From Candidatus Latescibacterota bacterium (GTDB lineage: Bacteria; Latescibacterota; UBA2968), in assembly GCA_965205975.1 (NCBI GenBank), contig OZ242195.1, positions 3,360,001 to 3,424,000 of the forward strand: a stretch of DNA of 64,000 nucleotides. Direction: 5' to 3'. Shown here one piece after another: positions 1-64,000 of the stretch; position 1 is the stretch's first letter, and each line of letters opens with the position of its first letter. A program made the position numbers and the translations under genes. The notes under the pieces were generated by a model. It searched no databases. It was not told where the DNA came from and saw only the letters and a program-made list of their open reading frames with translations.

Positions 1-282
1 TGCCCCTGAATGCGTATGTGTCGCATTCACCATCACGCACTCAGGAGATATCCCACACCGTTCTTGAATGCGCGCCTTCACGGCATTCGCAATCGCTTCT
101 GGTATCGCAATCAAATCGCAGGTCACCATCGCTATCCTGACATCTCCATTGTCGATCACCAGTGCCTTGGCCAGAAGCTCATCGTGAACATCCTCTCCGT
201 ATCGCGGCTGAAAACTTCCCGGCATCGTAACACCCAGCCAGGGTGTAATATTGGACGTAGCAGCCCCTGCTTGCAATTTCAT
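1..282 (-). CDS. Neutral/alkaline ceramidase N-terminal-like protein (5' part only; runs off the window)
   Basis: Not in the ORF track. My translation from ATG at 282, with GGAGGAG upstream, gives MKLQAGAATSNITPWLG...VHDELLAKALVID...VTCDLI...VNATHTHSGA. ITP, HDxLxAKALV and ATHTHSG are typical of this family. Confidence 0.75.
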   Translation of the reverse strand, partial: MKLQAGAATSNITPWLGVTMPGSFQPRYGEDVHDELLAKALVIDNGDVRIAMVTCDLIAIPEAIANAVKARIQERCGISPECVMVNATHTHSGA

Positions 283-395
283 AACGCTCCTCCCGTGTTA
301 GATTTCACATCTTTTCTGTATTATATACCTGATATTTTCGCAACAGTAAAAGAAAAATGAAAACAGGGCGTTTTGTCGAATGAAGCTCAATGCGG

Positions 396-424
396 TTGAC
401 AGTGGTTTCTGTAACGCTTATTCT
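396..424 (+). promoter_or_regulatory. Sigma70-type promoter for pdxA-like gene
   Basis: TTGACA (396-401), 17 bp spacer, TATTCT (419-424), then AGGAGG RBS at 434-439. Confidence 0.55.
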
Positions 425-447
425 TTTAAGAACAGGAGGTGGTTTTT

Positions 448-1473
448 GTGACCGAATTAACAAAACGCCCGGTGATTGGCGTAACCGTGGGCGACCCGGC
501 GGGAATTGGACCAGAGATCGTGATCAAGGCACTGTGTGAGCCAGCACTTTACAACAAAGTAAAACCCCTGGTCTTTGCCGACCGATCGGTTTTGGAACAA
601 ACGGTAAAGATGCTGTGTGTGGATATGGATCTGCACGCCGTAAACGATCCGCGCAAAGGGCATTATGAAGTCGGGTGTATCGACTTTATCGACGTTGGGA
701 TTTTGTCTGAACCAATTGCCTATGGCCAGATCTCTGCCGAAGGTGGTCGGGCGGGATATCAATATCTGGACCGGGCAATTGACGCGGCTCTATCAGGTAC
801 CGTAGCTGGCCTATCCACAGCACCACTGAACAAAGAATCGTTACAGGCTGCAAAGCTCCCCTATATCGACCACACCGCGGTCCTCAATGCGCGAGCGGCG
901 TTGCGAGTGCCGATGACGCTATTTTTGGTAAAAAATTTGAAAATCTTCTTCCTCACCCGACACATTTCCTTTCGGGAAATTCCAGATGCCATTACAAAAG
1001 CGGGAATTCTGGAAGCATTGCCCCTGTGCGATCTGTATCTGCGGCAACTGGGAACTAAAACACCAACCATCGCTGTGGCCGGCTTAAACCCACACGGAGG
1101 AGAACAGGGTCTGTTCGGACGAGAGGAAATCGAGGTCATCGGCCCCGCTGTAAAAGAGGCGCAAAAACATGGATGGCGGGTGCAAGGACCAATACCAGCG
1201 GACTCGGTATTTCATCTGGCACTGGAAGGGCGTTACGATGGGGTATTGTCGCTCTACCACGACCAGGGGCATATAGCATCCAAAACACTGGACTTCCACG
1301 GAACAGTAAGCCTGACAATGGGTCTAAAGTTTCTGCGCACATCAGTAGATCATGGAACGGCCTTTGACATTGCCGGACAGGGAATAGCGTCAGAACGGGG
1401 CATGGTAGAAGCAATTCGCGCGGCCGGACAATACGCAGTGCCGGTACGCGAGCGAGTGGAAATGAGTTTATAA
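448..1473 (+). CDS. pdxA: 4-hydroxythreonine-4-phosphate dehydrogenase PdxA family (possibly PdxA2 type)
   Basis: Motifs GDPAGIGPEI, TAPLNKE, GLNPHGGE, YHDQGHI, RTSVDHGTAFDIAG. GTG at 448 fits the RBS spacing better than 439. Confidence 0.9.
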   Translation: MTELTKRPVIGVTVGDPAGIGPEIVIKALCEPALYNKVKPLVFADRSVLEQTVKMLCVDMDLHAVNDPRKGHYEVGCIDFIDVGILSEPIAYGQISAEGGRAGYQYLDRAIDAALSGTVAGLSTAPLNKESLQAAKLPYIDHTAVLNARAALRVPMTLFLVKNLKIFFLTRHISFREIPDAITKAGILEALPLCDLYLRQLGTKTPTIAVAGLNPHGGEQGLFGREEIEVIGPAVKEAQKHGWRVQGPIPADSVFHLALEGRYDGVLSLYHDQGHIASKTLDFHGTVSLTMGLKFLRTSVDHGTAFDIAGQGIASERGMVEAIRAAGQYAVPVRERVEMSL

Positions 1474-1474
1474 G

Positions 1475-1933
1475 ATGCCGTCAAACTACACCATTTCAAA
1501 AGAACTGAAGCGAGTGGCGGATTACCGTGAGATATGTGGTGAGGATCCAGCAGATTATCTCAATGCCGCCTGGATGGTCCAGTCGTTTTCACGCGGCAGG
1601 CTGGACGAGTTGTACCCGGTTGAAGGCAGGGAGCTACTGGAACGCACAAACGAATTTAGCGACGAGGTGATAGACACAATTGTCGAAATCATTGAAGGCA
1701 AAGAAGTCCGCACGCTGCAGGAGCGGCAGGGCGTTCCTTTGACCGTGATGGAATTGGTCGAGATTCGGGGAATCGGTGGCAAAATGGCCAGGCGCCTTTT
1801 TAGCGAGCTGGGCGTGGTTGATTTGCGGAGCTTGCGGGCTGTCATCAAAGACGGACAAATCAGCCAGGTAAAAGGGTTCAGGACAAAAACCATCGAGAAA
1901 ATCACCGCTTTTCTGGACGAAAAAGGGGTGTAG
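1475..1933 (+). CDS. Stand-alone helix-hairpin-helix protein resembling the PolX N-terminal region
   Basis: HhH motifs EIRGIGGKMARRL and QVKGFRTKT. Aligns by eye with residues ~1-160 of the PolX at 46375-48084. No polymerase or PHP domain. Confidence 0.7.
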   Translation: MPSNYTISKELKRVADYREICGEDPADYLNAAWMVQSFSRGRLDELYPVEGRELLERTNEFSDEVIDTIVEIIEGKEVRTLQERQGVPLTVMELVEIRGIGGKMARRLFSELGVVDLRSLRAVIKDGQISQVKGFRTKTIEKITAFLDEKGV

Positions 1934-1944
1934 ATTTATTTGTC

Positions 1945-1984
1945 TTGAGATATATACTTTGTTATATATAATGAGTTACATAAC
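1945..1984 (+). promoter_or_regulatory. Putative promoter with overlapping ModE-like operator
   Basis: TTGAGA-16-TATAAT (1945-1972). TATAT-N7-TACAT (1965-1981) lies within the imperfect palindrome GTTATATA-N8-TACATAAC, upstream of a molybdoenzyme gene. Confidence 0.35.
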
Positions 1985-2017
1985 TTAAAACTCACCTCTC
2001 CTTACAAGGACCGCGCT

Positions 2018-4324
2018 ATGGCGATGAAAAAAGAAGACTATTTGGGAATTGAAAATTACAAAGTAGTGGGCACGCGACCAATAAGGCATGATGGAACCGA
2101 TAAAGTGACGGGTCGCGCGGTGTATGGACCAGACTTTCACTTGACCGGATCGCTATACGGCAAAACACTGCGAAGCCCTCATGGGCATGCGTGGATCAAA
2201 TCCATCGACACCAGCAAAGCCGAAGCACTGCCCGGGGTAAAAGCCATAGTACTGGGAAAAGACCTCGTTCAAAATTACGAAGACAAAGTCTCCGATCTCG
2301 GTGAAGGATCCGTCGATCTGCGATTTTTAATCGCCAATGTACTCGCCGGAGACAAAGTCCTCTACGACGGACACGCCGTAGCAGCCATAGCAGCCACCTC
2401 TGCACACATCGCGGAAGAGGCATTAAACCTGATCGATGTAGAATACGAAATACTCGAACCCGTGCTCGAAGTCCGCCGCGCAATGGAAGACGACGCACCG
2501 CTATTGCACGACGACCTTAAAATGAAATCCCTCGGCGAAGAAACGGACCGGGCGAGCAACATCGCAAACCACTTCCAGCACAAACAGGGAGATATAGAAA
2601 AGGGATTTGAAGAAGCCGACGTAGTCATAGAGCGAGAATTTGCGACCGGAACAGTACACCAGGGATACATCGAACCACACAACGTAACCGCGCACTGGAG
2701 CGAAAACGGAAAGCTCACAATATGGTGCAGCACGCAGGGCCCATTTGAAGTCCGCGGCCAGGTCGCCGACGTACTCGGCCTCGAAGTGGGTGACATACGC
2801 GTCATCCCACAGGAAATTGGAGGCGGATTTGGCGGAAAATTCCGCGTCTATGAAGAACCGACCGCCGCCCTGCTGGCGCAAAAAACCGGAAAACCCGTAA
2901 AAATGGTCATGTCCCGCACAGAAGTATTAAAAGCCACCGGTCCAACGCCAGCATCCTACATCAAAGTCAAAATGGGCGCGACGCGGGACGGCAGGCTAAC
3001 GGCGGCACAAGCCTACATGGCATACGAAGCCGGAGCCTATCCCGGCTCTGCCGTAGGCGCTGGTGCGGGATGTATTTTCTCGCCCTACAGCATCCCGAAC
3101 TCCCTCATTGACGGCTACGATGTCGTCGTAAACAAACCCCAATCTTCCGCTTACCGCGCACCCGGCGCGACCAACGCGGCATTTGCATCTGAAACAGTAA
3201 TAGACGAAATATGCGAACAGATCGGAATCGACCCGCTCGAATTTCGATTAAAAAACGCGTCCAAAGAAGGCACGCGACGGGCAGATGGACCAGTCTTCTT
3301 GCGCATCGGTCAGGAAGAAGTCGTCAAAGCGGCCATGGCGCATCCACACTACCGCGCCCCCCTTGAAGGACCGAATCGGGGACGCGGCGTCGCCGCTGGA
3401 TTCTGGTTCAACGGCGGAGGCACATCAACAGTAGTCGCCAGTGTGAACCCGGACGGCACAGTAGCACTCGTCGAAGGCTCGCCCGATATTGGAGGCACGC
3501 GCACCTCAGTCGCCATACAATTTGCCGAAGTCCTGAATCTTCCCATCGAAGACATCAAACCAAATGTCACGGACACCGACGCAATCGGACAAACCGATGG
3601 AACGGGCGGAAGCCGCGTGACATTCGCAACCGGCTGGGCGAGCTATGAAGCCGCTCAAGATGTCAAGCACCAGATGATAGAACGAGCGGCGACATTATGG
3701 GAAATATCAAAAGACGACATCGTCTTTGAAGACGGAACCTTCCGCTCCAAATCAGACGCATCCAAATCCATCACATTCAAAGAACTCGCCGGCAGAGTCA
3801 ATCGCGCGGGTGGTCCGGTCGTAGGACGCGCTGCCGTAAGCGGCAAGCAGGCCGGCCCGGCATTCGCCCTCTTAATCGTAGATGTCGAAGTAGATCCAGA
3901 CACGGGCAAAGTGGATATCTTGCGGGCGACCATTGTACAGGACGCGGGCAAAGCCATTTATCCCGGCTATGTAGAAGGGCAGATGCAGGGCGGCGTGGTA
4001 CAGGGAATCGGATGGGCATTGAACGAGGAATTCGTGTACAATGACCAGGGCGTAATGGTCAACGCCTCTTTCCTCGATTATCGGATGCCCACAACACTCG
4101 ACCTCCCCATGATAGAAACCGTCATCGTAGAAGTCCCCAACCCAGGGCATCCTTATGGCGTGCGCGGCGTGGGCGAAGTGCCCATTGTCCCGCCGCCAGC
4201 CGCAGTCGCCAATGCGATTTACCGCGCTGTTGGCATACGGCTAAACGAGTTACCCATGTCGCCATCGCGAGTCCTGAAAGCACTGTGGGAAGCGGATGGC
4301 AGCCATGGTCAGGCAGCGGATTAA
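2018..4324 (+). CDS. Xanthine dehydrogenase/aldehyde oxidase family molybdopterin-binding (large) subunit
   Basis: Motifs KVTGRAVY, LRSPHGHA, GGGFGGK, AYRAPG, GQMQGGVVQGIG, GVRGVGE (catalytic Glu). Confidence 0.92.
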   Translation: MAMKKEDYLGIENYKVVGTRPIRHDGTDKVTGRAVYGPDFHLTGSLYGKTLRSPHGHAWIKSIDTSKAEALPGVKAIVLGKDLVQNYEDKVSDLGEGSVDLRFLIANVLAGDKVLYDGHAVAAIAATSAHIAEEALNLIDVEYEILEPVLEVRRAMEDDAPLLHDDLKMKSLGEETDRASNIANHFQHKQGDIEKGFEEADVVIEREFATGTVHQGYIEPHNVTAHWSENGKLTIWCSTQGPFEVRGQVADVLGLEVGDIRVIPQEIGGGFGGKFRVYEEPTAALLAQKTGKPVKMVMSRTEVLKATGPTPASYIKVKMGATRDGRLTAAQAYMAYEAGAYPGSAVGAGAGCIFSPYSIPNSLIDGYDVVVNKPQSSAYRAPGATNAAFASETVIDEICEQIGIDPLEFRLKNASKEGTRRADGPVFLRIGQEEVVKAAMAHPHYRAPLEGPNRGRGVAAGFWFNGGGTSTVVASVNPDGTVALVEGSPDIGGTRTSVAIQFAEVLNLPIEDIKPNVTDTDAIGQTDGTGGSRVTFATGWASYEAAQDVKHQMIERAATLWEISKDDIVFEDGTFRSKSDASKSITFKELAGRVNRAGGPVVGRAAVSGKQAGPAFALLIVDVEVDPDTGKVDILRATIVQDAGKAIYPGYVEGQMQGGVVQGIGWALNEEFVYNDQGVMVNASFLDYRMPTTLDLPMIETVIVEVPNPGHPYGVRGVGEVPIVPPPAAVANAIYRAVGIRLNELPMSPSRVLKALWEADGSHGQAAD

Positions 4325-4341
4325 TCAGATAGGAAAACACA

Positions 4342-4716
4342 ATGGACTGGTTCTCTCAATACGGTTTTCTCGGTGCCCTGCTCCTCTCGGGCATCGTTCT
4401 CGGTGCAATTCCCGTCGTCCTGCCCCTGATCATATCCCCTCGCACGCGCGGCCGCAAAAGCCGCGAGACCTACGAATGCGGCATGGACACAATTGGCAGT
4501 GCCTGGGTGCGCTTCGACATCGCCTATTATCTCTTTGCACTCATCTTTGTCGCGTTTGAAGTCGATGTACTGTATATTCTTCCCATCGCCGTAATCTACG
4601 ATTCGGGCACCTACGTCTGGCGCGACTTCATCGAACTCACAATCTTCATCGGCATTCTTTTTCTCGCCATCATCTACGCCTGGAGCAAAGGCGTTTTGCA
4701 CTGGAGAAGTCGATAA
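4342..4716 (+). CDS. nuoA: NADH-quinone oxidoreductase subunit A
   Basis: 3 TM segments; YECG loop; [20 protein letters not shown]. Confidence 0.93.
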
Positions 4717-5249
4717 TGGCACAAATAGAACTCCCCCTCGTGAAAAGCGATCCCAAAGACATTGAAGAACTGCGCGAAGAGGTCGGTCCCCTGGTACACA
4801 TGGACCTGCTGGAAAACCTGCTCAATCACGCCCGGTCTCGATCCCTGTGGCCCCTCACATTCGGCCTGGCGTGTTGCGCTATCGAAATGATGGCTGCAGG
4901 TGCAGCGCGCTTTGACCTCGACCGCATTGGCGCAGGCGTCTTTCGCCCCAGCGCGAGACAAGCCGATGTCATGATTCTCGCAGGCACAATCTCCCGCAAA
5001 ATGGCGACACCCATCAAAACGCTCTGGGACCAGATGCCCTCGCCAAAATGGGCCATAGCCATGGGTGGCTGCACCATCGATGGCGGTCCCTTCAAATATC
5101 CCGGACAATATGCCATTGTCGAAGGCGCAGACAAAATTGTACCCGTTGATGTGTACGTACCGGGTTGCCCCCCGCGCCCCGAAGCGCTCTTTGCCGCACT
5201 GTTCAAACTCGAAGAAAAAATCCGAGCCGGAAAGAAATTCAAGAAATGA
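4716..5249 (+). CDS. nuoB: NADH-quinone oxidoreductase subunit B
   Basis: [36 protein letters not shown] (N2 cluster ligands). Confidence 0.95.
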
Positions 5250-5704
5250 TCGCCGACAAACTCTCTTCGCTCGTGCTCGACGCAACCGAGGTTCAATACG
5301 ACGCACATGGCTTTCATGTACAACACACCACTTCAGCCGACACGCTCCCTCAGATTGCAGATGTCTTCCTATCCGAAAATTTTCACCTCGAAATGATAAC
5401 CTGTCAGGACCGACGCGAAAACGACAACACTTTTCGTCTGATTTACCAGTTTAACCAATACGGCACGCCCCAACGGCATATCATCCACGCCGACATAGCC
5501 CCCGATGCAGCCGCACCCAGTATTGCCACAATCTTTCCCGCTGCCGACTGGTACGAACGCGAAATTTTCGACATGTATGGCGTCACCTTTGACGGACATC
5601 CCGACTTAAAACGCATCTTAATGGAAGAAGATTATTTTGGTCATCCCCTGCTCAAAGACTTCGTCGATCCCCCCAATCCCTATCGCAGTGAGGACGACGC
5701 GTAA
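5246..5704 (+). CDS. nuoC: NADH-quinone oxidoreductase subunit C
   Basis: [26 protein letters not shown]...[11 protein letters not shown] at 5246 overlaps the nuoB stop (ATGA). Confidence 0.92.
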
Positions 5705-5710
5705 GGCTTT

Positions 5711-5730
5711 ATCCGCAGATGGACGCAGAT
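5711..5730. repeat. CATCTGCGNN decamer repeat (reverse orientation)
   Basis: ATCCGCAGATGGACGCAGAT is the reverse complement of ATCTGCGTCCATCTGCGGAT. Related copies at 19666-19683, 33334-33354, 44367-44387 and 49279-49309. Confidence 0.7.
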
Positions 5731-5773
5731 AAAATCAAAGTATTCGCAAATACACGCGGATGAAAGGTGCTTA

Positions 5774-6904
5774 ATGAACAGCCGATATGAGGTCGAACAA
5801 GATCCGAAAAGTCGAGACACCTATTATCTCAATATGGGGCCTCAGCACCCCTCTACACACGGCGTCATGCGCATCAAACTGCACCTGGATGGCGAACGGA
5901 TAATTTCAGCAGAACCCATCATTGGGTATGGGCATCGTGCACACGAAAAAATGGCCGAAAACCGCGACTACATCCAGTTCTTGCCCAATCCCAGTCGCGT
6001 AGATTACCTCGGCGGCATGATCTACAACATAGGCTATTGTCAAGCCGTAGAACGCGCGATGGACATCGAGGTCCCAGAACGCGCCGAATACATCCGCATC
6101 ATCTGCAATGAACTCAACCGCATCTCCAGCCACCTGCTCTGGCTGGGCACCTTTTTGATGGACCTGGGCGCATTTACCCCATTTCTCTACGCCTTTGACG
6201 ACCGCGAAAAAATCCTCGACATCCTCGACCGCATCACCGGGTCGCGCCTCACCTATTGTTACGCGCGATTTGGCGGCGTAATTCTCGACATCGACGATGT
6301 ATTCCTCGATAATGTCTCCAACTTTTGCACCTACTTTGTAGAGCGATTAAAAGAATACGAAAAACTCGTCATCGGCAACGTCATCTTCCGCGAACGCACC
6401 ATTGGCGTGGGTATCTTCGCACCCGACCTCGCTCAAAAATACGCCATAACAGGTCCCTGTCTGCGCGCCATGGGCCATGAACACGATGTCCGAAGAGACG
6501 AACCCTATGGCATCTACGACCGCTTTGAATTTGACGTACCCACACAAACAGAAGGCGACTGCTTTGCCCGCACACTCGTTCGCGTGGAAGAAATGCGCCA
6601 GAGCATTCGCATCATCGAACAAGCCGTAAGCGACCTGCCCGATGGTCTCTTTATCGCAGCCCGGGTGCCCAGACGCATCCGCCCGCCCGAAGGCGACTAT
6701 TATTTCTGTGTTGAATCGCCCCGAGGCAACTTCGGCATGTACATCGCAAGTGACGGCAGCGACATCCCCTTTCGCCTCAAATTGCGAACCCCATCGTTTT
6801 CACACATCTCGACCATGCCCGCCGTCATGGCCGGCACCATGCTCGCCGATGCTGTAGCTATTTTAGGCAGCATCGACATCGTCGTTCCCGAAATAGACAG
6901 ATAA
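5774..6904 (+). CDS. nuoD: NADH-quinone oxidoreductase subunit D
   Basis: LNMGPQHPSTHGVMR, RVDYL, ELNRISSHL, ESPRG, C-terminal DIVVPEIDR. No NiFe CxxC pairs. Confidence 0.95.
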   Translation: MNSRYEVEQDPKSRDTYYLNMGPQHPSTHGVMRIKLHLDGERIISAEPIIGYGHRAHEKMAENRDYIQFLPNPSRVDYLGGMIYNIGYCQAVERAMDIEVPERAEYIRIICNELNRISSHLLWLGTFLMDLGAFTPFLYAFDDREKILDILDRITGSRLTYCYARFGGVILDIDDVFLDNVSNFCTYFVERLKEYEKLVIGNVIFRERTIGVGIFAPDLAQKYAITGPCLRAMGHEHDVRRDEPYGIYDRFEFDVPTQTEGDCFARTLVRVEEMRQSIRIIEQAVSDLPDGLFIAARVPRRIRPPEGDYYFCVESPRGNFGMYIASDGSDIPFRLKLRTPSFSHISTMPAVMAGTMLADAVAILGSIDIVVPEIDR

Positions 6905-6913
6905 CGCACAACT

Positions 6914-7888
6914 ATGAAAACAGACGTCATCCAACTCTTTGAAAACCCCTATCTCGCACTCGGTGTGACCATCGCCGTCATCATGGCCTATTTGAGCGTC
7001 AACGCCATCATGTTGATCTGGCTCGAACGCAAACTCAGCGCGCGCATACAGCGCCGCATTGGCCCGCAACGCGGACCCTTTGGCTTGATGCAGCAAATTT
7101 TTGACATGGGCAAATTGCTCAGCAAAGAACTCCTCACACCCGAACACGCCAACAAACTGCTCTATGTCATCGCGCCCATCCTGGTCTTTGCGCCCGTCGT
7201 CGCCCTCTCGTCTCTCTTTCCCATAACGAGCACCTACATATTCCACGACTTCAACATCGCCATTGTCCTGATCCTCGCCATCAGCGGCATCAACGTAATC
7301 GGCATATTCTTAGCTGGCTGGGGATCCAATAACAAATACGCCCTGCTCGGCGCAGTGCGCTCGGTCGCGCAAAATATCTCCTACGAAATCCCCCTCATCC
7401 TATCGGTCATCCCCATAGTCATGATAACCCGCACCATGTCGCTCTACGACATCACCCTTGCACAGGAAACCTATCCCTTTATACTGGTGCAACCCATTGC
7501 CCTGATTATCTTTATCATATCAGCCACAGCCGAAACCAACCGCGCGCCCTTCGACATCCCCGAAGCGGAGTCCGAACTCGTCGCCGGATTCCACACCGAA
7601 TATTCCGGCATGCGCTTCGGACTGTTCTTCTTTGCCGAATACTCCAACATGATCTTTGCCTGCGCACTGGCAACCGTGCTCTTCCTGGGAGGATGGCGTG
7701 GACCTTTCCTGCCAGACGCCGTATGGTTCTTCATCAAAGTCTATGCACTCATCGTCCTCATGATGTGGTTCCGCTGGACTTTTCCGCGGCTTCGTTTTGA
7801 CCAACTCATGAAATTCGCCTGGGTGGTACTCGTCCCTCTCTCGCTGATCAACCTGCTAATCACAACACTGGTCTTGAAAATCGTTTAG
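6914..7888 (+). CDS. nuoH: NADH-quinone oxidoreductase subunit H
   Basis: ERKLSARIQRRIGP, SNNKYALLGA, AETNRAPFDIPEAESELVAGFHTEYSG, PRLRFDQLM. Confidence 0.95.
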   Translation: MKTDVIQLFENPYLALGVTIAVIMAYLSVNAIMLIWLERKLSARIQRRIGPQRGPFGLMQQIFDMGKLLSKELLTPEHANKLLYVIAPILVFAPVVALSSLFPITSTYIFHDFNIAIVLILAISGINVIGIFLAGWGSNNKYALLGAVRSVAQNISYEIPLILSVIPIVMITRTMSLYDITLAQETYPFILVQPIALIIFIISATAETNRAPFDIPEAESELVAGFHTEYSGMRFGLFFFAEYSNMIFACALATVLFLGGWRGPFLPDAVWFFIKVYALIVLMMWFRWTFPRLRFDQLMKFAWVVLVPLSLINLLITTLVLKIV

Positions 7889-7907
7889 AACTTTCAAGGA
7901 AAATCCC

Positions 7908-8447
7908 ATGGCACTCCTCAAAGAAATCCTCGACGGCACCAAAACGCTCCTGACCGGCCTGAAAGTCACACTGGACAACTTCCGCAAACCGCCTGTCACC
8001 TCGCAATATCCAATGGAAAAAATCGAGATGTCGGAAGCGTTTCGCAATGTCATTGTCCTCATCGAAAAAGAAGACATCGGCTCGCACGACTGCATCGACT
8101 GCAAACTCTGTGAGCGCGTGTGTCCCTCCTTCTGCATTTACCTCGACGGGGAACGCCCCGAAGGGTTAAGGCGCAAACGCTCGACCAAATTTGAAGTTGA
8201 TTTCGCCCTGTGCAGCGACTGCGGACTGTGCTTAGACGTATGCCCCACAAACACCCTGGGATACAGCAAAGTCCACGACGAAGCCGGATACAATCGCAGC
8301 GACTTTCTCTACGACTTACTCGAACCCTGGGCAGACAAAGAAGAAGCCGCGCGCGAACGCCTGAAAGAAATCGAAGCCGAACAAGCCGCAGAACGCGCCA
8401 GAAAAGCCGCAGCCAAAAAAGCGAAAAAGGTAAGACGGGAGAAGTAA
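7908..8447 (+). CDS. nuoI: NADH-quinone oxidoreductase subunit I (2x[4Fe-4S])
   Basis: VTSQYP, CIDCKLCERVCP, CSDCGLCLDVCP; Lys/Ala-rich C-terminal extension. Confidence 0.92.
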   Translation: MALLKEILDGTKTLLTGLKVTLDNFRKPPVTSQYPMEKIEMSEAFRNVIVLIEKEDIGSHDCIDCKLCERVCPSFCIYLDGERPEGLRRKRSTKFEVDFALCSDCGLCLDVCPTNTLGYSKVHDEAGYNRSDFLYDLLEPWADKEEAARERLKEIEAEQAAERARKAAAKKAKKVRREK

Positions 8448-8460
8448 ACGGAGAACAACA

Positions 8461-8973
8461 ATGCTCGAACAGGCTGTCATTTACACATTTGTAGCCCTCG
8501 TCCTCATCGGTGGGGGCCTGGCTGCATTCTCTCGCCAGATACTCTACGCCATCATCGGCCTGGGTATCAGTCTCCTGGGGCTGGCGGGGCTATTTCTCAA
8601 CCTCGGCAGTCCATTTGTCGCGGCAATGCAGGTACTCATCTATATTGGCGGCATAACCGTTGCCATTGTATTTGCCATGATGCTCTCGATTGCCATGTCT
8701 ATACGCCCGCCCGATCCCGACGCCCGAAAACTCGGCTTTGCCATCGCCTGTGCCGTTATCTTTTTTGGCGCAGTCGCCCATTTGATCCGCGGCGCGCAAT
8801 TCCAACAAATCGCGTCCCCAGCATCTGAAAAAGCCTGGTCTGTGGGCGCGTTGGGCCATGCATTGCTCACGCATTACAATCTCGTCTTTGAAACCCTCTC
8901 TCTCGTTTTGCTCCTGGCCATCATCGGTGCCATCTTGATAGCTCGCAAGGCTTTGCCAAAGGAAAATTCGTGA
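8461..8973 (+). CDS. nuoJ: NADH-quinone oxidoreductase subunit J
   Basis: FVAAMQVLIYIGGI, FETLSLVLLLAIIGAI; operon position. Confidence 0.92.
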   Translation: MLEQAVIYTFVALVLIGGGLAAFSRQILYAIIGLGISLLGLAGLFLNLGSPFVAAMQVLIYIGGITVAIVFAMMLSIAMSIRPPDPDARKLGFAIACAVIFFGAVAHLIRGAQFQQIASPASEKAWSVGALGHALLTHYNLVFETLSLVLLLAIIGAILIARKALPKENS

Positions 8974-9275
8974 CCCTCGATTCTTATCTCCTCGTGGGCG
9001 CTGCCCTGTTTTCACTCGGTTTGATCGGCGCACTATCCCACCGCAACCTCATAGCCCTGCTCATCGGCATCGAACTCATGATGAATGCCGCCAGCTTAAA
9101 CCTGATGGCCTTTAACCGGTTTGTCGTCACCGATCCGACGACCGGCCAGATCTTCGTCCTCATCATCATTGGGCTGGCAGCCGCCGAAGTCGCTATCTTT
9201 TTATCAATCATCCTGCGCATCTATCGGGCATACCACGATATTGATGCGGAAAAACTCACCAAACTGAGCGGTTGA
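8970..9275 (+). CDS. nuoK: NADH-quinone oxidoreductase subunit K
   Basis: GIELMMNAA, GQIFVLII, LAAAEVAI. Confidence 0.93.
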   Translation: MTLDSYLLVGAALFSLGLIGALSHRNLIALLIGIELMMNAASLNLMAFNRFVVTDPTTGQIFVLIIIGLAAAEVAIFLSIILRIYRAYHDIDAEKLTKLSG

Positions 9276-11098
9276 TGGACACTCTCTCACTCATACTCTT
9301 AACGACAATCTCCCCCCTGGCGTGTTTTATCATCGCCATCATCTTTCTCATACAACAACCCAGAGCCGCTCAGGGATTGGTCCTGTTCGGCAGCGCGATA
9401 TCCCTTTTGAGCGCCATCGGCCTTCTCTTACAAGGACCCGTTGAACCCCTGCGGTTTTTGTGGTTTCAAAGCGGTGCAATACAACTCCAATTTGGCTTCA
9501 TCCTCGATGGGCCAAGCCTCATGTTTGGCGTTGTCGTCGCCTTCATCACCGCCTGCATCATGCTCTATTCAATCGGCTACATGGCGCACGACCCGGGCAA
9601 AACGCGCTATTTCGCAATGCTCAGTTTCTTTGCCTGGTCCATGCTCAGCTTTGTCTATGCCGTCGATCTCTTGCAGTCTTTCATCTTTTGGGAACTCGTC
9701 GGCCTGTCTTCTTTCTTCCTCATCGGTTTCTGGTTTGAAAAACCCGAAGCGGCAGGCGCAGCGCGCAAAGCTTTTCTCATGACCCGCGTGGGCGATGTCG
9801 GCCTCTTCATCGGCATTTTGCTCATCCTCCAACTCGTTCACAGCTTCGATATTCCCAGTCTCTTAGACCCTCAAACGGGCCTCTCTACACAAGTATCACC
9901 CGGCATACTCAACGCAATCACACTACTCATCTTTATTGGCATCATGGGCAAAAGCGCGCAATTCCCATTGCACACCTGGCTACCCGACGCGATGGAAGGC
10001 CCCACCCCGATCAGCGCCCTGTTGCACTCTGCCACCATGGTCGCCGCAGGCGTCTTTCTCATGATCCGCCTGCACCCGCTCTTTATAGCGGCGCAAGACA
10101 CAGCACTCATCGTCCTGGGCATTGCCACCTTCACCGCAATCCTCGCATCAACCATCGCAATGGTCGATACCGACATCAAAAAAGTACTCGCCTATTCGTC
10201 CATCAGCCAACTCGGCTTCATGCTCATGGCACTCGCTGCCGGCAGCCTCTTCGCCGGTGTATTTCACCTGATCACCCACGCCGTTTTCAAAGCCCTGCTC
10301 TTCCTCTGCTCGGGCATTTATATTCACGCCTATCACACCAACAGCATGGCCGAAATTGGTCGTAGTGGAGGCCGCCGTCTCAAAGCCACAACTTTTGGCC
10401 TCATCATCGGTGGCGCTGCCCTATCGGGCGTTCCCCCACTGGCGGGATTCTGGAGCAAAGAAGAAATTTTTGCCCAACTCGGTCACAATGGCTTCAACAT
10501 CTACATGGCCGGTGCATTTCTCGCGGCCTTTCTCACGGCCTATTACACATTCCGCATGATTTTCCTCATCACAAAACCCGACCAGGCACCTGCCACCGAC
10601 CACAGCCATCCCGAACCCCTGAACATGAAAGCCCCCGTCTTAATCCTCACTCTGGGCGCAATCGTACTCGGCTTCTTTGGCTCCAACATCGCCGAGGGCC
10701 TCGGTCTCATACCACAGCACCACAGCGTCATATTGATGATCCCCACCGTAGGCGTCGTCATCCTCGGCATCCTGATCGCCTATCTCGACTATGGACGCGA
10801 CAACGCGCCGCGCACGGGATTCATCAGCAAAATCGCACCCCTCAATACCCTGTTCACAAACAAATGGTACATCGACGAAGTCTATCGCGTCACCATCGTC
10901 GCCATCACCCACGCACTATCTCGCATCTTGCACTGGATAGAAGACCACGTCCTCGACGGAAATTACGACCGCTTTGGCCTCGGCATCTTGCGCACGGGCG
11001 CAAAATCAACCCGCGTACAGGGCGGCTGGATGCAACTCTATCTGGGCTGGGCGATCATCTTATTAGCCGTAGTCGCGCTTTACCTCGGATTGCGATAA
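9275..11098 (+). CDS. nuoL: NADH-quinone oxidoreductase subunit L
   Basis: WELVGLSSFFLIGFW, KSAQFPLHTWLPDAMEGPTPISALLHSATMV, THAVFKALLFL. ATG overlaps the nuoK stop (TGATG). Confidence 0.94.
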   Translation: MDTLSLILLTTISPLACFIIAIIFLIQQPRAAQGLVLFGSAISLLSAIGLLLQGPVEPLRFLWFQSGAIQLQFGFILDGPSLMFGVVVAFITACIMLYSIGYMAHDPGKTRYFAMLSFFAWSMLSFVYAVDLLQSFIFWELVGLSSFFLIGFWFEKPEAAGAARKAFLMTRVGDVGLFIGILLILQLVHSFDIPSLLDPQTGLSTQVSPGILNAITLLIFIGIMGKSAQFPLHTWLPDAMEGPTPISALLHSATMVAAGVFLMIRLHPLFIAAQDTALIVLGIATFTAILASTIAMVDTDIKKVLAYSSISQLGFMLMALAAGSLFAGVFHLITHAVFKALLFLCSGIYIHAYHTNSMAEIGRSGGRRLKATTFGLIIGGAALSGVPPLAGFWSKEEIFAQLGHNGFNIYMAGAFLAAFLTAYYTFRMIFLITKPDQAPATDHSHPEPLNMKAPVLILTLGAIVLGFFGSNIAEGLGLIPQHHSVILMIPTVGVVILGILIAYLDYGRDNAPRTGFISKIAPLNTLFTNKWYIDEVYRVTIVAITHALSRILHWIEDHVLDGNYDRFGLGILRTGAKSTRVQGGWMQLYLGWAIILLAVVALYLGLR

Positions 11099-11101
11099 AA
11101 T

Positions 11102-12577
11102 ATGCCACTTCTCTCATCCATACTTCTCACCCCCGTCATCACCCTCATCATCCTTTTGCTCATGCCCCAAAGGGCTGTGCGGGGTATCCGGCTAATATGC
11201 GCCCTCAGCGGTCTTTTGACCTGTGTGCTGAGTCTGCAACTCTGGACGAGCTATGATCCCACAACCAGCGGTATTCAATTTGAAGAACTGATCCCCTGGG
11301 TCGCAGCCATTGGCATCTCCTATCACCTCGGCGTTGACGGATTTGGCGTTATCCTCGTCATGCTCAATTCCATCGTCTATTTCACCGGGGTACTCACCAT
11401 GTGGGACCTCGAAGAGCGCGTCAAAGAATATTTCGCCTTCATGGTACTCCTCGTCATCGGCGTCTTCGGCGTCTTCATGTCGCTGGACCTCTTCTTCTTC
11501 TTCTTCTTTTACGAAATCGCCGTCGTGCCCATGTACCCCCTCATCCTGATATGGGGCAGCGGCAACAGAGCTTATGCCGGGATGAAACTCATGCTCTTCC
11601 TCCTCGCCGGCAGCGCGCTCCTCTTTCCCGGTCTTCTCGCCATCTATCACCACGCGGGCCTCAACACCTTTGATATCATTGCCCTGTCTGCACACACATT
11701 CGACCCCCAATTCCAAATATTTGTCTATCCCTTCATCTACATTGGCTTTGGCGTCCTGGCCGGCCTCTTCCCCTTCCACGGCTGGTCGCCCACAGGCCAC
11801 GTTGCTGCGCCATCTGCGGTTTCCATGCTACACGCGGGCGTCCTGATGAAACTCGGCGCTTATGGCATACTCACAGTCGGCATTCGCCTGCTACCCGAAG
11901 GCGCTGCATACTGGGCGCCGACCTTTGTGGTATTGGCAGTCATAGGAATCATCTACGGAGCTTATGTCGCCATGCGGCAGACCGACTTCAAATTTGTCAT
12001 CGGCTTTTCATCTGTATCTCATATGGGCATCGTCCTCCTCGGCCTCAATCTCGCGGTCCTTGGCTCAGTCGTAGCTACCGACGCCCTCAACGGCGCTGTT
12101 TTCCAGATGTTTGCCCACGGCATCATGACCGCCCTGTTTTTCAGCACCGCGGGATATATCTACGACAAATCCCACTCAAAAACCATTACCGACTTTGGCG
12201 GCCTTGGCGCGCAGATGCCCCGCGCAGTCTCCATCTTCATCGTCGCGGGCCTGTGTGGTGCCGGGCTACCCGGCCTGGCGAGCTTTTGGGCTGAATTACT
12301 CGTATTCTTCGCCGCCTTAAAAACGTACCCCATCGCCGGCGTCATCGTCATCCTGGGCCTCTTACTCACCGCAGTTTACATCTTGCGCGTCTTCAACCTG
12401 GCCTTTTTTGGCGCACCAAATCCGAAATGGAAAAATCTGAAAGCACAGGATATGTCTGGCCTGCACCTGATACCGCGCGCCATACTAATCGCCGTACTCG
12501 TGATCTTCGGCTTTGTACCCCGCCTCATGCTCGACCTGATCAACAGCACGACAATGGCTTTCTTGGGTAATTTCTAA
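11102..12577 (+). CDS. nuoM: NADH-quinone oxidoreductase subunit M
   Basis: LGVDG, FFFYEIAVVPMY, PFHGWSPTGHVAAP, LMKLGAYG, SSVSHMG. Confidence 0.93.
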   Translation: MPLLSSILLTPVITLIILLLMPQRAVRGIRLICALSGLLTCVLSLQLWTSYDPTTSGIQFEELIPWVAAIGISYHLGVDGFGVILVMLNSIVYFTGVLTMWDLEERVKEYFAFMVLLVIGVFGVFMSLDLFFFFFFYEIAVVPMYPLILIWGSGNRAYAGMKLMLFLLAGSALLFPGLLAIYHHAGLNTFDIIALSAHTFDPQFQIFVYPFIYIGFGVLAGLFPFHGWSPTGHVAAPSAVSMLHAGVLMKLGAYGILTVGIRLLPEGAAYWAPTFVVLAVIGIIYGAYVAMRQTDFKFVIGFSSVSHMGIVLLGLNLAVLGSVVATDALNGAVFQMFAHGIMTALFFSTAGYIYDKSHSKTITDFGGLGAQMPRAVSIFIVAGLCGAGLPGLASFWAELLVFFAALKTYPIAGVIVILGLLLTAVYILRVFNLAFFGAPNPKWKNLKAQDMSGLHLIPRAILIAVLVIFGFVPRLMLDLINSTTMAFLGNF

Positions 12578-12578
12578 C

Positions 12579-14003
12579 ATGGAAAACGCTATACTCTTCG
12601 CACCAGAACTTATTTGCCTGCTCATGGGCCTCGTGCTCTTCTTCTGCACAGTCCTCAACTGGTCCTATCGCACCACCCGGGGCATTGCCATAGCATCCGG
12701 TATAGCCATGATCGCCGCCTGTCTCTGGACCCTATCCCTTGAAGGCGAACCCTTCTTCCCAGGCATATACGCGGTTGACTTCTTTTCTCAACTGATCAAA
12801 ACAGCACTCGCCGTCGGATTCTTATTTGTCGTCATAGCCAGTGCCACCCCCCTCACAGTTGACCGCAATGGTTGGCTCGAGGTCCCCCTCTTTTTCATCT
12901 TTTCCACACTCGGCATGATGATGATGGTAAGCGCGACCGAACTCCTCACCCTCTATGTCGCCATGGAACTGGCAGCCTACCCCGTCTATATCGTCGTTGC
13001 CCTTCACCGCAATGCGGACATCGGCGGGGAAAGCGCCGCCAAATACATGGTACAGGGCATGGCAGCCTCGGCCATCTCGCTCTACGGCATGAGCTTCCTC
13101 TTTGGCACATTTGGCTCCACCTACTTCTCTGCCATCAGCATCCCACACGCCGCCGCGCACCCCATCTTCTACCTGGGTCTATTGCTCACACTCGCTGGCT
13201 TCTTCTTCAAACTCGGCGCATTCCCCTTCCATTTTTGGGCACCCGACACGTATGAAACCGCGCCCCATCCAGTGATCACATTCATCGCCACCGTTTCCAA
13301 AATCGCCGCCATAGGCATCCTCTGCCGCCTGTTATCCCTGGCCATGCCCGGTGGCTGGGAATCGGGACACGCCCAAACCGCGCTCATGTGGGCAAGCGTC
13401 ATCGCAATGAGCCTGGGCAACCTATCGGCACTCGCGCAAAAAGACCTCAAACGCCTGCTCGGATACTCCACAGTCGCCCACGCCGGTTACGTGCTCCTCG
13501 CCCTGCAAACCTTCGCCGAATGGGGTCTTACCGCTGCCCTCTTTTACGCCATTGGCTACTTTGCCATGTCCTTTGCATGCTTCCTCGTCATCTGCGAAAT
13601 TGGTCGCAGCGAAGACCGCATCACCATCGACTCCGTATCTGGCCTTTACAAACGCGCGCCATTCCTCTCCTTCACCTTGCTCATCGGCCTGTTTGGCCTC
13701 ATTGGCCTCCCCCCCACTGTGGGCTTTGTCGGCAAATGGTTCCTCTTTTCTGCCGCCCTCCAGCGCGGTCAATTCTATCTCGTCCTAATCGCAGCCATCA
13801 ACGCCGCAATCGCCCTGTATTATTATCTCCTCATCATCCGCCAACTCTACTGGGTAGAACCCACCACACAGAACACCATCAAACCCACGCCCCTCATCGC
13901 CGTCACCGCAATGGCGACCATCATCCTCGTAATCGCAATGGGCACGCTCCCCGGTCCCTTCTGGGACATGGCTGCACGCGCCGCACGCGCACTGATCAGT
14001 TGA
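12579..14003 (+). CDS. nuoN: NADH-quinone oxidoreductase subunit N
   Basis: ESAAKY, FKLGAFPFHFWAPDTYE, LKRLLGYSTVAHAGY, GLPPTVGFVGKW. Confidence 0.94.
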   Translation: MENAILFAPELICLLMGLVLFFCTVLNWSYRTTRGIAIASGIAMIAACLWTLSLEGEPFFPGIYAVDFFSQLIKTALAVGFLFVVIASATPLTVDRNGWLEVPLFFIFSTLGMMMMVSATELLTLYVAMELAAYPVYIVVALHRNADIGGESAAKYMVQGMAASAISLYGMSFLFGTFGSTYFSAISIPHAAAHPIFYLGLLLTLAGFFFKLGAFPFHFWAPDTYETAPHPVITFIATVSKIAAIGILCRLLSLAMPGGWESGHAQTALMWASVIAMSLGNLSALAQKDLKRLLGYSTVAHAGYVLLALQTFAEWGLTAALFYAIGYFAMSFACFLVICEIGRSEDRITIDSVSGLYKRAPFLSFTLLIGLFGLIGLPPTVGFVGKWFLFSAALQRGQFYLVLIAAINAAIALYYYLLIIRQLYWVEPTTQNTIKPTPLIAVTAMATIILVIAMGTLPGPFWDMAARAARALIS

Positions 14004-14086
14004 TGAGCGCGAAAAAAAGAAAAAATATTCACCAAAATTAAATTTGTCTTATATTTTGTTACGCAATCATTTAACTAAAAGAAGAT

Positions 14087-14401
14087 ATGGCAATGGAAAC
14101 GATTGCTAAAAATAAAAACGCCACTGCTAAACAGGATCAACCAAAAGGAGATATAGCAATGGACGCTGACACCACAAATAACAACACTGAACAGAGCCAA
14201 CGGATAACAACCCTTGAGACAAATTTGGAATTTATCAAAGAACAGCTTTCAGATGTGAAACAGGACTTAAAAGACCTCAAGCAAGGGCAAGAAAATATTG
14301 AATCGCGGCTCAATACCCGGATTGACGATTTGATAAAATGGTATGTCCCCACAACGGTTGTTGCTCTATTGGCTTTTGCTGCTATCATGAAATATCTGTA
14401 A
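14087..14401 (+). CDS. Small coiled-coil protein with C-terminal TM anchor (CCDC90/DUF1640/XhlA-like architecture)
   Basis: Heptads RITTLETNLEFIKEQLSDVKQDLKDLK, then IKW plus a hydrophobic tail. An alternative start at 14159 has an AGGAG RBS. Confidence 0.65.
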   Translation: MAMETIAKNKNATAKQDQPKGDIAMDADTTNNNTEQSQRITTLETNLEFIKEQLSDVKQDLKDLKQGQENIESRLNTRIDDLIKWYVPTTVVALLAFAAIMKYL

Positions 14402-14425
14402 AATGGAATCATAGACATTAACCAC

Positions 14426-14470
14426 AAAAAAGAACCCGCAACCACCGAACGATTGCGGGTTCTTTTTTTT
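14426..14470. terminator. Bidirectional intrinsic terminator
   Basis: AAAAAAGAACCCGCAA-loop-TTGCGGGTTCTTTTTTTT between convergent genes. Confidence 0.85.
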
Positions 14471-14504
14471 GTGCAAATTCGCTTTCGCACATCATCATTC
14501 AAAA

Positions 14505-14990
14505 TCAAGGCATCGGTTTGTACGGAAATGACGAATGATGCACATTGATACGCAACTTGCCATTCTCGTCCTTAAAATAGCCAAACGTGAACTCCACCTT
14601 GGCTTTTTTGCCGGTATTCGCGTCTGTAAAATAGTAATTACCCATTGCAATGGCCGAGTCGCCGTTAATAATAATCCCAGCGTTCTCAAATCGGATTTTG
14701 CTCCACGGCTGGATAGCAAAACCGCGATCTTCAGGTACAATACCAGTCACAAAATAAGATATAGCTTCTTCTTTTTTTAATCGAAATTGTTTTTCTGACG
14801 CCCTCGTAGGCGTAAACAGAACCACGCTTTCATCATAACCATATAACTTATCGACGATCTCTTCGGCCAGTGCCTTATAGTCCTTTTTTTTCGTATAAGC
14901 TTCACCGATAGCGACAATTGCTTCACCCCAAATTTTTTGGGCCTCCATAACCTCTCTCTCGACAATACCATTATCTTTTTCAATCTTCAT
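14505..14990 (-). CDS. COG4337-type (iota-class) carbonic anhydrase, SnoaL/NTF2-like fold
   Basis: Motifs AQKIWG, VLFTPT, SYFV, PEDRGFAIQPWSKIRFEN, AMGNYYF, KVEFTFGY and terminal HHSSFPY. Confidence 0.8.
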   Translation of the reverse strand: MKIEKDNGIVEREVMEAQKIWGEAIVAIGEAYTKKKDYKALAEEIVDKLYGYDESVVLFTPTRASEKQFRLKKEEAISYFVTGIVPEDRGFAIQPWSKIRFENAGIIINGDSAIAMGNYYFTDANTGKKAKVEFTFGYFKDENGKLRINVHHSSFPYKPMP

Positions 14991-15198
14991 TTTTTTTGAT
15001 CCTCTTATTTGAGCAATCGTATCAGATTACATCGCATTATTCCCTTCTTAACATCATACATAAAAAAATTTCTCTTTCAGTGTCAAATCAAGATCTTCCT
15101 GACAAACGGTCTTTTTTTTGTCAAAAAAATCCGTTTTGTGTATCTTCTGTCCTATGGTAACAACTCCTACTCCTCTATGCAAACATTAAGGAATTTTC

Positions 15199-16125
15199 AT
15201 GCTCGGTAAATTAATCGACAAATTAAAAAAGGGACTGACCAAAACCCGCGAAGGCATGGTACAAAAAATCCGCGAAGTCATTCGGCGTCGTCCTGAAATC
15301 GACGAAGAAACCCTTGAAGAAATTGAAGAAATCCTCATCGAAGCCGACGTTGGCGTAGAACCCACCCTTCGCATAATTGACCAATTGCGCGAACGTTTTG
15401 AAACCGGCGAACCCGTTGAAAACCCGGAAACCGCAATCCAGGAATTTCTCGAAGAAGAAATCCGCAAAATCCTCCTGCCTTCAGATACTGCGCCATCTAT
15501 CGCAATCACAACCAAACCCCACATCATCCTCGTCGTAGGCGTCAACGGCGTGGGCAAAACCACCACCATTGGCAAAATGGCTCACAAACTCAGCCGCGAA
15601 GGCAAAAAAGTACTCTTTGCGGCAGGAGACACATTTCGGGCAGCTGCCATTGACCAACTCGGCATCTGGGCCGACCGCACGGGATCTGACATCGTGCAAC
15701 ACCAACCGGGTGCAGACGCAGCCTCCGTGGCATTCGACGCCATTCAGGCAGCCAGAGCACGTGACATCGACGTCGTAATCATCGACACAGCGGGCCGCCT
15801 GCACACCAAAATCAACCTCATGGAAGAAGTAAAAAAAATCCGCCGCGTCGTCGCCAAAGCCATGCCCGGTGCCCCCCACGAAACCCTGCTCGTACTCGAC
15901 GCCACCACAGGACAAAACGCCGTCATACAGGCAAAACAATTTCACAGCACAGTCGAACTCACGGGCCTTGTCCTGGCAAAACTCGACGGCACTGCCAAAG
16001 GAGGCGTAATCATCGCCATTGCCGACGAACTCGACCTGCCCGTGCGCTATGTTGGCCTGGGAGAAGGCATTGAGGACCTGGACGACTTTGACCCCGAAAC
16101 CTTTGTTAGAGCTTTATTCGAGTAA
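15199..16125 (+). CDS. ftsY: Signal recognition particle receptor FtsY
   Basis: [36 protein letters not shown]. Confidence 0.97.
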
Positions 16126-16159
16126 TTGACGCCAATGCGAAATCGAGTATATTTTTTTT

Positions 16160-17320
16160 ATGCCTACCCAACTGCCCATATATCTCGACAACAACGCCAC
16201 CACACCCATAGATGAACGGGTGCTCAACGCGATGTTGCCCTATCTCAAAGACCGCTTTGGCAATGCCGCCAGCCGTACACACACCTTTGGGTGGCATGCC
16301 GAAGATGCTGTTGATCTGGCGCGGGAACAAATAGCCAGCCTCATCAACGCACAGCCCAAAGACATCGTCTTTACCAGCGGCGCCACAGAATCCGATAACC
16401 TCGCCATCAAAGGCGTGGTAGCCGCAGCCAAAACCCCGCACATCATCACGCAAGCCACCGAACACCACGCCGTACTCGACTCTTGCCGCGCCCTGGAACG
16501 CAATGGTGTCTCGGTCACAGTCCTGCCCGTAGATTCACACGGCATTGCCGACCCATCAGACATCGCAAACGCCATCACAGACAAAACCGCACTCGTCTCC
16601 ATCATGGCGGCCAACAACGAAATCGGCACCTGCCAGGCAATTGAAGAAATCGGGGCGATATGCCGTGAAAAAAACATCTATTTTCACACAGATGCAGCAC
16701 AGGCCATTGGCAAATACCCGCTCGACGTCGAAGCCATGCACATCGACCTGCTCTCCATCTCTGCCCACAAATTCTACGGTCCCAAAGGCGCAGGCGCGCT
16801 CTATGTGCGCAGTCGCCCGCGCGTTCGCCTCATCGGACAAATAGACGGCGGGGGACATGAAAAAGGCATGCGCTCTGGCACCCTCAATGTACCGGGCATT
16901 GTGGGCATGGGGGAAGCCTGTGCGCTCGCACAAAAACACATCAAAACCGAAGCAAAACACAGCCAGAATTTGCGCCATCGCCTGCAAAACCACCTCTTCA
17001 ACGCGCTGCCCCAAATACAACTCAACGGCCACCCCGAACAACGCCTGCCGGGCAACCTCAACATCAGCTTTTCTGGTGTGGATGGCGAAAGCCTGCTCAT
17101 GAGCTTGCAAGACATAGCTCTCTCATCCGGTTCGGCGTGTACATCCGCATCTCTCGAACCGTCTTATGTACTCAAAGCCATTGGCGTCAGCAATGACATG
17201 GCGCAGTGCAGCATACGCTTTGGCATTGGCCGATTCAACACCGAAGAAGAAATTGACTATGTTGCAGAGCGCGTAATTCAAGAAGTCAATCGCCTTCGCG
17301 AAATCTCGCCAAACTATTAA
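16160..17320 (+). CDS. iscS: Cysteine desulfurase, IscS subfamily
   Basis: YLDNNATTP, FTSGATE, HTDAAQ, SAHKFYGPKG (PLP Lys), SSGSACTS. Confidence 0.95.
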   Translation: MPTQLPIYLDNNATTPIDERVLNAMLPYLKDRFGNAASRTHTFGWHAEDAVDLAREQIASLINAQPKDIVFTSGATESDNLAIKGVVAAAKTPHIITQATEHHAVLDSCRALERNGVSVTVLPVDSHGIADPSDIANAITDKTALVSIMAANNEIGTCQAIEEIGAICREKNIYFHTDAAQAIGKYPLDVEAMHIDLLSISAHKFYGPKGAGALYVRSRPRVRLIGQIDGGGHEKGMRSGTLNVPGIVGMGEACALAQKHIKTEAKHSQNLRHRLQNHLFNALPQIQLNGHPEQRLPGNLNISFSGVDGESLLMSLQDIALSSGSACTSASLEPSYVLKAIGVSNDMAQCSIRFGIGRFNTEEEIDYVAERVIQEVNRLREISPNY

Positions 17321-17339
17321 ATTTATCCCCGGAGCCATC

Positions 17340-18149
17340 ATGCCAACCCCAGACCGCCCCCAACGCCCCGAAATCTTACCCGAAGTCAAAAACATCGTCG
17401 CAGTATCCAGCGGCAAAGGCGGCGTGGGCAAAACAACAGTTAGCGTAAACCTCGCGGTCTCACTCGCCAAACAGGGCGCGGCAGTTGGCTTGCTCGACGC
17501 GGATATTTACGGACCCAACGTGCCAATCATGATGGGCAGCACGGCGCAACCCAGGTCAATAGGCCAAAAAATACTACCCCTTGAAAATCACAATGTCAAA
17601 TTCATGTCTCTCGGCCTCATCGCCGGAGAAAATGCCCCCATTATATGGCGCGGTCCCATCGTGGGCAGAATGATTCAGCAATTCATGGTTGACGTAATAT
17701 GGGGCGCACTCGACTACCTCGTCGTCGATCTCCCCCCCGGCACGGGCGACGCACAACTCACCCTTGCCCAAACCGTGCCCCTCAGCGGTGCGGTCATCGT
17801 CACCACCCCGCAAAATGTCGCACTGGAAGACGTACATCGCGGCATCGAAATGTTCCGCAAAGTCGAAGTCCCCATCCTCGGCGTTGTCGAAAACATGAGC
17901 TATTTCCTGTGCCCGTGTTGCGGAGACCGCACCCCCCTCTTCGGCGAAGGCGGCGGTCAACACATCGCCGATGCTTTTGGCCTGCCCCTGCTCGGACAAA
18001 TCCCCATCCAGCCCAATATCCGCGAAGGCGGCGACACGGGTGCACCCATCGCAACAGGTGAAAACAATGCTTTCCCCGAAATCGCCCGACGCATTGCCGA
18101 CGCACTGGCAAAACGGGAAAGCGACCTGCCCGAAATCACAATTGTGTGA
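17340..18149 (+). CDS. apbC: Mrp/ApbC/NBP35 Fe-S cluster carrier ATPase
   Basis: SGKGGVGKTT, DADIYGP, WRGP, DLPPGTGD, VENMSYFLCPCC. Confidence 0.9.
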   Translation: MPTPDRPQRPEILPEVKNIVAVSSGKGGVGKTTVSVNLAVSLAKQGAAVGLLDADIYGPNVPIMMGSTAQPRSIGQKILPLENHNVKFMSLGLIAGENAPIIWRGPIVGRMIQQFMVDVIWGALDYLVVDLPPGTGDAQLTLAQTVPLSGAVIVTTPQNVALEDVHRGIEMFRKVEVPILGVVENMSYFLCPCCGDRTPLFGEGGGQHIADAFGLPLLGQIPIQPNIREGGDTGAPIATGENNAFPEIARRIADALAKRESDLPEITIV

Positions 18150-18233
18150 TTTTTCGGGCTTGCGGATGAAAAAAAATACCTTACATTAACCCTCGTTAAA
18201 AATGACCCAAAACACCAACCCGAAAGGCACGCC

Positions 18234-19403
18234 ATGAGTGCAACTTATGAAATGCTCGTCGGACAGGCAGAGGCCAGCACCACGGGACTCTCTCCAGAAC
18301 GCGCACAGGAGAAAATCCATGCAAATGGCACGCTGCTCATAGACGTGCGCGAGCGCGAAAATTATATCGAAGGATATATCCCCGGCGCAGAAAACGTGCC
18401 GCGTGGCTTTCTCGAACTCCGCATAGAAAGCATGGACAACGACCGCGACCGCGCAATCATTGTCTATGGTACACAGGGCCAGGGCGCATTGGCCGCACAG
18501 GCACTTCAAGACATGGGCTATTCCGATGTCGCGTATATCCAGGGCGACATCGATTCCTGGAAAAACGCCGGTCTCGCCATTGACCGTGACCGCGCGCTCG
18601 ACAAAGCCGAAGTACAGCGCTACTCCCGTCACCTCCTCATCCCCGAAGTGGGAGAACGCGGGCAGGGCAAACTCCTCGACGCCAAAGTTCTGCTCATCGG
18701 CGCAGGCGGATTGGGCAGCCCAACCGGACTCTATCTCGCCGCGACTGGCATAGGAACATTGGGAATTGTCGATGCCGACATCGTCGATGTCACCAACTTG
18801 CAACGCCAGATACTACACGGCACATCTGACCTGGGTCGTCTCAAAGCCATCTCGGCTTACGAAACCCTCAAAGAAATCAACCCCGGCTGCGATGTGGTGC
18901 CACACACCGATTATCTCACATCCGACAACATCATGGACATCCTCCCCGAATACGATATCATCGTCAACGGATGCGACAACTTCCCAACGCGCTACCTGGT
19001 CAACGATGCGTGTGTCTTCACAAAAAAACCCATCGTGGATGGCAGCATCTTCCGCTTTGAAGGTCAGGTCACAGTGTACACATGCGATGGCGAGGGACCT
19101 TGCTACCGCTGCCTCTACCCCGCGCCACCGCCAGCAGACCTGGCACCATCGTGAGACGAAGCAGGCGTGCTGGGTGTATTGCCCGGCACAGTTGGCCTCG
19201 TGCAGGCCACAGAAGTTGTCAAACTCATACTCGGTCAGGGGGATCCACTCATCGGTCGCTTGCTGATGTACGACGCCCTGCAAATGAACTTCAACACATT
19301 CAAAATTCGCCGCGACAAAAATTGCCCTGTATGCGGCGACAACCCGACCATCACCGAACTCATGGACTATCAGGCATTCTGCGCCATGGATCACAGCGAA
19401 TAG
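18234..19403 (+). CDS. moeB: Rhodanese-MoeB (E1-like adenylyltransferase), predicted selenoprotein of 389 aa with UGA at codon 307 (19152-19154)
   Basis: RYSRH, IGAGGLGSP, NLQRQ, DNFPTRY and CYRC precede the UGA. In the same frame after it come DEAGVLGVLPG...QATE...CPVCG. The UGA sits at the Cys of the PSC(x)EAGVLG motif. Confidence 0.85.
19163..19198 (+). promoter_or_regulatory. Candidate bacterial SECIS element
   Basis: 9-bp stem GTGCTGGGT (19167-75)/GCCCGGCAC (19181-89) with two G-U pairs. The loop GUAUU starts 21 nt after the UGA. Lower stem AGGC/GCCT. Confidence 0.65.
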
Positions 19404-19460
19404 ACGAATAGACGAATAGACGAATAGACGAATAGACGAATCAACGAATCAACGAATAGA
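19397..19460 (+). repeat. Octamer tandem repeat, CGAATAGA/CGAATCAA x8
   Basis: 5x CGAATAGA, 2x CGAATCAA, 1x CGAATAGA. The first unit contains the moeB stop codon. Confidence 0.95.
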
Positions 19461-19501
19461 CGGAATTATGTGCAACTGGCCGCTTATCAGGTCAGTTCAT
19501 C
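19451..19501 (+). repeat. 51-bp hairpin-containing repeat, copy 1
   Basis: 42/51 identical without gaps to 39791-39841. Stem AACTGGCC/GGTCAGTT. Confidence 0.8.
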
Positions 19502-19519
19502 GTCGCAGCACAAAAACAC

Positions 19520-19559
19520 AAAGGGGTGAAACCACCAATCGGTTTCACCCCTTTTATTT
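19520..19559 (+). terminator. Intrinsic terminator of the ftsY-iscS-apbC-moeB cluster
   Basis: AAAGGGGTGAAACC/GGTTTCACCCCTTT followed by TATTT. Confidence 0.8.
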
Positions 19560-19574
19560 GACCTACCCCCCTAA

Positions 19575-19599
19575 CCCCCCTTCCTCGTAGGAAGGGGGG
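19575..19599. repeat. C/G-rich palindrome
   Basis: CCCCCCTTCCT-CGT-AGGAAGGGGGG, a perfect 11-bp stem. Confidence 0.6.
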
Positions 19600-19645
19600 A
19601 ACCAAGTCTCCTCCCAGCCTCTCGCCTTTCATCTGTGAAAAACGC

Positions 19646-20755
19646 TCAAATTACTCGCGTTTTTTTCTGCGTCATCTGCGGATGATAATGCCCCCTATCT
19701 CTATCCTCCACAATACGATCATCTACAGGCACCTCAAGGCGGTCTGCCCATTCGCCGATTTGTTCGTCAATCGTATCGGGTATCTCAATGCCGTGTTCGA
19801 GGCGATGCTTGCGATTGCGAGACTCAAAATCCCCCGGAACCAGAACTTCATCTACCCCATCGGCGGGTTCGGTCGTCTTCATATCGTCTAAAAATGCGCG
19901 AATATCCTGTTGATAACTATCCAAATCTGTAAATGTACTGATATCGATAACCTGCATAAACGCGCCCCCAGAACGCCGGCCCTCCCTTTGGGCTCCTGAA
20001 AGCTGCCCCATCAAACAGACCATTAGCGAAAGCGCGTAGCCCTTGTGCTCTCCAAAAGCACGCAAAAATCCGCCATCGTAAAAATCGAGGGGATTGGTTG
20101 ACGGCTTATTATTCTTATCCACAATAAAGGTATCGGAAATCGAGGCATTCTTGCTTCGCGCGACCTGGAGCTTGCCCTCGGCGACCATAGAAGTGGCAAA
20201 ATCGATCACAAAAGGTGCCTCATCGCCAGTGGGAACACCCACCGCAATGGGATTGGTACCCAAACTCCCCTTCTTCCCTCCAAAAGGCAACACTTTCAGT
20301 GTATTGGGCGAACCCCCACCAACCATGCAAATACCGATAAAACCCTCGCGTGCGGCAATCTCGACATATTCTCCCAGACGCCCAATATGTGCAACTCGCG
20401 TGAATGAAACCGAACAAATTTCAGAAGTCCGCGCTTTTTCCATTGCCTGGTGGACCGCACGATACGCCGTAAGATGCCCCAGTCCCCCGTTGCCATCCAG
20501 AATTAGTGTCGTAGCCGATTCCCGCACCGTAATCGGTTCAGCCGCGGGATTCATAGAACCCTCGGAGATATTAGTGAGATACAAAGGGATGCGGAGAACG
20601 CCGTGAGAATCGTGACCTGCGAGATTGGCATTCACCAGAATCTTCGCCACAATACCTGCAATATCAGGTGTCGCACCAGAAGCTTCGAACAAACGTCTCG
20701 CAAGCGCGTGAAGATGTGCGGGTTGATACGTGTGCATTTTCATGGGCGATATCAT
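19646..20755 (-). CDS. Ldh_2 family (malate/L-sulfolactate/ureidoglycolate dehydrogenase-like) oxidoreductase
   Basis: GHDSHGVLR, HIGRLG, GTNPIA, DFATS, HKGYAL. Confidence 0.88.
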   Translation of the reverse strand: MISPMKMHTYQPAHLHALARRLFEASGATPDIAGIVAKILVNANLAGHDSHGVLRIPLYLTNISEGSMNPAAEPITVRESATTLILDGNGGLGHLTAYRAVHQAMEKARTSEICSVSFTRVAHIGRLGEYVEIAAREGFIGICMVGGGSPNTLKVLPFGGKKGSLGTNPIAVGVPTGDEAPFVIDFATSMVAEGKLQVARSKNASISDTFIVDKNNKPSTNPLDFYDGGFLRAFGEHKGYALSLMVCLMGQLSGAQREGRRSGGAFMQVIDISTFTDLDSYQQDIRAFLDDMKTTEPADGVDEVLVPGDFESRNRKHRLEHGIEIPDTIDEQIGEWADRLEVPVDDRIVEDRDRGHYHPQMTQKKTRVI

Positions 20756-20763
20756 CTCCTTTG

Positions 20764-20862
20764 CGAATCAACGAATCAACGAATCCCGCCCATCCCCAAA
20801 AACAGTGTGTATTGCCATTCGTCTATTCGTCTATTCGTCTATTCGTCTATTCGTCTATTCGT
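20764..20862. repeat. Inverted pair of octamer tandem arrays
   Basis: CGAATCAA x~2.7 (20764-20785), CCCGCCC spacer, then ATTCGTCT x5+ (20817-20862). Confidence 0.9.
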
Positions 20863-20874
20863 GCTTTTCATCGT

Positions 20875-21807
20875 CTAAAGCCCCGCGGCGAAAAATTCTT
20901 CGAACACCTCATCGGAAACCGTTGCACACGCCGCGCGCACATTGGCCTCGAGTTGCGCCTTATTCAGGCTGCCGAGCGGATTGCCGTGAATGCGAGACTC
21001 TCGGATGGAAAATTGCAACGTCAACTCGAGCAAGTTATACCCGCGATCTTCGCACCACAGACGCATATTCTCGGCGCGCTCGTGATCTTCTCGCCAGCGA
21101 TCACGGGGCACAAAATTTTCCAACGGCACACCCGTGAGATAACCTCGCATAATCGACCAGCCATTCATCACACCCAAATCGTGCGCCGCCGCAGCGGGCA
21201 AAATATCTTCGCTAATGGTCTGCCGCAAAAGATTGTGATCCCCAAAACACAGAAAACAATCCGTACGCCCCGATTCGATCTGCGCCAGATGAAAATCGTG
21301 GGGCCGCATCCCGTATCCAATAAAATTGACCCACCCCCGTTCCCGCGCCTTTTCCAATCCCTCAAGCGTACCCCCCGCAACCAGCGTAGCCTCGATACTC
21401 CACGGATCGTGAATAAAAAGCACATCGAAGTGATCAATCCCCAAAATCTCAAGCTGATCTTCTATATCGGCAAGCGCGTGCTCAGTTGAGTAATCCGGGT
21501 CTCCATCTCCATATCCCCCCCACTTCGCGGCACTGTGACAGCAAACGCGCCCACTAATAATGATCTCATCGCGCTCGACAACGCCCTGCTTAATCGCAAG
21601 ACCGAGCTTTCGAAGCGAATCGCCATAACACCGCGCACAATCGAAGTGATTGACACCAATATCCACCGCAAACCGAATGAGGTCTGCTGCCTCATCATCG
21701 GTAACAGGACCAAAATTATTGCCAAACCCCTGCGTACCAAAGGGAATAACGGGAATAGAAAGTTCTGTTTTGCCCCAGCGACGACGCGGGACTTGTTTTT
21801 CAATCAT
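20875..21807 (-). CDS. Aldo/keto reductase family protein
   Basis: RRRWGKTELSI, GVNHFDCARCYG, QLEILGIDHFDVLFIHDP. Confidence 0.85.
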   Translation of the reverse strand: MIEKQVPRRRWGKTELSIPVIPFGTQGFGNNFGPVTDDEAADLIRFAVDIGVNHFDCARCYGDSLRKLGLAIKQGVVERDEIIISGRVCCHSAAKWGGYGDGDPDYSTEHALADIEDQLEILGIDHFDVLFIHDPWSIEATLVAGGTLEGLEKARERGWVNFIGYGMRPHDFHLAQIESGRTDCFLCFGDHNLLRQTISEDILPAAAAHDLGVMNGWSIMRGYLTGVPLENFVPRDRWREDHERAENMRLWCEDRGYNLLELTLQFSIRESRIHGNPLGSLNKAQLEANVRAACATVSDEVFEEFFAAGL

Positions 21808-22193
21808 GTCAAAGAGTCTCCATTATCCAGTGCATATTCCTTCAGCGTATCCAAATCGACAAACTCAAGCGTGGAAATATGCGTACCCGAAAGATAAACG
21901 GGAGGAGCAAAACCCGCATTGAGAGCTTCAACCCAGCGCTGAACACACAAACACCAGCGATCGCCCGGCACAAGGCCGGGAAAGCGCAATTCGGGCACAG
22001 GCGTACTCAGGTCATTGCCCGCGGACTGGGAAAACGCCAAAAACTCTTCCGTCATCTCCGCACAGAGAATATGCAACCCCAGATCACCCGGCCCCGTGCG
22101 ACAACATCCATCTCGAAAAAAACCCGTCATAGGATCGGTACAACAATCCTCGAGTTCCTCGCCCAAAACATTTTTACCGCGATTCATTTTCAC
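21804..22193 (-). CDS. DUF2237 family protein
   Basis: NVLGEELEDCCTDPMTGFFRDGCC, GNDLSTP, FPGLVPGDRWCLC. Confidence 0.9.
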   Translation of the reverse strand: MKMNRGKNVLGEELEDCCTDPMTGFFRDGCCRTGPGDLGLHILCAEMTEEFLAFSQSAGNDLSTPVPELRFPGLVPGDRWCLCVQRWVEALNAGFAPPVYLSGTHISTLEFVDLDTLKEYALDNGDSLT

Positions 22194-22201
22194 TCCAAAA
22201 T

Positions 22202-23542
22202 TTAATTTGTATAAGGCACGGTACCGCTCTCATTCACCGTATATCCCCATTGTCGAATATAATCTGCACCGGGAAGAAATTCATCGCCTCGCGCATCGAG
22301 GCGACGCTGGAGATAGGCATCCAACTCGCGGCGCAAATCCGCGCATTCGGGATCATCAACGAGATTATTCAACTGAAAGGGATCGGCCTCGTTATCATAC
22401 AGCAACCACGGTCCATCGAGCGAGCGGATGTATGTGTATTGCCCCGTCCGCAAGCCGCGATATTCGCGCGCGCCCCTATCGCGCGTCCACTGTCCAAAAG
22501 GCTGCGGACATTGTAAAAGCGCGGCACCATCAGAGGGATTCTCACCTCCCATAAGATAATCCGAAAAATCCAACCCCTCAACCGTATCGGGAACATCGAT
22601 TCCGCAAAGCCCCAAAAGCGTAGGCATAATATCCGGTATATCAATGGGATCATGAACCTCCCGTCCCTCCAACCCAAATTGCGCTGGCCATCGCAACAAA
22701 AACGGAATGCGAATAGACTCCTCCCAGGGCTGTTGCTTTTTCGCACTCCCCTGTGAGCCGAGCATATCGCCGTGATCCGAAAAAAAGAGCAAAAGCGTAT
22801 CGTCGGCTATCCCCTTATCGTCCAGCGTCTGGAGCAAATCGCCCATACAATCGTCCAGCGCCGTGCAATGGGCGTAATAGCCCGCAATCCATTCTCGGGC
22901 ATTTGCTTCGGATTCTGGTGGCACATTCTCGCGCAGCGGCACATCCTCGGGGCGATACATTGCGCGGTATTTTTCCGGCGCAGTCTCGTAAGGCGCGTGC
23001 GGTGGTCCCCACGAAAGCACCAGCAAAAAGGGATTCTCCGAATCGTGATTCTCAATGTAATCCTGCACATCGCGCGTCTGTGCAATCGCGTCGTACCCCT
23101 CCCATGTGAGCTTCTCGTCAGAATCATTCGCATAATAAAAAGAATTATTGTAATTGTGCGTACACTCCAGCACCTTCCAATAATCAAATCCCTGCCGATT
23201 TTCGGGAGGAATATAATTAGACCGCCCATTTGCATTCACATGCCATTTGCCCACATAAGCGGTATCGTATCCCGCATTCTTAAAAGCCTGTGCCAGACTA
23301 ACAGCCCTATCGCTCAAATGGACATCATTGACAAAAACACCATGCGTCAGCGGATATTGCCCCGTCAGCAAAGACGCCCGTGCCGGACAACAAACCGAAC
23401 ACCCCGAAACCGCGTGTGTCGCATTGATACTTTGAGACGCGAGACGGTCGATATTCGGCGTTTGCACACAGGTATTGCCGGCATAACCAAACGCCTGTGC
23501 GCGCCACTGATCGCCAAAAATGAGAATGACATTACTGGCCAT
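22202..23542 (-). CDS. Sulfatase (Cys-type)
   Basis: DQWR, TPNIDRLA, CCPARASLLTG (CxPxR), GKWH, SDHG. No signal peptide. Confidence 0.92.
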   Translation of the reverse strand: MASNVILIFGDQWRAQAFGYAGNTCVQTPNIDRLASQSINATHAVSGCSVCCPARASLLTGQYPLTHGVFVNDVHLSDRAVSLAQAFKNAGYDTAYVGKWHVNANGRSNYIPPENRQGFDYWKVLECTHNYNNSFYYANDSDEKLTWEGYDAIAQTRDVQDYIENHDSENPFLLVLSWGPPHAPYETAPEKYRAMYRPEDVPLRENVPPESEANAREWIAGYYAHCTALDDCMGDLLQTLDDKGIADDTLLLFFSDHGDMLGSQGSAKKQQPWEESIRIPFLLRWPAQFGLEGREVHDPIDIPDIMPTLLGLCGIDVPDTVEGLDFSDYLMGGENPSDGAALLQCPQPFGQWTRDRGAREYRGLRTGQYTYIRSLDGPWLLYDNEADPFQLNNLVDDPECADLRRELDAYLQRRLDARGDEFLPGADYIRQWGYTVNESGTVPYTN

Positions 23543-23661
23543 GAAAATCCTTTCCATCTAAAATGTGATCCTACAAAAAACCGCGACTATATTATAAACC
23601 AACACGCCTCTTGTCAATGTATCTGACAAGAGGCGGAGATGATGCGTTATTCACCACACCC

Positions 23662-26037
23662 TCAAAACCGCATCAACCCAGCACTCACAGAAAATCCCGG
23701 TGCATCCAACCGCTTTGTGAAATCCAACCGAAATAGATAAAATAGCCCGTTAATCGACACGCCCAGTTCGTGGTGAAATCCATCTGAATATTGCGGCTCA
23801 TAATCCAACTCTGCCAATGTGCGACCCCCAAACCACGTGCGCCCGTGTCCGCCGTGAACAATCAAACCAATATTGCGCTCCGCAGCCCACCGCCAGCCGA
23901 TCAACTCAAACGGAACCGTGCGAAAATTGTGTTCCCAGAACACCCCCAGTATTTTCTCCCCTTCATAAGGGCGATTCACAAGTGTGCGAAATGCCCCAAA
24001 TTTCGTAAACCAGCCCAACAACCCGGCATCCAAAATCTCAAAACGCTGCCTGGGCAACGTCCCTGCAAACGCACTGCCAACAACGCGCACATCGAGCACA
24101 TTGGGTAACAAACGCCGCTTAAACAGCGTCTCGATACGCCAATCCAACAGCATCCGAAACTGTGTAAAATCAAAATCACTACCAAATCCCGGCCGACTGT
24201 GCTCGACCTCCAACGCGATTTTTCGTTGCCCAAAAATGAGTGCAAGCCCCGAATTTCTACCCTCGATATCCGCTCGTAAAAACACAGAACGCAAATTGCC
24301 CGGATCAATCTTCGGATTGGGCCGTTGCACATCAATATCCCCACTAAAATGCCAATCTGTCGTCTTCTCCACCGACCTGTGTTCCTCCACATTGAACCCA
24401 CCGCTCAACCGCACACCCGCCCTTCGCGGACGACCAAACCGATAGCCCGCCGTTCCTCTTACACCCTCGCGCCAGAAAAAATCAAAATAATCTTCGGAAC
24501 CTTCAATCTGCTGAAAACTGGCCTTAAACCGGCTATATAATCTCGACCGATAGCGCGTATCTGTCCCGCGAAATCCCTCGAGCGAAACAAATCCCTTTTT
24601 GTCCGTCCCCCAGCGGACCGTTGCCTTGCCGTCAAAAGACCATCGTTTCAAACCAAAATTATACGCACCTCCACCTGCAAAAACCGCTCGGCTTTGACGC
24701 GATCCCGAAGAAATTTTTGAACCCAGATGCCCACCATCCACGCGATTGAACCACACCTCGGGTTTGAATCGAAACGGCAACTTGCGCCCCTTCCCACCAT
24801 CCTGATTATTTTTTTTATCATCCTCCTCATTCTCCTTCACAAAACGCGCCAAAAACCCCTTTGGCTCATACGCTTTATCCAGCGTCATCGTGCTATCAAT
24901 GCGCGCATAAGCCTCTTGCTCGATATCATCCAACGGCACGGCAAGTCCTGTTTGAGCCAACAAACTATCCTGTTCGACACGCATAGAATCAACCACTACG
25001 ATGCGATCCTGATCATAAAGCGAATCGGGCAATGCGACATTCACCTCATACCCCGTCAAACGAGAAATGCGCTGTCTCTCAAAAGGCGGAAATTTTAAAC
25101 CAACCATTCCAACTTTAACATTTATATCCGACTGATAGCCCACCGGCAAATAGTAATCACCACCGAAATTGCTAAACTGTTGGCGCATAGTAATATTCAA
25201 TTCGCGAATAGGCGGTGGAAACAAAAACGCCCGATTTGGCGTCAGTTCCACCTCCACGAACGCGTACACACTATCGAGCACAGCCACGCGACCATTAAAA
25301 GCCGTCTTGAGGCTGTGTTTGGGTTTCACATCAATATCGTAAATAATGTGCTCATCCATTTTGCGACGGCCTGTGAGTACAAAATCATAGTGCGCCAGTG
25401 CATCGGGATGCGTAACGCCAATCAAATTATGACCGAAGATTTTCGTCTCATCATCGTACAAATTCACACCTGCAGCCGCGGGCAGTGCAATCCCCAAATC
25501 CAAATTCTCTGTCTCGCGTTTGTCCTTAACGACCTCCCGCCACCCTTTTTTTTGATCCCAAAAACCATCGGATAAGCTCTCGACAATCGCGACAATCTCA
25601 GTATCCTTGTATAAAACAAACCGCGAATAAGCCTCAACGCGAAATGTCTCCAGACTATCCCACCACGTTTGCTTCTGCGCGATGACCTTACGCATAATAT
25701 TGGGACCCATATCCTCAGCCGTCACCACGATTGCCTCCAGCTCAATCGGCACTGGCTCCAGGGCAAAATCGCGCACATCGGCTGCGTCCTCCGTCACATT
25801 GTACCGCTGTGACCGATAGCCGATATAGCGCACCTCCACCACCGCAGGTAGAGAACGCAAAGACAGCACATACTTGCCCTCGGTATTTGAAATCGTCCCA
25901 TCATAAGCCCCCAGAACATGCACCGTCGCAGCGGGAAGCGGCTCTCCTGTTGACGCATCGGTCACAGTGCCCTGAATCACCTTTGCCTGCACCGGCGTAG
26001 CCAATAAAAGAACGGCAAAAAACCACACCCATCGCAT
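23662..26037 (-). CDS. Outer-membrane protein with CarboxypepD_reg-like N-domain and DUF5686-like region
   Basis: Signal peptide MRWVWFF...VQA, then GTVTDASTGEPLPAATV...YIGY, a beta-barrel-like C-terminus ending in Phe, and a GAGGAG RBS before 26037. Confidence 0.75.
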   Translation of the reverse strand: MRWVWFFAVLLLATPVQAKVIQGTVTDASTGEPLPAATVHVLGAYDGTISNTEGKYVLSLRSLPAVVEVRYIGYRSQRYNVTEDAADVRDFALEPVPIELEAIVVTAEDMGPNIMRKVIAQKQTWWDSLETFRVEAYSRFVLYKDTEIVAIVESLSDGFWDQKKGWREVVKDKRETENLDLGIALPAAAGVNLYDDETKIFGHNLIGVTHPDALAHYDFVLTGRRKMDEHIIYDIDVKPKHSLKTAFNGRVAVLDSVYAFVEVELTPNRAFLFPPPIRELNITMRQQFSNFGGDYYLPVGYQSDINVKVGMVGLKFPPFERQRISRLTGYEVNVALPDSLYDQDRIVVVDSMRVEQDSLLAQTGLAVPLDDIEQEAYARIDSTMTLDKAYEPKGFLARFVKENEEDDKKNNQDGGKGRKLPFRFKPEVWFNRVDGGHLGSKISSGSRQSRAVFAGGGAYNFGLKRWSFDGKATVRWGTDKKGFVSLEGFRGTDTRYRSRLYSRFKASFQQIEGSEDYFDFFWREGVRGTAGYRFGRPRRAGVRLSGGFNVEEHRSVEKTTDWHFSGDIDVQRPNPKIDPGNLRSVFLRADIEGRNSGLALIFGQRKIALEVEHSRPGFGSDFDFTQFRMLLDWRIETLFKRRLLPNVLDVRVVGSAFAGTLPRQRFEILDAGLLGWFTKFGAFRTLVNRPYEGEKILGVFWEHNFRTVPFELIGWRWAAERNIGLIVHGGHGRTWFGGRTLAELDYEPQYSDGFHHELGVSINGLFYLFRLDFTKRLDAPGFSVSAGLMRF

Positions 26038-26396
26038 TGTCAAGACGCATCTCCTCTGTACCAGTCTAATAGCATCCACCTTTGGCATATCTTGGCCCGA
26101 CAGTAGCCTATCCATTCTGGAAAGGCTTGCGTTTTTATTACTTTTACCAAATTTTGGAAGGTTAGTCAATTCATATATAGCCAAAACGGCCGCCGTCGTC
26201 TATCCACGGGCAAAACGCCCCATATTGCCCGTGCCGCTTAATCCCCACGTCTCCCCCGCTGAGGCGCATAAGTCGCCTGAAACACCAGTCGCCCAACCTC
26301 CAGCCTTCATGTTGACTGGTCATGGCAAATAAGCTATTTTTAGATGTGGGTTAAAAAATTGATTGTAACCGGGACGCGCAAAACCGGAGAGACAAA

Positions 26397-27020
26397 ATGG
26401 ACAAAGTTTTTATCTATTGGGACGACTCCAACATTTTCATCAGCGCTCAACAAGTTGCCATTGACCGGGAAGGCGAATCTGTGCGTTCTCGCGTGCGTAT
26501 TCACTTTCGGAATCTTCTGGAACTGGCGCGTGCCGGACGAAAAATTGAGCACGCTGTCGCCGTTGGCTCTATCCCACCAGAACTACGACACGTCTGGAAT
26601 CGTTTGGAGAACGAAGGCGTTACCATCAAGCTATTGGAACGCGGTGCAATACAGGGGCGAGAACAGGGCGTGGACCAGGTTTTGCAAACCGAGATGCTGC
26701 GCGATGGGTTCGATTATAACGGCAATCCAGGTATTGTGGTCATGCTCACAGGAGACGGAGCCGGCTTTGATGATGGCGTCGGCTTTCACGCTGACCTGGA
26801 GCGCATGCGACGCCGAGGTTGGCGTATTGAAGTTTTGTCGTGGCGGCATAGCTGCAATCGCCGGATGCGGGAATGGGCGGAGGAGAACGGTAAATTTATT
26901 GCATTGGATGATTTCTACGACAGCTTAACCTTTCTGGAACGGCCTGCCCCAGGAGAACCCATCGCCGCTCCGCGCTATGCAGTTCCAGTTGACCTTAACC
27001 GGCGTCTCCCTGAGAAATGA
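26397..27020 (+). CDS. NYN (LabA/DUF88, PIN-like) domain ribonuclease
   Basis: IYWDDSNIF, EQGVD, LTGDG acidic motifs; WRIEVLSW; FIALDDF. Confidence 0.8.
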   Translation: MDKVFIYWDDSNIFISAQQVAIDREGESVRSRVRIHFRNLLELARAGRKIEHAVAVGSIPPELRHVWNRLENEGVTIKLLERGAIQGREQGVDQVLQTEMLRDGFDYNGNPGIVVMLTGDGAGFDDGVGFHADLERMRRRGWRIEVLSWRHSCNRRMREWAEENGKFIALDDFYDSLTFLERPAPGEPIAAPRYAVPVDLNRRLPEK

Positions 27021-27065
27021 GGAGAGTACGTATATGGCTCTGCAATCGGATCATTCCACAGAAAA

Positions 27066-27139
27066 TTGCTGGAACGCATTACCATAGATCCTGAAATTTG
27101 TCACGGCAAACCATGCATACGGGATTGCGGTATCCATTG
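27066..27139 (+). pseudogene. DUF433 (antitoxin-like) remnant
   Basis: LLERITIDPEICHGKPCIR. Adding one G restores GLRYP (cgg gga ttg cgg tat cca), after which the similarity ends. Confidence 0.7.
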
Positions 27140-27143
27140 GCAT

Positions 27144-27500
27144 TTATATTTCCGCGCGCTTTTCATACATCACAAGCCCAATGATCATGAAGATAATACC
27201 CATCAGAATTGTAAAAAAATAAATATCTACACTCGTTTTCAAAAAAATGGTACTTTCGCTATAAGCAAAAGGAAGTATCGGCATCAGTAAACTTTTAAAA
27301 ACACTCAGACCTTGAAGTATAAAAAAACCGAAAGATAAAAATAAAATAAAAGAAGCAACCGCAGCCAATCTCCGATACCGCTTAACTGAAAACTTCACTC
27401 CTTCCATCCCTGTTACAATACCAAAAATAAAAATCATATAAGTCGCCAGCTTCAAACTCTCTACCAGAACAAAATCAAAAAACAGCATACGCTCTACTCC
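27144..27500 (-). pseudogene. C-terminal half of an ABC permease paralogue
   Basis: FFDF...TYMIFIFGIVTGMEGVKFSVKRYR...GLVMYEKRAEI matches the C-half of 28434-29186. The N-half is missing. Confidence 0.75.
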
Positions 27501-28024
27501 AAAAAGCGAAACTCGCTAAACAAAGCTTCGACAATGCGTTTGCGCGACGGGGGATCAATACCGGATAGCGGTTCATCCATCAAAACCAGATCACTCGGCC
27601 AGGAAAACGCGCACACCACCTTCAGCCGTCCCTGTTGACCCCGCGAAAGCGCGCCCACCTTCTTATCGCCATCCAGTCCCATAAAACTCAGCAAACTGCG
27701 CGACTTATCCATATCCCACATCGGATAAAAACGCGCCAAAAACTCGACCTGCTCCATCACCTTCATCCAATCGTAAAACGGATTGATCTCAGCCAAATAA
27801 GCCACATGCTGTCGGGTCTTCACACTCACCTCTTGCCCCATCACCTCCGCGGTTCCCCGAGACGGGCGGGTCAAACCAGCCAGAATGCGAAACAAAGTAC
27901 TCTTCCCACTCCCATTCTCGCCCAACACACCTTGCACGCGCCCGCGCTCAACCTGAAAAGAAACACCGCGCAGCGCCCACGCGCCTGGATATCGCTTCCA
28001 CACATCTCGAACATCGATCATCAT
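27494..28024 (-). pseudogene. Truncated ABC ATPase (YtrB-like)
   Basis: Walker A GENGSGKST, signature LSRGQ and Walker B LMDEP are present. It stops at 176 aa before the H-loop. Confidence 0.75.
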
Positions 28025-28392
28025 GTCAAATCCTCCTCTATATCGCGCAACAAATCGGCAATTTGCTCGCTGGAAAGATCCAATTCTCCAACCTCTGCAA
28101 CAAACCGCGCAACAGCACTCTGTGCCAACGCCCGTTTCTCAGCCTCAATCTTCTTCCCATCCTCTGTCACAAACGAACCCTGCCCGCGCCGCGTAAAAAC
28201 AAACCCCTCCCGCTCAAGCTCTGCATAAGCCCGCGCCATTGTATTGGGATTCACGCCCATTTCTCTCGCCATATCCCGCACCGAAGGCAACTTTGACCCC
28301 GGCGAATAAACCCCGCGCACCGAACGCTTTTTAATCTCGCCGATAATTTGCAGATAAATAGGTGCATTCGGATCAAACTCATAAGGTGGCAT
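28021..28392 (-). CDS. GntR family regulator, YtrA subfamily
   Basis: PIYLQI, KLPSVRDMA, VNPNTMARAYAELEREG, RRGQGSFV; short C-domain. Confidence 0.92.
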   Translation of the reverse strand: MPPYEFDPNAPIYLQIIGEIKKRSVRGVYSPGSKLPSVRDMAREMGVNPNTMARAYAELEREGFVFTRRGQGSFVTEDGKKIEAEKRALAQSAVARFVAEVGELDLSSEQIADLLRDIEEDLT

Positions 28393-28433
28393 ACAAATGC
28401 CTCCTGACTTTTTGTAAGGTCAGAAATCAGACG

Positions 28434-29186
28434 TCATATTTCCGCGCGTTTTTCATACACAACAAGCCCAATAACCATAAAGATGACACCCATCAGAATG
28501 GTATAGACAAAAGGTGCCAAATCAATTGTAAATTCAGAAGGAGGAGACATTGAAATTTGCCCGAAAAAGTCTAATGCCTTCGCACCTTGTTGGAAAAGCC
28601 AGCCATACACAAACACTGCAATCGCAAAAAAAACAACCGCTGTCAATCCCCGATACCGCTTAACTGCGAACTTCACCCCCTCCATTCCGGTCACAACGCC
28701 GAGAATGAAAATCATATACGTCACAAGTGTCAAACCAACTAAAAAAGCAAAATCAAAAAATGCCGTAACTTCTGTTTCTCCAACTCGCAACATATGTACA
28801 TTCATCAAGGCAGCCCCACGTGCTGCCCATAAAGACAGACCGATAGTCACAATCGCGCTACCTACAATGCCCTTACTCGCGACCGCAGCGACTTTTGCCA
28901 GATTCACTATGTACTGTGGAACCGGCAGTGCAAACATCTGATAATGTGTTTCTGATTTCCACTCGGTGTTGAAGGCATGTGCCAGCAAAAAGGGCAGACT
29001 GAGAACAAGGGTAAAAACAGCCAGCACTGACCAGAGAGCATTAAGAATTGTCTTTGTTTCTAGTTCTAAACTTTCTATGTGGATAAGCCCATAAGCATTT
29101 AGCCCCACAATCAAAAGGAGCAAAAAAAGAAAAAGTGCTTTATTCGCTTTGAGTTCCTTAACATACAGCGCAAAAAATTGTTTCAT
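28434..29186 (-). CDS. ABC-2-type permease-like membrane protein
   Basis: LYVKELK start, EWKSETHYQMFALPV...LAK motif, ~6 TM segments; adjacent to YtrA/YtrB. Confidence 0.75.
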   Translation of the reverse strand: MKQFFALYVKELKANKALFLFLLLLIVGLNAYGLIHIESLELETKTILNALWSVLAVFTLVLSLPFLLAHAFNTEWKSETHYQMFALPVPQYIVNLAKVAAVASKGIVGSAIVTIGLSLWAARGAALMNVHMLRVGETEVTAFFDFAFLVGLTLVTYMIFILGVVTGMEGVKFAVKRYRGLTAVVFFAIAVFVYGWLFQQGAKALDFFGQISMSPPSEFTIDLAPFVYTILMGVIFMVIGLVVYEKRAEI

Positions 29187-29241
29187 GTCGTAATCCTTTG
29201 AAACAGGTGAGACGTTAAAGTCATCCTTCTTGTATCTTAAA

Positions 29242-29271
29242 ACGGGCGAGGCATGCCTCGCCCCTACATTT
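29242..29271. repeat. GTAG-type REP palindrome, copy 1
   Basis: GGGCGAGGCATGCCTCGCCC plus CTAC (GTAG on the - strand). 30 bp identical to 33304-33333. Confidence 0.85.
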
Positions 29272-30872
29272 TACCTCTCATCGCCTTTCAACAATTCAAG
29301 AGCTGCGTTGATCAACGGATCCTGATCCTCTGGCTCATCGGGAAACTCAACGTGAACATCAGGTGAAATACCCTTCCCTTCGAATGGCTCGCCATCGGGT
29401 GTCAAAGCCACCCACGACGGAAGAAACACGGTTACCCCATTCTCCAGGCGCACAGGCTTCGGATTGCCCGAACTGCCATAGGACTTCTCGCCCATCAGCG
29501 TGCATTGCGGTGCTTGCTTCATCATCAACAAAAACGCCTCGCAACTGCTCATATTGACCGGCCCCATCAAAACGACCGTGCGCCCTCGAAAACCGGGCCG
29601 AATCGGCTTCAGCGATCGCGTCTTAATCTTGGAAAAACCAGAAGGCCTGGAGGCATCGCGGTCGCGATTACCGGCATATACCACAGATAGCTCGACAAAT
29701 CGACCAGCGATCTTTTTCGCCAACCACTCGGCACCTCCGCCATTGAATCGAACATCCAGAATCAGTGTATCATCGGCCGACAGTCCGTCGATCCATTTCG
29801 CGGCAGCCTCGATATTCTTGGCAACCTGTTGTGACCAACTTCCAATCACCAGATACGCCGGTCCCTCTGGAAACCTCCCGGTAGCCACCACGCGATTGAC
29901 GGATTGAAACTGAGGTACTGTTTGTTTCAGCAGATTATAGTCTATGTTGGGGCGAACACGTCGCCGAAAGCTGGCAAAGGTTTCACCATCTGTATTGAGA
30001 AAGGTGTCCACCTCGATCCGGATATGAGCATCGCGGGCGACCTCAAGGAGTTGCCCGGCAAGAATGGCAAACTGCCGGGAAGTCTTCGCGTTGATCAACT
30101 CCGCCTCGAACTCAGCAAATCTGGCATCCCAATCCACACCCTGCAGATCGCGATAGGAATACTTCTTCTCTACGGCTGACCTCAACTGCTCCAACGATTT
30201 CTGATTTTGGAGTTTTTTCTTTCGCACGTTGGCAGGATCAGTACCTTCCCGGTGTTTGCGAAGTAAAATAGGCAAGATGCGTTGGGCTTGTTCATGATCT
30301 TGCTCGGCGGCCAAGCGAACCCACTTCACGGCCTCATCATCGTCTTTCGGAACACCCATACCCTCATAATACATCACGCCAAGGCTGAATTGTGATCTGG
30401 CCAGTCCCAGCTCCGCAGCCTTGCGATACCACTTCACAGCCTCTGTATTGTCTTGTTGCATACCCTCGCCTCTAAAATACATCAAGGCAAGGTTGTACTG
30501 TGCCTTTGTATCTTCTTGCTCAGCGGCCCTGCGAAGCCATTTCTCCGCCTCTTTATAGTTTTTCAACACCGTCAAACCGAGGCGATACATTACGCCAAGT
30601 CGGACTTGTGATTTAACATCTCCTTGTTCAGCAGCCATGCGAAACCACTTTACGGCCTCTTCGCCATCTTGATCTACACCCTGACCTTTGTAATACATAT
30701 AGCCAATTAAGTACTGTGCTCCTGCATGGCCCTGTTCAGCAAGAGGGAGCAATTCTTTGAGTGCCGTCGCGTAGTCACTCCGGTTATAAGCCTTCCTGCC
30801 ATCCTGATAATCTCCCCACGCCAATGGCGTGAGGATCAGACACAGCGAGAAAATAAAAAGCAAGCGTCGCAT
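29271..30872 (-). CDS. Secreted Sel1-repeat protein fused to S41 family peptidase
   Basis: Signal peptide MRRLLFIF...AWG; ~5 Sel1 repeats (AQYNLALMY.. GEG..QD..EAVKWYRKAAE); LDVRFNGGG, MSSCE, GEKSYG, EGKGISPD. Confidence 0.82.
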   Translation of the reverse strand: MRRLLFIFSLCLILTPLAWGDYQDGRKAYNRSDYATALKELLPLAEQGHAGAQYLIGYMYYKGQGVDQDGEEAVKWFRMAAEQGDVKSQVRLGVMYRLGLTVLKNYKEAEKWLRRAAEQEDTKAQYNLALMYFRGEGMQQDNTEAVKWYRKAAELGLARSQFSLGVMYYEGMGVPKDDDEAVKWVRLAAEQDHEQAQRILPILLRKHREGTDPANVRKKKLQNQKSLEQLRSAVEKKYSYRDLQGVDWDARFAEFEAELINAKTSRQFAILAGQLLEVARDAHIRIEVDTFLNTDGETFASFRRRVRPNIDYNLLKQTVPQFQSVNRVVATGRFPEGPAYLVIGSWSQQVAKNIEAAAKWIDGLSADDTLILDVRFNGGGAEWLAKKIAGRFVELSVVYAGNRDRDASRPSGFSKIKTRSLKPIRPGFRGRTVVLMGPVNMSSCEAFLLMMKQAPQCTLMGEKSYGSSGNPKPVRLENGVTVFLPSWVALTPDGEPFEGKGISPDVHVEFPDEPEDQDPLINAALELLKGDER

Positions 30873-30954
30873 TTTACCCTCCAATCGAGTGAAAAATCGG
30901 CAGTGCCTTAGTGTTCTACCTAAATAATACACTGGAACAATTCTCCTGTCAAGC

Positions 30955-30998
30955 AAAAAAATAAAAAACTCCTCAAAACCCGAAGGCTCTGAGGAGTT
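30955..30998 (-). terminator. Intrinsic terminator (minus strand)
   Basis: AACTCCTCA/TGAGGAGTT stem followed by a T-rich run on the - strand. Confidence 0.65.
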
Positions 30999-31075
30999 AA
31001 ATGAGGATATGTATAATTTCTATTTTTGTGGTACAGCGAAGTATATACCTTTTTTTATATATATTGCTTTGCATG

Positions 31076-31271
31076 CCTTCGGCGACCTACTTTTTGTCAC
31101 CAGAGAAGACGCGATTGAGCGTCTGAAGAAAAGTAGGCAAAAAATGCCGCTCTCAAACGCCGAGGGGCTGGCACAGCGCAAATCGTTTGTGAGGGTTACA
31201 CGCCTGAAGGTGGCCTTCAAAGTTTGGATAGATACCAGAAGTCCGCTGCGAAACGGACTTACGCGCTGTGC
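31076..31271. ncRNA. Candidate structured RNA or palindromic element (~200 nt)
   Basis: Six nested stems of 6-9 bp plus one crossing pairing (detailed in findings). No credible ORF. Confidence 0.45.
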
Positions 31272-31278
31272 TTAATAA

Positions 31279-32649
31279 TCATCGACCCTTCCACATCCTG
31301 GCTCGGGTCATGAAAATCAGAGGATCTTGCCGCCACTCTCCATAGCCGATGCGCTGGTCATCCGTTAGATAATTGATCTTATCATCGATACATGCAGCCA
31401 AATCCGCATCCTCTACAGAAAGCGTAAAACCGCCATACTCAACCGCAGCATCCAGCGCCGCCACCACAAACGCACCACCCGAAGCGTGAACCGCATCGCG
31501 GTTGCCGATCTCTCCTCGCGCCAGGGCATCTACCCTACCAGACGCAAGCGCACCCAGTAATTCCTCTTCCCCCAGATAAACCACCTGCGGCATCGTATCT
31601 ACAGCCGGAAAAATGCGCTGCCTGCCCTCGAGGTTCGGCGACGCGCCAGCAGCAGTGATAAAATAATCTGCACTGCCATCGGCGACCACCGTATCCATTT
31701 GCGTTTCAACGCGCACACCCTCAGCGAGCACACCATCGGCATTGACCAGGCCCGTCAACACCAGCAAACGCGCCTCCCCCGTCGTACTCGCCAGCACCCC
31801 CACGCGCACATCGCTCGTCAAATCATCGTGACTCACCCAGCGCGTCTCATCTTCGGCACGCACCAGAAGCGACTGGCGAAACGCAATATGCCCCGAAGTA
31901 AAAGTCACCACCTCATTGCCCATCTCATCCCGAGATCGAGAATCCAGAATCGTAATACCACCACCAACAACATCGTATTCCGGACCAGCCGACAACAGCC
32001 AGATATTGGGCCATATATCAATACCCTTTCGGGAAAATGACAGCCCTGCGCCATCCATCGCTTCCAGCGCCGTCAACAAATCCGCCTCATAACCCACATG
32101 CGTATTAAACCCCGCAGAATTCGGATCGGGGTCAGCACTGGAACTAACCGGCGCAAAAAAAGCGAAAAAACCAAAATTAAGCACGCGATCCGCGCAAGCC
32201 GAAGACGGAGACATCACATGCGCCCTCCCCCCAACGGACAAATTGACCACCACCTCATCACCGGCATTAATCGGAATACTCGTCCACAACCCAATCACGC
32301 TACCACCCTGCGATACACGCGCTTGATAATAACCCGTCGCATCGCCCGCAATCTCCAACCGCGCCCGACCCTCTTCATCCGTCATCCCCGACCACGCATA
32401 CTCTGCCGCCTGACCCGCAATAGAACGCGCAAATTCTACCATTGCACCACTCACCGGCGCATCATCCCGTCGCACAGACGCCACCACCACAGCCCCCGAC
32501 GCATTGTCTTGCACCGCCAGCTTACTCAGCGGCTGCTCAACCTGCTCATCCACCGCCATCATCACGCGCTCGTCGCCACAGTGCCACATCAGTCCTGCGA
32601 CAAGGATCAGCACAACCATACTGCGAATACTTCTCGACATAACAACCAC
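31279..32649 (-). CDS. Putative lipoprotein: carboxypeptidase-regulatory-like domain plus type 2 periplasmic substrate-binding domain
   Basis: Hydrophobic leader ending in Cys; PVSGAMV...TDEEGRA; GYEADLL, GGITILDSR, VGVLASTTGE, LASGRVDA. Confidence 0.65.
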   Translation of the reverse strand: MVVMSRSIRSMVVLILVAGLMWHCGDERVMMAVDEQVEQPLSKLAVQDNASGAVVVASVRRDDAPVSGAMVEFARSIAGQAAEYAWSGMTDEEGRARLEIAGDATGYYQARVSQGGSVIGLWTSIPINAGDEVVVNLSVGGRAHVMSPSSACADRVLNFGFFAFFAPVSSSADPDPNSAGFNTHVGYEADLLTALEAMDGAGLSFSRKGIDIWPNIWLLSAGPEYDVVGGGITILDSRSRDEMGNEVVTFTSGHIAFRQSLLVRAEDETRWVSHDDLTSDVRVGVLASTTGEARLLVLTGLVNADGVLAEGVRVETQMDTVVADGSADYFITAAGASPNLEGRQRIFPAVDTMPQVVYLGEEELLGALASGRVDALARGEIGNRDAVHASGGAFVVAALDAAVEYGGFTLSVEDADLAACIDDKINYLTDDQRIGYGEWRQDPLIFMTRARMWKGR

Positions 32650-32690
32650 CCTTATAGAATAATATTACGTCGTGTGTAACTTCAAAAGTG

Positions 32691-32831
32691 AATATGCTAC
32701 TGCGTTATGTCATGCTGAGGAAGCCGATAGGCTGACGAAGCATCTGTTACCCATGCACACCGTTGAGGCAGCAGATTTTTCGACTCCGCTGCGCTCCGCT
32801 CAAAATGACAGGCGCATGATATAGTGCATAT
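32691..32831. repeat. TGTCAT...ATGACA inverted-repeat element
   Basis: TGTCATGCTGAG (32708-19)/CTCAAAATGACA (32799-810), 10/12 pairs. Inner ATCTG/CAGAT; outer ATATGC/GCATAT. Confidence 0.6.
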
Positions 32832-32843
32832 CCGTAACGTCAC

Positions 32844-33041
32844 TTACTCATCTCTCTTGTGCTTCATCCTTTGATAGCGCGTCACCTGATTCTTATTTTT
32901 TACAAAAGCAACCACAACGATCACCACAAACACACCAATAGCCAACAGACTTCCCACTTCTTTTTTTGGATGATCCATCCACCACGCCAGAGCAATCACC
33001 GCCCCAACGGATATGCCAGCCATTACAATCTCGCGTATCAT
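32844..33041 (-). CDS. Small 2-TM hypothetical protein
   Basis: 65 aa, two hydrophobic segments, basic tail, GAAGGGG RBS. Confidence 0.5.
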   Translation of the reverse strand: MIREIVMAGISVGAVIALAWWMDHPKKEVGSLLAIGVFVVIVVVAFVKNKNQVTRYQRMKHKRDE

Positions 33042-33248
33042 TTGCTTGCCCCTTCATAAATGTAATACCTTCAAAATCCAAGCACCTCGCATCTACCATC
33101 AAAAAATACACCATCGACAAATTCCAGTCCACACAAAAAGACTGACATAGACACAGGAACAAGTAACACTATCATTTATATAATTTTATGTGTATCTTGA
33201 AACAGCACGCCAATGCGCAACGTCAGTAATAACAAACAAAACCTCTGG

Positions 33249-33354
33249 ATCGCGGCTCGGTCATGTCCCTGCATGATGTTGAGCAGGGAACCATGCCGCG
33301 ATGACGGGCGAGGCATGCCTCGCCCCTACATTTCATCTGCGTTCATCTGCGGAT
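33249..33354. repeat. Composite repeat: hairpin + REP + decamer tandem, upstream of hen1
   Basis: ATCGCGGC/GCCGCGAT with inner TCCCTGC/GCAGGGA; REP at 33304-33333; CATCTGCGTT CATCTGCGGAT. Confidence 0.8.
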
Positions 33355-33364
33355 CACACTTCAC

Positions 33365-34726
33365 ATGCTCTTAACCATCACAACCACATACAACCCCGCA
33401 ACCGACCTGGGCTATCTGTTACACAAACATCCCGGACGCGCACAAACGTTTGACTTGTCTTTTGGTCGCGCACATGTATTTTATCCCGAAGCCACAGATG
33501 AAAAATGCACGGCTGCTCTATTGCTCGACCTCGACACCATCGGCCTCAAACGCCGTCGCCAAAACACCTTTGCACTTCGCGACTACGTCACTGACCGTCC
33601 CTATGTCGCATCCTCGTTCACCAGCGTAGCCATCGCCCGCGTATTTGGCAGCGCGCTCAAAGGCCAGTGCGCCGACCGACCCGATCTCGTTACCCGACCC
33701 ATCCCATTGCGTGCGGAAATCCACGTTCTACCCTGTCGCGGCGGCGATCAACTACTCAACGACCTGTTTCAGCCATTGGGATATAAAGTCACAGCCAAAC
33801 CGCACCGTCTCGACGAAAAATTCTCAGAATGGGGGTACAGCCCGTATTACACCGTCGCACTCGAAGCAAACATCCCACTAAAAAACCTGCTCACCCATCT
33901 CTACGTCCTTATCCCCGTACTCGACGACGACAAACACTACTTCGTCAGCCAATCTGAAATCGACACCCTGATGCGCCGCGGCGAAGGCTGGTTATCAGAC
34001 CACCCCAAACGCGACCTCATCATAGACCGATACCTCAGACACCAGCGCATCCTCACCCAGGAAGCCTATCGCCTTATGGATGAACAGCCCTTAGAGCGCA
34101 ACATCAAAGACAACGAACTCGTCGTCGAAAACAACCTCAGGCTGAACCAGCAACGGCACAATGCCGTACTCAAAGAACTCGAAATCAGCGGCGCACAACG
34201 CGTACTCGATCTCGGCTGCGGTGAAGGTCACTTTACACAAGTCCTGTCAGAACGCCCTCAATTTACCAAAATCCTCGGCCTGGAAGTTTCACACTATGCC
34301 TTGAGCCGCGCTCACAAACGCCTCGACCAACCCATACAGCGCAACCGCGTCGAACTCATACACGGATCGCTATTCTACCGCGACACGCGCCTCGACGGCT
34401 ATGACGCCGCAGTCCTCCTGGAAGTCATCGAACACCTCGACCCATCGCGATTGCCCGTCTTCGAACGCGTCATATTTGAATACGCCCAACCCAACACCGT
34501 CATCATCACCACCCCAAATGCCGACTTCAACACGCGCTGGGAATCTCTCCCCGCCGGACAATTTCGCCACCCCGACCACCGCTTTGAGTGGTCGCGCAAA
34601 CAATTTCAAAATTGGACACAAGGCGTAGAAAAAAAATTCAACTACCACACAACAATCAAACCCATCGGTCCCGTGGATCCCAAAGCAGGTCCACCAACGC
34701 AAATGGCCGTATTCAATAAAAAATAA
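33365..34726 (+). CDS. hen1: 3'-terminal RNA ribose 2'-O-methyltransferase Hen1
   Basis: PATDLGYLLHKHP, YVTDRPYVASS, LYVLIPVLDDDKHY, VLDLGCGEG, EVIEH, TTPN, FRHPDHRFEW. Confidence 0.95.
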   Translation: MLLTITTTYNPATDLGYLLHKHPGRAQTFDLSFGRAHVFYPEATDEKCTAALLLDLDTIGLKRRRQNTFALRDYVTDRPYVASSFTSVAIARVFGSALKGQCADRPDLVTRPIPLRAEIHVLPCRGGDQLLNDLFQPLGYKVTAKPHRLDEKFSEWGYSPYYTVALEANIPLKNLLTHLYVLIPVLDDDKHYFVSQSEIDTLMRRGEGWLSDHPKRDLIIDRYLRHQRILTQEAYRLMDEQPLERNIKDNELVVENNLRLNQQRHNAVLKELEISGAQRVLDLGCGEGHFTQVLSERPQFTKILGLEVSHYALSRAHKRLDQPIQRNRVELIHGSLFYRDTRLDGYDAAVLLEVIEHLDPSRLPVFERVIFEYAQPNTVIITTPNADFNTRWESLPAGQFRHPDHRFEWSRKQFQNWTQGVEKKFNYHTTIKPIGPVDPKAGPPTQMAVFNKK

Positions 34727-34729
34727 ACC

Positions 34730-37261
34730 ATGAACATCACAATCCCCGAAATCGCACTCGTCGTCCTCATCGGCGTATCTGGCTCTGGCAAATCCACATT
34801 CGCCAGAACCCACTTCAAACCGACCGAAGTCCTGTCCTCCGACTACTTCCGCGGACTCATCAGCGACGACGAAACCGATCAGACCATCACAAAAGAGGCA
34901 TTTGAAACCCTCCACTACGTGGCCGCCAAACGCCTCGCCAATTACAAACTCACCGTTATCGACGCCACCAGCGTACAGGAAAGCGCCCGCAAGCCCCTCG
35001 TCGCACTGGCCAAACAACATCACGTCTTCCCCATCGCCATCGTCCTCGACATGCCCGAAGACCTCTGCCGCGAGCGCAACAAACACCGACCAGACCGCAA
35101 CTTTGCGCATCGCGTCATCGCGCAACAACGCCATCAGCTCCGCCGCTCATTCAAACGCCTCAAACGCGAAGGATTTCGCCGCATCTACACCCTGCGCTCA
35201 GAAGACGAGGTCCAGCGCGTGTGCGTCACACGCGAAAAAGTTTGGCCCAACCGCCGCGACGAACGCGGCCCCTTTGATATCATCGGCGATGTACACGGCT
35301 GTTACGACGAACTTCTCGCGCTACTCGACAAACTCGGCTATGACATACAGCCCGACCACATAACACCACCTCCGGGACGCAAAGCCATCTTCCTCGGCGA
35401 CCTCGTAGATCGCGGTCCCCAAACACCCCAGGTACTCGACCTCGTCATGCAAATGGTCGATTCAGACACCGCCCTCTGCATCCCCGGCAATCACGACACG
35501 CGCCTCGTTCGCGCGCTACAGGGCAGAAAAGTCAGACCCACTTATGGCCTTGCGGAAACCCTCGAACAACTCGAATCATATCCCACTGAAGACCGCAAAC
35601 GCTATGCAAAATTCCTCGACAGCCTCGTCAGCCACTACATACTCGACGACGGCAACCTCATCGTGGCGCACGCCGGAATGAAAGAAGAACTGGCCGGACG
35701 CACTTCGGGCACCGTGCGCGCCTTCGCACTATACGGCGAAACCACGGGCGAAACCGACGAATTTGGCCTGCCCGTCCGCATCAACTGGGCAGCGCAATAC
35801 CGCGGCAAAGCCACCGTCGTCTATGGACATACCCCTGTATCCAATCCCGAATGGCTCAACAACACCATCAACATCGACACGGGCTGCACCTATGGCGGCG
35901 CACTCACTGCCCTGCGCTATCCCGAAAAAGAATGCGTCTCCGTACCCGCACTCAAAACATATAGCAAACCCGCGCGTCCTCTTACCTCTAAGACCTCCCG
36001 CTCTGCACAGCAAACACACGACGACATGCTCGACATCGACGACGTCAACGGCAAACGCGCTGTAGATACCTTTCTCATCCCGCGCATCACCATCCGCGAA
36101 GAACACGCCATTGCCGCACTCGAAATCATGAGCCGCTACGCCATCGATCCCAAATGGCTGATCTACCTGCCGCCGACCATGTCCCCATCAAAACCCAGTC
36201 CGCGTCCCAATATCCTCGAACACCCCGACGAAGCCTATGCCTACTATCGGGAAAACGACATCACCAGGGTCATAGCCGAAGAAAAACACATGGGATCCCG
36301 CGCCATTGTCATCCTGTGCAAAAATGACGATATTGCCCGCACGCGTTTTGGCCTATCCGAACCCGCACCCGGCGCGTGCTATACCCGAACGGGCCGTTCC
36401 TTCTTTGACGACACACGCCTCGAAATCGCATTCCTTAAACGCCTCCAAAACGCCGTCTCCAAAGCCGACCTCTGGAAAAGCCTCAACACCACATGGATAG
36501 CCCTCGACTGCGAACTCATGCCCTGGTCTGCGCGCGCACAACAACTGTTGCAAGAACAATACGCAGCTGTCGGTGCCTCTGCCCGTGCCTCGCTCAACGC
36601 CACCATCGAGGCCCTCAACGCCAACAACAACATCGACGTCTCCGATTGGCTCGCCAAATACAAAAATCGCTCACAGCGCATCAACCGCTACATTCACGCG
36701 TACCGCGCCTACTGCTGGCCCGTTCACAATCTCACAGACCTCAAACTCGCGCCCTTTCACATCCTCGCCACCGAAGGAAGCGTTCACCACAACCGGCCAC
36801 ACATCTATCACATGGAAACCCTCTCAAAACTGTGCATGGCCGATCCCGAACTCTTCCATACCACATCATATCGCATCGTCGATCTCAACGACGCGCAAAG
36901 TTGTGCCAACACCACTGCCTGGTGGAAAGAAAAAACAGCAGAGGGAAGCGAAGGCATGGTCGTCAAACCCCTGAATTTCATCGCGCGGAACAAAAAAGAC
37001 AGGCTGATTCAGCCCGCCATCAAATGCCGAGGCCGCGAATACCTCCGCATCATCTACGGTCCCGAATACACCACCCCCGAAAATCTCGAAAAATTGCGCT
37101 GGCGCAATGTCAAAACCAAGCAATCCCTCGCCCTGCGCGAATTTGCCCTGGGCCTCGAAGCCCTCAGCCGCTTCGTTCAAAACGAGCCCCTGCGCCGCAT
37201 CCACGAATGCGTCTTCGGCGTCCTCGCACTCGAAACAGAACCTGTGGATCCGCGGCTGTAG
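34730..37261 (+). CDS. pnkp: Polynucleotide kinase-phosphatase-ligase Pnkp
   Basis: Kinase GVSGSGKST; metallophosphoesterase GDVHG/GDLVDRG/GNHD/YGHTP; ligase EEKHMGSR, EGMVVKP, KCRGREYLRIIYG, EPVDPRL. Confidence 0.95.
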   Translation: MNITIPEIALVVLIGVSGSGKSTFARTHFKPTEVLSSDYFRGLISDDETDQTITKEAFETLHYVAAKRLANYKLTVIDATSVQESARKPLVALAKQHHVFPIAIVLDMPEDLCRERNKHRPDRNFAHRVIAQQRHQLRRSFKRLKREGFRRIYTLRSEDEVQRVCVTREKVWPNRRDERGPFDIIGDVHGCYDELLALLDKLGYDIQPDHITPPPGRKAIFLGDLVDRGPQTPQVLDLVMQMVDSDTALCIPGNHDTRLVRALQGRKVRPTYGLAETLEQLESYPTEDRKRYAKFLDSLVSHYILDDGNLIVAHAGMKEELAGRTSGTVRAFALYGETTGETDEFGLPVRINWAAQYRGKATVVYGHTPVSNPEWLNNTINIDTGCTYGGALTALRYPEKECVSVPALKTYSKPARPLTSKTSRSAQQTHDDMLDIDDVNGKRAVDTFLIPRITIREEHAIAALEIMSRYAIDPKWLIYLPPTMSPSKPSPRPNILEHPDEAYAYYRENDITRVIAEEKHMGSRAIVILCKNDDIARTRFGLSEPAPGACYTRTGRSFFDDTRLEIAFLKRLQNAVSKADLWKSLNTTWIALDCELMPWSARAQQLLQEQYAAVGASARASLNATIEALNANNNIDVSDWLAKYKNRSQRINRYIHAYRAYCWPVHNLTDLKLAPFHILATEGSVHHNRPHIYHMETLSKLCMADPELFHTTSYRIVDLNDAQSCANTTAWWKEKTAEGSEGMVVKPLNFIARNKKDRLIQPAIKCRGREYLRIIYGPEYTTPENLEKLRWRNVKTKQSLALREFALGLEALSRFVQNEPLRRIHECVFGVLALETEPVDPRL

Positions 37262-37271
37262 TTAAAAAGGA

Positions 37272-38435
37272 GTGTTGCAAATGTTATTACAAAAAAGATT
37301 CTTATTTATTCTCGCCCTTGCATTACTGGCCTTTGTAAGTCAAGCCTCTGCTGGCCCCAATGCAAATGCGACACTATCGCTTGATCTCATTCCCGATGGC
37401 GGAGCGGGCAACCAGACAGATGATGGCATTACTTCAGGCACGGTCTCTGGACAGGGCACAAAAATTGCCGTTGAAATCTTCACGAGAGGTGTGACCACAC
37501 CTCTTGCCAGTGTAGTAGTCATATTCGACTTTGATCCTGCTATTTTGACTTTTGACAAAGCCGAGAACAGTGCGTTTCAATTTGCTATTCCAGAACCGGA
37601 TAAAACTGGCACAAACTTCGCCACAAATCCCCCTGTCACCTTGCCGGAATCCGGTTTTCTGACACGCGCTGAGTTTACCACTACAGTGGATGTAACGGAT
37701 AAGGCATTTACCCTTGGCATTAAGATGGTTATACTTGCTCAAAGCGTAGCATTGTTCGACACAATCACAACGACAAATACCATATCGTTTAACGAGCCTG
37801 TAATCGGCGAATTTGAAGGCATGCAACTCCATCTCGACACACAAATTGAAACGCCCGCTGCACAGAACAACAAGCTGTTCATCCCCGAACAAAAAGCTGG
37901 CGATACAATCCAACTTCAACTCTTTGTTCCAATGGCTGCAGGCAAACAAACTTATGGTTACGAAATAGAACTCGACCTACCCGGTAAGACATTTTCCGAC
38001 TACATCGGTAGCATATCGGGCACGGGTTTTACAGACACACCCCTGCGCCAAATACCGGATCGTCCTGTCCTGTCCGCACTGCTCATCTCTACCCCTGTTG
38101 TGCCTGAAAATGGTTATATCGGTCACATTGACTTGCAAGTGACCAATACCCTTGAATCGGAGACAACGCTCATTGTCAAAACCGCTTCAATGGCCGGTCT
38201 CAATGGACAACAGGACTCACTGGATGTGTCCAACGCCGTGATCACTGTTACTATCATTTCCGGCGATTTCGATGGCGACCTCGACGTTGACTTTGCCGAT
38301 TTTCTCGCCTTTACCGGCGTTTTTGGACTATCATCATCGGATGCCAATTACGATGCTCGTATGGATATGAACGACGATGGTGTTATCAACTTTGCCGATT
38401 TTCTCATCTTTGTTAGCGTCTTTGGCACCATGTAA
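37272..38435 (+). CDS. Secreted protein with two cohesin-like beta domains and C-terminal dockerin/EF-hand-like repeat
   Basis: Signal peptide; two related beta-rich modules; GDFDGDLDVDFADFL...DMNDDGVINFADFL. Confidence 0.7.
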   Translation: MLQMLLQKRFLFILALALLAFVSQASAGPNANATLSLDLIPDGGAGNQTDDGITSGTVSGQGTKIAVEIFTRGVTTPLASVVVIFDFDPAILTFDKAENSAFQFAIPEPDKTGTNFATNPPVTLPESGFLTRAEFTTTVDVTDKAFTLGIKMVILAQSVALFDTITTTNTISFNEPVIGEFEGMQLHLDTQIETPAAQNNKLFIPEQKAGDTIQLQLFVPMAAGKQTYGYEIELDLPGKTFSDYIGSISGTGFTDTPLRQIPDRPVLSALLISTPVVPENGYIGHIDLQVTNTLESETTLIVKTASMAGLNGQQDSLDVSNAVITVTIISGDFDGDLDVDFADFLAFTGVFGLSSSDANYDARMDMNDDGVINFADFLIFVSVFGTM

Positions 38436-38499
38436 CTAATAGATGAAACCAGATTTTTTTTAATCGTCGAGCTACTGCTCGCTTAAAAAAGGATGTCAC

Positions 38500-39789
38500 A
38501 TGCCAGATCGTCCCAATATACTCTTCATCATCACCGACCAACAATACGCCGGGGCCATGTCCTGTGCGGGCAACCCCGACGTACACACCCCAAATATGGA
38601 CAGCCTCGCCGAAACCGGTGTGCGATTCACCCGCGCCTATTGCACACATCCCCTGTGCGGTCCTCAGCGCGCCAGCTATATGACGGGCCTCTATCCCCAT
38701 CAAAACGGCGCCACGAGCAACGGCACCCCGATCAAAGCCGAATACAAAGGCCAAACCCTCAGCAACTTCCTCAAAAACGCGGGCTACGATTGCGCCCTCT
38801 CCGGCAAATGGCACGTCCCGGGCACCACACCAGAAGAAAGCGGCCTCGAAGTCATCTGCGGCAACCGCGACGACGAAGTGCCCCTTCGCGCCATCGAATT
38901 TATGAAACGCGACCGCGACAACCCCTTCTTCCTCATCGCGTCATTCCTCAATCCCCACGACATCTGCCAGGTCGCCCGCAGCCAGCCGCTTCCACAAGGA
39001 CCCGTACCAGAACCCGCAACCATAGAAGAATGTCCGAACCTGCCCGCGAACTTCGCCATCCCACCCTATTCACCCGACATCCTGCAAATGCTGCGACAGG
39101 CCAACCGCCGCGTCTATCCCACCATCGAATACACCGAAGACGACTGGCGACGCCTCCGCTTCCTCTATTACCGCCTGTGCGAAAAAGTCGATGCCGAAAT
39201 CGGCGTCCTCCTCAACGGCTTGCGCGACCTGGACCTCGAAGAAGATACGTATATCGTCTTCACCTCAGATCACGGCGACGGACACGGCGCACACAACTGG
39301 AATCAAAAAACCAGCCTCTACGAAGAAGTCATCAACATCCCATTCATCATCAGCCACAAAGGCGTCACGCAACCCGGCGGCGTCAACGACACGCATCTCG
39401 TCTCCCTCGGCCTCGACCTGTTACCCACCTTATGCGACATCGGCGGTGCGAACACTCCTGAGGACCTCGACGGATTGAGCCTGCGGTCTCTCGCAGAAGG
39501 CAACACATCAGGCGAATGGCGCGACGACCTCGTCGTCGAAACCATCATCGAACTCGGTTCTGGTCCAGGCGGTAGCGGGGCTTCGCGCGCCGTCCTCACC
39601 GACCGCTACAAATACAGCGCCTTTCCCATGGGCCGCCACCGCGAACAACTCATAGACCTCCAGGACGACCCCGGCGAAATGGTCAACCTCGCCGTCAACA
39701 CACGCTTTAAAAATGAACTCGACGACCACCGCCGCCGCCTGCGCGACTGGTGCGAAAAAACAAATGATAGATCTTTTACAGGTGTATGA
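38500..39789 (+). CDS. Sulfatase (Cys-type)
   Basis: RPNILFIITDQ, CGPQRASYMTG, GKWH, NPHD, SDHG. Confidence 0.92.
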   Translation: MPDRPNILFIITDQQYAGAMSCAGNPDVHTPNMDSLAETGVRFTRAYCTHPLCGPQRASYMTGLYPHQNGATSNGTPIKAEYKGQTLSNFLKNAGYDCALSGKWHVPGTTPEESGLEVICGNRDDEVPLRAIEFMKRDRDNPFFLIASFLNPHDICQVARSQPLPQGPVPEPATIEECPNLPANFAIPPYSPDILQMLRQANRRVYPTIEYTEDDWRRLRFLYYRLCEKVDAEIGVLLNGLRDLDLEEDTYIVFTSDHGDGHGAHNWNQKTSLYEEVINIPFIISHKGVTQPGGVNDTHLVSLGLDLLPTLCDIGGANTPEDLDGLSLRSLAEGNTSGEWRDDLVVETIIELGSGPGGSGASRAVLTDRYKYSAFPMGRHREQLIDLQDDPGEMVNLAVNTRFKNELDDHRRRLRDWCEKTNDRSFTGV

Positions 39790-39790
39790 G

Positions 39791-39921
39791 AACGAATCTA
39801 CGGAGTGATGTACAACTGGCCGTCTCTCAGGCCAGTTCATCTACGAATCTACGAATCTACGATAGTAGTTGGGTGGTCGGGCGGGGTTCGTCTATTCGTC
39901 TATTCGTCTATTCGTCTATTC
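39791..39921. repeat. 51-bp hairpin repeat copy 2 plus inverted octamer arrays
   Basis: 39791-39841 matches 19451-19501. Then TCTACGAA x~2.7, a GGGCGGGG spacer, and TTCGTCTA x4 (39887-39921). Confidence 0.9.
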
Positions 39922-39940
39922 TTTTAACAGGAGTTCCAAA

Positions 39941-40702
39941 ATGGCCGAAAACCTGCTCAAAAACAAACTCTCCAATGGCGACGTTGCCATCGGACCTTTC
40001 GTCAACATCAGCTCTGGCGCGCTCATCGAAATCGCGGCATACAGCGGATTTGACTTTGTCATCCTCGACACCGAACACGGGCCGCTCGACATTCCCACCT
40101 GCGAAGACCTCTGCCGCGTTGCACACGGCGTCGATATCACGCCCATAGTCAGAGTTCGAGAAAACGACCCCGCACAGATCCTGCGCGCCCTCGACATAGG
40201 CGCTGGCGGCGTACAGGTACCGCAAATCTGCAACAAAGCCGATGCCGAAGCCGTTGTGCGGGCAGCCAAATACTCACCGCTGGGCATGCGGGGCGTCTCG
40301 CCCTATACCCGGGCAGCCCGTTATTTTGCAGATGGTGGTGCCATCTTTGAACGCCTCAATGCCTCATCGATGATACTCATCCACATCGAAGGCGTGGAAG
40401 GCCTTGAAAACCTCGAAGAAATCATCTCCGTTCCGGGTCTCGACGTCATCTTCCTGGGACCTTATGACCTGTCGCAATCTCTCGGCATACCCGGCCAGGT
40501 CAACGACCCGCGCGTGGTTGACCGCATGCGCGAAGCCGCAAACTTAATCAACGACGCCGGACTCACCGTCGGCACATTTGCCGACTCCCCCGAAGCCGCC
40601 AACCGCTGGATCGACGCGGGCGTGGGCTACATCTCGCTCTCCGTTGACACCGGCATCTACCTCTACGGCTGCCGTCACATCCTTCGAGAAATCCGCACCT
40701 GA
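39941..40702 (+). CDS. HpcH/HpaI aldolase family protein
   Basis: GFDFVILDTEHG, RALDIGA, KYSPLGMRG, IEGVEG, FLGPYDLSQSLG; AGGAG RBS before 39941. Confidence 0.9.
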   Translation: MAENLLKNKLSNGDVAIGPFVNISSGALIEIAAYSGFDFVILDTEHGPLDIPTCEDLCRVAHGVDITPIVRVRENDPAQILRALDIGAGGVQVPQICNKADAEAVVRAAKYSPLGMRGVSPYTRAARYFADGGAIFERLNASSMILIHIEGVEGLENLEEIISVPGLDVIFLGPYDLSQSLGIPGQVNDPRVVDRMREAANLINDAGLTVGTFADSPEAANRWIDAGVGYISLSVDTGIYLYGCRHILREIRT

Positions 40703-40721
40703 CCCACCATCGCAAAAAAAG

Positions 40722-40753
40722 AATAAGGAGATACCGCCTGGTATCTCCTTATT
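40722..40753. terminator. Terminator-like hairpin (AAGGAG...CTCCTT family, copy 1)
   Basis: Perfect 14-bp stem AATAAGGAGATACC/GGTATCTCCTTATT. The core is 23/26 identical to 41440-41465. Confidence 0.75.
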
Positions 40754-40819
40754 TTCCATCATAAGCTCTCGGGGGTATCGTGAGTGCTGATGGCTTTATT
40801 TGCCTGCACAATTTTTTAT

Positions 40820-40884
40820 AAAAAAAAGACAGTCAAGGGGAGACCTTGCTCCCGCGGTCCAATAGGTCAAACCTCTCGACTGTG
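40820..40884 (-). ncRNA. Candidate ~65-nt hairpin small RNA
   Basis: TAAAAT -10 box at 40891-96. The RNA would start at the stem ACAGUCGAG/CUUGACUGU, contain GACCU/AGGUC, and end in U8. Confidence 0.45.
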
Positions 40885-40951
40885 CTGACAATTTTACTCA
40901 AAATCTATGTTCAATTCCCGTTTTCCAACGGGACGGGCTTTGGAAAATCGC

Positions 40952-41302
40952 TTAACCCTTGATGTAGGTCATAAAACTGAGGATAATAACCGCGACTGCA
41001 ATGAGCAGAGACAACCATTTTATGGTTTGCCCTTCCACGCGATTGATATCGCTTTTTAAATTGGTCTCCACGCGGTTAATATCGTTTTTTAAGGTACTTT
41101 CCAAGCGATTAAAGCCCGCGTTCATCTGGGTGATCAGTTGCTCAAAACGGTTGATCGTCTGATCTTCTATACGGTTAATATCTTTTGTGTTCTGTTCGGT
41201 CTGGTCGTCAAGCCCAACCCCATTTTTTTCAATATTAATTAACCGCTGGTCTTGTTCGGCCACTTTCTTTTCAAGCCGTGCTATCTTCTCGGAATCTGTC
41301 AT
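40952..41302 (-). CDS. Coiled-coil protein with 11-aa repeats and C-terminal TM anchor (Bdr/CCDC90-like architecture)
   Basis: LKNDINRVETN/LKSDINRVEGQ (33-bp DNA period from 41034), then IKW plus a hydrophobic tail. Confidence 0.75.
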   Translation of the reverse strand: MTDSEKIARLEKKVAEQDQRLINIEKNGVGLDDQTEQNTKDINRIEDQTINRFEQLITQMNAGFNRLESTLKNDINRVETNLKSDINRVEGQTIKWLSLLIAVAVIILSFMTYIKG

Positions 41303-41379
41303 GACAATTCATCTTCCCTTTTTGTTTGATACCCCTGATTTGACCACCGATACAGGTTAGACTTCTTGACTATGTGATA

Positions 41380-41408
41380 ATTTTACTCAAAATCTACATG
41401 CAAATCAA
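41380..41408 (-). promoter_or_regulatory. Promoter of the 41302 gene (duplicated at 40864-40907)
   Basis: TTGATT-17-TAAAAT. AATTTTACTCAAAATCTA occurs at both 40890-40907 and 41379-41396. Confidence 0.55.
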
Positions 41409-41436
41409 GGGCGATTGCGATAAACTATGGAAATGC

Positions 41437-41469
41437 AAAAAGGAGACACCGCCTAATATCTCCTTTTTT
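41437..41469. terminator. Terminator-like hairpin (AAGGAG...CTCCTT family, copy 2)
   Basis: AAAAAGGAGACACCGCCTAATATCTCCTTTTTT. Confidence 0.55.
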
Positions 41470-41478
41470 ATTCCCCTG

Positions 41479-41507
41479 TTGACATCTTGGGCGAAATCCG
41501 CCATAAT
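41479..41507 (+). promoter_or_regulatory. Sigma70-type promoter
   Basis: TTGACA-17-CATAAT upstream of the 41566 gene. Confidence 0.6.
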
Positions 41508-41565
41508 TTGGTTAGTTGTCATTTGTATCACATTCATAATGCTCAATGGAAAGGATAGACAGACG

Positions 41566-41805
41566 ATGACCCCAAGAAAAAAGCAAATCTTAAAAGGGCT
41601 TAAAGACCGAGGAGTTGATGAACCCTGCCCAATGTGCGGTAATTCCAAGTTCACCTTTGCCAGAGAATCAGAAATTCCTGTAGGCGATAATCGGAAGAAT
41701 AATGGAGGTTACGTCCCCATCGCGATTATCGCGTGTCGGAACTGCGGATACATAACCCAACACGCGCTCGGACCTCTTGGCCTTTTCCCTGATGAGGATG
41801 TCTAA
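41566..41805 (+). CDS. Small zinc-ribbon protein
   Basis: 79 aa from ATG 41566 (AAGGA RBS); CPMCG...CRNCGY. Confidence 0.7.
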   Translation: MTPRKKQILKGLKDRGVDEPCPMCGNSKFTFARESEIPVGDNRKNNGGYVPIAIIACRNCGYITQHALGPLGLFPDEDV

Positions 41806-41896
41806 TGTCCGAACAAAGACAATTCAACGACCAGGATCCCTTGACGAGAACCTAAAGACTTGCTTTTTATTAAGGGATGGGTATCTTTAGGATCAT

Positions 41897-42361
41897 ATGA
41901 GAAAACCTATGACTAAAAACAAGGCCTGGTGGAATACCGGTTTGATTCTACCCCTCGCAATTCTATGGGCTACTTCTCCCTTAGAAATTTATGCCCAGAA
42001 TGCGCCCGCGCCTGAAGCCGAGTCACAGGCAGCTCTCCTTCTTATTCGGGATGCTATAAACGATATAAGAAGCGAGATTTCTGCGCTGAGGTCGGATATA
42101 CGAGAAGATATAAAAGGTGTCAATGAACGTGTTGATTCTATGTATAATTTGATGTTAGGTGGTCTAATTACTATTATAGTTGCAATTATCGGTACCCAAT
42201 GGTGGACTCGAATTAAGCCGGAAGATATTGCCAAATTATTGGAAGAAGCTATTGAACAAAGAATATCTAACGATGAACAAACTGAAAAAATTAAAAAGGA
42301 TATGGAAGTAATTCCATTGAGGTACTTAGTGGAGACTGAACGTCAGAAATTGCGGTCTTAA
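41897..42361 (+). CDS. Signal peptide + coiled-coil + TM hypothetical protein
   Basis: Leader ending IYA; heptads IRDAINDIRSEISALRSDIREDIKGVNERVD; TM LMLGGLITIIVAII. Confidence 0.7.
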   Translation: MRKPMTKNKAWWNTGLILPLAILWATSPLEIYAQNAPAPEAESQAALLLIRDAINDIRSEISALRSDIREDIKGVNERVDSMYNLMLGGLITIIVAIIGTQWWTRIKPEDIAKLLEEAIEQRISNDEQTEKIKKDMEVIPLRYLVETERQKLRS

Positions 42362-42394
42362 CGTAAAAAATAGCCTTCTGATGTTGGGGGAAAA

Positions 42395-42601
42395 ATGAGC
42401 CAAAATAATAAATTCTATGAAATGATACAAGAGCAAGAAGATCAATTTGACGAAACCATATCTGAATTAGTAGCCAGCGCGGAGAAAGAATCACTTACTA
42501 TGGCAGGTCTGGCACTATATATAGTCAGAACAGCATTTAATTTTCACACTCGTTTGTGGGCTCTGACACAAATCACCAAAAATTTATCTAAACAGCGGTG
42601 A
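42395..42601 (+). CDS. Small hypothetical protein
   Basis: 68-aa ORF with a GGGGGA RBS; no recognisable motif. Confidence 0.4.
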   Translation: MSQNNKFYEMIQEQEDQFDETISELVASAEKESLTMAGLALYIVRTAFNFHTRLWALTQITKNLSKQR

Positions 42602-42694
42602 TAGAAGGCGAACCGGCGTTTATCCTGGTTTCAAGATCAATGACTTTTGGCTCCTCAAGTCATTCTAAAATTCTATCTGACATACGTATTCTCC

Positions 42695-42789
42695 AAAAAA
42701 ACAGGGACGCACCTGGCGCGTCCCTGGGGTAGAAACAATCGAACATACGTTAATTCCCTATACGGGCGACGGTTCGATGGGTCCTGTTG
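42695..42789 (-). ncRNA. Candidate ~95-nt small RNA or attenuator leader
   Basis: TTGACA-17-TAATTT (42824-42796); hairpin ATCGAAC/GTTCGAT; terminator CAGGGACGCGC-CAG-GTGCGTCCCTG followed by T7. Confidence 0.5.
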
Positions 42790-42841
42790 CTGAACAAATT
42801 ATCCGATATAAGCAGCACTGTCAACCTATCTTTTAGAACTC

Positions 42842-42877
42842 AAGGAGGCACGGATTTAATCCCTGTCTCCTTTTTTT
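42842..42877. terminator. Terminator-like hairpin downstream of the pentapeptide gene
   Basis: AAGGAGGCA...TGTCTCCTT followed by a T-run. Confidence 0.5.
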
Positions 42878-42906
42878 CTTGTGGGCGGTCAAACCCGCGA
42901 AGATGT

Positions 42907-44295
42907 TTATTTTCCCTTCTTAAACGCTTGCCATTGCTCAATAGCATCCTCCCGACTTCCCCAGCTTGCAGGCCGAGTTAGGCCATCAGGAAGAGATGTA
43001 TCGCCATCCCCGAATGCCTTTTCAATCATATCGTCCGTTAAACCTTTTGAATCTTTAAGTTGTGTTCCTACAATGAGTATGCCCTTAAAATCCGCACCCG
43101 ACAAGTCGGCATCATCAAGTTTCGCATCCGAAAGTTTGGCTCCCCAAAGATCCGCACCCGATAGATCGGCTTCAATAAGTACAGCATCCGATAGATTAGC
43201 GTCATCAAGTTTCGCATCCGAAAGTTTGGCTCTCCAAAGTACCACATCCGATAGATCGACTCCCATAAGTTCCGCGCCTGATAGATTGACCCGCGTAAGT
43301 ACCGCCTCACCCGATAGGTTGGCTTCCACAAGTCTCGCACCCGACAGGTTGGCTTCAATAAGGTTCGCCTCCGATAGGTTCGCTTTTGAAAGATTCGTAC
43401 CCGATAGATTGGCGTGGCTAAGATTCGCACCCGATAGATTGGCTCCCCGAAGATCCGCGCCATCAAGATAGGCCAATCTCAGATTGGTGCCTTCGCGTGC
43501 AAGGCCCTCGCTCTTGTTCCAAAGCGTCGCCCCCTGAAAGTTTGCCTCAGTGAAGTCGGGTTGAGTCTCATTTTCGCTCGTGCTGGTCCAGTGACGGTTC
43601 TTCTCTCGACGACTCAGCACTGTCAGGACCGCCGTCACATCGGAGCGATCCGCTGGAGGATTTTCGCGAAGAGAATCAATCCATTCTTGCCGCGCCAGCT
43701 TTAACTCATATCCCCTCAAACCTTCATCATCTAAAGATTGTGGATCACGGCAGTGCTCGCGGATATAGGCAGCGAGTGTTTCAATGATGGGGCCATAATC
43801 GCGCTCGCTGTCCTTTGCAAGCCGTTCCAGAGCAAAAATTGCGCCGATCCGCATCTCAATAGCAGGCTCTCCGTTCTGACGGGTTGCGCCAAGTTGCTCT
43901 ACCGCTTTGGTGAAAAGGTCGGTGTAGTGATTCTCCCGATTAATTTGTGTCTGCATTTCCGTGGATTGGGTCTGTCTGTCCGCGAGTACCGTGCGCCAGA
44001 TTAGAAAAGGCACTCCATACCAGGCCGCGATGACCAGCATAATTGTCCGCACCTCTTTGAATAAATCTTCCCCAGATGGGGTGCCATTTTTTCCAAGCCA
44101 GACCAAGAAGGGGTTCATTAGTGGCTCCCAAGTTTTTAGGAAATCATACAGATAAGGAAGAGGCAATAGAAGCCAGATAACGAATCCTATAAGAAAGACA
44201 ACCCGCTTGGTCCGCTCGGACCGAAACGGCCAAGACAGAATCGCAAGGGACCGATGAATCAGTCCTTTTTTATTTTCCTGCTTTTCATCACTCAC
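42907..44295 (-). CDS. Membrane-anchored pentapeptide-repeat protein
   Basis: Two N-terminal TM segments; KAVEQLG..RIGAIFALERLAKDS; many A(D/N)LSG repeats. Confidence 0.9.
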   Translation of the reverse strand: MSDEKQENKKGLIHRSLAILSWPFRSERTKRVVFLIGFVIWLLLPLPYLYDFLKTWEPLMNPFLVWLGKNGTPSGEDLFKEVRTIMLVIAAWYGVPFLIWRTVLADRQTQSTEMQTQINRENHYTDLFTKAVEQLGATRQNGEPAIEMRIGAIFALERLAKDSERDYGPIIETLAAYIREHCRDPQSLDDEGLRGYELKLARQEWIDSLRENPPADRSDVTAVLTVLSRREKNRHWTSTSENETQPDFTEANFQGATLWNKSEGLAREGTNLRLAYLDGADLRGANLSGANLSHANLSGTNLSKANLSEANLIEANLSGARLVEANLSGEAVLTRVNLSGAELMGVDLSDVVLWRAKLSDAKLDDANLSDAVLIEADLSGADLWGAKLSDAKLDDADLSGADFKGILIVGTQLKDSKGLTDDMIEKAFGDGDTSLPDGLTRPASWGSREDAIEQWQAFKKGK

Positions 44296-44442
44296 AATAC
44301 AATCTCCTTTTCACACTTTCCATCGCTGATCCCCAATCCCCCCTATCAGACTCGTTGTTGCCTTTCCATCTACGTCCATCTGCGGATAGCTCATAGTGCA
44401 ATCTCAGCATCTCTATTCCCACCAGCAGATTGGACTTTCATC

Positions 44443-45741
44443 TCAATCACTCCCCCCTGTAAAATAACTCTTGGTACCCTTAGCTTGCACTGCATCGCCG
44501 ATTCGGTTCAAAGCATGCACATAAGCCGCCGTACGCTGGGAAATACCCTGTGTCTGGGCAATATCCCAAACGCGCTCTGTCTCCTCGACCATCTTCTGTT
44601 TCAGCCGCTGATTGACCTCGTCCAGCGTCCAGTACAGACCCTGGCGGTTCTGCACCCACTCAAAATAACTCACAGTAACACCACCGGCATTGACCAGAAT
44701 ATCGGGAAACACCACCACATCTCGCCCGCGCAAAATCTCGTCCGCCTCTGGAGTCGTCGGACCATTTGCCAGTTCGTACACCGCCCGCGCCTTAATATCG
44801 CGGGCATTCGACGCTGTAATCTGGTTCTCCAACGCCGCTGGCGCCAGAATATCGACATCGAGCGCGAGCAACTCCTCATTGGTAATCGTATCGTGATCGA
44901 CCACATTGCATACACTCCCCTCGCAATAAACGGCTTTAAGCGCGCGGGTCGAATCCTTGAACTGCCGCACACTGGGAATATCGAGACCCTCTCGCCGATA
45001 TATCCCACCCTGAGAGTCACTCACCGCCACAACCTTATAGCCGGCATTAAAAAGCAACTCGGCAATAATCGCCCCGGCATTGCCAAAGCCCTGCACTGCC
45101 ACAGTCGTCGTAGCGGGCGAGCCACTCAACCCGAGCCTGGGCAAAGTCGCCTCCATCGTAAAAAAAGCACCCATAGCAGTCGCCTTGTCCCTCCCCAGGC
45201 TCCCCCCCATAGTCAAAGGCTTACCAGTAATGACCGCCGGTGCAATCTGCCGCTTGATAATACCGTACTGATCCACCATCCAGCCCATAATCATCTCATT
45301 GGTATAAACATCTGGCGCCGGAATATCGACATCTGGACCGATAAAATCGGCCACCGCGTCGATATAACCTCGACTGAGCCGCTCCAGTTCAAAAGGAGAC
45401 AGCGACTTGGGATCAACCGTTATGCCACCTTTACCCCCGCCAAATGGCAAATTGGCTACCGCACATTTGAAAGTCATCCAAAAAGCCAGAGACTGTACCT
45501 CGTCAATAGACACATCTGGATGAAAGCGAATACCCCCTTTGGTGGGACCCCGCGTATCGTCGTAGCGCACCCGGTAGCCCGGAAAGATACGCAACTCGCC
45601 GTTATCCATCCGCACCGGGATAGAAACTTTCAAACTCGACCTGGGCAATTTGAGCCGCTCAATAGCCTCCTCTGTAATAGAAGCATAAGCCAGAGCTTCG
45701 TCGAGCCGTTGGCTGGCATCGCTGAACAATGATTCGGACAT
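44443..45741 (-). CDS. gdhA: Glutamate dehydrogenase (Glu/Leu/Phe/Val family)
   Basis: GPTKGGIRFHP, MTFKCA, PFGGGKGG, DIPAPD, QGFGNAG, ELANGPTT, NAGGVTVSYFEW. Confidence 0.93.
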   Translation of the reverse strand: MSESLFSDASQRLDEALAYASITEEAIERLKLPRSSLKVSIPVRMDNGELRIFPGYRVRYDDTRGPTKGGIRFHPDVSIDEVQSLAFWMTFKCAVANLPFGGGKGGITVDPKSLSPFELERLSRGYIDAVADFIGPDVDIPAPDVYTNEMIMGWMVDQYGIIKRQIAPAVITGKPLTMGGSLGRDKATAMGAFFTMEATLPRLGLSGSPATTTVAVQGFGNAGAIIAELLFNAGYKVVAVSDSQGGIYRREGLDIPSVRQFKDSTRALKAVYCEGSVCNVVDHDTITNEELLALDVDILAPAALENQITASNARDIKARAVYELANGPTTPEADEILRGRDVVVFPDILVNAGGVTVSYFEWVQNRQGLYWTLDEVNQRLKQKMVEETERVWDIAQTQGISQRTAAYVHALNRIGDAVQAKGTKSYFTGGSD

Positions 45742-45752
45742 GAACCCTCCTC

Positions 45753-45786
45753 AAATATAAAGCCGTCAGGGGTATATCCTGACGGC
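45753..45786 (-). terminator. Hairpin between dksA-like gene and gdh
   Basis: GCCGTCAGG/CCTGACGGC followed by TTTATATTT on the - strand. Confidence 0.55.
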
Positions 45787-45815
45787 CATAGGGTAATCAC
45801 CAACAAATTTCAAAG

Positions 45816-46253
45816 TCACTCATCATCATCTGTAGAAATGGGCAAATCTTCGCGCTTCAAAGCGCGGCGGGGCCGACTACGCTGTTGGGGGGTGCGCTCG
45901 AGCCGTTCCTGAACCTGCACCGTATAACGGGCCGTAGGCATAGCCTCGAGCCGCAAGGGATGAATAGGTTCACCGGATTCTTCGCAAAACCCATAAGATC
46001 CATTTTCAATTTTTTGTAAGGCATTGTCAATCTCGGCCAATTCGCGCCGCTCGTGATTCCCCAGCGACGTCATCAACTCCAGCGACGACGCATTGCCAGC
46101 CGCATCGAGCGGATCGGCTGCGACATCGCCTCTAATTTCGTCAAGATCTTCATCTTGATTGAGTACTTGCTTGAGCAACTCGCGCTTGCGCTCAGTCAGA
46201 ATTTTTTTATAAAACGCGAGTTGTTCATCACTCAAAGGTTCATGCGTTGCCAT
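45816..46253 (-). CDS. DksA/TraR family regulator with a single Cys
   Basis: Coiled-coil tip DPLDAA (DxxDxA); IDNALQKIENGSYGFCEESGEPI..RLEAMPTARYT. Confidence 0.85.
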   Translation of the reverse strand: MATHEPLSDEQLAFYKKILTERKRELLKQVLNQDEDLDEIRGDVAADPLDAAGNASSLELMTSLGNHERRELAEIDNALQKIENGSYGFCEESGEPIHPLRLEAMPTARYTVQVQERLERTPQQRSRPRRALKREDLPISTDDDE

Positions 46254-46374
46254 TGCCTATTCGTCCTCTTTTTGTTTCCCAGAAATCTGCTCCCATAAAT
46301 TTGTCCGCAATTATATGTCAGAGGCATAATAATGTCAAGTCTTGCAAAAAAAATAAATCGCAACCCCAGGCGTT

Positions 46375-48084
46375 CTATCCCCCAAGCTCAGCCAAAAAAT
46401 CTTCTGCGGAAAGTGCGTTGAGCACACCATCAGCCGTTAGACCACCCTTTCTGGCAATCCCCAGCCCAAAGCACATATCTTTTAACCCTTCGGTACTGTG
46501 GGCATCTGTATTAATCGGAATTTGCACACCCTTCTCCCGCGCATAAGATAAAAATCGCCAATCCAATTCCAACCGCGCGGGATTGGCATTGATCTCAATC
46601 GCCGTACGCGCCTCAGCCGCAGCATCAATCACAGCCTTCATATTGAGCGGATAGCCCTCACGGGACAATAACAAACGGCCTGATGGATGCCCCAAAATAT
46701 CGACATGGGGATTTTGAACCGCGCGAATCAACCGATCCGTAGCTTCTGTTTCAGTCATTGAAAACTTCGAATGCACAGACGCAACCACCAGATCAAACTC
46801 GGATAAAAATTCATCGTCAAAATCCAACCGCCCATCGCTCAAAATATCCACCTCAATACCCTTCAACACCCGAATACCCTCCACCGCATCGTTGACCCGA
46901 TCGATCTCATCCCACTGCAACCGAACGCGATCTTCATTCAGCCCATTGGCATAAGCCGCGGCCTTGCTGTGATCGCAAATACCGATATACGCATAACCCA
47001 GCACCTTTGCCGCCCGCGCCATATCCTCCACACTATGCCTTCCATCGCTATACGTCGTATGCACATGAAGCGTACCCTTCAGATCGGATTGCGCGACCAA
47101 CTCCGGAAACGGCGCTTGTGCCGCGCGTTCAATCTCATCCCGTCCCTCGCGCAACTCGGGCGGAATATAATGCAAACCCAACGCACCAAATAACGCGCGC
47201 TCATCGGCACAAACCGCATTTTCATCCCCCTTGAACAAACCGTATTCATTGAGCTTCATACCCCGGTCTTTTGCCCGCTGCCGCATCGCGGTATTGTGTT
47301 CTTTACTCCCCGTAAAATGGTGCAATGCATAGGGAAACGCCGCATCTGCCACAATCCTCAAATCCGCGCGCATGCCCGAATCCAGCACAACACTCACCTT
47401 TGTCTCGCCGCGCCCAGTAACCTCCGTCACACCGGGATACGCGACAAAAACCTCGGCAAGCGCGCCTCCGTCTTTCGCACTCGCGACAATATCCACATCT
47501 TTGCTCGTCTCCATACATCGCCGCACACTGCCCGCCACTGCCAGACGCATCACCCCAGACTGATCCGACAAATAAGCGTGCAAAGCCTCTGCTTCATCTC
47601 GCGCCGTGCGGCTCAAAAAACGCCCGCGGTGTTGCTGCAAATAAGACACCCCTCGCAAAATACTCTCAGCGGTCTTCTTCCCGAACCCGCGCAACTTTTC
47701 GATCTCACCCGCCTCGCATGCTTTTGCGAGCGCATCCACATCGGCAATACCCAATTGCTCGTAGATAGACCGCACCCGCTTCGCGCCCAAACCGGGCACC
47801 TCAATCATCTCCAACAACCCTTCGGGCAGAGCGGAACGCAAATCGCCCACGCCCGGCAACTGCCCCGTCTCAATAAGTATGGCAATATTTTGCGCCATCT
47901 TCGCACCAATACCGCGCACAGATTCCAATTCACCGCGCGCGCTCAAATCCGAAGCAGCCTCTTGCAACAGCTCAATCTGTCGCGCTGCATTGACATAAGA
48001 CCGAATGCGAAACGCATTCTCGCCATTCAGTTCCATCAGCGTGGTCATCTCTTCCAATGCCGCGGCAATATCTTTATTATCCAT
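46375..48084 (-). CDS. polX: DNA polymerase X with PHP domain
   Basis: GENAFRIRSY, AGSVRR..ETSKDVD, RADLR, FTGSKEHN, LNEYGL; PHP motifs HVHTTYSDG, DHS, GIEVDI, GHP, NTDAH. Confidence 0.95.
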   Translation of the reverse strand: MDNKDIAAALEEMTTLMELNGENAFRIRSYVNAARQIELLQEAASDLSARGELESVRGIGAKMAQNIAILIETGQLPGVGDLRSALPEGLLEMIEVPGLGAKRVRSIYEQLGIADVDALAKACEAGEIEKLRGFGKKTAESILRGVSYLQQHRGRFLSRTARDEAEALHAYLSDQSGVMRLAVAGSVRRCMETSKDVDIVASAKDGGALAEVFVAYPGVTEVTGRGETKVSVVLDSGMRADLRIVADAAFPYALHHFTGSKEHNTAMRQRAKDRGMKLNEYGLFKGDENAVCADERALFGALGLHYIPPELREGRDEIERAAQAPFPELVAQSDLKGTLHVHTTYSDGRHSVEDMARAAKVLGYAYIGICDHSKAAAYANGLNEDRVRLQWDEIDRVNDAVEGIRVLKGIEVDILSDGRLDFDDEFLSEFDLVVASVHSKFSMTETEATDRLIRAVQNPHVDILGHPSGRLLLSREGYPLNMKAVIDAAAEARTAIEINANPARLELDWRFLSYAREKGVQIPINTDAHSTEGLKDMCFGLGIARKGGLTADGVLNALSAEDFLAELGG

Positions 48085-48193
48085 CAAAACCACCGGGAAA
48101 TGTAGTGGACATTTAATAATTCACATGGTTATTTTAACTTCAATCGCCTGCGTCAAATTTTGGAGAATATAGATACAGAATGGAGCTAAGTCA

Positions 48194-49222
48194 ATGAACC
48201 AAATCACAAAAATCGCCATCGTCGGACTGGGGCGCATCGGCTGGCGATTTCACTTTCAGCAAGCCCTCTCATCCGACCAATTCGAACTCACCGCCGTTGT
48301 CGATCCCCTGCCCGAACGCTTATCCGAAGCACAGGCAGCAGCGGGTTGTGAAACCCACACCGATTTTGAATCGCTCTGGTCCGGCCCATTGCCCGACGTG
48401 GTCGCCATTGCCACGCCGACCACATTGCACGAAGACATGACCATTCGCGCCCTCAACGAAGGGTGTCACGTCATCCTCGAAAAACCCATGACCACCTCCC
48501 TCGCCTCGGCAGATCGCATGATCGCCCAGGCAGAAAAAAATAACCGCCGCATCTTTCTCTATCAACCCCACCGCCTCACACCCGAAACACAAACCGCGCG
48601 AGAAATTATTCAAAGCGACAAACTGGGACCTATCTACGCCATACACCGGGGCGTATATCGCTATGTGCGCCGAAACGACTGGCAGAGCTTGCGGAAAAAC
48701 GGCGGCGGCATGCTCAACAACTACGGCGCGCATTACCTCGACCAGCTCATCTATCTCTCGGACGACTCGGCAATCACAGAAGTCGATTGCAAACGCTGGG
48801 CAATAGCCACCCGCGGCGACGCCGACGACGTGGTCAAAGCCTGGGTAAAAAAAGAATCTGGACAACTCTTAGACGTGCATATCAATCAGGCCACTGCGCA
48901 CATCATGCCCCTCTGGCATATCTGTGGGAAATACGGCACAGCCATCCGCGAAGACAACGTATTCAAAGTACGATATTACGACCCCGCAGAAGCGCCCCCG
49001 CTAAACGTCGTCGAAGGCGCGGCACCCGAACGCAGCTACGACAATAAGGACCGATTGCCCTGGCGGGAAGAAGACATCCCCATTACCCGGGACAAACAGC
49101 GCGACTTCTACGCCAACATCCATGACGTAATCGTCAACAACGCCACGCCCTATATACGCATAGAAGAATCGCGCGAACTCATGCGCGTCATGGAATTATG
49201 CCGCCAGAGTGCCAAATTTTGA
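48194..49222 (+). CDS. Gfo/Idh/MocA family oxidoreductase
   Basis: VGLGRIG, IATPTTLH, LEKPM, GGGMLNNYGAHYLD. Confidence 0.9.
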   Translation: MNQITKIAIVGLGRIGWRFHFQQALSSDQFELTAVVDPLPERLSEAQAAAGCETHTDFESLWSGPLPDVVAIATPTTLHEDMTIRALNEGCHVILEKPMTTSLASADRMIAQAEKNNRRIFLYQPHRLTPETQTAREIIQSDKLGPIYAIHRGVYRYVRRNDWQSLRKNGGGMLNNYGAHYLDQLIYLSDDSAITEVDCKRWAIATRGDADDVVKAWVKKESGQLLDVHINQATAHIMPLWHICGKYGTAIREDNVFKVRYYDPAEAPPLNVVEGAAPERSYDNKDRLPWREEDIPITRDKQRDFYANIHDVIVNNATPYIRIEESRELMRVMELCRQSAKF

Positions 49223-49247
49223 TTCCGCATCTATCTGCTTTCATCCG

Positions 49248-49309
49248 ACGGGCAGGCACGAGGCACTGCCCCTACATTCATCTGCGTACATCTGCGTACA
49301 TCTGCGGAT
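49248..49309. repeat. REP variant plus CATCTGCGTA decamer x3
   Basis: ACGGGCAGGCACGAGGCACTGCCCCTACATT followed by CATCTGCGTA CATCTGCGTA CATCTGCGGAT; same order as 33304-33354. Confidence 0.8.
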
Positions 49310-49329
49310 AATAACCGAAGGAGCACATA

Positions 49330-50214
49330 ATGGTCCCTCTCATCAGCAGCCTCGCCTATGGCCCGCTCGGCGCGTGTCAATTGCCCCGCACCTGGTGGAA
49401 AGTACTCACGCGCAACGCCGGTATATTAGACGACGAATATCCCGACATGACGGATAATGGCCTCGACCCCCGTGTACTGCGCGCATTGAATCTGGATATC
49501 GAAACCACATTGGCCTACTTGCGCGAAAACATGCCCTCGTACCTCGACTTTGAAGCCTGGGTCCTCCAGCAAAAAGGCGACGACTTCTGGGGCTTTGAAC
49601 AGCAAGACGCCATCGTCCGATGGAATGCCTTTATCCGCGCACGACGACACCGATCGGATAAAATCGAAGAAACGTACACAGATACGGGCCTGTCGCAGGA
49701 TGCGGGCATTGATTCTGCAACCTTACTCAACTGCCTTCAGGATATGCAGTTATTTTACAAGCGCGACCTGCCCGAACTCAGCGGAAACATCGTCCCACTC
49801 ATCGCCACAATCGACTTCGGACCTCTCGGCGTGCGCCAGTTGCCCCGCACCTGGTACAAAATTCTCCTTAAAGCAAAAGGACTGCTACACCCCGACTATC
49901 CCGACATGACGGATAGTGGTCTCGACCCTCGCGTACTGCACGCATTAAATCTGGACATCGACGCCACATTAAACCACATCCGCACAAATCTGCCATCCTA
50001 TCTCGAATTTGAAGGCTGGGTGCTCGAACAGTGCGGCGGTCAAATCCCCGCGCAAGCCGTTGACGAATGGAATGACTACCTGTGCAACCGCATCCACAAC
50101 GACGCCAAACGCGCAGAAATCCGCGCAACCGTGGGATGTGGCGACATATCCTCAGCCGTCGTGCTCAATCACATCGAAGACTGGCATCTGGCACACCAGT
50201 GGCTCTCAATGTGA
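49330..50214 (+). CDS. Protein with two tandem DUF5069-like domains
   Basis: Internal duplication: VPLI..GPLG..QLPRTW.K...YPDMTD.GLDPRVL.ALNLDI...PSYL.FE.WV occurs twice. Confidence 0.7.
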   Translation: MVPLISSLAYGPLGACQLPRTWWKVLTRNAGILDDEYPDMTDNGLDPRVLRALNLDIETTLAYLRENMPSYLDFEAWVLQQKGDDFWGFEQQDAIVRWNAFIRARRHRSDKIEETYTDTGLSQDAGIDSATLLNCLQDMQLFYKRDLPELSGNIVPLIATIDFGPLGVRQLPRTWYKILLKAKGLLHPDYPDMTDSGLDPRVLHALNLDIDATLNHIRTNLPSYLEFEGWVLEQCGGQIPAQAVDEWNDYLCNRIHNDAKRAEIRATVGCGDISSAVVLNHIEDWHLAHQWLSM

Positions 50215-50228
50215 AAAGGAAAAAAACA

Positions 50229-51338
50229 ATGCCCATCGAACTCGGCGAATTGTCCAATGGCGTGGCACTCACACAGGTGACCACAGACACGCTTGACAAA
50301 TCCAACATCTACTGCGAACTGCCCTACTGCTCTGCTGACTCGCGCGTCTTTGTCTATGAGCAGAAAAATTCAGACACCGCGCCCAATACCACCGAATATA
50401 TCGCCTGTGAATTTGGCACATGGGAAACCGAAATAATCGGTCGCGGTCTGGGCGGACCTGGCATGACCCACAGCGGCATCTTCTTCTATAAGCGCGTCAT
50501 ACCCAACAAATGCCAGGAACTCGTGCGCGTTGACCTTCGCACGGGCACACAGCGCGTCATCCATGAATTTCCCGAAGACCTTCAAACGCGCGGCCTGGGC
50601 ACCCTATCGCCCGATGAACGCTATTACGCCTATGGCGTCACCATCAGCTATCACCCCAAAATGTTTGGCATAGAACTCGTCGATCTCGAAAAGGGAACGC
50701 GAGAAATCATCAACACCGACCCCGACATCTGCAATCCCCACACGCAATTTGAACCCACAGAAGGCAAACAAATCATGGTTCAGCACAACCGGGGCTGCGA
50801 ATTTAAACCCGACGGCACCCGCCTCAAACTCGTCGGCGACGAAGGCGCCACCGAATACCTCGTCGATATACCCGACGGCAAAGTCACGCGCCTTCAGGTC
50901 GGACTACCCCATACGCCGAGCATCACGGGCCATGAAGCCTGGATCGCGGGCGCAAATGAAATCCTCCTATCCGTCCGCGCCGAAGGCGAGTACGCACCCG
51001 ACAAGGGCAACCTCGTCAAAGTATCCGCAGACAAACCCCCAGAGCGCGTCGGCACGCCGGGCTATCGCTTCAACCACGTCGGCACCTCTCCGTGTGGTCA
51101 ATACTTCTTCTGCGACGACTGGCAGGGTGCCAGCAAACTCGTCGTCGGCAATATCCAGACCGGCAAAACCGCGGTTGTATGCGAAGCCCATACATCCATG
51201 AGCACCGCGCAAAACACACACGGGCATCCCTATCTCTCGCCCGACCTCAAATGGCTCGTCTTCAACTCCGACCGCTCGGGTCATCCTCAAATCCACGTCG
51301 CATCCGTGCCTTCTGATCTTATTGCACAGTTGAACTAA
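50229..51338 (+). CDS. Oligogalacturonate lyase-like beta-propeller protein
   Basis: VALTQVT..IYCELPY; HTQFEP; GHEAW; C-terminal HGHPYLSPDLKWLVFNSDRSG. Confidence 0.7.
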   Translation: MPIELGELSNGVALTQVTTDTLDKSNIYCELPYCSADSRVFVYEQKNSDTAPNTTEYIACEFGTWETEIIGRGLGGPGMTHSGIFFYKRVIPNKCQELVRVDLRTGTQRVIHEFPEDLQTRGLGTLSPDERYYAYGVTISYHPKMFGIELVDLEKGTREIINTDPDICNPHTQFEPTEGKQIMVQHNRGCEFKPDGTRLKLVGDEGATEYLVDIPDGKVTRLQVGLPHTPSITGHEAWIAGANEILLSVRAEGEYAPDKGNLVKVSADKPPERVGTPGYRFNHVGTSPCGQYFFCDDWQGASKLVVGNIQTGKTAVVCEAHTSMSTAQNTHGHPYLSPDLKWLVFNSDRSGHPQIHVASVPSDLIAQLN

Positions 51339-51364
51339 ATAACCCATAACCAAAAGGAGTACAC

Positions 51365-52768
51365 ATGAGTGAAAGACCCAATATCCTATTTATCATGACC
51401 GATGATCATGCATCGCATGCCATGAGTTGTTATAACAGCCGGATTAACGAAACGCCCAACCTGGACCGCATCGCCGAAGGCGGCATGCGCTTTAACAATT
51501 GCTTTTGCACCAACTCGATCTGCGCGCCGAGCCGGGCGGTAATCTTGACCGGCACGTACAATCACATCAACGGCGTAACCACATTGCGCACAAACCTGGA
51601 CGGACGACAGGTCACATTTCCCAAACTCCTGCAAGCCGCGGGATACCAGACTGCAATGGTAGGCAAATGGCATCTCGGGCACGGCGGACACAACGACCCC
51701 ACCGGATTTGACTACTGGAACGTACTCCCCGGCCAGGGCGCGTATCACAACCCCATGATGTACGACATGGGCAAAGAAGTACACTACGAGGGATATACCA
51801 CAGACATCATAACCGACCTCGCACTGGACTGGTTAAAAGACCGCGACAAAAACAGACCCTTCATGCTCCTGTATCACCACAAAGCGCCCCATCGCCCCTG
51901 GGAGCCGGATGACAAACACGCGGACATGTACGAAGACATCGACATCCCGGAACCCGAAACCCTGTGGGACGACTACAGCAACCGCGCCACAGCCGCATCG
52001 CAGGCCGAAATGCGCGTCAACCGCGACCTGAACCCCCGCGACCTGAAACAACCCGTACCCGAAGGCTTGAGTCCCGAAGAAGACATGCGGTGGAAATACC
52101 AGCGCTATATCAAAGACTACCTGCGCTGCGTGGCATCCGTCGATGACAACGTCGGCCGCGTACTGGACTACCTGGATGAAGAAGACCTGACGGACAACAC
52201 CATCGTCGTCTATACATCGGACCAGGGCTTTTACCTCGGCGACCACGGCTGGTACGACAAACGCTTTATGTACGAAGAATCCCTCCGCATGCCATTCCTC
52301 ATTCGGTACCCCAAAGAAATCAAACCCGGCAGTGTCTGCGACGACATGATCCTCAACGTAGATTTCGCATCCACATTCCTGGACTACGCCGGCATAAACA
52401 TCCCCAGCCATTTTCAGGGACACAGCATGCGCCCCCTGTTAAATGGCGACCGACCCGCCTACTGGCGCACCTCAATGTATTACCGGTATTGGATGCACCT
52501 GAACGGACACAATATTTACGCGCACTACGGAGTCAGAACGCATCGACACAAACTCATCTACTATTACGCCGACGGATGTGGGCAGGAAGGCGCCTCGGAC
52601 GACGCCCGAGAACCAGAGTGGGAATTATTTGACCTGGACAAAGACCCGTATGAATTGAACAGCGTCTATCACAACCCGGAATACGCAGAAATAGTCGCCG
52701 AACTAAAAGACGAACTCCACCGCTTGCAGGACGAAGTGGGAGATGAGCGATACGAAAAAGACGTATAA
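51365..52768 (+). CDS. Sulfatase (Cys-type, N-acetylglucosamine-6-sulfatase-like)
   Basis: [53 protein letters not shown]. Confidence 0.93.
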
Positions 52769-52780
52769 GAGGAGCGACTA

Positions 52781-54127
52781 ATGCCGAATGTCGTATTCAT
52801 CATGACCGACAATCAGGGGGCATGGACCCTGGGATGTTATGGCAATCCGGATATTCGAACCCCCAACATCGACAGACTCGCAAACGAGGGAATTCGGTTC
52901 TCAAACGCCTATTGCGTAAACTCGGTTTGCTCGCCCAGCCGCGCCACATTTATGACCGGACTGATCCCCTCCCAGCACGGCGTACACTGTTACCTCGGCG
53001 GAGAAAGACCAGATGCACAGATGGGGCCAGACGCGTACTGCACCATTCGCGAATTCGCAAACCTCCCCCGCGCAATGGCAGATGCGGGCTATGTATGCGG
53101 ACTGAGCGGAAAATGGCACCTGGGAGACAGCCTGCGGCCCCAGGAGGGATTTTCATACTGGTTTACCCGACCAAAGGGACACACCACGACATTTTACGAC
53201 GACGAATGGATCTGGCAGAACCGGGTTTACACAGAACCGCGATACACAACCGAAGCCATAACAGAACACGCCCTAAAATTCCTGCGACAAAACCACCACC
53301 AGCCGTTCTTTCTCTATGTCGCGTACAACGGTCCCTACGGCCTGGGAAAAAGCATGCTGGAAACACATCTCAACCGGCATACCGAATATTACGCGGACAA
53401 AGAACTGCCGAGTTTCCCCAGAGAGCCAGTGCATCCCTGGTTACGCAGCAACCGGGACATGATCAACAACCCGGTGAGCATTCGCGGATATGCCGCAGCG
53501 GTAAGCGGAGTAGATGACGGGGTAGGCGAAATAACAAACGCCTTAAAAGAATACGGCCTGGAAGAAGACACCCTGGTAATTTTTACAGCAGATCAGGGCT
53601 GGTGTGGCGGGCACCACGGAATGTGGGGCATGGGAGACCACTCCCGCCCCCTGCACACTTATGAAGAAACCATTCACATTCCACTGATATTCCGCCAGCC
53701 CGGACGGATACCAGCGGGCAGAGTATTTGAAGGGCGAACATGCAACTACGATTTTTTCCCATCCGTACTGGACCATCTGGAATTGCAGGATCGGATCGCC
53801 CACAATCCCAATCTCCCAGGCGCGAGTTATGCCCCAGCACTTTTGGGAGAGGAAATGGCGTGGGATAATGAGATCTTCCACGAATTTGAAAACACGCGCA
53901 TGGTGCGAAATGACCGCTGGAAATACACCTGGCGCCATCCAGATGGCCCGGATGAACTATACGACATGCAGGCAGACCCGGAAGAACGCAACAACCTGGC
54001 GAATAATTCCCACGCAAACATCATCAACGAATGTCGCAACCGCATCCAGAACTTCTTTGACCAGTATGCAGACCCCCAGTACGATCTGTGGCGCGGGGGA
54101 CGCTCCAAAGCGGGACGAATCGGATAA
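52781..54127 (+). CDS. Sulfatase (Cys-type)
   Basis: PNVVFIMTDNQ, CSPSRATFMTG, GKWHLG, ADQG. Confidence 0.92.
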   Translation: MPNVVFIMTDNQGAWTLGCYGNPDIRTPNIDRLANEGIRFSNAYCVNSVCSPSRATFMTGLIPSQHGVHCYLGGERPDAQMGPDAYCTIREFANLPRAMADAGYVCGLSGKWHLGDSLRPQEGFSYWFTRPKGHTTTFYDDEWIWQNRVYTEPRYTTEAITEHALKFLRQNHHQPFFLYVAYNGPYGLGKSMLETHLNRHTEYYADKELPSFPREPVHPWLRSNRDMINNPVSIRGYAAAVSGVDDGVGEITNALKEYGLEEDTLVIFTADQGWCGGHHGMWGMGDHSRPLHTYEETIHIPLIFRQPGRIPAGRVFEGRTCNYDFFPSVLDHLELQDRIAHNPNLPGASYAPALLGEEMAWDNEIFHEFENTRMVRNDRWKYTWRHPDGPDELYDMQADPEERNNLANNSHANIINECRNRIQNFFDQYADPQYDLWRGGRSKAGRIG

Positions 54128-54132
54128 CGGAA

Positions 54133-55302
54133 CTATTCCTCCCAAATCAGTGCCAGCGCGCCCGTATAGCTATGCACAAAATTGCGCCCGCCCACAGGTG
54201 CCAGTTCCGAATTGCCAAAAAAGCCAGCCATCGGAAAAGCGCCCAGGTGTTTTCGAATCACCAGAACATCGTGATCGGGTTGTCCGTAAAGCCCAAATCC
54301 GCGTCCCCTACAGTTAAAATACAAACCACACGTATTGGACGGACGCCCGACAGACTGTCGCAACTCCTGCATCACCTTCACCATATCTTCATGTCCTGCA
54401 TGGGGTGTACGCCTATTAAATTGAATAGTCTGTCCCACAGACACCTGTTCATTAACCGCAATCGCGCCCGACTGCTCGTCGATATGCGTTAAACTGCGAA
54501 TTAAAAAATCGCCTCGCCCCCGTTCAATTGCGTATTCATCCATCGCCAGACCCACAAAAATATTGTAGCGCAAATCGGCCTTTTCCTCTGCCGAAAGCGT
54601 ATTGAGCGCCTCCTTCAGCGCATCCACAGCCGGAACAAATGCAATCTGTTGAATCACATTGCCCTCGGCTCTGGTAATCGCATAAGCCTGCCCAAACGGT
54701 TGGCAACCTTGTGCCACCCCCGTAGCCACCTTTACTCCGGACAGCAACGCCCCCACCACGCCGTGTTCACCAATCCACCGTCCACACCATTGCAATGTCT
54801 GCGGCGATGCTGATCCCCACGGATTGCCCGATGCGACGCCCCCCACAACGGGCACATCGCCAGCCATCTCGGCAATCTGTTCCAGACAAATCGCCGGATT
54901 GGAATAAATCCCACACATAAGCACCAGCAACGCATCCTCTGTTCCCTGGGCTGCCACGCGCTCGCCAATCATAACCCCGGCATCGGCGCCCTCTGCCACA
55001 AAAGGTGTCACCTCGAGATGATCTCCGCCCAAAACCAGCACCGCCACCCCAGGCTCGCGATCATTTTCTCGGGCATCTGTCAAAACCCCCATGCCACTAC
55101 ATCCAAACACAGCCTCTGTCTGCACCCGATCGATAACAACATCCACCATAGCAGCCGCATCGCCCATGTGGTGATAGGTCAAAAAAAGAAACGCAGCATC
55201 AACCGCAACATCGCCCAGCCCCTTCATCGCTTCTGACAAAGCGGCCTCAACAGCGTACATGCCCTCGGCTTCATTTGAATGTCCAGCCCCGGATCGCAGC
55301 AT
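54133..55302 (-). CDS. FIST N/C domain signal-transduction protein
   Basis: GCSGMGV, VVGGVASG, VAQGCQPFG, GDFLIR, FNCRGRG, GFFGNSEL..VGGRNFVHSYT. Confidence 0.88.
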   Translation of the reverse strand: MLRSGAGHSNEAEGMYAVEAALSEAMKGLGDVAVDAAFLFLTYHHMGDAAAMVDVVIDRVQTEAVFGCSGMGVLTDARENDREPGVAVLVLGGDHLEVTPFVAEGADAGVMIGERVAAQGTEDALLVLMCGIYSNPAICLEQIAEMAGDVPVVGGVASGNPWGSASPQTLQWCGRWIGEHGVVGALLSGVKVATGVAQGCQPFGQAYAITRAEGNVIQQIAFVPAVDALKEALNTLSAEEKADLRYNIFVGLAMDEYAIERGRGDFLIRSLTHIDEQSGAIAVNEQVSVGQTIQFNRRTPHAGHEDMVKVMQELRQSVGRPSNTCGLYFNCRGRGFGLYGQPDHDVLVIRKHLGAFPMAGFFGNSELAPVGGRNFVHSYTGALALIWEE

Positions 55303-55532
55303 ATTTTCCCCACGGCAAAAACGACTTCTAAAAATATTTCATGCAATATAGAGGCAAAAAATCGCAGATCAAACAATTTCCGAACCGATCTTTTTGAGCA
55401 GATGTATTGGATTTGCTCTCTATGCTATATTACTATAACAATACTTGCCACACACATGTAAATACCTTATATTAAATTGCTCTAAAATTATACCTCCAAA
55501 TCCCTCTAAAATCACCCCAAAGAGCCTTCCCA

Positions 55533-56000
55533 ATGGATCTGAATTACAGTCTCCACAACGACACAGTAAAACACGTTGATCTCTCCTTTTATGTCGAAGT
55601 ACAAAAAGACCATCCCGTTGATCAGGTCATCGCCAAAATGCAGAATAGTCAGCGCAAATGCGCGCTGGTCATGGACCAGGGCAAACTAATCGGCATCTTT
55701 ACAGCACACGATATTGCCCGCCGCGTAATCAACCAATCCGAAGTAATCAACGAGCCTATAGAAGCAATCATGACCCCCGATCCGCTCACCCTGAAATCGG
55801 ATATCACACTGATCAAAGCCATCCGATTTATGAGCGATAAGCCCCACCGATACATGCCCGTTGTAGATGCAGAAGGACGCGTATTGGGCACACTGACACA
55901 CTATGCCATCATCAAATACATGAGCGATCATTTCCCAGAAGAAATCTACAACTTACCGCCAACCCCCGACCACTTTGCCAGTGCTCGGGATGGTGCCTAA
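55533..56000 (+). CDS. Stand-alone CBS-pair protein
   Basis: ALVMDQGKLIGIFTAHD..MTPDP..RYMPVVDAEGRVLG. Confidence 0.88.
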   Translation: MDLNYSLHNDTVKHVDLSFYVEVQKDHPVDQVIAKMQNSQRKCALVMDQGKLIGIFTAHDIARRVINQSEVINEPIEAIMTPDPLTLKSDITLIKAIRFMSDKPHRYMPVVDAEGRVLGTLTHYAIIKYMSDHFPEEIYNLPPTPDHFASARDGA

Positions 56001-56018
56001 AATACTTCAGGAGGATTT

Positions 56019-57911
56019 ATGGCCGAAATAGACATCGAAGAAACGGCCGAATCGACACTTTTCGAACTGTCCGAAATCGAATCCATTGCCATTCGCTTTG
56101 CAGGTGATTCCGGTGATGGCAGCCAACTCATAGGCAAAGAATTTGCCAACACCTCGGCAATCGTCGGCAATGACATCAGCACCCTGCCGGACTTTCCCGC
56201 TGAAATCCGCGCGCCCGCCGGCACATTGCCCGGCGTTAGCGGGTTTCAAATCCACATATCCAGCGAAGACATATACACGCCCGGCGACGAGCCACAAGTC
56301 CTCGTGGCGATGAACCCGGCAGCACTCAAAGCCAATGTCAACGACCTTCCAGGCGGCGGCATCATCATTGCCAATACAGACAACTTTACGCGCAACAACC
56401 TGCGCAAAGCCGGATACGACAGCGATCCCCTCGAAGGCAATGGCCTCTCCAATTATCGCGTAGTCAAAGTACCCCTCACCACGCTGCACAAAGAAGCTGT
56501 CGCACACGTTGAGGGCCTGACCAATCGCCAGATTGACATGATGAAAAACTTCTTCGCACTGGGCCTGTCCTACTGGATCTTCGACCGCCCGATAGAACCG
56601 ACCATTCGCATGCTCGAAAAGAAATTTCAGGGCAAAGACGAAATCATCGACGGCAATGTGAGCACCCTGAAAGCCGGCTACAACTTTGGTGAAACAGTCG
56701 AAGAATTTCAGGTTCAATACCAGGTCAAGAAAGCCGTCGTCGCACCGGGCACTTATCGCGCTGTCACGGGTACACAAGCCACGGCAATAGGCATGGTCAC
56801 CGCGGCTCACAAAGCGGGCAAAACCCTCTTTTACGGCAGCTATCCCATCACGCCAGCCAGCGCAGTACTCGAAGAATTGGCCGCATTGAAAAACTTTGAC
56901 GTGCGAACCTTTCAAGCAGAAGATGAAATTTCCGCACTGGGCTCGGTCATCGGCGCTGCTTTTGGGGGTGCGTTTGCCGCCACAGGCACCAGTGGTCCCG
57001 GCATCGCACTAAAAAGCGAAGCCATGAACCTCGCCCTGATGATGGAATTGCCCCTCGTTATCTGCAACTTTCAGCGCGGCGGTCCCAGCACCGGCATGCC
57101 CACCAAAACAGAACAATCTGATCTGCTCCAATGCATGTTTGGTCGCAATGGCGACAGCCCCATACCCATTGTCTCACCGGCCACGCCATCAGACTGCTTT
57201 GACATGGTCATCGAAGCGTTCCGAATCGCCGTAGAAACCATGAGCCCGGTCATTTTCCTCTCCGATGGATACCTCAACACCAGCGCTGAACCGTGGAAAA
57301 TTCCCGATCCGGATGATATTCCGACCATTTCAGTCGAACACAGAACCGATCCCGAGGGCTTCTTGCCCTATCTCCGAGATCCAAAAACTCTATCTCGCCC
57401 CTGGGTATTGCCGGGCACGCCGGGCCTTGAACACAGACTGGGTGGACTGGGCAAAGAAGACGGGACGGGCAACGTATCCTACGACCCGGATGACAATCAG
57501 CACATGGCGAACATACGCGCCGAACGTTTGGCGCGCATCGCCGACCGCATTCCACTCCAGCACGTCATGGGGCCCAAATCGGGCGATTTGCTCGTCCTGG
57601 GCTGGGGATGTACTTATGGTGCAATCCGCTCGGGAGTGCGCCGAATGCGACAGCAGGGCTATTCGGTAGCCGCGGCGCACCTGCGCTACCTCAACCCATT
57701 CCCCAAAAATCTGGGCGCGATACTATCGAGTTACAAAACCATACTCGTACCCGAACTCAACATGGGACAATTGTCTTTGCTGCTTCAGGCCAGATATCCC
57801 ACACAGGTCATCGTTCCCTTCAATAAAGTTCAGGGATTGCCCTTCAAAATTACAGAAATCGCCGACAAAATTGACGAAATACTGGGTGCTCCAAAGAGCG
57901 CATCGTTATAG
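56019..57911 (+). CDS. korA: 2-oxoacid:ferredoxin oxidoreductase alpha subunit
   Basis: RFAGDSGDG, PAEIRAP, YPITPAS, QAEDE, TSGPG, QRGGPSTGMPTK, ELNMGQL. Confidence 0.92.
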   Translation: MAEIDIEETAESTLFELSEIESIAIRFAGDSGDGSQLIGKEFANTSAIVGNDISTLPDFPAEIRAPAGTLPGVSGFQIHISSEDIYTPGDEPQVLVAMNPAALKANVNDLPGGGIIIANTDNFTRNNLRKAGYDSDPLEGNGLSNYRVVKVPLTTLHKEAVAHVEGLTNRQIDMMKNFFALGLSYWIFDRPIEPTIRMLEKKFQGKDEIIDGNVSTLKAGYNFGETVEEFQVQYQVKKAVVAPGTYRAVTGTQATAIGMVTAAHKAGKTLFYGSYPITPASAVLEELAALKNFDVRTFQAEDEISALGSVIGAAFGGAFAATGTSGPGIALKSEAMNLALMMELPLVICNFQRGGPSTGMPTKTEQSDLLQCMFGRNGDSPIPIVSPATPSDCFDMVIEAFRIAVETMSPVIFLSDGYLNTSAEPWKIPDPDDIPTISVEHRTDPEGFLPYLRDPKTLSRPWVLPGTPGLEHRLGGLGKEDGTGNVSYDPDDNQHMANIRAERLARIADRIPLQHVMGPKSGDLLVLGWGCTYGAIRSGVRRMRQQGYSVAAAHLRYLNPFPKNLGAILSSYKTILVPELNMGQLSLLLQARYPTQVIVPFNKVQGLPFKITEIADKIDEILGAPKSASL

Positions 57912-57923
57912 AGGAATCCAAAC

Positions 57924-59465
57924 ATGGCAGACGCTATTGAAACACTGACGCGAAAAGACTTCGTATCCGACCAGGAAGTGCGCTGGTGCCCCGGTTGTGG
58001 TGATTACGCCATCCTTGCACAGATGCAGCGCGTGTTGCCCGAAATGGGCATTGCGCGGGAAGATATGGTCTTTATATCGGGCATTGGTTGCTCCAGCCGC
58101 TTCCCCTATTACATGAACACGTACGGTCTGCACACCATTCACGGTCGTGCGGCAACCGTGGCGACTGGCCTCAAAGTAGCCAATCCCGACCTGCACGTGT
58201 GGGTAATCACCGGCGATGGCGACAGCCTATCCATAGGCGGCAATCACCTGTTGCATGTGCTGCGTCGCAACGTCAATCTCAACATCATACTCTTCAACAA
58301 TGCGATCTACGGCCTCACCAAAGGACAATATTCACCCACATCGCCGCCGGGCACGCGCACCTATTCGTCGCCCATGGGCTCTGTGGAACAGGACTTCAAT
58401 GCCATATCCGTAGCCCTGGCAGCCGAAGCCACCTTTGTCGCCCGCAGTGTTGACCGCAACACCAAGCATATGGCCGAGATCCTCAAACGCGCCACCGAAC
58501 ATCGCGGCACGTCCTTTGTCGAAATTTACCAGAACTGCAATATTTACAACGACGGTGCCTGGTCTTTTGCTACCGAGGCGGATGTCAAAGACGATCAGAC
58601 CGTCATTCTGGAACACGGCCAACCCATTATTTTTGGCAAAGATCGCGACAAAGGCATCCGTATCAACGGGCTTGCGCCCGAAGTCGTAACCCTGGGCAAT
58701 GGCGTATCGGAAAGCGACCTGCTCGCACACGACGAAACCCTGGACAATCCAGCCCATGCGTATTTACTCAGCCGCCTCACGCATCCGGACTATCCAGTGC
58801 CACTCGGCGTATTTCGCTGTGTAGAACGCCCAATTTACGAAGAGCAAATCATCACACAGGGCCGCCAGGCGGTTGAAGAGCGCGGTGCAGGCGACCTCAA
58901 TGCACTGTATAATGCGACAGACACCTGGATTGTTCCCGAAGGTCCCGACGCCGAAACCGTACAAGAAGTCCACGAAGAATTGCCCACATCGAATATCATT
59001 CCCGATATCGAACAAGAAGACCCCATGGCACCGCGCACCGCGCTTCAGCAACTGCTCTACGACCCCATCTCATCCCTCGACCTGCCAGCACCCGAATGCG
59101 TATCCGCCGAGACCTCGGTCGCCGATGCCGTCGAGACCATGCGCAGCAAAAATATGGGATGTTTGCTGGTCGTTGACAAACAGGGCTTATTGCGCGGCAT
59201 ATTCGCACAGGGCGATCTCTTTGAAAAAGTTGCCGGGCGCGATATAGACCTGACAAAAATAACGGTCGATAGCCTGATGACCAAAGACCCCACCGCATTG
59301 AAAACATCTGATCCCATCGGTCACCTCCTGCACCTGATGTCTCTGCACGGCTTCCGCCACATACCCATTGTAGATCCCGATGGGCGTCCCGTGGGCCTGG
59401 CATCCTTCAAAGTCATGCTCAAGTTCACCGGCGGCCTCTTCTCAGACGACATATCGCCCAACTAA
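57924..59465 (+). CDS. korB: 2-oxoacid:ferredoxin oxidoreductase beta subunit fused to a C-terminal CBS pair
   Basis: WCPGCGD, GIGCSS, GDGD..SIGGNH, YGLTKGQ; acidic linker; CBS motifs GCLLVVD..GIF and FRHIPIVD. Confidence 0.9.
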   Translation: MADAIETLTRKDFVSDQEVRWCPGCGDYAILAQMQRVLPEMGIAREDMVFISGIGCSSRFPYYMNTYGLHTIHGRAATVATGLKVANPDLHVWVITGDGDSLSIGGNHLLHVLRRNVNLNIILFNNAIYGLTKGQYSPTSPPGTRTYSSPMGSVEQDFNAISVALAAEATFVARSVDRNTKHMAEILKRATEHRGTSFVEIYQNCNIYNDGAWSFATEADVKDDQTVILEHGQPIIFGKDRDKGIRINGLAPEVVTLGNGVSESDLLAHDETLDNPAHAYLLSRLTHPDYPVPLGVFRCVERPIYEEQIITQGRQAVEERGAGDLNALYNATDTWIVPEGPDAETVQEVHEELPTSNIIPDIEQEDPMAPRTALQQLLYDPISSLDLPAPECVSAETSVADAVETMRSKNMGCLLVVDKQGLLRGIFAQGDLFEKVAGRDIDLTKITVDSLMTKDPTALKTSDPIGHLLHLMSLHGFRHIPIVDPDGRPVGLASFKVMLKFTGGLFSDDISPN

Positions 59466-59486
59466 CGCGCGTCAACACCACAGCGC

Positions 59487-59523
59487 AAAAAGAGTCCGCA
59501 AGCACCTCGCGGACTCTTTTTTC
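59487..59523 (+). terminator. Intrinsic terminator
   Basis: AGAGTCCGC/GCGGACTCT followed by a T-run. Confidence 0.75.
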
Positions 59524-59534
59524 TTGGAGGAAAA

Positions 59535-60509
59535 ATGAACGACATCCGCATTGGTATCATCGGCTCAGGCGGTATGGCGAGTCGCCATGCCCAGAGCTTT
59601 TCCCGAACAGACGGCTTTGAACTCATTGCCATTGCTGCGCAAAACATAGAAACTGGGCCAGCACTTGCCAACAAGCACGCCGTAGATTACTTGCCGACCT
59701 ATCGGGATATACTCAAACGCGACGACATCGACGCCATCGCAATATGCACCTACAACGACACCCACAGTGAAATCGCCCTTGCCGCGCTCGATGCAAACAA
59801 ACACGTTTTTACCGAATATCCCTCGGCGCGCAATATCGATGAAGCGAGGCAACTGCTTTCCAGAATCGACCACTCATCTCGCGTCCTCCGCGTGGGCCAC
59901 AACGAAGGACTCTCGCCATCTCACCGGGCACTCAAACGACAAACAGCCCAAACGGGAAATCTCATAACCGCACTATTCACCCGCCTCACCCCGGGCCGAG
60001 GTCAACGCCCTGAAATCCTCTTTAATATTTCCATATCGGGTCCACCAGCCCTCTTTTTTGTCTATAACATCTATCCAATCGTCGATTGTTTTGGTCCCGC
60101 CACCTGGGTTGAAGCCGCTGCCCACTATGAAAATCTGCGCGATGACAGCACCTACGATAGCTTTGCAAATTCCGTCACAGTCGGTTTTGAAAACGGCGGT
60201 ATTGGACAGTGGAACTGGACCGGTGGCATTGAAATTTCCCATGCCGAAGAATACCGTCACATCGTCATGACAGGCGGCACACTCATCAACAGAGGCGATG
60301 GCTGGCACCTCTCGACAAAATCGGGCGAACGCGATCTGCCCGCAGCCGAACCATCGGACATCACAATCCAAACCCAATTCCTCAACGACATCCACAGTGG
60401 CAACTGGCAAACCGACGCCCGCACGGCCCTCAACGCCGCGCTGATCGGTCTCGCAGCCGAACGATCAATGCAAGAAAATCGCCGCGTGACCCTCTCAGAA
60501 CTTCTGTAA
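59535..60509 (+). CDS. Gfo/Idh/MocA family oxidoreductase (EYP variant, biliverdin-reductase-like)
   Basis: IGIIGSGGMA, DIDAIAIC, KHVFTEYP. Confidence 0.82.
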   Translation: MNDIRIGIIGSGGMASRHAQSFSRTDGFELIAIAAQNIETGPALANKHAVDYLPTYRDILKRDDIDAIAICTYNDTHSEIALAALDANKHVFTEYPSARNIDEARQLLSRIDHSSRVLRVGHNEGLSPSHRALKRQTAQTGNLITALFTRLTPGRGQRPEILFNISISGPPALFFVYNIYPIVDCFGPATWVEAAAHYENLRDDSTYDSFANSVTVGFENGGIGQWNWTGGIEISHAEEYRHIVMTGGTLINRGDGWHLSTKSGERDLPAAEPSDITIQTQFLNDIHSGNWQTDARTALNAALIGLAAERSMQENRRVTLSELL

Positions 60510-60594
60510 AAGCACAAAATATGCGTGACAGTTTGATTTGCTTTGAGTATCATGAAGGTCAAAATATCTTCTCCCACAACTTTGAGAAAAAACA

Positions 60595-61458
60595 ATGACC
60601 CAAACCATTTCCTTACGCGACCTCGACTTCCAGTCCAAAAACATCGACATACAACGTGCAGCCGAGGCATTCAAAGCGCATGGCGCGATAGTCGTGCGGG
60701 AATTGCTCCGCGAATACATCGACGCGCTTAACCGCGACATCGAAGCCACAGCCACGCAATCTCTCGCCCTCCTCGATCAAGCCACCGCAATACCCGAAGG
60801 ATGGCGCACGCCCAACAACACCCTCTTCATACCCGCGCCTGAAAATTACGAACGCGACCGACAAATCATGGTCCTGGGCATCAACTACAACACCAGCGCC
60901 ACCTTCTTTCGCTCGGCATTTCACCCGCCCACCCTCGACATCGTCGAAGCCATCCTCGGCCCCAACATCGAACTCTACGGCAACGGTCAATGCCTCTACA
61001 AAGAACCCGTCGGAGGTCATCCCAAACACCTGCACCAGGACTCGGCCTATTTTGAACACCGGTACGAAGGCCCCGTAGGCATCCTCACCTATGTCGTACC
61101 CACCGACCTCAACAACGGCGCCCTCCACGTCGTCCCCGGCTCTCACAAACTGGGGCAACTCGACCACATCGACACCTTCTCGCACCTGGGGCTCTCAGAC
61201 CGCGAATGGCCCTGGGAGCGCGCCCTCCCAATACCCGGTCAACCCGGCGACGCCATCTTCTTCCACGTCAAAACTGTCCACGGCTCCAAACAGAACCACT
61301 CGGACAAACCCCGCCCCGTCTTCATACACCGCTACCGCAGAGCCGATGACTACGTCGTCATACGCGGCACCACCACAAAAAACCGCGCAGAATCGTCAAA
61401 GCGTCCGATAGAAGAAAAAAAAGAGAATGGATTCATGGTACGCGGCTTTCGGCCATAA
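60595..61458 (+). CDS. Phytanoyl-CoA dioxygenase (PhyH) family Fe/2OG enzyme
   Basis: LHQD, NGALHVVPGSHK, PGDAIFFH..TVHGS..N.S..PR. Confidence 0.9.
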   Translation: MTQTISLRDLDFQSKNIDIQRAAEAFKAHGAIVVRELLREYIDALNRDIEATATQSLALLDQATAIPEGWRTPNNTLFIPAPENYERDRQIMVLGINYNTSATFFRSAFHPPTLDIVEAILGPNIELYGNGQCLYKEPVGGHPKHLHQDSAYFEHRYEGPVGILTYVVPTDLNNGALHVVPGSHKLGQLDHIDTFSHLGLSDREWPWERALPIPGQPGDAIFFHVKTVHGSKQNHSDKPRPVFIHRYRRADDYVVIRGTTTKNRAESSKRPIEEKKENGFMVRGFRP

Positions 61459-61489
61459 TAAAAAAGCGCGGGACATAATCCCACGCTTT
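61459..61489 (-). terminator. Terminator between convergent genes
   Basis: On the - strand: AAAGCGTGGGA-TTATG-TCCCGCGCTTT (one G-U pair) followed by Ts. Confidence 0.65.
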
Positions 61490-61511
61490 AATTTTCACCA
61501 TCTGAACTTCT

Positions 61512-62243
61512 CTAAACCTGCGCCTCCACCATCACCTCAACAGCTGCCAGATGCGCTGCAACGCGCACATCCATCGGCTGCGCTGTCGGGCTTTCTGACG
61601 TCACCAGATGCCCCGTATGCCCTCTCTGATACAAAGCAATGGGAATACCCTCTCCATATTTCCGCCTCGACACCTCCATATTGGGATGAATCACCCCATT
61701 GACCGCAACCTCACTCTCGATCTCGGCATTCTTATTAATCGGACACACCTGTGCCACCCGCGCCACCATCTCCCGTCCCAGGGATTCTCGGACCCCAAAC
61801 ATCTCGTACAAATAAAACCCCGAACTCTCCCAATCCTCGTGCAAATCGATCACACCCGCAAAAACCCGTCCCTCCACAAACCCCTTCAAAATCTCAATCT
61901 CGGGCACATCATCGCGCAAAAACGCCCAATTCACATCCACCTCCTGTGCATTGAGCCGCGCATTGTGAACATAGCTCCACGGGCACAAACACGGAATAAC
62001 TTCAAAACGCACCCCATCCCCCCAGCGTTCCCACCCCCCCTCCAAAAAAGCCAGCGCAGCCTCCACACCAGCCGGTTCATCGCCGTGCGTACCCCCATTT
62101 ATATAAACAACAGGCGCGTCTCCCTTGCCAGCAGACACGCGCAACACCGGCAAACCTTCAACCTCCCCCAACTCATACACATCAACACCAGACACCGCTT
62201 CCACGCGCTTGACAACAGCATCGTAATCCCGTTGAACCATCAC
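61512..62243 (-). CDS. M14 family metallocarboxypeptidase (succinylglutamate desuccinylase/aspartoacylase-like)
   Basis: GTHGDEPAG, R.N...DVN, IDLHED, TSESP. Confidence 0.85.
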   Translation of the reverse strand: MMVQRDYDAVVKRVEAVSGVDVYELGEVEGLPVLRVSAGKGDAPVVYINGGTHGDEPAGVEAALAFLEGGWERWGDGVRFEVIPCLCPWSYVHNARLNAQEVDVNWAFLRDDVPEIEILKGFVEGRVFAGVIDLHEDWESSGFYLYEMFGVRESLGREMVARVAQVCPINKNAEIESEVAVNGVIHPNMEVSRRKYGEGIPIALYQRGHTGHLVTSESPTAQPMDVRVAAHLAAVEVMVEAQV

Positions 62244-63199
62244 ATATCCCGAAGCGCGTCGATCACCCGCGCGTGAATCTCGCGGGCACTCACCACCACC
62301 CCGCGATTGTCCTCCATCTGCGCCGCAGACGCAAAATCCAGCGGCCTGCCAAACATATCGCTCACCTGTCCACCCGCTTCCTCAACAATCAGGGCACCCG
62401 CAGCGTGATCCCAGATATTCTCGCGATAACCCGGAGATTCTGGCGACGGCAGCCTCAAATACAACGCCGCATCGCCGCGAGCCACCGCACCGTATTTCAC
62501 CTGACTATCCATCCTGAGCGACGGCGAAACAATCCCAACCGCACGAGCCACCGCTTGCTGTGCATCGAAATCACAGTGTGACGACTCCACGCTCTCGGCA
62601 AACCGCCACGCAGGCCCATCAATCCGAACATCGGCAACATCGCCCTCCTCAAGAGACATCGCCCGCGTACCCTCTCCCCTAACAGCCACAAATAACACCC
62701 CACAATCGCTGTCCGCCCGATCCATATCCACCGGCAGAGCCGGACACGCCAGCGCGGCAACCTTCACCTCACCGCAATCGACGAGCGCCAACGCCACCGC
62801 GTATTGATCCCCGCGCAAAAAGCCCTTTGTCCCATCAATGGGATCGAGTGTCCAAAAACGCTTTGCAACATCCCCATTACCCGCATCAATCCAGTCGCAA
62901 ATTGTATCCTCATCCGCCTGTGCATACACCCGAACAAACTCACACACAGTCTTCCGCATCGCAGATTGCTCCGCATCCCGAAGCACCGACGCATCTTCTT
63001 CCCCTACAATCGGATCCCCGGGAAAAACCGACTTTAACCGCCGGCACACAAGCGCCTGCGAGCCAAAATCCGCAACCGTCACTGGACTGCGATCCTCCTT
63101 CTCCATCGTCCCAACAAGTGATTTCCGCACATCCACACAAAGCCGAGCCGCCTCGCGCACAGCCTCAACAGCGACCTCGCGCTCTCGATCATATCCCAT
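62240..63199 (-). CDS. 3'(2'),5'-bisphosphate nucleotidase, HAL2/SAL-like
   Basis: KEDRSPVTVADFGSQ, GEED, WTLDPIDGTKGFLRGDQYAVALAL, ESVESSH, MDSQVKY, ENIWDHAAG. Confidence 0.9.
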   Translation of the reverse strand: MGYDREREVAVEAVREAARLCVDVRKSLVGTMEKEDRSPVTVADFGSQALVCRRLKSVFPGDPIVGEEDASVLRDAEQSAMRKTVCEFVRVYAQADEDTICDWIDAGNGDVAKRFWTLDPIDGTKGFLRGDQYAVALALVDCGEVKVAALACPALPVDMDRADSDCGVLFVAVRGEGTRAMSLEEGDVADVRIDGPAWRFAESVESSHCDFDAQQAVARAVGIVSPSLRMDSQVKYGAVARGDAALYLRLPSPESPGYRENIWDHAAGALIVEEAGGQVSDMFGRPLDFASAAQMEDNRGVVVSAREIHARVIDALRDM

Positions 63200-63207
63200 A
63201 AACACCC

Positions 63208-64000
63208 CTATTTCTTATTCGCACCAAAATGATCCATCTCGCCGCGATCAATCCAACCCGGCAACCTGATCTTCTCCGACATCTTCCACGCCGTTAAATA
63301 AAGCGAAACCGTAAAACGCGCAGCCCTCTTTGCATGCTTCTCTGCAAAAGCGCGCACCGCAGGCTCATTTTTCCAATCTATATCCTTTGGAATGAGATAC
63401 TGCTCCATTGCCAGCGCGGCCTCAACCTCACCAAAACTCTCGTGCATCTGCGCCACAATACCCACCATCAAACTATCCACAGGCGCGGCAGTCAACCCCT
63501 CGGCAATATCTTCGGGTCTCAGATCCAAATTTTGAAGCAACCCATCAATCTTTTCGTGAATACGCGTCATCGACGACTTGCCATCCACAACGCGACCATT
63601 CCAGTGAATCGTCAAATTCAGAGGCTGACAAACCTCCTGAGCAAAATGAGCCACATACCCGGCGTATATCAAACACTTACTCTGAACAAACGGACTCTCG
63701 GGCCACTTGCGAAACTCGGCAAAAGCCAGAGCGAGTTGCTCGGTATATTCCGCTGTTACGTACGGCAACAAACCCACCTGCTCTGGCTTCTTCCCCAACT
63801 CTGCACATAGCCTGCCAAACTCGTACCGAGACACGGGCAAATCCCCTGCCTCAAACAACTCCATATTAAAATAATGAACCGGATGACCAGCCTTCTCCAG
63901 ATGAAGCGTACCGCGATTCTTTGCAACATCCGGATCAACAGCCGCATGAGCCACCATACCCGCGCCAGCCCTGAGAAAAGCGGGCGCGTCTGGCGGGAGT
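63208..64000 (-). CDS. S1/P1 nuclease / zinc-dependent phospholipase C-like protein (5' end outside the window)
   Basis: The frame stays open to the window edge (LPPDAPAFLR...). Motifs DPD, HYFNME, GLLPY, AHFAQEVCQPLNLT, IHEKID. Confidence 0.6.
   Translation of the reverse strand, partial: LPPDAPAFLRAGAGMVAHAAVDPDVAKNRGTLHLEKAGHPVHYFNMELFEAGDLPVSRYEFGRLCAELGKKPEQVGLLPYVTAEYTEQLALAFAEFRKWPESPFVQSKCLIYAGYVAHFAQEVCQPLNLTIHWNGRVVDGKSSMTRIHEKIDGLLQNLDLRPEDIAEGLTAAPVDSLMVGIVAQMHESFGEVEAALAMEQYLIPKDIDWKNEPAVRAFAEKHAKRAARFTVSLYLTAWKMSEKIRLPGWIDRGEMDHFGANKK

Follow-up and report, generated by a model that had tools for sequence, protein, structure and literature searches.

The gene at positions 18234-19403 (forward strand) of the window, the 64,000-nucleotide stretch of a Candidatus Latescibacterota genome analysed here, encodes a MoeB/MoeZ-type enzyme in which the UGA at codon 307 is almost certainly decoded as selenocysteine (Sec). 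All of the Gly-Gly carrier proteins of the cell probably receive sulfur, rather than selenium, from this enzyme. This selenoprotein is a lineage-specific variant of a family that has been known since 2005 and is predicted only. Distinctive here are the dead rhodanese domain, a likely separate gain of Sec, a hairpin in another register, a sole E1 enzyme facing four carriers, and the adjoining iscS.

The open reading frames at 18234-19154 and 19167-19403 are, as originally predicted, one reading frame. Translation of the whole gives 389 codons with a single internal stop, a TGA at 19152-19154 (codon 307) in the context LAPS*DEAGVLGVLPG. The read-through protein is assigned to the rhodanese-MoeB (PRK08762 family) E1-like adenylyltransferases by a structure model and by the NF006444/PRK08762 profile, which matches residues 8-385 with 513.9 bits (curated cut-off 449). 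An N-terminal rhodanese-fold domain (18291-18569) is followed by a ThiF/MoeB adenylation domain (18621-19331, with RYSRH from 18618) that includes the motifs GAGGLG and NLQRQ. Membership in the MoeB/ThiF E1 enzymes is indicated by the profile score above cut-off, the nucleotide-binding GxGGLG and two CxxC zinc half-sites. The half-sites CYRC (aa 290-293, 19101-19112) and CPVC (aa 364-367, 19323-19334) sit on either side of the TGA, as had been claimed, and the second is made on read-through only. C290 and C293 are invariant in 90 alignment rows, which were picked for having the CYRC motif. The structure model has a pLDDT of 91.6 when built from 90 sequences and 46.6 when built from 13. It includes a flexible loop (301-320), and a helix (315-333) and strands (342-357) lie past the UGA. 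Termination at the UGA is thus predicted from the model to cost the protein a core helix and two strands, along with half of the zinc site. Sponge RNA contigs from three runs in two studies span the gene across the UGA, one of them covering 15706-19410; as contigs cannot prove a single transcript, they are not counted as evidence here. A promoter scan of the region returned consensus matches only.

The capacity to insert Sec is encoded in the same genome (5.56 Mb, single contig, 98% complete). Genes for selA, selB and selD score above curated cut-offs and a tRNA-Sec(TCA) is present; the absence of selABCD from a complete genome was what the original prediction had named as evidence against it. 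The selD gene has an in-frame TGA of its own (GGUASK), with the tRNA-Sec directly downstream; the two lie at contig positions 3425281-3426406, 1.3-2.4 kb beyond the window end. Also present outside the window (3054928-3055752) is a two-domain sulfurtransferase with a TGA at its catalytic position (PYUQGGYRS), a member of a known predicted selenoprotein family. TGA is the commonest ordinary stop in the genome (1253 of 3036 long frames), so there is no code reassignment and the standard code applies.

Orthologues were found in 40 of 41 genomes searched. Codon 307 is TGA in 21 of these (this genome, all 19 matching congeners of the 20 searched, and one genome of a sister genus) and TGC in the remaining 19, all from the same order. 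Three genomes of a second sister genus also have TGA, for a total of 24 genomes in three genera. Twenty further loci from the phylum comprise three with TGA and 17 with TGC or TGT. A wider search covered 121 phylum genomes and gave a match in 99; TGA occurred in 23, all within one family. In 95 of the 121, among them almost every Cys-form genome of the class, selA was identified. The alignment thus yields the Cys/TGA pairs that were sought, and the relatives do not all have TGC or TGT. Sequencing error is excluded, since 19 assemblies made independently all show this TGA. The proposed selection test shows that constraint continues beyond the UGA, with a dN/dS of 0.057 past it vs 0.045 before it (19 non-independent pairs). 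Loci with 92-96% protein identity are titled Candidatus Latescibacterota, two cluster members are labelled Gemmatimonadota, and several sequencing runs containing the stretch are sponge metagenomes.

The reading of the TGA as a true stop, in a split gene, a pseudogene or an erroneous sequence, with GTG 19167 starting a separate 78-aa product, is scarcely credible. Databases do list the two pieces as separate proteins, the stub being 306 aa long and the orphan 78 aa. Against this, the codon is never TAA or TAG in the 24 genomes and falls exactly at an invariant Cys, the four codons between UGA and GTG are conserved, the GTG begins at the first base of the hairpin stem discussed below, and the MoeB gene is the genome's sole E1. 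Together, the Sec machinery, TGA conservation, TGC orthologues and downstream constraint strongly support the selenoprotein call. Read-through at the protein level is very likely, a prediction that we draw from sequence comparison.

Folding places a candidate SECIS hairpin at 19167-19189. Its 9-bp stem (GTGCTGGGT/GCCCGGCAC, two G-U pairs) and GUAUU loop, which begins 21 nt after the UGA, are present as described in the original prediction. The stability of the hairpin varies with the stretch folded (z of -3.14 for 19155-19200, 1/200 shuffles; -2.25 for 19152-19195) and is weaker in longer folds (-1.42 over 64 nt, -0.23 over 111 nt). All eight core pairs occur in 21/21 Sec forms vs 0/19 Cys forms of the same order, yet 17 of 116 more distant Cys forms have them as well. 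Among the 20 further phylum loci, 3 of 17 Cys forms have all eight pairs and the three Sec genomes keep seven. Compensatory change was found in none of the nine stem pairs (seven invariant, two changed on one side), and covariation in 13/20 genus sequences was uninformative. Of 115 Cys homologues that share the peptide, 72 (62%) have a stem of at least 6 bp, compared with 12% at other codons. The conserved peptide thus often encodes a hairpin in Cys forms too, so that the hairpin by itself says little; it is supporting, not decisive, for Sec.

Codon usage around the hairpin was compared across phyla. Codons +5 to +9 are far more constrained in 115 Sec forms (0.2-0.9 bits) than in 116 Cys forms that share the peptide (1.5-2.1 bits), in a set that omits 5 of the 120 listed loci (different peptide or short flank), comes mostly from other lineages and includes non-independent kin. 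Codons +2 to +4 are alike in the two forms. The register of the hairpin is shifted by one base relative to 95 of 112 other Sec-MoeB loci among the matches listed. The register of other phyla fits the codons of 9 of the 19 Cys forms of the order (one genus) vs 1 of 116 metagenome Cys forms. These Cys forms could carry a relic SECIS of older Sec use, or could reflect codon chance in one genus. A latent hairpin in the GVLGVLPG peptide would explain the repeated origin of Sec at this site, in two pairing registers.

The original prediction saw no other lesion in the gene, and in this it overlooked the N-terminal rhodanese domain, where sequence comparison reveals Gly in place of the catalytic Cys (IVYG79). 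All 45 order genomes, Sec and Cys forms alike, have YG for YC in a motif one residue shorter than YCxxGxRS, so that none has the MoeZ/Uba4-type fused rhodanese with a catalytic Cys. The YC is kept in 15/15 loci from outside the order. Rhodanese Cys are also found in most of the 73 other-lineage Sec-MoeB loci among the matches listed (N-terminal in 58, C-terminal in 11, neither in 4). The domain is still under purifying selection (dN/dS 0.127). Given that the fused rhodanese is unable to carry a persulfide, sulfur would have to come in trans.

A 55-row tree requires eight changes of the Sec/Cys label, at least four of which are forced by well-supported branches. Topology tests reject a single clade of all Sec forms (p-AU 5e-14) and also a grouping of this lineage with the Poribacteria/Rokubacteria group (p 0.006), in both cases from quick trees with a suboptimal free search. 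A tree of the order only leaves the direction of change undecided (p-AU 0.72; the quick free tree lies 13 log units below the constrained one). With class outgroups, the eight Sec rows group together (99/97) within a clade of 34 rows, of which the other 26 are Cys. Because the Sec clade is nested among Cys rows, one gain is the simplest reading. We infer that the rhodanese Cys was likely lost first and that Sec was then likely gained independently in this lineage.

A role for Sec307 as stand-in for the dead rhodanese, either accepting sulfur as a selenylsulfide from IscS or cleaving an acyl-disulfide as a resolving residue, would agree with this order of events. Precedents may be seen in the acyl-disulfide reported for ThiS-ThiF (PMC11662940) and the resolving role given to MOCS3 C239 (PMC5372717). 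However, 69 of the 73 other listed Sec-MoeBs keep a rhodanese Cys, and the 19 Cys-form members of the order cope with neither Sec nor a rhodanese Cys. Sec is thus not a required compensation, and we consider such a role unlikely.

The family itself has been described previously. As the original prediction stated, Sec-MoeB was predicted from marine metagenomes, with 11 sequences from the Sargasso Sea set (PMC1088965, 2005) and 19 from GOS (PMC2398784). In later compilations, molybdopterin biosynthesis MoeB stands under the 'Predicted' heading of a Table 1 (PMC9312934) and MoeB is included in a selenoprotein family table (PMC13188914). The Sec of the published family is likely at the same position as Sec307, and the supplements of these papers may hold members of this lineage. 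A literature search, with subscription journals mostly outside its scope, found no bench study of a Sec-MoeB. Our pattern scan of species genomes recovered at least 120 Sec-MoeB loci; those among the matches listed fall under at least 10 NCBI phylum labels, and 12 of them carry no label. The open frame around one listed Sec-MoeB is about 700 codons long, and this protein is possibly a fusion. The enzyme described here shares with the predicted family the MoeB/ThiF domain (COG0476, PF00899), a UGA paired with Cys, and a hairpin just downstream. It differs in its rhodanese without Cys, its register shifted by one base and its separate origin in the tree. From the rhodanese-MoeB of NF006444/PRK08762 it differs in having Sec for Cys at 307 and Gly for the rhodanese Cys.

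The best PDB matches are to Uba4/MOCS3 (6YUB, 6YUC, 6Z6S; E 3.5e-59), and residue 307 corresponds to Cys202 in the crossover loop of C. thermophilum Uba4. The residue aligns with the Cys of QTSCGEAG in Uba4 (QTSKGEAG in the C202K crystal form) and of LTCVEAG in E. coli MoeB, and the TGA is thus at the reactive-Cys position, which the original prediction had identified as the conserved Cys of the MoeB/ThiF loop. Differences from Uba4 lie in the rhodanese, C-terminal and active there but N-terminal and inactive here, and in the number of carriers, one or two for Uba4 and four in this genome. E. coli MoeB and ThiF (1JW9, 1ZFN) have the same adenylation domain and zinc site and no working rhodanese; in E. 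coli, however, the two are distinct enzymes that use Cys and lack any fused domain. E. coli MoeB reportedly tolerates loss of the loop Cys. Also shared with the E. coli system may be the supply of sulfur in trans by IscS (PMC5372717).

MoeB-family enzymes adenylate the C-terminal glycine of a carrier, and this would be the first step here. The selenolate of Sec307 would then attack the carrier-AMP to form a selenoester, as Uba4 Cys202 forms a thioester. By analogy with Uba4, selenoester formation by Sec307 is probable. A persulfide supplied in trans, most likely by the IscS encoded two genes upstream, would finally release the thiocarboxylated carrier; the Sec-sulfurtransferase of the genome or a TusA-like protein (a weak TusA match was found) are alternative donors. 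We judge this last step, with IscS as the most likely source, to be about an even call.

In Uba4, Cys202 is reported to form the carrier thioester (PMC7527816, PMC11662940) and also to guard against stray conjugation under oxidants (PMC7527816). Bacterial MoeB/MoaD is reported to work without a thioester (PMC6007339, PMC7527816), and MoaD and ThiS of bacteria are described as activated without one (PMC7527816, PMC11662940, PMC6007339). The account that reports the shielding role of Cys202 has bacterial carriers activated by adenylation only (PMC7527816). These descriptions would suit a mainly protective Sec307: the residue would withstand irreversible oxidation or quench carrier intermediates that are reactive, and neither adenylation nor sulfur transfer would need it. 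We regard this as rather improbable. The changes between Cys and Sec forced at this one position, at least four in number, are of a kind typical of catalytic residues, although they are compatible with protection too. The repeated exchange in these alignments argues for a catalytic role of the loop Cys, and selenoester formation remains our preferred reading.

The candidate sulfur donor in trans is an IscS-subfamily cysteine desulfurase (16160-17320, forward strand; PRK14012 above cut-off). Between iscS and moeB lies a gene for an ApbC/Mrp-like P-loop ATPase (17340-18149, forward strand) that scores below both NCBIfam cut-offs. The clustering with iscS and apbC that was originally noted is real and conserved: iscS is beside moeB in 18 of the 20 further phylum loci, and across the class, and an apbC gene precedes moeB in 39 of the 40 genomes from the order. 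Neither gene was found within 3 kb in the 73 other-lineage Sec-MoeB loci among the matches listed. Adjacency of iscS extends to another family with an intact rhodanese Cys; it thus predates loss of the Cys, and direct donation is not proved by it. The Sec-sulfurtransferase was considered as an obligate partner of Sec307 and rejected, as its TGA is present in 37 of the 40 genomes with a match, most Cys-MoeB genomes included, and the two are not coupled. Tandem repeats of 8 bp at 19397-19462 (CGAATAGA, 8.2 copies) and 20817-20862 (ATTCGTCT, 5.8 copies, the reverse-strand form) flank the dehydrogenase gene next to moeB. At 19520-19554, a 15-bp hairpin resembles a terminator between convergent genes. 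Elsewhere in the window (4716-14003) is a partial nuo-like operon (by appearance B, C, D, H, I, J, L, M and N), in which E, F and G are not visible.

A PF00899 (ThiF-family) profile search of the genome returned the MoeB gene as its single match, making it the sole E1-family gene. Across 21 genomes of the genus, ThiF-family matches number one in 12, include extra distant ones in 8, and are absent from 1. A PF02597 search identified four Gly-Gly carriers, which were named with the help of gene context, and moaC is also present. MoaD is encoded with moaE, ThiS between thiO and thiG, and a CysO-like carrier ending in GG-CSF in a cysM-mec(JAB)-cysO-rrf2-cysK cluster. The fourth, ending in IAGG, is encoded on the reverse strand just downstream of an xdh-type large-subunit gene. 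NCBIfam at 1e-12 gave no match for mec, thiG or the fourth carrier; these are named by Pfam, context and motifs. The CysO-like protein would need trimming by the JAB protease. In mycobacteria, one enzyme, MoeZR, is reported to serve both MoaD and CysO (PMC3227635), and a cysM-mec-cysO cluster is found here too; MoeZR differs in having a C-terminal rhodanese with Cys, and the carrier here in ending in GG-CSF. The MoeB of this genome likely serves the thiamine and cysteine carriers besides MoaD. Genes for thiG, cysO or mec lie within 3 kb of only 5 of 80 Sec-MoeB loci among the matches listed, so that no pathway is singled out.

The original prediction proposed a sulfur/selenium relay to molybdoenzymes such as the one encoded at 2018-4324, and this finds no support. 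Such a relay would make selenocarboxylated carriers, or provide a Se ligand for xanthine-dehydrogenase-type enzymes. The genome has five xdh-type large subunits, the fourth carrier gene adjoins one of them, and IscS-type enzymes can act on selenocysteine. However, neither yqeB nor selU was found in the 98%-complete single-contig genome. The 2018-4324 product, an xdh-type molybdenum-binding subunit with four paralogues (two of them 66-67% identical), falls below all NCBIfam cut-offs, scoring 310 bits against TIGR03311 (Se-dependent XDH), where the cut-off is 830. Neither mark of a Se-cofactor molybdenum hydroxylase system, yqeB alongside selD or a Se-dependent XDH, was thus found. The xdh-type gene is also missing from 6/6 long relative loci and so is no conserved neighbour, and Cys forms share the same operon. 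A selenium relay is accordingly very improbable, and 2018-4324 is a plausible client of MoeB through the ordinary molybdenum cofactor only.

Repair of the annotation joins a stub and an orphan into what is likely the genome's sole carrier-activating enzyme. As a stop at the UGA removes core elements of the protein, synthesis of the molybdenum cofactor and of thiazole would depend on selenium supply. A tentative scenario, possible but less probable as a whole than its parts, is that in a sponge-associated lineage the sole activator lost its rhodanese Cys and then exchanged its loop Cys for Sec. The result would be a selenoester-forming E1 fed by IscS, through which selenium would control the making of molybdenum cofactor, of thiamine and, by the carrier-dependent route, of cysteine; the latent hairpin would explain why Sec arose repeatedly. 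The findings bear on the open point of whether the loop Cys of bacterial MoeB/ThiF, the thioester site in Uba4, is catalytic. Sec and Cys orthologues in this lineage are 70% identical, share the same operon and both have the dead rhodanese. As no second active Cys is present in the rhodanese of either, the pair offers a clean test of residue 307.
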